24,000 nucleotides of DNA from an uncultured cyanobacterium (GCA_963711165.1 CAVQDG010000052.1:52927-76926); one strand, 5' to 3'; numbered from the stretch's first letter, positions 1-24,000 are shown. The notes: generated from the letters alone by a model not told the origin. A program made the numbers and translations.

Positions 1-1
1 A

Positions 2-1036
2 CCACCTATACCAGTGCTAGTATTTACTGCTCATCAAAGTTTTGCAGACCGAGTAAAAGTAGCAAAACTGGGTGGTAAGGGATTTTTACAAAAACCAGTA
101 TTTCCTGCTCAAGTAATGGAAGCGATCGCTCAAATTATACAACAAGCCAATACCTTAGAAGCTCAACTCTTAATTGTAGATGACGATCCACAATTATTAA
201 ATTATTTACATAGTTTACTAACACCTTGGGGCTTTCAGATAAGTTTACTAGATGACCCGCGACAATTTTGGGAAATTTTAGAGCAATCTAATCCAGATTT
301 AATAATTTTAGATGTAGCTATGCCACATATTAGTGGTATTGAACTTTGTCAAGTTGTACGCAACGATCCACGCTGGAGTAATTTACCCATACTATTTTTA
401 TCTGCTCATACTGATGAGCAAACCATTGAACAGGTATTTGCAGCAGGTGCAGATGATTATGTCAGTAAACCCATTAGGGCAGTCGAGCTAATTGCACGAA
501 TACTAAATAGATTAGAACGGACACAGATATTACGTCAATTGGCAGAAATTGATCCCTTAACTAAACTAAGTAATCGTCGCAAATCTTTCCAAGACTTGAC
601 TCGTTTGTTACATTTGTCAACACGGCAAAATCAACCTTTATCATTTGCTTTAATAGATTTAGATCATTTTAAACAAGTCAACGATCAACATGGACATGAC
701 ATGGGCGATAAAGTACTTAGTTGGTTTGGACAAATTTTAAAACATTCATTCCGTAATGAAGATGTCGTAGCACGTTGGGGAGGCGAGGAATTTATTATTG
801 GTTTATACGGAAGTACCAAGCAACAGAGCGTAGAGAAACTTACAGACTTACTAAAAATTGTCAATCACAAAAAATTTATAGATGCAAATAAAACAAAATT
901 TCATGTTACATTCAGCGCAGGTATAGCAGAATCTTCTGAAGATGGCTATGATATCCAAAGTATGTATCGTGCTGCTGATGCAGCTTTGTATCAAGCCAAA
1001 GCAGGTGGACGCAATCAAATATTTACCGCATCATAA
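2..1036 (+). CDS. Response regulator, (REC-)REC-GGDEF diguanylate cyclase; 5' end cut by the window edge
   Basis: The frame is open from nt 2 (PPIPVLVFTAHQ...LQKP, the C-terminal half of a receiver domain), so the GTG at 14 in the ORF track is not the true start. A second complete receiver follows (LLIVDDDP...LIILDVAMP...YVSKP). The GGDEF domain has an intact GGEEF active site and an RxxD I-site (RNED) 5 residues upstream. Stop TAA at 1034-1036. Confidence 0.9.
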   Translation, partial: PPIPVLVFTAHQSFADRVKVAKLGGKGFLQKPVFPAQVMEAIAQIIQQANTLEAQLLIVDDDPQLLNYLHSLLTPWGFQISLLDDPRQFWEILEQSNPDLIILDVAMPHISGIELCQVVRNDPRWSNLPILFLSAHTDEQTIEQVFAAGADDYVSKPIRAVELIARILNRLERTQILRQLAEIDPLTKLSNRRKSFQDLTRLLHLSTRQNQPLSFALIDLDHFKQVNDQHGHDMGDKVLSWFGQILKHSFRNEDVVARWGGEEFIIGLYGSTKQQSVEKLTDLLKIVNHKKFIDANKTKFHVTFSAGIAESSEDGYDIQSMYRAADAALYQAKAGGRNQIFTAS

Positions 1037-1141
1037 TATTTGTTGTACTTATTAGCCGTGAAAAATGGCTAGATTCACCGAGTTTTTAGGAATTTTCTCA
1101 AAATTTGTCATAAAGTTTTTCAATTCACAAGGAAATAGCTA

Positions 1142-1543
1142 ATGAAACCTGAAGAAAATACCCCAGAAAACAAAATTTCATCTTGTCCAGAACAAACTCA
1201 AACATATCCATCTCCTCAATCAAACTATTTATATCAACAACAATTACAACTCCAACTCCAAGAAATCTGGAAAAAAAATAAACATACATATAATTCACGT
1301 CTAGAAGTGGTTGAGCAAGCGAGCCAAGCTTTAATCAATGGTAATCTTAGTCCAGAATTAAGAGAAGATGCTGTTATGCAAGTTCATACTATCAAAGGCT
1401 CTTTAGGAAGTTTAGGAATGGATAAAGCTTGTTCAATTTCTCAAGAAATTCAATATTTATTTGAAAAAGCAATTGTATTAACACCGATGGAATTAGAAAA
1501 TTTACAGAAATTGGTTATAGCCTTAAAAACAGAACTGCGATAA
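1142..1543 (+). CDS. Hpt (histidine phosphotransfer) domain protein
   Basis: 133 aa. It carries the Hpt signature HxxKG (VHTIKGSLGSLG) in a helical context, with a Q-rich N-terminus. It lies 105 nt downstream of the REC-GGDEF gene on the same strand, and an AAGGA-like RBS sits upstream of the ATG. Confidence 0.78.
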   Translation: MKPEENTPENKISSCPEQTQTYPSPQSNYLYQQQLQLQLQEIWKKNKHTYNSRLEVVEQASQALINGNLSPELREDAVMQVHTIKGSLGSLGMDKACSISQEIQYLFEKAIVLTPMELENLQKLVIALKTELR

Positions 1544-1594
1544 TTGCAGAAATTAGCGTTAAAGTGAGAAAATGTTGTAACAATTTAGCAATGT

Positions 1595-3388
1595 ATGCCT
1601 GGTAAGTTACCAAAAAAGCCGCAACAACCTGAATCAGTGTATCCGTTGCAGCGTTTAATTGACTATGGACGCGGTTATCGTGTACAAATATATCAAGCGA
1701 TCGCTTGCTCGATCTTAAACAAAATTTTTGACCTTGCGCCACCTGCTTTAATTGGGGCGGCAGTGGATGTAGTAGTCAAGCGACAAGACTCCCTAATTGC
1801 TCAATTAGGTGTTAAGGATGTTTTTCAGCAATTAGTCATTCTTTCTTTCCTCAGCTTGATTATATGGGGTCTAGAATCAGTATTTGAATATGCTTATGCC
1901 CGACTTTGGCGCAATTTAGCTCAAAATATTCAGCACAATTTACGCTTAGATGCTTACTCCCACCTGCAAGAGTTAGAATTAGCTTACTTTGAGGAACGAA
2001 GTACAGGCGGTTTGATGTCGATTCTGAGCGACGATATCAACCAATTAGAACGCTTTTTAGATATCGGCGCAAATGAAGTTATTCAAGTATCTACCACAGT
2101 TATAGTAATTGGTGGTGCATTCTTTATTTTGGCTCCTGGTGTCGCGTGGTGGGCGATGCTACCGATGCCTTTTATTTTATGGGGTTCGATTGCTTTCCAA
2201 AAACGCCTTGCTCCTTATTATGCCGAAGTACGGGAAAAAGTAAGTTTACTTAATAGTCGTTTTAACAATAATTTAAGTGGAATTACGACAATTAAAAGTT
2301 TTACTACTGAATTTTATGAGCAAGACCGGATTAGATTAGATAGTGAAGCTTATAGACAGAGTAACAGAAGAGCGATCGCACTTAGTGCTGCTTTTGTCCC
2401 TTTAATTCGCATTATTATTTTATTCGGGTTTACAGCAACCTTACTTTTAGGTGGAATGGATGCAGTTGCAGGGAGAATGTCTGTAGGTACTTACAGCGTG
2501 TTAGTCTTCCTTACCCAAAGGTTACTATGGCCGTTGACACGATTAGGTGATACTTTGGATCAGTATCAACGTGCAATGGCATCTACAAATCGAGTATTTA
2601 AGTTATTAGATACTCCCATTACTATCCACTCAGGACATTTATCACTACCTGCGGTACGCGGTGAAGTGGAATTAAATAATGTTACCTTTGCATACCTTGG
2701 TAGAGAGACAGTGATAAATAATCTCTCACTGTCTATTCCTGCGGGTAAAACTATTGCAATTGTTGGTTCTACTGGTTCTGGAAAGAGTACGCTAGTAAAA
2801 TTATTACTAAGATTGTACGAAATAGAGCAGGGAACTATCACCCTTGATGGTGTGAATATTCAGGATTTGCGATTACAAGATTTACGCCGTGCGATTGGTT
2901 TAGTTAGTCAGGATGTATTTTTATTTCATGGCACAGTAATCGAAAATATTATCTATGGTACTCCTGATGCTACATTACCTGAAGCGATCGCCGCCGCAAA
3001 AGTAGCTGAGGCACACGAATTTATTATCAATTTACCTAACGGCTATGACACGATTGTAGGCGAACGCGGGCAGAAATTATCAGGGGGACAACGACAAAGA
3101 ATAGCGATTGCGCGGGCGGTTTTGAAAAATCCACCGATTTTGATTTTAGATGAAGCGACATCGGCGGTAGATAATGAGACAGAAGCAGCTATACAGCGAT
3201 CGCTCGAACATATTACAATTAATCGGACAACAATTGCGATCGCGCACCGTCTATCTACTATCCGCAATGCTGATTGTATTTATGTCATGGAGCAAGGAAA
3301 ACTGGTAGAATCTGGACGACACGAAGAACTCTTAGAGCAAAATAAACTATATGCTAGTCTGTGGCGTGTCCAGTCAGGTATAAAATAA
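1595..3388 (+). CDS. ABC exporter, fused transmembrane domain plus ATPase (MsbA/MdlB-type)
   Basis: 597 aa. The N-terminal half has about 6 hydrophobic helices. The C-terminal NBD has Walker [10 protein letters not shown], signature [14 protein letters not shown], Walker [13 protein letters not shown] and the H-loop IAHRLS. Confidence 0.93.
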
Positions 3389-3409
3389 ACAATGACTTTA
3401 ATTATTGGT

Positions 3410-3502
3410 AGGATGGGTAGAGCGTAAGCGTTCGCGTAGCGTTTCCGAAGGAAATAACCCATCAAACCCATATTAATGTTGGGTTTTGTTCCTCAACCCA
3501 AC
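3410..3502. repeat. Structured intergenic repeat cluster downstream of the ABC exporter (possible terminator region)
   Basis: Short inverted repeats are visible: gatgggt (approx 3412-3418) pairs with acccatc (approx 3458-3464); tttcc-gaa-ggaaa lies at approx 3442-3454; and hairpin gttgggtt(3478-3485)-ttgttcctc-aacccaac(3495-3502). The cluster starts about 20 nt after the stop at 3388. Confidence 0.55.
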
Positions 3503-3513
3503 CTACATCTACT

Positions 3514-3535
3514 GATAATTGATAATTGATAATTG
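3514..3535. repeat. Tandem heptamer tract (GATAATT)x3
   Basis: The sequence gataattgataattgataattg runs directly into the TTG(3533)/ATG(3539) start region of the next ORF. Confidence 0.85.
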
Positions 3536-3976
3536 AAAATGATATTTGGTAGCACACCACCGGAAACTAAAGATAATCGCTGGAAACGCCAGTTAGATTT
3601 ATTTGTTAAAGAAAACAAACAAGAATTAGCTGCACTTTCATGGGGATTGTGGTTAGAAAATCAAGATACTCAAGGAACTATTGGTATTAACTTAAAACCC
3701 ACACCACGCTTTGTATATTGCCCAAAATCAGCAATAGAGGCACTTAATAATAACGTTGAAAACAAACTTCAAGAAATTTTAGGATTAGTAGATGCACATA
3801 ATCCTGAAAAAGAAGTTCTAATGATTGGAATTGGCGAAGATCAAATTAAGCTAATTAACTTTGAGCCAGAAATTGCACCACCTACTTGTTATGAGCAAGC
3901 TGCAACTGATGTTTATACATTATTAGATCAATTAGAGCAACGTTTGAGTCAACAAATAGAGACGGTAAAAAATTAA
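3533..3976 (+). CDS. Hypothetical protein (about 145-147 aa), no recognisable domain
   Basis: This is the only long ORF in the interval. It looks soluble with an acidic C-terminal helix. The start is ambiguous: TTG at 3533 or ATG at 3539 (MIFGS...). I recognise no catalytic motifs. Confidence 0.55.
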   Translation: MKMIFGSTPPETKDNRWKRQLDLFVKENKQELAALSWGLWLENQDTQGTIGINLKPTPRFVYCPKSAIEALNNNVENKLQEILGLVDAHNPEKEVLMIGIGEDQIKLINFEPEIAPPTCYEQAATDVYTLLDQLEQRLSQQIETVKN

Positions 3977-4044
3977 TGTAAATTAGTCCAGTAGCTCATT
4001 TACGATCAAAACAAATATTTACATATAGCAATTTTCAGTCAATT

Positions 4045-4132
4045 GAGGTACAAAGTTAAAAAAATATTGTAGTGCGAGCATCTTGCTCGCTATATATTTC
4101 TAGCGAGCAAGATGCTCGCACTCCTGTACCTC
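4045..4132. repeat. Nested perfect inverted repeat (long hairpin) in a convergent intergenic region; possible bidirectional terminator or dispersed palindromic element
   Basis: The inner arms agtgcgagcatcttgctcgct (4071-4091) and agcgagcaagatgctcgcact (4102-4122) are exact reverse complements (21 bp, 10-nt AT loop). The outer arms gaggtaca (4045-4052) and tgtacctc (4125-4132) are also complementary. A further 8-bp inverted repeat, gggcgggt (4156-4163) / acccgccc (4205-4212), follows. Confidence 0.8.
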
Positions 4133-4225
4133 ATAAAGCCAGAAAACTGCTATATGGGCGGGTAAAACCTGCGATATCTGTAAGTAAGCGGATTTCCTCT
4201 GGCAACCCGCCCCTACAAAATTATG

Positions 4226-6238
4226 CTAAAAGCTAACTGATGAAGCAACATTTAACGGCAAAATAACTGTAAATGTTGTACCTACGCCAACCTCGCTATT
4301 AAATGTAATCTCACCTCCAGATAAATCCACCATCCGCTTAACAATAGACAATCCCAATCCAGTGCCTTGAATATTACCGACATTACTGGCGCGATGGAAT
4401 GATTCAAACAATTTTTCTTGGGATTCTTCAGGAATACCTATTCCATAGTCTTTTACTTGAAAAATTGCTTGCAAGTTTTGACAAGTTAGTAACAATTCAA
4501 CAATCCCTCCATTAGGAGAATACTTAATAGCATTTCCTAGTAAATTAGTTAGAATATGCAGGAGATTTTTTTCATCCATGACTGCATTTGTACATTCTCC
4601 TGTATTTGTAAAAACAATCTCATAATTATTACCAGTACTCAGTTTTATTTCGTTAACTACCTCAGAACAAAACTTTTGTAAATCCACCGCCGTTGGGTTT
4701 AACTCTAATTTCCCAGATTCAGATTTATTGATTGTTAAAATATCATCTAACAACCCAGTCATTCTGGTAGTTGCTGTTTCAATTTGCCCAAACAGTGAAG
4801 TCTTTTCTGATTCCGGTAACTTGTGTGAGTAGTATTTTAGTAACTCCGCAGAAGATAATATTGTTGCTAAAGGAGTCCGAAATTCATGGGAAGTTAAGGT
4901 AATAAAGCGAGACTTTAATTCATTAAGTTCCTTCTCCCTATTTAAAGCATTAATAATTTCCGTTTCTGCTTGCTTACGAGCAGTAATGTCTTGAAAGTTT
5001 AAGATAATGTAAAGAGTTTTTCCAGTATGATCCTTGACATTAGTAGCATCTATGAATACAGGAAAAATAGTTCCATCTTTACGGATGTGTAGGTTTTCAA
5101 GCATATATCTGTCATTAACCATAGCAAGACGAAAGTGTTCTGGGAAGCTAGGCAAAGCACTCGGAGCAAGCACCGTACTGAGGGAACATCCAGAAAGTTC
5201 TTCTACTGTATATCCGTGCATCGCAGCGAATGCGGGATTTATGATTTCTAAAACTTCACTACCTGGACTATTAACAACTAATCCTTGTCCGGTATGTTGA
5301 AAAATATCTGCCCACTGGCGTAACTTTCGCTCATATTCTTTGCGCTGGCTAATATCGAGGACGAAGCAGACACCTGTATCTGTTAATCCTTCTAATCTAC
5401 TTCCACCAATAAGAATAGGAACTCGGCTCCCATCAGAGCGAATCACTTCTTTTTCGTAGGGAGTAGCAACCCCAGTTTCAGCTATTTCATCAAGGGCTTT
5501 TTTATCTAAAGATAAATATTCTGGCGGAGTAAATTCCAACCAAGATAATTCTTTTATAAGTAAGTCATTTCGAGAATAGCCTAGTATTTTAAGAAAGGCA
5601 TCATTAACTTCTAAAACTTCTCCACCAATCTTCCAAAACAATATCCCGATCATATTTGAATCAAATATGCGGCGGAATCGAGCGGAATTTTCTTGCAAAG
5701 CTTCTTCAATTTGTTGGCGACGAATAATTTCTTGTTCTAACTTATTTACTGCATCCGTTAATTCAGAGGTGCGCGACTCCACTCGTTGTTCAAGGTCTTG
5801 TTTAATTTCTGTTAACTCCTGGTTTAATTCTTTAAGTTGTTGGTTAGCAATTTCTATTTGTTTCGGACTAGGTAACTCAAGTGCTTGGGGAATTAAGGGA
5901 AAAAGCCTGATAGCAGTATACACAGAAATTATTGCCGTCAATAATTTTACCGCTCCACTAAACCAGTAGTTAGGATGCCATAGTGTCCAAACTTCTATAA
6001 AGTGAGTAGTCCCGCAAGCAATAATGAATGCTCCGAATAAAAGAAATATCCAGTTAAATACTAAATCTTCCCTTTTGCGGACAAAATATATTAAAGTTGG
6101 AGGAATGACATAATATGCCAATCCAATCATAGAATCTGACACAATATGGAGGGCTACTAAGTTTGGTTTCCATAAATAGCAGTATCCATGTGGCATGAAA
6201 GGATTATTAGATATCAGACTTAATTCTGACAACATCAA
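4226..6238 (-). CDS. Membrane sensor histidine kinase: ETR1-like (ethylene-binding-domain-like) N-terminus, coiled coil, 2 PAS, HisKA, HATPase_c
   Basis: 670 aa. Three N-terminal TM helices carry the SD..AY..IP..LIYFV...FGAFIIACGTTH motif. A coiled coil (QQLKELNQELTEIKQDLEQ) and two PAS-like segments follow. Then come the H-box LTSHEFRTPL, the N-box LLGNAIKYSP, the G1 box DYGIGIP and the G2 box GTGLGLSIV. Confidence 0.92.
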   Translation of the reverse strand: MMLSELSLISNNPFMPHGYCYLWKPNLVALHIVSDSMIGLAYYVIPPTLIYFVRKREDLVFNWIFLLFGAFIIACGTTHFIEVWTLWHPNYWFSGAVKLLTAIISVYTAIRLFPLIPQALELPSPKQIEIANQQLKELNQELTEIKQDLEQRVESRTSELTDAVNKLEQEIIRRQQIEEALQENSARFRRIFDSNMIGILFWKIGGEVLEVNDAFLKILGYSRNDLLIKELSWLEFTPPEYLSLDKKALDEIAETGVATPYEKEVIRSDGSRVPILIGGSRLEGLTDTGVCFVLDISQRKEYERKLRQWADIFQHTGQGLVVNSPGSEVLEIINPAFAAMHGYTVEELSGCSLSTVLAPSALPSFPEHFRLAMVNDRYMLENLHIRKDGTIFPVFIDATNVKDHTGKTLYIILNFQDITARKQAETEIINALNREKELNELKSRFITLTSHEFRTPLATILSSAELLKYYSHKLPESEKTSLFGQIETATTRMTGLLDDILTINKSESGKLELNPTAVDLQKFCSEVVNEIKLSTGNNYEIVFTNTGECTNAVMDEKNLLHILTNLLGNAIKYSPNGGIVELLLTCQNLQAIFQVKDYGIGIPEESQEKLFESFHRASNVGNIQGTGLGLSIVKRMVDLSGGEITFNSEVGVGTTFTVILPLNVASSVSF

Positions 6239-6425
6239 GTTTTCCTCATTTATATCAGTTAGCTTATTAGCAGTTAGCTTTTTATTCTACTTGCTAGTTC
6301 AATAGTTAGGTTATATAATTTTGTTATCAAGCTTTACCATGTCAATGTTATGAAACCTATTACATATTTATAAAATCGCTGATTTGCTTGATAAATCTGC
6401 CCATAGAGTAACACAAATTCTACTT

Positions 6426-6556
6426 TCTCAGGACTTACGCAGAAATCCCCCTAAATCCCCCTTAAAAAGGGGGACTTTGAATTCTCCCCCCCCTTAAAAA
6501 AGGGGGGTAGGGGGGGATCAAGGTTTCAGACTTTCGGTGTGTAAGTCCTATCTCTG
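6426..6556. mobile_element. MITE-like small dispersed repeat with terminal inverted repeats and internal G/C hairpins
   Basis: The ends aggacttacgc (6430-6440) and gtgtaagtcct (6539-6549) are inverted (9 bp exact: aggacttac/gtaagtcct). Internal hairpins are tccccc-ttaaaaa-ggggga (6456-6474) and C8-ttaaaaaa-G6 (6486-6507), followed by a G7 run (6511-6517). The element has no coding capacity. Confidence 0.6.
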
Positions 6557-6575
6557 AAAGAGGTAATAAATGCTA

Positions 6576-7490
6576 TTAATGTGATGATTTAGCGAATTGA
6601 ATAATATGTTGAGTAGTAATTTGTGGTTTTTCTAAATGAGGAACATGACCACAATCTTTAATCCAAATTAAGTGAGAATTGGGTATAGCTTGCTGAAACT
6701 TATTAGCATCTGCAATACCTAAGATGCGATCGCGTTCTCCCCACAAAATCATTGTATCTTGTGAAATGTGTGCTAACTTGTTAGCAAAAGAGCTATAACC
6801 ACCACTTTTGGTAAAAGCAATTAAAGCTTGGTTCCAATTAGACATTTCTAAGTGGAGTGCTGCACAAATCTGAGCGTCTAAGGAAACAAAGCTTTGGTCG
6901 TGATAAGCAGTTTCGCTGACTTTTTTTCTAACTTTAGGGCTGCGTAAAAATGAAGTAGCTAAGTATCCTAGAGGTGGAAATAAAAATTTACTTAAAGCTG
7001 AACCACCTTTAAAGCCCGCACTATCAATCAATACTAGCTTTTTAACTGCCTCTGGATAAGTTAAAGTAAAGTCAATTGCTGCTGCACCTCCCATCGAAGC
7101 ACCTACTAAAATTACAGGCTGCTGAATTAAGGTTTTCCAAAAATAGTAGAGATGTGTCTTAATAGCTGTAGGGCTAAATGGAATACCTGCGAGTCTTTCG
7201 GTAAATCCAAAACCGAGTAAATCTAATGCCCATGTTTCGTTGTCGGTAGCAAGCAAAGGTAAGAGGCGACGGAACTCAAACAGAGAGCTATCAAAGCCGT
7301 GTAGTAAGACGATAGGCGTTCCACCACTACCCTGATTAATATAGGTAGTGGGAATGGGTGTGAGGCTTAAGGAAGTGGCGATCGCTTCACGTTGAATACC
7401 TTGTGCCAGAGCAATTGAAGTAGGTTCTGTAAGCTGTTCAACTAACGCAGGCAGAAAATTAGCAAACATGGATTTTGATTGATTGGTCAT
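6576..7490 (-). CDS. Alpha/beta-fold hydrolase
   Basis: 304 aa. It has the HG oxyanion motif (LLHGFDSS), the nucleophile elbow GASMGG (GxSxG) and a C-terminal catalytic His context (DCGHVPHLEKP). Confidence 0.88.
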   Translation of the reverse strand: MTNQSKSMFANFLPALVEQLTEPTSIALAQGIQREAIATSLSLTPIPTTYINQGSGGTPIVLLHGFDSSLFEFRRLLPLLATDNETWALDLLGFGFTERLAGIPFSPTAIKTHLYYFWKTLIQQPVILVGASMGGAAAIDFTLTYPEAVKKLVLIDSAGFKGGSALSKFLFPPLGYLATSFLRSPKVRKKVSETAYHDQSFVSLDAQICAALHLEMSNWNQALIAFTKSGGYSSFANKLAHISQDTMILWGERDRILGIADANKFQQAIPNSHLIWIKDCGHVPHLEKPQITTQHIIQFAKSSH

Positions 7491-7496
7491 TTGTCA

Positions 7497-7515
7497 AGAG
7501 AGGAGAGAGGAGGGA
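7497..7515. repeat. Tandem heptamer tract (AGAGAGG)x2 plus a partial unit
   Basis: The sequence agagaggagagaggaggga lies immediately upstream of the hydrolase start codon (gene on the minus strand). Confidence 0.7.
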
Positions 7516-7532
7516 AATGGTGTTGCGTCATT

Positions 7533-7561
7533 GTTAATTGATAATTGATAATTGATAATTG
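7533..7561. repeat. Tandem heptamer tract GTTAATT(GATAATT)x3
   Basis: The sequence gttaattgataattgataattgataattg ends 1 nt from the stop codon of the ABC ATPase gene (7563-7565, minus strand). Confidence 0.85.
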
Positions 7562-7562
7562 T

Positions 7563-8876
7563 TTAATTTCGTATTGCAATACCAGTATCTATATCAAATA
7601 AATGAATTTTATCTGGTGTTAATGATAACCAAAGTTCCTCACCAAGCCTGACAGGTCGATCTGGTGGAATTCTTACCTGTAGGTTAGATGCAGTTTTAAT
7701 ATCACTTAAGCGAACAGCTAAATAAGTTTCGTTGCCCAAAGCTTCTACTAATTCAACTTGCACTAAGAGATTTTTAGTAGCAGGAACACCAATGCTCAGG
7801 TGTTCTGGTCTAATGCCTAATAGTAAAGATTTTCCATCATATTTTTGCAATATTGGCTCCCAAAATTCTGGCAGGGTGAAGCGAAATTGGGAATGAGTAA
7901 TTACTAAAGGTGCTTTAAATTGGACAGGGATAAAATTCATTGGTGGTGAGCCAATAAATTCAGCAACGAAGCGGTTATTAGGACGGTTGTAGAGTTCTAG
8001 GGGTGTAGCAATTTGCTGAATTTGTCCAGCATTCATCACGGCAATGCGATCGCCCATTGTCATTGCTTCGGTTTGATCGTGGGTAACATAAATAGTAGTT
8101 GTACCTAGTTGCCGTTGCAATTTGACAATTTGAGCGCGAGTTTCGGCGCGAAGTTTCGCATCTAAATTAGATAAAGGTTCATCCATTAAAAAGACTTGCG
8201 GGTTACGTGCGATCGCCCGTCCCAGTGCAACTCGCTGTCTTTGTCCCCCAGATAATTGTTTCGGTAGTCGGTTTAAAAATGTTTCAATTTGTAATAGCTG
8301 GGCAACATGACGCACTTGCTGCTGAATAGATTTTTCCCTGGGAGTTGTGTAACGCAACCCTTTAGGAAGCGATCGCGTTGTTTCTACTAACAAATTCTCT
8401 GCCCATAAAGGTAAAGATTTCTTACCTTCTTCTGTCCTACTTTCTTGCTCATCTTCTCCCCTGCCCATACGTCGCAGCCCAAAGGCAATGTTGTCATACA
8501 CTGTCATGTGGGGATATAAAGCGTAATTTTGAAACACCATAGCGATGTCTCTTTCCTTGGGTGGTAAATCATTAATCAAGCGATCGCCCACCCAAATATT
8601 ACCGCCAGTTAAATCTTCCAGTCCAGCAATTACGCGCAGCAACGTACTTTTACCGCAACCAGAAGGACCAACCAATACCATAAATTCACCATCTGCGATC
8701 GCTAGGTTAATTCTTCGTAAAACCTTTGTACCTGATGCGGTCGGTGAACTATCTACTGCAATTAGTGGCGCTTCATCCGTAGGAGAAATTAAAGGTTCTG
8801 CTACTGGAGTAACAACCTGCTCATCTTTGCGAGATGAAAAGCTTTTATATACGTTTTCGATTACAACCTGTGCCAC
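7563..8876 (-). CDS. ABC transporter ATP-binding protein, MalK/UgpC (carbohydrate importer) type with C-terminal TOBE-like domain
   Basis: 437 aa. Motifs are Walker A GPSGCGKST, Q-loop MVFQNYALYPH, signature [14 protein letters not shown], Walker B VFLMDEPLSNLD and H-loop VTHDQ, with FIGSPPMNF marking entry into the regulatory domain. There are two insertions relative to E. coli MalK as I recall it. Confidence 0.92.
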   Translation of the reverse strand: MAQVVIENVYKSFSSRKDEQVVTPVAEPLISPTDEAPLIAVDSSPTASGTKVLRRINLAIADGEFMVLVGPSGCGKSTLLRVIAGLEDLTGGNIWVGDRLINDLPPKERDIAMVFQNYALYPHMTVYDNIAFGLRRMGRGEDEQESRTEEGKKSLPLWAENLLVETTRSLPKGLRYTTPREKSIQQQVRHVAQLLQIETFLNRLPKQLSGGQRQRVALGRAIARNPQVFLMDEPLSNLDAKLRAETRAQIVKLQRQLGTTTIYVTHDQTEAMTMGDRIAVMNAGQIQQIATPLELYNRPNNRFVAEFIGSPPMNFIPVQFKAPLVITHSQFRFTLPEFWEPILQKYDGKSLLLGIRPEHLSIGVPATKNLLVQVELVEALGNETYLAVRLSDIKTASNLQVRIPPDRPVRLGEELWLSLTPDKIHLFDIDTGIAIRN

Positions 8877-9002
8877 TGTAGATTCTTATACCTTGTTTAA
8901 AAAACAATTACTATATTTGCTTGGCTTATGCAGCATTATTTTAACTTGGGTAGTGCAGACAGTTCTGATACTGTTGGCGAATTAAACACCTAACCCTAAG
9001 CG

Positions 9003-9071
9003 CCCCCTTCCCTACTAGGGAAGGGGGAATTTCAAAGCCCCTCCCCTGGTAGGGGAGGGGTTGGGGAGAGG
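9003..9071. repeat. Pair of GC-rich perfect hairpins (dispersed cyanobacterial intergenic repeat)
   Basis: Hairpin 1 is cccccttcccta-c-tagggaaggggg (9003-9027). Hairpin 2 is cccctcccc-tggta-ggggagggg (9038-9060), followed by ttggggagaggtc. The pair lies between the ABC ATPase start and the Rieske gene stop. Confidence 0.8.
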
Positions 9072-9131
9072 TCAAACATCAATTCTGCCACCACCCAAGT
9101 CATAGATGTAAAGACGTAGAATGCTACGTCT

Positions 9132-10538
9132 CTACTTTTGATTATCTGGCAGATTTCGAGGTGGCACTTCCCGCCCCCGCTCAAACCGCCCCTCCAAATT
9201 TCCCAACCATAGCCATACAGAGCCTAAGCTTAAAGGAATAATCACCGAAGCAATTGTGACGAGCATCGTCGGTTGCCCAAAAGCCGAGTTAAACAAAGGT
9301 AGCATAGTTAATGCGATCGCACCGACAACCCCTATCCCCCACCTAATCCGTTTAATATTCCTAAGTGCCTGACTGCAACTAGCGCATTTAATTGTGTGGG
9401 AGTGATAACGGTCAAGTAAAACCTCTGTAGATAGAGGTGGCGAAAAGGTTTCCCCTGGAAATGGATCAGCTTGGTACTCATTCACCCACTTACGCAACGC
9501 GGTTACAAAAGTATCGGCGCGGGTGGGTAAATAAAATGCTTTAGCAAAATTAGCACCGCCACCCTTAGCTGCTAGATAACGCTCTTGGTAGTGCAGAAAG
9601 ATCTGATCATCTTCCAAAACGTTATTCTGTCCTAAATGCGAATACCAGCGCGGGGTAATTTTCAGGAATAAACCAGGCAACTTTGAGGAAAACTTAAATG
9701 GAAACCGCGCAAATATGCGACATTCTCCCTTGCGAATAGGAGTTGCGTAAACAACAGTTAAAGTTCTGCCAAATTGTTTCGATGTCAAGTCATGCCACAT
9801 TAAAGCTGGGGCAATAAAAGTTGTAAATTGTTTTCCCAGCGTACCTTTACGGGGACCTTCTTCCCAAATACCTTGAAAACCTTGCTTGTCGGCTTCTACA
9901 ACTTCCAATTCTACCGGAGCAGCATTAGTTCGATTGCCCACGGAACGATGATGAGTAAAGGGAACGTGACTAGCATCAAGAACATTTTCCAATAAAGTCA
10001 GGGCATCATAAGGTAAATCCCGAAAAGTGTTAAGGCAAATCCACTCATCAGGGGACTCCTCTATCGGTTCAATAATCGGAACTTTGACCTTAAAAGCGTT
10101 TTCCGGTTCACCTGGATAAACAAATAACAATCCTTGGCGTGTAACTGTAGGTAATGAGGCTACACAGGCTCGCTGGGATGCGTGGGCTTGGCTTTCTGCT
10201 TGCTGTTGAGGGATGCGATCGCACTTACCCTCTCCAGTAAACGCCCAACCGTGATAAGGGCATTCCAGCAACCCATCCTCAGCTATTCTGCCTTCCGAAA
10301 GTGGTGCTAGTCGATGAGGACATTGATCTGCCAACGCCCGCCAAGTATTTCCTTGTTTGTCCCACCAAATGACTAAATCTTGATCTAATAGTGTGAACTT
10401 ACTCGGTTTTGATTTGTCAAGATCCTCAATGTAGAAGACAGGATACCAAGCTTCTTTGCAGTCAAAACGAGTAGGGTCATTTCCACCAGCTAGAAACTGA
10501 TCGTTTTGTGTTGTTTCGATCCGCTTTTCAGCCAACAT
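9132..10538 (-). CDS. Rieske [2Fe-2S] non-heme iron oxygenase, PaO/Tic55/LLS1-like, membrane anchored
   Basis: 468 aa. The Rieske motif is CPHRLAPLSEG...CPYHGWAF. The mononuclear iron motif E-x3-D-x2-H-x4-H is ENVLDASHVPFTH. A C-terminal CxxC (CASCSQAL) and two C-terminal TM helices match the PaO-family layout. Confidence 0.9.
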   Translation of the reverse strand: MLAEKRIETTQNDQFLAGGNDPTRFDCKEAWYPVFYIEDLDKSKPSKFTLLDQDLVIWWDKQGNTWRALADQCPHRLAPLSEGRIAEDGLLECPYHGWAFTGEGKCDRIPQQQAESQAHASQRACVASLPTVTRQGLLFVYPGEPENAFKVKVPIIEPIEESPDEWICLNTFRDLPYDALTLLENVLDASHVPFTHHRSVGNRTNAAPVELEVVEADKQGFQGIWEEGPRKGTLGKQFTTFIAPALMWHDLTSKQFGRTLTVVYATPIRKGECRIFARFPFKFSSKLPGLFLKITPRWYSHLGQNNVLEDDQIFLHYQERYLAAKGGGANFAKAFYLPTRADTFVTALRKWVNEYQADPFPGETFSPPLSTEVLLDRYHSHTIKCASCSQALRNIKRIRWGIGVVGAIALTMLPLFNSAFGQPTMLVTIASVIIPLSLGSVWLWLGNLEGRFERGREVPPRNLPDNQK

Positions 10539-10634
10539 TATTAAAATTTACCTTGATATAAAAGTTTTTCTTTATATATCGTAACAATTTGTTCAAATTG
10601 GTAACAATAGACCTCGTGGTTCCTTAGTTAATAG

Positions 10635-10667
10635 CCCCTCCCTCCTCCCTCCTCCCTCCTCCCTCCT
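10635..10667. repeat. Tandem heptamer tract (CCCTCCT)x4 plus a partial unit
   Basis: The sequence cccct ccctcct ccctcct ccctcct ccctcct lies in the divergent promoter region between the Rieske and FAD monooxygenase genes. A HIP1 site (10670-10677) follows directly. Confidence 0.85.
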
Positions 10668-10721
10668 GTGCGATCGCTTATGCCATCTTGGTAATAACTA
10701 AGCTTTAAATATTTCCTGATT

Positions 10722-11972
10722 ATGGATAGTACTACAACCGTAAAACAAGCTGACACACCAGCAACCGCCCATGAAATTTTGGATGTACAACAAACAAATT
10801 GCTGCATTGTCGGTGGTGGACCTGCTGGTGCTGTTTTAGCCCTAATTTTGGCACGTCAAGGCATCCCCGTAATACTCTTGGAAGCTCACAAAGACTTTGA
10901 GCGTGACTTTCGGGGTGACACAATTCATCCCTCAGTCATGGAGATTATGGAAGAACTAGGATTAGCCGACCGACTCTTAGAGTTGCCCCATTCCAAGCTG
11001 CATCAATTGACTATTAATACAGAAAATGACTCAGTTACAGTAGCTGACTTCAGCCGCCTAAAAACTCGGTATCCCTACATTATGGTGACACCCCAAGTTA
11101 AATTTCTCAACTTCATCACCGAGGAAGCAAAACGTTATCCAAACTTTGAGTTAATCACAGGAGCGAATGTACAGGAAATAATTGAGGAAGATGGAATTAT
11201 TAAAGGTGTGCGATATCGTGGACATGGTGGTTGGCATGAAGTCAGGGCAGTGCTTACTGTCGGTGCAGATGGTCGTCACTCTCGCTTACGTCAATTAGCT
11301 GGCTTTGTGCCAATTGAAACATCACCACCAATGGACGTGCTATGGTTTCGTTTGCCTCGTAAAGCAGAGGAAGCTCAAGGTTTGAGTGGTCGGTTTGGTA
11401 AAGGTCATATTGTAGCTATGCTTGACCGTTCTGAACAATGGCAGATTGCCTATGTTATCCCCAAAGGTCGTTATCAACAGTTGCGGACGGCTGGTTTAGA
11501 GGCGCTACGCCACTCACTTGTGGAAGTTGTGCCAGAGTTGAGCGATAGAGTAGAACAACTGCAAGATTGGTCACAAGTTGCTTTTCTCTCAGTAGAGTCT
11601 AATCGTCTTCCGCATTGGTATCGCCCTGGACTACTGTTAATTGGAGATGCAGCCCATGTGATGTCGCCCGTTGGAGGTGTAGGGATTAACTATGCTATTC
11701 AGGATGCAGTTGTAGCTGCAAATGTTTTAAGTAATGATTTAAAAACTGGCAAAGTTAAAGTTAGTCACTTAGCTGCTGTACAGCGACAGAGAGAAATACC
11801 CACGCGGGTTATTCAAAAGTTTCAGTCTGTAGTCCAGCAGCGCATATTTGCTCGTGTTCTCAATTCAAATCCATCTTTTCAGCTACCAGCTTTTCTACGG
11901 ATACCGATTCTGCGTGACTTACCAGCTAAATTAATTGCTTTTGGCATTTGGAAAGTCCACGTTAACAATTAA
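10722..11972 (+). CDS. FAD-dependent monooxygenase (UbiH/PHBH-type flavoprotein hydroxylase family)
   Basis: 416 aa. It has an N-terminal dinucleotide fold (CCIVGGGPAGAVLALILARQG), the GADGRHS motif and the GDAAH...P.GG.G.N..I.DA motif (LIGDAAHVMSPVGGVGINYAIQDA). Confidence 0.9.
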   Translation: MDSTTTVKQADTPATAHEILDVQQTNCCIVGGGPAGAVLALILARQGIPVILLEAHKDFERDFRGDTIHPSVMEIMEELGLADRLLELPHSKLHQLTINTENDSVTVADFSRLKTRYPYIMVTPQVKFLNFITEEAKRYPNFELITGANVQEIIEEDGIIKGVRYRGHGGWHEVRAVLTVGADGRHSRLRQLAGFVPIETSPPMDVLWFRLPRKAEEAQGLSGRFGKGHIVAMLDRSEQWQIAYVIPKGRYQQLRTAGLEALRHSLVEVVPELSDRVEQLQDWSQVAFLSVESNRLPHWYRPGLLLIGDAAHVMSPVGGVGINYAIQDAVVAANVLSNDLKTGKVKVSHLAAVQRQREIPTRVIQKFQSVVQQRIFARVLNSNPSFQLPAFLRIPILRDLPAKLIAFGIWKVHVNN

Positions 11973-11997
11973 CAATTAACAATTATCAATTAACAAT
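11963..11997. repeat. Tandem heptamer tract (TAACAAT)x5, one variant unit TATCAAT
   Basis: The sequence is taacaat taacaat taacaat tatcaat taacaat. The last residues (VNN) and the TAA stop of the monooxygenase are encoded inside the tract. Confidence 0.88.
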
Positions 11998-12110
11998 TAC
12001 CCCCTTAGTGAAATTTCTGGTTTGAAATAACTAAGATTTTTTTGATTTTCCCTAACTTCACTTAGGGGCTGATAAGTAGCTCCACATTAAAAAAGATAAA
12101 ATGCCAATCT

Positions 12111-12150
12111 CCCCCTCCCCTTAATAAGGGGAGGGGGTTGGGGGGTGGGG
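12111..12150. repeat. GC-rich perfect hairpin of the same family as 9038-9071
   Basis: The hairpin ccccctcccc-ttaataa-ggggaggggg (12111-12137) is followed by ttggggggtggggt, the same stem core and ttgggg tail as 9038-9066. An imperfect 12-bp inverted repeat, ccccttagtgaa (12001-12012) / ttcacttagggg (12057-12068), lies upstream. Confidence 0.8.
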
Positions 12151-12385
12151 TAATGCGTTTAATTAGGTTGACCTACTTACCTATAGTAAAAATTTTGGGC
12201 AAAGAACATTATAACTAATTGATTGGTTAAGGAAGACAAAACTTGATTAAAAATAGTTAAGAAATATTAAATTTACCTAAAAACTACTAGATTAGCTGAC
12301 AATAAAGCCATTGGGAGGTAAAAGGTAAATTTCACTGATACTCTATTCCTACCATACAACACCATACTTCTAACTCTAACTAGCA

Positions 12386-13792
12386 ATGGCTGCGAAATCT
12401 TTGTTCTCGTTTTCTGCTGGTAAATCAGACCGTCAGGAATTAGATATCAAGCTGTGGTTGGTTTTAATTACAGGATTAGCCGTCACATTCATCATCTATG
12501 CCTTAGTACTTTCTATTAAAAGCAGCTTCTTAGGTGTACTTTTATACGAGCGTGGATTTACTCAAGTTCTAGCCATTCTGTTTGGGGCAATGGTGATGAG
12601 TATTACTACTTTAAAGCTAGTGAAAATTCAAACCGAATTAAAGGCTCTGAGAAAGGATCTTATTCCTCAGAGCGTTTCCCTAGAAGACCCCAAATCGCTC
12701 CAAGTTAAAAATCTTCAGCAATCCTTAACCAACGAGAAAAGTTTATTAGCTCGTCGTTGTAGTCGGGTTCTCGCTGCATATATAATTTCAGGAAATCGCC
12801 AAGCTGCAACTGAATTCGCTATTGAAGATTCGACCTTTTATAGCAGCACCTCAGACACTTCCTATTCCGTAGCTCGTATTCTCGTTTGGGCAATTCCCCT
12901 GTTAGGATTTATCGGGACAGTTGTTGGGATTAGCGGTGCTGTCAATGGGTTTAGTGGATTTCTGGAACAATCTGGTGATATTGAACAAATTAAGCAAGGC
13001 ATTGGTGGTGTCACCAGTGGGTTAGCAGTTGCATTTGACACCACGCTACTAGCTTTGTTTATCAGTGTGTTGGTTATGATTCCCCTAGTGTTAGTCGAGC
13101 GTCAGGAATCACGGTTATTGCTGGCAATTGATATCTACATCAATGACCAACTCTTTCCCCGCCTCAGAGAGTCTGAATCTCTCAATCAGGCGATGGTTGA
13201 CGATGCGATTGTTCAGGCATTTAAAAAACACCTTCCTTCCCCAGAGGCACTGATTCAACCTGCTCAAGAGTATGCTAAACAAGCCGCAGAAGCTTTAGCT
13301 AAAGGTTTTGTGGCTGAGGTGGGTAAAGTTCAGATGACAACCAACAAGTTGATGCAGCAGATGAATGCTTACAATCAAATGGCTGTCAAAGACCGAGAAA
13401 ACTTTCTTGCGACTTTAACCCAACAACAACAAACCAGCCAGGATTTAGTGCAAGAAATCCAGTTAATCAGCACTGCTATTCAAGAGAATTATCAAAATGT
13501 TAACTACAATTTTAATCAACATACCGAACATATCAGTAAAGAATTACAACAAGCGGCAATGGCTCTAGATAGTCGGATTGCTGCATTACAAGATTGCGCG
13601 ACTCAAGTAGCTAGGATTGCTGAACTCCAGCATAGTCTAGACCAGAGTTTGCAAGCTTTAGAACAAACTGCACAACTAGAGCGAGTGTTGGGTGAAGTGA
13701 GAACAAATCTGGCGATGTTGAAACCAGTCCTTCAACAACTTAACAAACCACGCCGAATAACTTTAGTTGAAGCTGAGGATAATTTAGCTTGA
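12386..13792 (+). CDS. MotA/TolQ/ExbB-family proton-channel protein with a long C-terminal coiled-coil tail
   Basis: 468 aa with four predicted TM helices (about aa 22-44, 58-79, 163-186 and 211-238). The last two carry MotA_ExbB-type motifs, PLLGFIGTVVGI and GLAVAFDTTLLALFISVLVMIPLV. Residues about 239-468 are Q/A/L/E-rich with no hydrophobic segment and look helical or coiled-coil. Confidence 0.8.
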   Translation: MAAKSLFSFSAGKSDRQELDIKLWLVLITGLAVTFIIYALVLSIKSSFLGVLLYERGFTQVLAILFGAMVMSITTLKLVKIQTELKALRKDLIPQSVSLEDPKSLQVKNLQQSLTNEKSLLARRCSRVLAAYIISGNRQAATEFAIEDSTFYSSTSDTSYSVARILVWAIPLLGFIGTVVGISGAVNGFSGFLEQSGDIEQIKQGIGGVTSGLAVAFDTTLLALFISVLVMIPLVLVERQESRLLLAIDIYINDQLFPRLRESESLNQAMVDDAIVQAFKKHLPSPEALIQPAQEYAKQAAEALAKGFVAEVGKVQMTTNKLMQQMNAYNQMAVKDRENFLATLTQQQQTSQDLVQEIQLISTAIQENYQNVNYNFNQHTEHISKELQQAAMALDSRIAALQDCATQVARIAELQHSLDQSLQALEQTAQLERVLGEVRTNLAMLKPVLQQLNKPRRITLVEAEDNLA

Positions 13793-13795
13793 GCT

Positions 13796-14260
13796 ATGCC
13801 AAGAAAAAGATTCCCCGCTCGGTCAACAATTGAACCTGAACTTTTCCCCTTCCTCTCAATTTTGGTTTGCACCATTGGGGTATTGATTCTATTAATTATT
13901 GTTATGACTTCTCAAACTATGAGTAGCCAGAGAAAGATTACTATTGTCGCCAAAAGCGAGAACGGACAAAATGGCAGCAAACAGCCCCGCTATATTGAGT
14001 GTCGTGGGGATGGGATTGTTCTGTATCCTAGCAAAGAATTTGTGACTCGCTCAGAGATTAGCAGTAACTCATCTCTATTACAAAACTTATTGCAAGAAAT
14101 CCAAGCTAATCAAGATACTCAATATTTAATTTTAGCAGTTAGACCTGATGGAATTGAGGTATTTAAGATGGTCAGAGTTCTAGTGGAATCACAAGGGATT
14201 AATATTGGCTACGAACCGATTGATGAGGGATGGGATTTAAATATTGAAACAGCACCCTAG
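13796..14260 (+). CDS. ExbD/TolR-like single-pass membrane protein (paralog 1; Ser in place of the TM Asp)
   Basis: 154 aa. The ATG lies 3 nt after the upstream stop (TGA gct ATG). A basic N-terminus precedes a TM segment FPFLSILVCTIGVLILLIIVM, which resembles E. coli ExbD TPFIDVMLVLLIIFM but has S21 where ExbD has Asp. The C-terminal pattern YLILAVRPDGIEVFKMVRVLVESQGINIGYEP resembles the ExbD/TolR periplasmic fold. Confidence 0.62.
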   Translation: MPRKRFPARSTIEPELFPFLSILVCTIGVLILLIIVMTSQTMSSQRKITIVAKSENGQNGSKQPRYIECRGDGIVLYPSKEFVTRSEISSNSSLLQNLLQEIQANQDTQYLILAVRPDGIEVFKMVRVLVESQGINIGYEPIDEGWDLNIETAP

Positions 14261-14306
14261 CTTGCTCCAAAACCTATTAATTTCCCCAAAGCTTTCAGGC
14301 ACTTAA

Positions 14307-15002
14307 ATGAGAAGAATTCGTTCTTTCAGATCTCACCGACCACAGCAGAACCTAGATTCCTTCTTAGATATCTTGACTAATACAGTTGGGGTATTGATGT
14401 TTATTAGCCTTTTCATCACCTTAGTAGCCGTCCAATCGAGTACCATAGTTCGCACTCCTTTGGTGACTAAAACGGAGAAAAAAGGACATTTTTTTGAGGT
14501 GCGCGGCAATCAAGTTATGTATCTTGATGATGCTTCAGTCGATGAACAAATCAGTGAGTTTGTTAGGAACTTACCGACTTGCACTAGACCAAGCTATAGT
14601 TTAGATGCTGGCGATAGCTATCTTCAGGAATTAACCAGCTATCAAAATTGTCTATCAGATACAAGCGAACAATTGAAGGAGTTTAGAGCGCAAACCAAGT
14701 ATTACGAAGTCGAGTTACTTGATATAGAATCAGTGTCATGGCAATACACCCCCAAATCCGATATTGCTGGAGAAGCAACTCAAGAATTAGCTAAATCTAA
14801 TTCTGAGTATCGACAGGCTTTGGCGCAACTAAATCCCCAGCAAGATTATCTCGCATTTCTGGTGCGACCCGATAGTTTTGTCGCTTTCCGCCAAGCTAGA
14901 GAAATCGCATGGAAAGCGAAATTTGATGTAGGTTGGGAACCCAAAACACCAGATGCCCCGATTATTTTTGGTTCTGGTGGCAGAGCGGTAGGAGTACAGT
15001 AA
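14307..15002 (+). CDS. ExbD/TolR-like single-pass membrane protein (paralog 2; TM Asp retained, about 80-aa insertion)
   Basis: 231 aa. A basic N-terminus precedes SFLDILTNTVGVLMFISLFI, where D21 (gat, 14367-14369) aligns with the ExbD/TolR/MotB channel Asp. HFFEVRGNQVMYL and YLAFLVRPDSFVAFRQAREIAWKAKFDVGWEP align with the preceding gene product. The extra central segment is aa about 85-175. Confidence 0.62.
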   Translation: MRRIRSFRSHRPQQNLDSFLDILTNTVGVLMFISLFITLVAVQSSTIVRTPLVTKTEKKGHFFEVRGNQVMYLDDASVDEQISEFVRNLPTCTRPSYSLDAGDSYLQELTSYQNCLSDTSEQLKEFRAQTKYYEVELLDIESVSWQYTPKSDIAGEATQELAKSNSEYRQALAQLNPQQDYLAFLVRPDSFVAFRQAREIAWKAKFDVGWEPKTPDAPIIFGSGGRAVGVQ

Positions 15003-15035
15003 GACTTTTGAAATCAATAATTGTTGCTCATTGAT

Positions 15036-15056
15036 AATTGCTAATTGCTAATTGCT
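15036..15056. repeat. Tandem heptamer tract (AATTGCT)x3 with degenerate units upstream
   Basis: The sequence aattgct aattgct aattgct is preceded by related units (cattgat, tgttgct). It encodes the C-terminal LAISN and the TAG stop of the minus-strand gyrase-family gene, and fills the 38-nt gap to the plus-strand stop at 15002. Confidence 0.85.
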
Positions 15057-17614
15057 AAAGAAATTATCTTTTCATCGGGATTTAGTTGAATAATGCGATC
15101 GCCTGTGCCATCTTTACCCAATAACGGTACTTGATCGGCAGTCAAACGCAAATAACGCTGTGTACTGGTTATTAATACCACTTCCGATGCTGGTTGCACT
15201 AATATTACTCCAGCTATAGCATCCTGCTTGCTGGTAAACTGAAACGATTGAGTCCCAATATCTGCACGATTTGCTAATCTTAAAGCATTTATCGGTAAAC
15301 GTTTACCATATCCGAGTTGAGAAACCAGCAACAAGTTATCATTAATAGTGACACTCATCGCACTAACTAAATGCTCTGCCCGACCAAGACGTAATGCTTG
15401 TAAACCCTGGGCTGTGCGTCCCATCACAGGTAGTTGTTGATCGTTCACTAAAAATCGCAGTAATCTACCACCGGAAGTTGCTAATACTACCTGTTCACGT
15501 TCTTTTGTGAAGTTAACAAAGGATAATTGATCATCTTCCTTTAGTTTAATTATTGTTAAACCACGATTAGTTAGATTAGTCAGATCTGAAGCTTGTAGAC
15601 GCTTAATTTGCCCTTTCTGAGTCACTAAAACCAAGTTAGCTGCTGCTGGTGCATCTGAGAGGAAAAAGTGTTTTACTATACCTTCTGAGGCTGCTGGCAG
15701 CAAGGTAATTAATGGTGTTCCCCGTGAACTACTAGATGTTGGGGGAATGTCACGCACTCTGACAGGGTAAGCTTTACCACTGCTAGTTAATACTACTAAC
15801 TCTGCTTGTGATCCAATTATCTTAGTATTAGTTATAAAATCATTACTGGCTTTTGAAGCAGCAGCTTTGCCACCATTTTTGGGCAGTCGTCGCACATACC
15901 CTTTTTGGGTAAATTCTAAAACAACTTCTGTTTCTGGAGGTTCAGTATTAATAATTTGTAGTTGTGCAGGCGAGTCATCAATTTTGGGCGTTTTAGTAGT
16001 AGTTGACTTGCGGCGCTTGGAAACTAAATCGCTGCTAACTTCTGGCTGCTCAATTTTGGATGGGCTAACTGGCTGTTTTTGATTATTAACAATTAATTTA
16101 GTGCGACGAGGATCGGCATATTTACGTTTTATTGCCCTTAAATCCTTTTTGAGAGTTTTTAACAACTCTTGGCGATCGCTCAGTAACCGCTTCAACAATT
16201 CAATCCGCTTACTTAGTTCGTCAAACTCTGCTTGTAAGTTCTTCCGATCTATACCCGTCAGACGGCGCATCGGCATTGATAAAATTGCGTCTGTTTGAGT
16301 ATCACTAAAATTAAACTGGCTTTGTAATGTAACTTTAGCAGTAGTACCATCAGGAGCATTTCTGAGCAGATCAATTATGCCATCTAACTGACCTAATGCT
16401 AGTAGTAATCCTTCTACTAAATGCCCGCGTTTTTGAGCTTGTTCTAATTCATAATTATATTGCTTAGTCAGGGTTTGTTCGCGGAAATTGAGAAACTCCT
16501 GCAACATTTGGCGCAGAGTTAACTGGCGAGGTTGTCCATCAACTAATGCTAGTAAGATCGCTCCAAAGTTACTTTGTAGTGCTGTTTGTCTATAAAGTTG
16601 GTCGAGGACTGTATTGGGATTAGTATCGCGTTTAATTTCTATTACTACGCGCATTCCTTCGCGATCGCTTTCGTCTCGCAGATCGGCAATTCCCTCGATT
16701 TTGCCATTATTTACCAGTTCTGCTACCTTTTCAATCCAAGCTGCCTTATTTACCTGGAAAGGTAACTCTGTCACCACAAGTGGTATCCGTCGCTGACGGG
16801 ATCTTTTCGATTTAGTAGCAGTAGCACCACTCGATTCTGATTCGCCATCCTCAATCTTAGCAACTCCCCGCAACGGGATACTACCACGCCCAGTTGTGTA
16901 AGCTTCTCTAATTCCTTCAATTCCCAGAATTTCTCCCCCTGTGGGGAAATCTGGACCTGGAATTAGTTCCCATAACTTCTGATCAGAAAGATCAGGTTTA
17001 TCAATTAAGGCAACTAAACCATCTACCACTTCACCCAAATTATGTGGTGGAATATTGGTTGCCATACCAACAGCAATACCCGAAGAACCGTTGAGTAATA
17101 ATATTGGCAGTTGTGCTGGTAATACAGTTGGTTCTTGTTGAGAGTTATCAAAATTGCCGATAAAATCAACCGTTGCTTCACCAATTTCACTCAGCAACCC
17201 TTCATGGCTAATTGGGGAAAGGCGCGTTTCAGTGTAACGCATAGCTGCTGCTGGGTCGTTATCCACTGAACCAAAGTTGCCATGACCAGCAAGTAGTGGA
17301 TAACGACTAGAGAAGTCTTGCACCATCCGCACTAAGGCATCATAAACAGCCTGATCGCCGTGGGGATGATATTTACCTAATACGTCCCCGACTACACGGG
17401 CGCATTTCCGGTAAGGTCGATCTGGAGTTAAACCGAGTTCGTGCATTGCATAGATAATGCGCCGATGCACTGGTTTTAAGCCATCGCGGACATCGGGTAA
17501 AGCTCTCCCAACAATCACACTCATGGCATATTCAAGATAAGACCGTTGCATCTCTATATGCAGTGGTGTGGGGATAATCTGACCGCCTGCTAGCAGGTTC
17601 AGTTGTTTTGCCAT
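15041..17614 (-). CDS. gyrA: Type IIA DNA topoisomerase subunit A (GyrA family)
   Basis: 857 aa. The N-terminal motifs are canonical ([36 protein letters not shown], and the active-site Tyr in AAMRYTE, Y127). [18 protein letters not shown] is present, and the C-terminal domain has six blade-like repeats. From sequence alone I cannot tell which of the two GyrA-like paralogs that I believe cyanobacteria commonly carry this one is. Confidence 0.88.
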
Positions 17615-17813
17615 GAGTTCTGTTTCCTATTAATTTTTAATATTTACCTGTATTTATCAGAAAATACGGATCGTCTGATTAATGTTTGTTTTACTACTGT
17701 TCACAGTAGGATGGAACCGCACGCTTGTTATATTTCAGTGATATAGCAATCGCCAGGGAGGTTAGGGCATTTTTTATTATTGAAACCCTTGGGAATATTG
17801 GCGCAGGATTAAA

Positions 17814-17846
17814 GCTGATTGCTGATAGCTGACTGCTGACTGCTAT
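17814..17846. repeat. Tandem heptamer tract (GCTGAYW-type) x4-5
   Basis: The sequence gctgatt gctgata gctgact gctgact gctat lies in the divergent region between the gyrA-family gene and the CheY-like gene, 30 nt upstream of the ATG at 17878. Confidence 0.8.
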
Positions 17847-17877
17847 ATATAAAATCTCTACCACAAGGTAAACCTAG

Positions 17878-18270
17878 ATGAAAACGGTTCTAATTGTAGA
17901 AGATGATCCGATTAATGCTCGCGTTTTTGCCAAAATTTTGATTAAGCGGGGCGGTTTGAAAGTACAGCATACTGAAGATGTTGCAGAGGTGATACAGCTT
18001 GCCCAGTCTGGTCAAGTTGATCTGATTTTGATGGATGTTTCTTTGGCTAACAGTGTTTACCAAGGTCAAGCTGTTGATGGGATTAAAATTTCCCAGATGC
18101 TCAAGTTTGACCCACAAACGGCTCATTTGCCAATTCTGTTGGTGACAGCCCACGCGATGGAGGGCGATCGCGAAAGCTTTCTCGGATCTAGTGGCGCTAA
18201 TGGTTACATTTCTAAACCAGTCATTGATCATCAAGAATTTGTCGATCAAATCAAGGCGCTACTTGGGTGA
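17878..18270 (+). CDS. Single-domain (CheY-like) response regulator receiver
   Basis: 130 aa. It has the acidic pocket VLIVEDDP, the phospho-acceptor context DLILMDVSL, T in LLVTAH and K in YISKP. There is no output domain. Confidence 0.88.
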   Translation: MKTVLIVEDDPINARVFAKILIKRGGLKVQHTEDVAEVIQLAQSGQVDLILMDVSLANSVYQGQAVDGIKISQMLKFDPQTAHLPILLVTAHAMEGDRESFLGSSGANGYISKPVIDHQEFVDQIKALLG

Positions 18271-18300
18271 GGGAGGAGGGAGGAGGGAGGAGAGAGGGGA
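18269..18300. repeat. Tandem heptamer tract (GAGGGAG)x3 followed by GAGAGAG GGGA
   Basis: The sequence is gagggag gagggag gagggag gagagag ggga. The tract overlaps the TGA stop (18268-18270) of the CheY-like gene. Confidence 0.88.
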
Positions 18301-18503
18301 TTTTTTCACCAACTTGAGAATCTTCAAATTAAATACTTGTTAGCTTGCTAACATTCTCAATTAGATTTATTTGGTGAAATTGGGAAAAAGGAAAAGGTGA
18401 GCAGTTTTTTCTTCCCTTTTACCCATCAAATCGAACAACTGATGATTTTTGCAACACACGATCATGAACTAAGTTCACTAATCTTGTCTAAAAACCTCTA
18501 TTA

Positions 18504-18538
18504 CCCCTCTCTCCTCCCTCCTCCCTCCTTCCTCCTCA
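18504..18538. repeat. Tandem heptamer tract (CTCCCTC-type), inverted copy of 18269-18300
   Basis: The reverse complement of cccctctctcctccctcctccctccttcctcctca is tgaggaggaaggagggaggagggaggagagagggg. The tract contains the stop codon (18536-18538) of the minus-strand TPR gene. Confidence 0.88.
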
Positions 18539-19420
18539 TTGTGCCGATTCTTGTGATTGTGAGGGTTGATCTTGGCTTTGGGCTATAGTCGCTTGTATTC
18601 TCGGAACTGCCAAGAATTTTTGAGTTTCGTTGATTAAGCGATCGCCCCACAGATTTTCTTTGAGAAACTTCACATCAGCATAACGATTATCTAGCTTAAT
18701 CGCGGTTTCTCCCAATGTCAGACCTTGTTCTCTGTCGCCTTTAGCATACAATGCTACCGCCATTGCCAGTAATGGTTCTGCCGCTTTCTTATCAATAGCT
18801 ACTGCCTGTCGCCATTGCTGGATCGCACCAGTAATATCGCCTGTTTCATACTTAACTAAACCAATGTTGTTAATTCCAGGCCAAAATTTTGCTTCTTTTT
18901 TAATTGCTTTTTGATACTCGGCGATCGCTTCTGGGAAACGATTCAGTTTGTAGTAAGCGTTACCCAAATCAAATAGCGCCTCTGTCACCCCTGGCTTAAT
19001 TTTTAAACCAGCTTGCAAATCGGCAACAGATGATGTATAATCACCTTTTTGAAACTTGGCTGAACCTAAACTAAACAAAATTCCAGCTTCTTTAGGTTCT
19101 AAGCTACGAGCTTTTTGAAGAGCTTCAATTGCTTGGTCGAACTTCTGCGATTGGAGGTATAAACTACCTAGTAGGAACAAGGGTTGATACCTTTTTGGAG
19201 CCAATTGAGTTGCTAACTTTGCTCTCTGTATAGCCAGTTCATATTGCTGGAAGCGAGTTAACTGAACTGCGTCCTGTGCCAAGTTCAAGCCTTGCTGCTC
19301 TAGCTCTTTAGCGTCGAGTTGCAAACTATAAGGAAGCATTGCCTGCGCCCGCACTGGCTGTGGAATGCTCCCTAAACCAAGGATAATAAGCAGAGAGAAT
19401 AAATAAATACGTTTAGGCAC
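18536..19420 (-). CDS. Secreted/periplasmic tetratricopeptide (TPR) repeat protein
   Basis: 294 aa with a GTG start. The signal peptide is MPKRIYLFSLLIILGLGSIPQPVRAQA. Several 34-residue TPR-like units follow (for example ALFDLGNAYYKLNRFPEAIAEYQKAIK and PLLAMAVALYAKGDREQGLTLGETAIK). Confidence 0.85.
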   Translation of the reverse strand: MPKRIYLFSLLIILGLGSIPQPVRAQAMLPYSLQLDAKELEQQGLNLAQDAVQLTRFQQYELAIQRAKLATQLAPKRYQPLFLLGSLYLQSQKFDQAIEALQKARSLEPKEAGILFSLGSAKFQKGDYTSSVADLQAGLKIKPGVTEALFDLGNAYYKLNRFPEAIAEYQKAIKKEAKFWPGINNIGLVKYETGDITGAIQQWRQAVAIDKKAAEPLLAMAVALYAKGDREQGLTLGETAIKLDNRYADVKFLKENLWGDRLINETQKFLAVPRIQATIAQSQDQPSQSQESAQ

Positions 19421-19702
19421 GGTGTACCCTCAAAATCATCATAAAACAGGAGTGTTCAGCTAATAAGTTAACGCAATATTAACTTCATCGTTGCAGAAAA
19501 CTTGTCCAAAAACTACCCAGATTTCAGATCCCAGAATTTTGCTGTTCAATTTAAGCTTAGTTCTTTTACTTGGCAATCTTAGTTGTGCTAAAACTTATGA
19601 TCGTCTTTTTTTAAGTAAAATTGAGCATATTTGAGCATATTTAGGAATTTTTTAGGGACAGAGTGTTAAGCTGTTGTGTTTCGGGCATTTTATCTTTTAG
19701 AA

Positions 19703-19724
19703 AGAGAGGAGGGAGGAGAGAGGG
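19703..19724. repeat. Short heptamer tract of the GGAGGGA/AGAGAGG family
   Basis: The sequence agagagg agggagg agagagg g lies within the 453-bp intergenic region. Confidence 0.65.
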
Positions 19725-19873
19725 TTATAGGGTTTGATAATTTTTCTCTAAATTAAAAATGTACAAGTTTATTTGCGCGTCAGCTTATCCAAATTAAAGA
19801 TATTTTTTAGATATTTAATATAGCCAAGTATAAGATTACCGCAAACTTGAGGCAACTGTAAACCCGCAGAAAC

Positions 19874-21511
19874 CTATGATTTTGGATTCAAGGGGATAAT
19901 AACTAGAAATTTTGTTCCCATACCTACTTCACTCTCAACTGTAATTGTACCTTGGTGTAAATCTACCATGCGTTTGACAATTGATAAGCCCAAGCCTGTA
20001 CCCTGGATATTCCCAACGTTTTTAGCCCGATGGAATGACTCAAACAAGCGTTTTTGATCTTCTACAGGAATACCAATACCGGAATCTTGGATTAAAAATG
20101 TGGCATCAAAATTATTGCAACTGAGTTTAAAATTAATTTGCCCTCCTTGTGGAGAATATTTAATTGCATTCGAGAGTAGATTGGTGATGATGTGTCGCAG
20201 CAGTGTTTCATCCATCATAGCCTTGGTGCAATCCCCAGACATCATAAAAACAATTGTGTGTTTATCGCCAGCCGTAAGCTGCATCTCGGCTATTAATTCT
20301 TGGCAAAAATCTTCTAAGTTGAGGGACACTGGATTAAATTCTACCTTACCAGCATCAGCTTTGTTGATTGAAAGAACATCATCAAGTAACTGAACCATTC
20401 TGCTAATTCCAATACTAATTTGCTGATACAGCTTTTGTTTTTTGTCTGGAGATAACTTATCTGCGTAATGTTCCAACATTTCAGCAGATAATAGCACTGT
20501 GGAAAGAGGAGTGCGAAACTCATGGGAAGTCATGGAAATGAAACTTGATTTAAGTTCATTTAGTTCTTTTTCTCGTTGCAAGGTTTTATTGATTTCTTCT
20601 TCTACGCGCTTTGCTTCAGTAATATCTTCGGCAATGCCAGCTACACGGTAAACTTGCCCAAGTTCATTTATAATCGGAAAACTCCGGTCTCTAATCCAAC
20701 GAATTGAATTATCAGGTTTGATAATCCGATATATTACGTCGGTGCGATCGCCAATTTTTTGTTTTTCAAAGCAATTGATTACCTCAAGTTGATCGTCTAC
20801 ATGAATATCATCAACAAAAGATTGGGGTTTTTCATATAAACTCTGACAACTACGCCCCCAGATTTCTTCGTAAGCAGGGCTAACGTAGAGAATTTCAGAT
20901 TTGTGCGGATCTGATAACCAAAAGACTTCGTGGATATTTTCGGCTAGTTGCCGAAACCGTTGCTCAGATTCTTGTAAACTATCTTCTACTTGCCGACGCT
21001 GAATTACTTCTTGTTGTAATTGCTTATTTACCTCACTCAAAAAGGTTGTTCTTTCTTCTACAAGTTGTTCCAAGTGTTCCCGATGCAAGCGTAACTCTTC
21101 TTCAAAGTGCTGACGAGCAGTGATATCTCGGATTACTAAGACGGCGCTTGTTCCTTGTTCTTGGAGTTTAAGGCTTGCCCAAGATATCTCCAGAATTAAT
21201 AATTTAGATCCTTGGCGAAATTCGTATTTACTTGTACCGTTAAGCTTGCCTTGGAGGGCAAGATTTACTGGATGTACTGCCTTAGGGATATTTTCACGTT
21301 GTTCTGTTAAGGGCAATAGCTCACAGAGTTTGGCTCCTAGAACTTGGAAACGACTTCGATTTACTAAGGTATCAAAGGTTCTGTTAGACCATTGAATCTT
21401 GCCATCTCGATCAGTCCAGGCGATCGCTTCAACAATAGCACCAAGGGCGACCTCCATTTTTCCTAGTGTCGCCCGTAAATTATTAACTATATTTTCTAAA
21501 CCAACATTCAT
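19874..21511 (-). CDS. Soluble sensor histidine kinase (PAS, coiled coil, PAS, HisKA, HATPase_c)
   Basis: 545 aa with no TM segment. It has two PAS-like segments, the H-box MTSHEFRTPL, the N-box LLSNAIKYSP, G1 DSGIGIP and G2 GTGLGLSIVKRMVDL. The kinase core closely parallels that of the 4226-6238 gene. Confidence 0.92.
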   Translation of the reverse strand: MNVGLENIVNNLRATLGKMEVALGAIVEAIAWTDRDGKIQWSNRTFDTLVNRSRFQVLGAKLCELLPLTEQRENIPKAVHPVNLALQGKLNGTSKYEFRQGSKLLILEISWASLKLQEQGTSAVLVIRDITARQHFEEELRLHREHLEQLVEERTTFLSEVNKQLQQEVIQRRQVEDSLQESEQRFRQLAENIHEVFWLSDPHKSEILYVSPAYEEIWGRSCQSLYEKPQSFVDDIHVDDQLEVINCFEKQKIGDRTDVIYRIIKPDNSIRWIRDRSFPIINELGQVYRVAGIAEDITEAKRVEEEINKTLQREKELNELKSSFISMTSHEFRTPLSTVLLSAEMLEHYADKLSPDKKQKLYQQISIGISRMVQLLDDVLSINKADAGKVEFNPVSLNLEDFCQELIAEMQLTAGDKHTIVFMMSGDCTKAMMDETLLRHIITNLLSNAIKYSPQGGQINFKLSCNNFDATFLIQDSGIGIPVEDQKRLFESFHRAKNVGNIQGTGLGLSIVKRMVDLHQGTITVESEVGMGTKFLVIIPLNPKS

Positions 21512-21778
21512 AACTAAGCTAGGAACACTAAGATAATTTGCCTCAATTCAACTTATTTCCGTAACAGCTAAGAATTTGAAACTAATCAATTGAGCAACAT
21601 TGCAGCCAAAAGCTCCTAAGTCAGTGGGCAAGTTGAGTTAACGTAGGAATTGATGCCCTGATCGTCTTTGAGCAAAATTTATCCTACTTTTTCAGTTTTT
21701 ATTTAAGCCGTCGGGAAGACCCCCATTATATGAATGTTACCCGGAGAGAAGGACAAAAACACCTTCTAAAAGCAGTGT

Positions 21779-23368
21779 ATGGAAGTTCCCCTAGTTGGTA
21801 AAGTAAAAAGACCTTTAACCTGGGCATTCGGTGTTGTGGCAGCTATCGTAATAGTTGCTGCCATAGGCACTTATATCTTAATTAATCGGTCGTCGCCAAA
21901 AATTGACATAAATCAACTAACAGTGGCGGTTAAATCAGCAACAATTACAGTTCGGATTACAGCTAGTGGTACGGTGATACCGTTTCAGAGTGTCAACCTT
22001 AGCCCGAAAACTTCTGGTCGTTTGGCAAAGTTGTTTGTTGAGCAAGGAGACAAGGTGCAGCAGGGGCAAGAAATTGCCAGGATGGAAAATTCCGAGCTTC
22101 AGGCTCAATTGTTGCAATCTAGAGCTAATTTACAGCAAGCTGAAGCACGTTTTGCAGGGGCGCAAACGGGTCGCCCTGAAGAAATTGCCCAAGCTAGTGC
22201 GCGTTTAGCACAAGCGCAAGCTATTTTGGCACAGGCACAAAATGGTAGCCGTCCTGAAGAAGTTGCTCAAGCTAGTGCGCGTCTGTCACAAGCGCAAGCT
22301 GTTTTGGCACAAGCGGCGGCTAATCGTCCTAGACAGATTGAACAAGGGGAAGCTCAAGTGGCGGCGGCTTCATCGCGGACTAATTTGGCGCAACAACGAC
22401 TGAAACGATATCAAAATTTAAGACAGCAAGGTGCGATCGCTCAAGATAAACTTGATGAGGTAGAAGCAGAATACAGCACGGCTAAAGCTAATACCGCAGA
22501 AGCACAAAGACGTTTGGATCAAGTAATTAACTCGACGAGGCAAGAAATTCGCCAGAAGGAGGCAGCAGTCACAGAATCACAGCTTGGTTTAAGGCAACTG
22601 CAAAAAGGTACTCGCTCTGAGGAAATTGCCCAACGTGCTGCTGATGTGGCACAGGCGCGGGCAGCTTTACAGCAGGCACAAAATGGTCAGAGAAAAGAGG
22701 ATGTAGCACAACTCAGAGCGGCAGTTGATGGTGCTAGAGCGCAGTTTTTAGAGGTACAAGCTCGGTTGCAAGATACCATTATCCGCGCTCCTTTTGCTGG
22801 TACTGTGACGCAGAAGTATGCGACGGAAGGGGCGTTTGTTACACCAACAACATCAGCTTCTAGTACCGCTTCTGCTACTTCTACTTCAATTGTGGCGATC
22901 GCCAAAGACCTAGAAATTAAGGCGAAAGTCCCAGAAGTTGATATTGGACAAATCCAACTTGGACAAATGGTAGAAATTATTGCTGATGCTTATCCAGATC
23001 AGACTTTTAAAGGGCTTGTACGCTTAGTTTCACCTGAAGCTGTACTGGAGCAAAACGTTACTTCTTTTGAGGTGCGGATCGCCCTGCAAACAGGCACTCA
23101 GCAGCTTAAATCGGGGATGAATGTGAATGTCACTTTTTTGGGTAAACAGCTACCCCAAGCAATGCTTGTGCCGACTGTGGCAATTGTCACGGAAAAAGGG
23201 CAGACAGGTGTGCTGGTTCCAGATGCTAAGAATCAACCACAGTTTCGATCTGTGACAATAGGTGCATCAATTCAAGACCAAACACAAATTTTGGAGGGAA
23301 TTAAAGAAGGCGATCGCGTCTTTATTGATCCACCTGAAGGTTATAAATCTCAGAGTAAAAAAATCTAA
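21779..23368 (+). CDS. HlyD/DevB-type periplasmic adaptor (membrane fusion protein)
   Basis: 529 aa. It has an N-terminal signal anchor (LTWAFGVVAAIVIVAAIGTYILI) and a lipoyl-like half-motif (SGRLAKLFVEQGDKVQQGQEIARME). A long A/Q-rich alpha-helical hairpin contains repeated RPEE(I/V)AQA units. Then come IIRAPFAGTVTQ and a C-terminal beta-barrel/MPD-like region. Confidence 0.88.
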   Translation: MEVPLVGKVKRPLTWAFGVVAAIVIVAAIGTYILINRSSPKIDINQLTVAVKSATITVRITASGTVIPFQSVNLSPKTSGRLAKLFVEQGDKVQQGQEIARMENSELQAQLLQSRANLQQAEARFAGAQTGRPEEIAQASARLAQAQAILAQAQNGSRPEEVAQASARLSQAQAVLAQAAANRPRQIEQGEAQVAAASSRTNLAQQRLKRYQNLRQQGAIAQDKLDEVEAEYSTAKANTAEAQRRLDQVINSTRQEIRQKEAAVTESQLGLRQLQKGTRSEEIAQRAADVAQARAALQQAQNGQRKEDVAQLRAAVDGARAQFLEVQARLQDTIIRAPFAGTVTQKYATEGAFVTPTTSASSTASATSTSIVAIAKDLEIKAKVPEVDIGQIQLGQMVEIIADAYPDQTFKGLVRLVSPEAVLEQNVTSFEVRIALQTGTQQLKSGMNVNVTFLGKQLPQAMLVPTVAIVTEKGQTGVLVPDAKNQPQFRSVTIGASIQDQTQILEGIKEGDRVFIDPPEGYKSQSKKI

Positions 23369-23596
23369 GACTCAGATCTTGCACCTAACTAGACAAAGCT
23401 CAAAACCTTGCTGTTGTACCCAGGATTGAAACTTATCAAAACGCTTTCTTTATTTACAACCAAAGCCATTGTGGATGTAGCGACACAATTTGGAGCGATA
23501 TCCTTTCCCCGTCTCAGAGGATTGGTGAATTAAGCCAACAAAGCATATATATTAATGGGCAATACTGTTTTTAGTCAAGTAGAAGAGTATAACAAA

Positions 23597-24000
23597 ATGA
23601 AGTCCAAAATTTTATTGAGCCTAATTGCTATTCCTACCCTTGCTGGCTCAATGCTAACAATGGTTTTGATGACTAATATAGCATCAGCTTCTCAAGCCAT
23701 ACGTGCTACTTCCGAGGCTCAAAAAAATGTTCCAGCCACCCAACCAGTGTCATGTGATTTACCCAAAAACTCCACAATCAAGTCCTCTTTGCTACCTGGC
23801 ACTTCTAGAGGAATTTTAATTGCATCATCAACCACTATCCCAGTTGAGTATCCTACTCCTAGCTTCAGTGAAGCAGGAAGTGATCCAGGTGAGTATCCTA
23901 CCTCTGACTTCAGTGAAGCTGAAAGTGATGCAGCAGTGGCTCTCTTTAGCTGCGATTGCCCAAGTTGCATCAGTGCGTTGCGTCAGTTACGTACTCAACC
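23597..24000 (+). CDS. Secreted hypothetical protein, 3' end cut by the window edge (not in the supplied ORF track)
   Basis: My manual translation from ATG 23597 stays open to the window end: MKSKILLSLIAIPTLAGSMLTMVLMTNIASASQA... This is a signal-peptide-like N-terminus with an ASA|SQA-type cleavage context. It then has an internal repeat EYPTPSFSEAGSD / EYPTSDFSEAESD and a Cys cluster CDCPSC. An in-frame alternative ATG lies at 23555. Confidence 0.55.
   Translation, partial: MKSKILLSLIAIPTLAGSMLTMVLMTNIASASQAIRATSEAQKNVPATQPVSCDLPKNSTIKSSLLPGTSRGILIASSTTIPVEYPTPSFSEAGSDPGEYPTSDFSEAESDAAVALFSCDCPSCISALRQLRTQ

What the first reader, a model, noticed from the sequence alone, without database searches (positions are those of the whole stretch)
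12386..15002. Operon of a MotA/ExbB-like channel protein plus two ExbD/TolR-like paralogs with no known partner: candidate uncharacterised ion-driven membrane motor
Seen in the sequence: three same-strand genes are tightly linked (3-nt and 46-nt gaps) and sit behind a 413-bp non-coding leader. Gene A has four TM helices, and the last two carry MotA_ExbB-type motifs (PLLGFIGTVVGI; AFDTTLLALFISVLVMIPLV). Genes B and C each have a basic N-terminus, one TM helix resembling ExbD TPFIDVMLVLLIIFM, and an ExbD/TolR-like C-terminal pattern (YLxxxVRPD....F.......G.EP). Established knowledge: MotAB, ExbBD, TolQR, AglRQS, GldLM and ZorAB are 5:2-type ion-powered rotary modules, each coupled to a specific output such as the flagellar rotor, TonB, TolA/Pal, gliding adhesins or the Zorya effectors. 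Inference: this window has no TonB-like protein, TonB-dependent receptor, TolA/Pal, OmpA-like peptidoglycan anchor or ZorC/D-like gene. The neighbours are unrelated: an FAD monooxygenase upstream and a convergent gyrA-family gene downstream. One stator-like channel subunit with two distinct plug subunits recalls Myxococcus AglR-AglQ-AglS and the ExbB-ExbD1-ExbD2 arrangements. The long cytoplasmic tail on subunit A instead recalls ZorA. This combination does not match any characterised system I know, so the output of the motor is unknown.
Basis: partly seen in the sequence, partly recalled or inferred. Interest (0 to 1): 0.85.

Follow-up and report, generated by a model that had tools for sequence, protein, structure and literature searches.

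The report
Divergent ExbB–ExbD-like three-gene membrane motor
These three genes are a real operon for a membrane ion-driven motor related to ExbB/ExbD, TolQ/TolR and ZorA. The family is widespread but unnamed, its two small subunits are unequal because only one keeps the proton-carrying aspartate, and it is probably the cyanobacterial 'third exbB-exbD cluster' already linked to iron starvation rather than something wholly unknown.

Summary
Genes A (12386-13792), B (13796-14260) and C (14307-15002) are real, tightly linked and conserved as a trio in every complete related locus.

A passes Pfam MotA_ExbB (25.5 bits; cut-off 22.9), and its model matches ExbB, ZorA and TolQ. B's periplasmic domain matches TolR and ExbD. 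C is a paralog of B (hhalign 98.5%) with an ~80-residue insertion carrying two invariant cysteines.

B and C match no curated Pfam, NCBIfam or PADLOC family. B has an invariant Ser where ExbD, TolR and ZorB have the essential Asp. C keeps that Asp plus a second one (DxxxD). This split, and the A-B-C order, persist in distant high-GC, probably non-cyanobacterial relatives.

No TonB, TonB-dependent receptor, TolA/Pal, OmpA-like or ZorC/D gene lies in the window, and no fourth gene is conserved elsewhere.

"No characterised counterpart" is overstated. Synechocystis sll0477-0479 has the same layout (ExbB-like plus two hypotheticals) and is one iron-starvation-induced transcript treated as an exbB-exbD cluster. 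I could not test orthology.

Every Nostocales and Microcystis copy outside this window sits on a plasmid or in a defence or mobile region, with clear horizontal transfer. A Zorya-like defence role therefore stays open.

Verdict: new variant of a known kind; interest moderate.

The parts
11973..12385 (+). 413-bp non-coding leader upstream of gene A. It holds TTAACAA x5.4 (11962-11999, overlapping the stop of the upstream gene) and a perfect 13-nt-arm hairpin (12111-12137).
   Evidence: Sequence read; tandem repeat; inverted repeat. No Rfam family matched. No + strand promoter-like site was found inside the leader beyond two weak ones at its 5' edge.
12386..13792 (+). Gene A: 468-aa MotA/TolQ/ExbB-family channel subunit with 4 TM segments and a long C-terminal helical tail.
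   Evidence: Pfam PF01618 25.5 bits against cut-off 22.9. Foldseek against the PDB gives ExbB 5sv0, ZorA 8qyh/8qyd and TolQ 9ddm at probability about 1.0. Hydropathy. 570 homologs.
12896..12931 (+). A residues 171-182, PLLGFIGTVVGI: the pore-lining helix (TM3) with invariant P171, G177, T178 and V179.
   Evidence: Invariant columns of the 40-sequence alignment A3; translation checked.
13031..13090 (+). A residues 216-235, AFDTTLLALFISVLVMIPLV: TM4 with invariant D218, T219, T220 and P233.
   Evidence: The D218-to-P233 spacing of 15 residues equals the E176-to-Pro spacing I recall for E. coli ExbB; that comparison rests on memory and was not tested.
13163..13789 (+). A residues 260-468: Gln/Ala/Leu-rich cytoplasmic tail, modelled as one long helix (286-451, about 25 nm if straight).
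   Evidence: AlphaFold model (tail pLDDT 40-75, low as a monomer). Composition. The ZorA_2 HMM alignment runs through residues 58-427.
13796..14260 (+). Gene B: 154-aa single-pass protein with an ExbD/TolR-fold periplasmic domain and no transmembrane Asp.
   Evidence: Model pLDDT 80.6. The top three PDB fold hits are TolR 5by4 and ExbD 8vgd_B and 8p9r_A (TM-score 0.69-0.70 for the two ExbD hits and 0.51 for TolR, normalised to the target; probability 0.99 or higher). Pfam ExbD scores only 15.1 bits.
13838..13909 (+). B TM helix ELFPFLSILVCTIGVLILLIIVMT. The S21 codon (13856-13858) sits at the position of ExbD's Asp.
   Evidence: F17, P18, F19, L20 and S21 are invariant in 40 sequences. Ser is found in 53 of 62 aligned B proteins, including distant ones.
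14307..15002 (+). Gene C: 231-aa paralog of B with the same TM register and C-terminal domain, plus an insertion.
   Evidence: hhalign of the B family against the C family: probability 98.5%, E 1.9e-15. 473 homologs, all labelled 'hypothetical' and none with a Pfam domain.
14349..14435 (+). C TM helix NLDSFLDILTNTVGVLMFISLFITLVAVQ, with D17 (14355-14357) and D21 (14367-14369).
   Evidence: N15 to D21 are invariant. The DxxxD pair is present in all 36 aligned C proteins and in 15 distant ones read by eye.
14532..14786 (+). C-specific insertion (about residues 76-160) holding the two invariant cysteines C92 and C115.
   Evidence: Seen as the gap in the hhalign alignment. Cysteine invariance; cysteine positions. 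A disulfide is inferred, not shown.

Best explanation
The three genes encode a self-contained ion-driven membrane motor of the 5:2 type. It belongs to a distinct, widely conserved but unnamed branch of the MotA/ExbB/TolQ/ZorA superfamily.

Proposed assembly. Five copies of A would form the ring. A has 4 TM segments, an ExbB/ZorA-like core with invariant Thr and Asp in the two pore-lining helices, and a cytoplasmic helical tail of about 200 residues. The axle would be one B plus one C rather than a homodimer. B and C are ExbD/TolR-fold paralogs whose TM helices share one register. Only C carries the proton-binding carboxylate (D21, plus D17 one helical turn away). B has an invariant Ser at that position.

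Proposed working. Proton flow through the A-C interface would turn the ring around the B-C axle. The periplasmic domains of B and C, including C's cysteine-bearing insertion, would carry the work or signal to the envelope. The A tail would do the same on the cytoplasmic side.

Proposed role. The trio is most likely the counterpart of Synechocystis sll0477-0479, the 'third exbB-exbD cluster', which is induced by iron starvation and was studied with the other two clusters for iron uptake. The most probable role is therefore energising an envelope process under iron limitation. The direct partner (a TonB encoded elsewhere or something else) is unknown.

Shown: gene reality, operon layout, family membership of A, fold of B, B/C paralogy, the Ser/Asp split, its deep conservation, and the absence of a conserved fourth gene.

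Inferred: A5:B1:C1 stoichiometry, rotation, orthology to sll0477-0479, and the iron-related role.

My sub-confidences: a motor of this superfamily 0.9; a heteromeric B-C axle 0.6; orthology to sll0477-0479 0.7; an iron-uptake role in this organism 0.35.
For: - A passes the Pfam MotA_ExbB cut-off.
- The A model (TM core pLDDT 85-95) matches ExbB, ZorA, TonB-ExbBD and TolQ chains at probability 0.99-1.0.
- T178, D218, T219 and T220 are invariant in A.
- The B model's three best PDB hits are TolR and ExbD.
- The B and C profiles align at 98.5% probability.
- B and C always occur together and in the same order after A. This holds in cyanobacteria and in distant loci with 26-37% identity and 50-73% GC.
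- B has Ser in 53 of 62 aligned proteins. C has DxxxD in all 51 examined.
- The TM helices of both B and C are nearly invariant across these distances, as expected for helices packed inside a ring rather than facing lipid.
- No recurrent fourth gene exists.
- The gaps are 3 and 46 nt with no + strand terminator between the genes.
- Synechocystis sll0477-0478-0479 is listed as 'ExbB-like | HP | HP', forms one transcription unit and is induced 6.7-fold without iron. It lies two unit numbers from futA2 and is named exbB/exbD3/exbD4.
- JGI annotates B-family members as ExbD.
Against: - Orthology to sll0477-0479 rests on matching gene layout and annotation only. No sequence comparison was possible.
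- The ExbD link for B and C is below the threshold of every sequence test, and the Foldseek E-values are modest (3.7e-3 to 2.3e-2).
- A has 4 TM segments and a long tail. To my knowledge ExbB has 3 and no tail, so coupling to TonB in the ExbB manner is not assured.
- The family is patchy in Nostocales.
- The family also sits on plasmids and in defence regions, which fits poorly with a core nutrient-uptake role.
- No iron-related gene lies next to the trio in any of the roughly 40 contexts I examined.
- Stoichiometry was not modelled.
Confidence: 0.5

Rival explanations
1. The trio is a Zorya-like anti-phage or anti-plasmid module, or an envelope-breach sensor. The motor would sense perturbation of the envelope during infection. 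It would then either signal through the A tail to effectors encoded elsewhere or collapse the membrane potential itself (abortive infection). The trio moves between cyanobacteria as an accessory cassette.
For: - The best named matches of A outside Pfam are ZorA models: NCBIfam ZorA_2 at E 2.7e-9 across residues 58-427, and PADLOC ZorA1 at E 7.8e-8.
- ZorA chains are among the top fold hits.
- Every Nostocales or Microcystis copy examined, other than the window's, lies in a mobile or defence setting:
  - On the A. cylindrica plasmid it sits between a type III-B Cmr module and viperin plus a deoxynucleoside kinase.
  - The same Cmr plus two CARF-HEPN genes lie immediately upstream in two Dolichospermum genomes and in GCA_014698825.1, where a relaxase and MobC follow.
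  - In Cylindrospermopsis it has Cmr, CARF-HEPN, DUF3800 and HicAB on one side and GmrSD on the other.
  - On the Microcystis plasmid its neighbours are a methylase, NTase+SLATT, a helicase, DUF559, NUDIX, HNH and GIY-YIG genes.
  - In Tolypothrix it follows an ISL3 transposase, HTH regulators and a PD-T4-6-like kinase with E 9e-99.
- A decayed copy sits in a type I restriction, toxin-antitoxin and IS region of Chroococcidiopsis.
- Horizontal transfer is clear. The Microcystis and Cylindrospermopsis A proteins are 88% identical, against 51-52% between Cylindrospermopsis and other Nostocales.
Against: - No effector gene travels with the trio.
- All ZorA scores are far below family cut-offs.
- B and C have an ExbD/TolR fold, not ZorB's peptidoglycan-binding domain (ZorB features).
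- The A tail is about 200 residues, against about 500 in E. coli ZorA.
- B and C match nothing in PADLOC.
- 130 neighbours of 28 other cyanobacterial loci gave only generic PADLOC hits, and their commonest Pfam families were housekeeping ones.
- The window itself and the Lyngbya, Myxosarcina, Lusitaniella and Spirulina loci are ordinary chromosomal settings.
- No copy was found in 2.9 million viral contigs.
- Defence regions also collect unrelated accessory genes.
Confidence: 0.25
2. The trio is a Tol-like envelope or cell-wall maintenance motor. B and C would act as TolR-like stators that reach the peptidoglycan, helping to keep the outer layers attached or remodelled. To my knowledge cyanobacteria lack a classical Tol-Pal system.
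For: - TolR is the single best fold hit of B.
- Some chromosomal copies have wall-related neighbours. In Spirulina, MltA and a PG_binding_1 protein end 26 bp before A. In Lusitaniella there are an NlpC/P60 protein upstream and a Mur ligase nearby. In L006 a MurG-like GT28 gene lies downstream. In L005 an SLH-domain protein is nearby.
- In distant relatives B carries long Pro/Gly-rich spacers and repeated periplasmic domains, as if to span a wide periplasm.
Against: - No TolA, TolB or Pal gene is adjacent anywhere.
- Wall-related neighbours occur in only 4 of about 40 loci and are not the same genes.
- Patchy distribution, plasmid carriage and decay argue against an essential envelope function.
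- The cytoplasmic tail of A has no counterpart in TolQ.
Confidence: 0.1
3. The trio is an ancillary membrane module of type III-B CRISPR-Cas, functionally coupled to Cmr/CARF signalling in the lineages where it directly follows the CARF-HEPN genes.
For: - In four genomes the order is Cmr2-3-4-5-6, CARF-HEPN, CARF-HEPN, then A-B-C, all on one strand with short gaps.
- A second trio lineage, only 51% identical, also lies within 5-8 kb of a Cmr plus CARF-HEPN locus.
Against: - A, B and C contain no CARF, SAVED or other nucleotide-sensing domain.
- The window and most loci have no cas gene nearby.
- In Cylindrospermopsis unrelated genes lie between Cmr and the trio.
- Two co-locations inside defence regions can arise by chance.
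Confidence: 0.05
4. The trio is an inactive or decaying relic. Because B lacks the essential Asp, the complex would not conduct ions or turn.
For: - The Asp is described as universally conserved and essential in this superfamily, and B has Ser instead.
- One decayed copy exists.
Against: - The Ser, the flanking FPFL motif and the whole B TM helix are invariant across hundreds of sequences and into distant phyla. The same holds for C's DxxxD and A's pore residues. This pattern indicates purifying selection on a working assembly.
Confidence: 0.03

Closest known systems
Synechocystis sp. PCC 6803 sll0477-sll0478-sll0479 ('ExbB-like | HP | HP'; also called exbB, exbD3, exbD4)
   Same: Three same-strand genes: one ExbB-like gene followed by two small proteins that annotation does not recognise. 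They form a single transcription unit in a cyanobacterium. This is the only model-organism cluster with the same layout.
   Different: Sequence orthology was not tested here. The Synechocystis cluster is induced by iron starvation and lies near futA2; nothing comparable is known for this window. The Ser/Asp split and the A tail are not mentioned in any of the four papers I read that name or concern this cluster.
ExbB-ExbD (Ton system) and TolQ-TolR (Tol-Pal system)
   Same: The A core fold matches. B has an ExbD/TolR periplasmic fold. The TM register xPF(L/I)(D/S)(I/V)(L/M) is shared, C's D21 corresponds to the ExbD/TolR Asp, and there is an acidic residue plus Thr in the last TM of A.
   Different: A has 4 TM segments and a tail of about 200 residues. 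There are two different small subunits instead of one. B lacks the Asp. B and C fall below the Pfam ExbD cut-off. No TonB, TonB-dependent receptor, TolA, TolB or Pal is linked.
Zorya ZorA-ZorB
   Same: A MotA/ExbB-type ring subunit with a long helical cytoplasmic tail. ZorA models give the best named HMM matches. ZorA is among the top fold hits. Several copies lie in defence regions.
   Different: Scores are far below the ZorA cut-offs. The partner subunits have an ExbD/TolR fold, not a ZorB-type peptidoglycan-binding domain. There is no ZorC, D, E, F or G. The tail is less than half as long. The axle is heteromeric with one Asp-bearing subunit, whereas both ZorB copies carry Asp26.
[quoted passage not shown]
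   Same: One ring subunit with two different TolR-like subunits in one cluster (for the PVC clusters; AglRQS from my own knowledge).
   Different: Those clusters travel with gliding genes or with vWA-domain force transducers and a TPR gene. None of these accompanies the trio. No sequence comparison with AglQ/AglS was made.

Membership tests
MotA/TolQ/ExbB proton-channel superfamily (Pfam PF01618; ring subunit of 5:2 motors) | Profile match above the curated cut-off | tested here: met
   25.5 bits against a cut-off of 22.9, residues 153-238. The margin is narrow.
MotA/TolQ/ExbB proton-channel superfamily (Pfam PF01618; ring subunit of 5:2 motors) | Fold of the membrane core like solved ring subunits | tested here: met
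   Foldseek against the PDB: ExbB 5sv0, ZorA 8qyh/8qyd, TonB-ExbBD 9ddo and TolQ 9ddm/9kpz, probability 0.99-1.0, TM-score 0.45-0.61 normalised to the target. Model core pLDDT is 85-95.
MotA/TolQ/ExbB proton-channel superfamily (Pfam PF01618; ring subunit of 5:2 motors) | Conserved polar residues (Thr/Ser) in the two pore-lining helices | tested here: met
   T178, T219 and T220 (and D218) are invariant in 40 family members. Their contact with the axle Asp was not modelled.
MotA/TolQ/ExbB proton-channel superfamily (Pfam PF01618; ring subunit of 5:2 motors) | Pentamer enclosing two small-subunit helices | not testable with these tools
ExbD/TolR family (Pfam PF02472) | Profile match above the curated cut-off | tested here: not met
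   B scores 15.1 bits against 25.4; C has no hit. TIGR tolR scores 18 bits against 127. Family profiles of B and C find no ExbD or TolR in the PDB by sequence.
ExbD/TolR family (Pfam PF02472) | One N-terminal TM helix followed by the ExbD/TolR alpha/beta periplasmic domain | tested here: met
   For B, the top three PDB fold hits are TolR 5by4 and ExbD 8vgd_B and 8p9r_A (probability 0.99 or higher; rmsd 2.9-3.0 A over 81-82 columns for the ExbD hits). C was not modelled; it is linked through hhalign to B (98.5%).
ExbD/TolR family (Pfam PF02472) | Essential Asp in the TM helix (ExbD D25, TolR D23, ZorB D26) | tested here: inconclusive
   C meets it: D21 is invariant, and D17 is an additional invariant Asp. 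B does not: S21 is invariant. The register against ExbD is taken by eye from the PF(I/L)D motif.
Ton system (ExbB-ExbD-TonB with TonB-dependent receptors) | TonB and a TonB-dependent receptor linked or present | tested here: not met
   None is in the 24-kb window, and none recurs next to the trio in about 95 loci. Presence elsewhere in the genome cannot be tested.
Zorya (ZorA-ZorB plus ZorC/D, ZorE or ZorF/G) | ZorA family model above cut-off | tested here: not met
   NCBIfam ZorA_2 scores 36.6 bits against 100. PADLOC ZorA1 scores 29 bits.
Zorya (ZorA-ZorB plus ZorC/D, ZorE or ZorF/G) | ZorB with a C-terminal peptidoglycan-binding domain | tested here: not met
   B and C have no OmpA-type hit. 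B folds like ExbD/TolR.
Zorya (ZorA-ZorB plus ZorC/D, ZorE or ZorF/G) | Adjacent soluble effector genes | tested here: not met
   None is in the window, and no fourth gene is conserved.
Synechocystis sll0477-0479-type cluster | Layout of ExbB-like gene plus two unrecognised small genes in one transcription unit | tested here: met
   The layout in the window matches the description 'ExbB-like | HP | HP', TU3083.
Synechocystis sll0477-0479-type cluster | Sequence orthology of all three proteins | not testable with these tools
   No Synechocystis sequence could be reached.
Synechocystis sll0477-0479-type cluster | Induction by iron starvation | not tested
   There are no expression data for this organism. 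No explicit Fur-box consensus sequence was available to scan with.

The most novel reading that the evidence does not exclude
The trio is a complete, mobile, effector-less relative of Zorya. It would be a tail-bearing 5:2 motor with an obligatorily asymmetric axle (one Asp-bearing and one Ser-bearing subunit) that protects cyanobacteria against phage or plasmid entry. In some lineages it would work alongside type III-B CRISPR-Cas. Its iron-starvation induction in Synechocystis would then be a regulatory side-effect rather than its function.
Probability: 0.2. Interest if true: 0.8.

Novelty: new variant of a known kind. Interest (0 to 1): 0.5.

Why it matters
Ion-driven 5:2 motors (flagellar stators, Ton, Tol, gliding motors, Zorya) are thought to work by two identical axle subunits whose aspartates take turns binding protons. 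This family would be a natural exception. Its axle is built from two different subunits and only one carries the carboxylate. The arrangement is conserved from cyanobacteria to distant high-GC bacteria, so it tests that model directly.

The finding would also explain why cyanobacteria carry an 'ExbB-like' cluster whose partners annotation cannot recognise, sometimes in genomes without TonB. It gives names and defining motifs to two protein families (B and C) that are now listed only as hypothetical.

If the defence reading is right, it adds a minimal Zorya relative to the immune repertoire of bloom-forming cyanobacteria.

If the trio is simply the Synechocystis third exbB-exbD cluster, the practical gain is smaller: a better description of a partly studied system.

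Tried and rejected
- Sequence-profile searches of the PDB with the B and C family alignments found no ExbD, TolR or MotB. The link had to come from predicted structure.
- I tried several routes to a Synechocystis or Anabaena PCC 7120 sequence to test orthology. The Jiang 2015 and Qiu 2018 papers are not held. No supplements are held for the transcriptome paper. The only paper naming alr4587 gives no sequence or neighbours. The AlphaFold-database fold library was not available.
- Anabaena 'exbB2' (alr4587) is probably not this family, because none of the source-named hits among the best 120 is from Nostoc PCC 7120. This remains unproven.
- Neighbour clustering over 96 loci found no conserved fourth gene. 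The largest cluster is generic signalling proteins.
- Bulk neighbour scans gave no clear defence enrichment. The PADLOC hits were kinase, ATPase and histidine-kinase look-alikes.
- Viral contigs and viral structure libraries gave nothing.
- No riboswitch or other Rfam family was found in the leader.
- The promoter and terminator scans were uninformative, with fewer sites than in shuffled sequence.
- A Fur-box scan was abandoned because the source paper gives the motif only as a logo.
- The vWA-linked tolQ plus two-tolR clusters described in 2025 were considered and rejected as the same system, since no vWA or TPR partner accompanies the trio.

Full report
**1. What is in the sequence**

- The gaps between them are 3 nt and 46 nt.
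- The leader after the upstream gene is 413 bp.
- The stop of C is 38 bp from the stop of a convergent gene.
- The quoted motifs are present at A171-182 and A216-235 and in the C-terminal parts of B and C.
- Hydropathy gives four membrane segments in A (18-46, 57-81, 161-187, 208-240) and one each in B and C.
- No terminator-like site separates the genes on the + strand.

These are genes, not chance ORFs. A has 570 database homologs, B 306 and C 473. The best hits outside the source genome are 70-77% identical.

**2. What the window does and does not contain**

I scanned the 14 other substantial ORFs against Pfam. They encode:
- a GGDEF response regulator and an Hpt protein;
- two ABC components;
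- an ethylene-receptor-type histidine kinase;
- a hydrolase;
- a PaO-type Rieske oxygenase;
- the FAD_binding_3 monooxygenase;
- a GyrA-family protein;
- a response regulator, a TPR protein, another histidine kinase and an HlyD-type protein.

There is no TonB, TonB-dependent receptor, TolA/Pal, OmpA-like anchor or Zorya effector.

**3. Identity of A**

- A passes the Pfam MotA_ExbB cut-off narrowly (25.5 against 22.9 bits).
- Its best named matches elsewhere are ZorA models, all far below cut-off: NCBIfam ZorA_2 at 36.6 bits against 100, aligned over residues 58-427, and PADLOC ZorA1 at 29 bits.
- An AlphaFold model built on 40 family members has a confident membrane core (pLDDT 85-95) and a single long helix at 286-451 of low confidence.
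- Foldseek against the PDB returns ExbB, ZorA, TonB-ExbBD and TolQ chains at probability 0.99-1.0, and flagellar MotA/PomA lower down.
- In the family alignment P171, G177, T178, V179, D218, T219, T220 and P233 are invariant.

A is therefore a ring subunit of the 5:2 motor superfamily. It is roughly equidistant from ExbB/TolQ and ZorA, with a four-segment topology and a tail of about 200 residues.

**4. Identity of B and C**

By sequence alone neither is an ExbD.
- B scores 15.1 bits against a cut-off of 25.4, and C scores nothing.
- Family profiles of B and C find no ExbD or TolR among PDB sequences.

Structure settles the matter for B.
- The B model (pLDDT 80.6) has TolR 5by4 and the ExbD periplasmic domains 8vgd_B and 8p9r_A as its three best PDB matches.
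- Those matches have probability 0.99 or higher. The two ExbD matches have TM-score 0.69-0.70 and rmsd 2.9-3.0 A; TolR 5by4 has TM-score 0.51 and rmsd 8.1 A.

C is tied to B by profile-profile comparison (98.5%, E 1.9e-15).
- The alignment covers the N-terminus, the TM helix and the C-terminal domain.
- It leaves an insertion of about 80 residues in C that holds two invariant cysteines, C92 and C115.

So "two ExbD/TolR-like paralogs" is correct as a statement of fold and descent. Neither is a member of the curated ExbD family.

**5.

The TM helices of B and C share one register (xLxxFLxILxxTxGxL).
- At the position where ExbD, TolR and ZorB have the aspartate, B has an invariant serine (FPFLS21).
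- C has an invariant aspartate (D21) plus a second one a helical turn earlier (D17).
- The Zorya structure paper calls that aspartate "universally conserved and mechanistically essential".

I tested how far this split extends.
- A profile of the B family finds 2,997 cluster representatives at E up to 0.001 in a 1.84-billion-protein library.
- These include many proteins of 400-950 residues with repeated B-like domains and no Pfam domain.
- One such locus, at 64.5% GC, carries a MotA_ExbB gene (448 aa). It is followed by a 789-aa B-type protein (FPFLAVL, no Asp) and then a 356-aa C-type protein (FDSFLDVV).
- A metagenome scan found 549 relatives of A.
- In the 80 metagenome loci kept, the A-B-C order recurs both in close relatives (43-54% identity) and in distant ones (26-37% identity, 50-73% GC).
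- Across all fetched loci (genomes, plasmids and metagenomes), B has Ser in 53 of 62 aligned proteins. Five of the exceptions are an extra B-sized paralog with the C-type helix.
- C has DxxxD in all 36 aligned proteins and in 15 more read by eye.

Two different, co-inherited axle helices that are this conserved argue that both sit inside the ring, as a B-C heterodimer. This is inference; no complex was modelled.

**6. No fixed partner**

Clustering all neighbours within about 7-9 kb across 96 loci gave no recurrent fourth gene. The largest cluster is generic signalling proteins.

**7. Link to a studied system**

- It forms a single transcription unit (TU3083) and is induced 6.7-fold by iron depletion.
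- It lies two unit numbers from futA2.
- A later paper names the genes exbB, exbD3 and exbD4 and cites the 2015 ISME J study of exbB-exbD clusters.
- From my own knowledge of that study's abstract, the three clusters are redundant, jointly essential and needed for inorganic iron uptake. The paper itself is not held.

The layout is the one seen here. Two partners that annotation cannot recognise are what B and C would look like. I could not obtain the sequences, so orthology is probable (I put it at about 0.7) but untested.

Anabaena "exbB2" (alr4587), whose mutant fails to grow without fixed nitrogen, is probably a different gene.

**8. Genomic settings**

These fall into two groups.

*Ordinary chromosomal settings*
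- the window itself;
- Lyngbya, Myxosarcina, Lusitaniella and Spirulina;
- two further genome-derived loci, L005 (a Pleurocapsa genome bin) and L006 (a Cyanophyceae genome bin);
- the bulk of 28 cyanobacterial loci. Their 130 neighbours gave only generic PADLOC hits, and their commonest Pfam families were housekeeping ones.

A few of these have wall-related neighbours: MltA plus PG_binding_1, NlpC/P60, a MurG-like gene and an SLH protein.

*Mobile or defence settings (every Nostocales or Microcystis copy other than the window's)*
- A. cylindrica plasmid pANACY.03: between a type III-B Cmr module and viperin.
- Two Dolichospermum genomes and GCA_014698825.1: the same Cmr2-6 module plus two CARF-HEPN genes directly upstream. 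In the last genome a relaxase follows.
- Cylindrospermopsis: Cmr, CARF-HEPN, DUF3800, HicAB and GmrSD.
- A Microcystis plasmid: methylase, NTase+SLATT, helicase, DUF559, NUDIX, HNH and GIY-YIG genes.
- Tolypothrix FACHB-123: an ISL3 transposase, HTH regulators and a PD-T4-6-like kinase.
- Chroococcidiopsis PCC 7203: only C and a B fragment remain, inside a restriction, toxin-antitoxin and IS region.

The Microcystis and Cylindrospermopsis A proteins are 88% identical, although Cylindrospermopsis is only 51-52% identical to other Nostocales copies. This is clear horizontal transfer. No copy occurs in viral contigs.

**9. Weighing the explanations**

The motor identity is well supported. The physiological output is not.
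- The iron-limitation reading has the only experimental data behind it, but it depends on untested orthology and on no iron-related neighbour in any locus.
- The defence reading explains the plasmid and island settings, the transfer, the ZorA-like tail and the ZorA HMM hits. It lacks any effector, any PADLOC match for B or C, and any enrichment outside two orders.
- A Tol-like envelope role and a CRISPR-ancillary role each have a few supporting observations and stronger objections.
- An inactive relic is excluded by the conservation pattern.

I commit to a self-contained 5:2-type motor with a heteromeric B-C axle. It is most likely the counterpart of the Synechocystis third exbB-exbD cluster, working in an envelope process under iron limitation (overall confidence 0.5). 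Defence is the main rival (0.25).

**10. Novelty and score**

The parts are of known kinds and the cluster is probably already on record in a model organism, so it is not categorically new. Three things make it a new variant of a known kind: the conserved Asp/Ser asymmetry of the axle, the tail on a ring subunit paired with ExbD-fold partners, and the absence of any curated family for B and C. In the literature I could search I found none of these described for this cluster.

A specialist in these motors would find the asymmetry surprising and testable. A generalist would see a divergent ExbBD cluster. Interest is 0.5.

Noticed in passing
L098:1-10696, L007:41-11580, L003:203-10581, L004:158-10590: In four Nostocales genomes or plasmids the trio directly follows, on the same strand, a complete type III-B module (Cmr2-3-4-5-6) and two CARF-HEPN (Csx1/Csm6-type) genes. 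The gap to A is only about 50-130 nt. In L098 a relaxase and MobC come next.
   Followed up: partly
L008:8998-11598 versus L010:9995-12601: The trio on a Microcystis aeruginosa plasmid and the one on the Cylindrospermopsis raciborskii chromosome are 88% identical (A protein). This is far closer than either is to other Nostocales copies (51-53%), indicating recent transfer between bloom-forming cyanobacteria of different orders.
   Followed up: partly
L016:9670-10720: Chroococcidiopsis thermalis PCC 7203 keeps only a 115-aa B fragment and an intact C, with no A within 10 kb. They sit among type I restriction genes, several toxin-antitoxin pairs and transposases. This is a decayed copy.
   Followed up: no
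L048:1151-2792, L030:3848-5055, L032:2257-3188: Some metagenome loci carry an extra B-sized paralog whose TM helix is of the C type (NLESFLDILTCTIG, with Asp). This gives A-B-B'-C in L048; in L030 the only B-sized gene between A and C is of this type, and L032 has two such genes and then runs off the contig.
   Followed up: no
P0382, P0390, P0396, P0470, P0486; L012:8001-10370: There are many proteins of 400-950 residues with a B-type TM helix, a coiled coil, long Pro/Gly-rich spacers and two to four repeated B-like periplasmic domains. None has a Pfam domain, and taxonomy was not determined.
   Followed up: partly
window 11962-11999 and 12111-12137: A heptamer array TTAACAA x5.4 overlaps the end of the FAD monooxygenase gene. 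A perfect hairpin (CCCCCTCCCCTTA / TAAGGGGAGGGGG, 1-nt loop) followed by GGGGTGG repeats lies in the leader of gene A. These may be repeat elements, a terminator of the upstream gene or an insertion scar.
   Followed up: partly
window 4226-6238 (- strand): A histidine kinase has an N-terminal ethylene-receptor-type domain (ETR1_N, E 6.7e-42) followed by PAS domains.
   Followed up: no
window 9132-10538 (- strand): A Rieske plus PaO (pheophorbide a oxygenase-type) protein with C-terminal membrane segments lies divergent from the FAD monooxygenase.
   Followed up: no
L097:5071-9499: In Tolypothrix FACHB-123 the trio is preceded by two small HTH (XRE-type) genes flanking a 592-aa Ser/Thr kinase. 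The kinase matches the PADLOC PD-T4-6 model at E 9e-99, and an ISL3 transposase lies further upstream.
   Followed up: no
L015:7322-9975: In Spirulina subsalsa an MltA-type lytic transglycosylase and a 436-aa PG_binding_1 protein sit immediately upstream of A on the same strand, with a 26-bp gap. Lusitaniella has an NlpC/P60 protein in the same position (L014:8903-9616).
   Followed up: no
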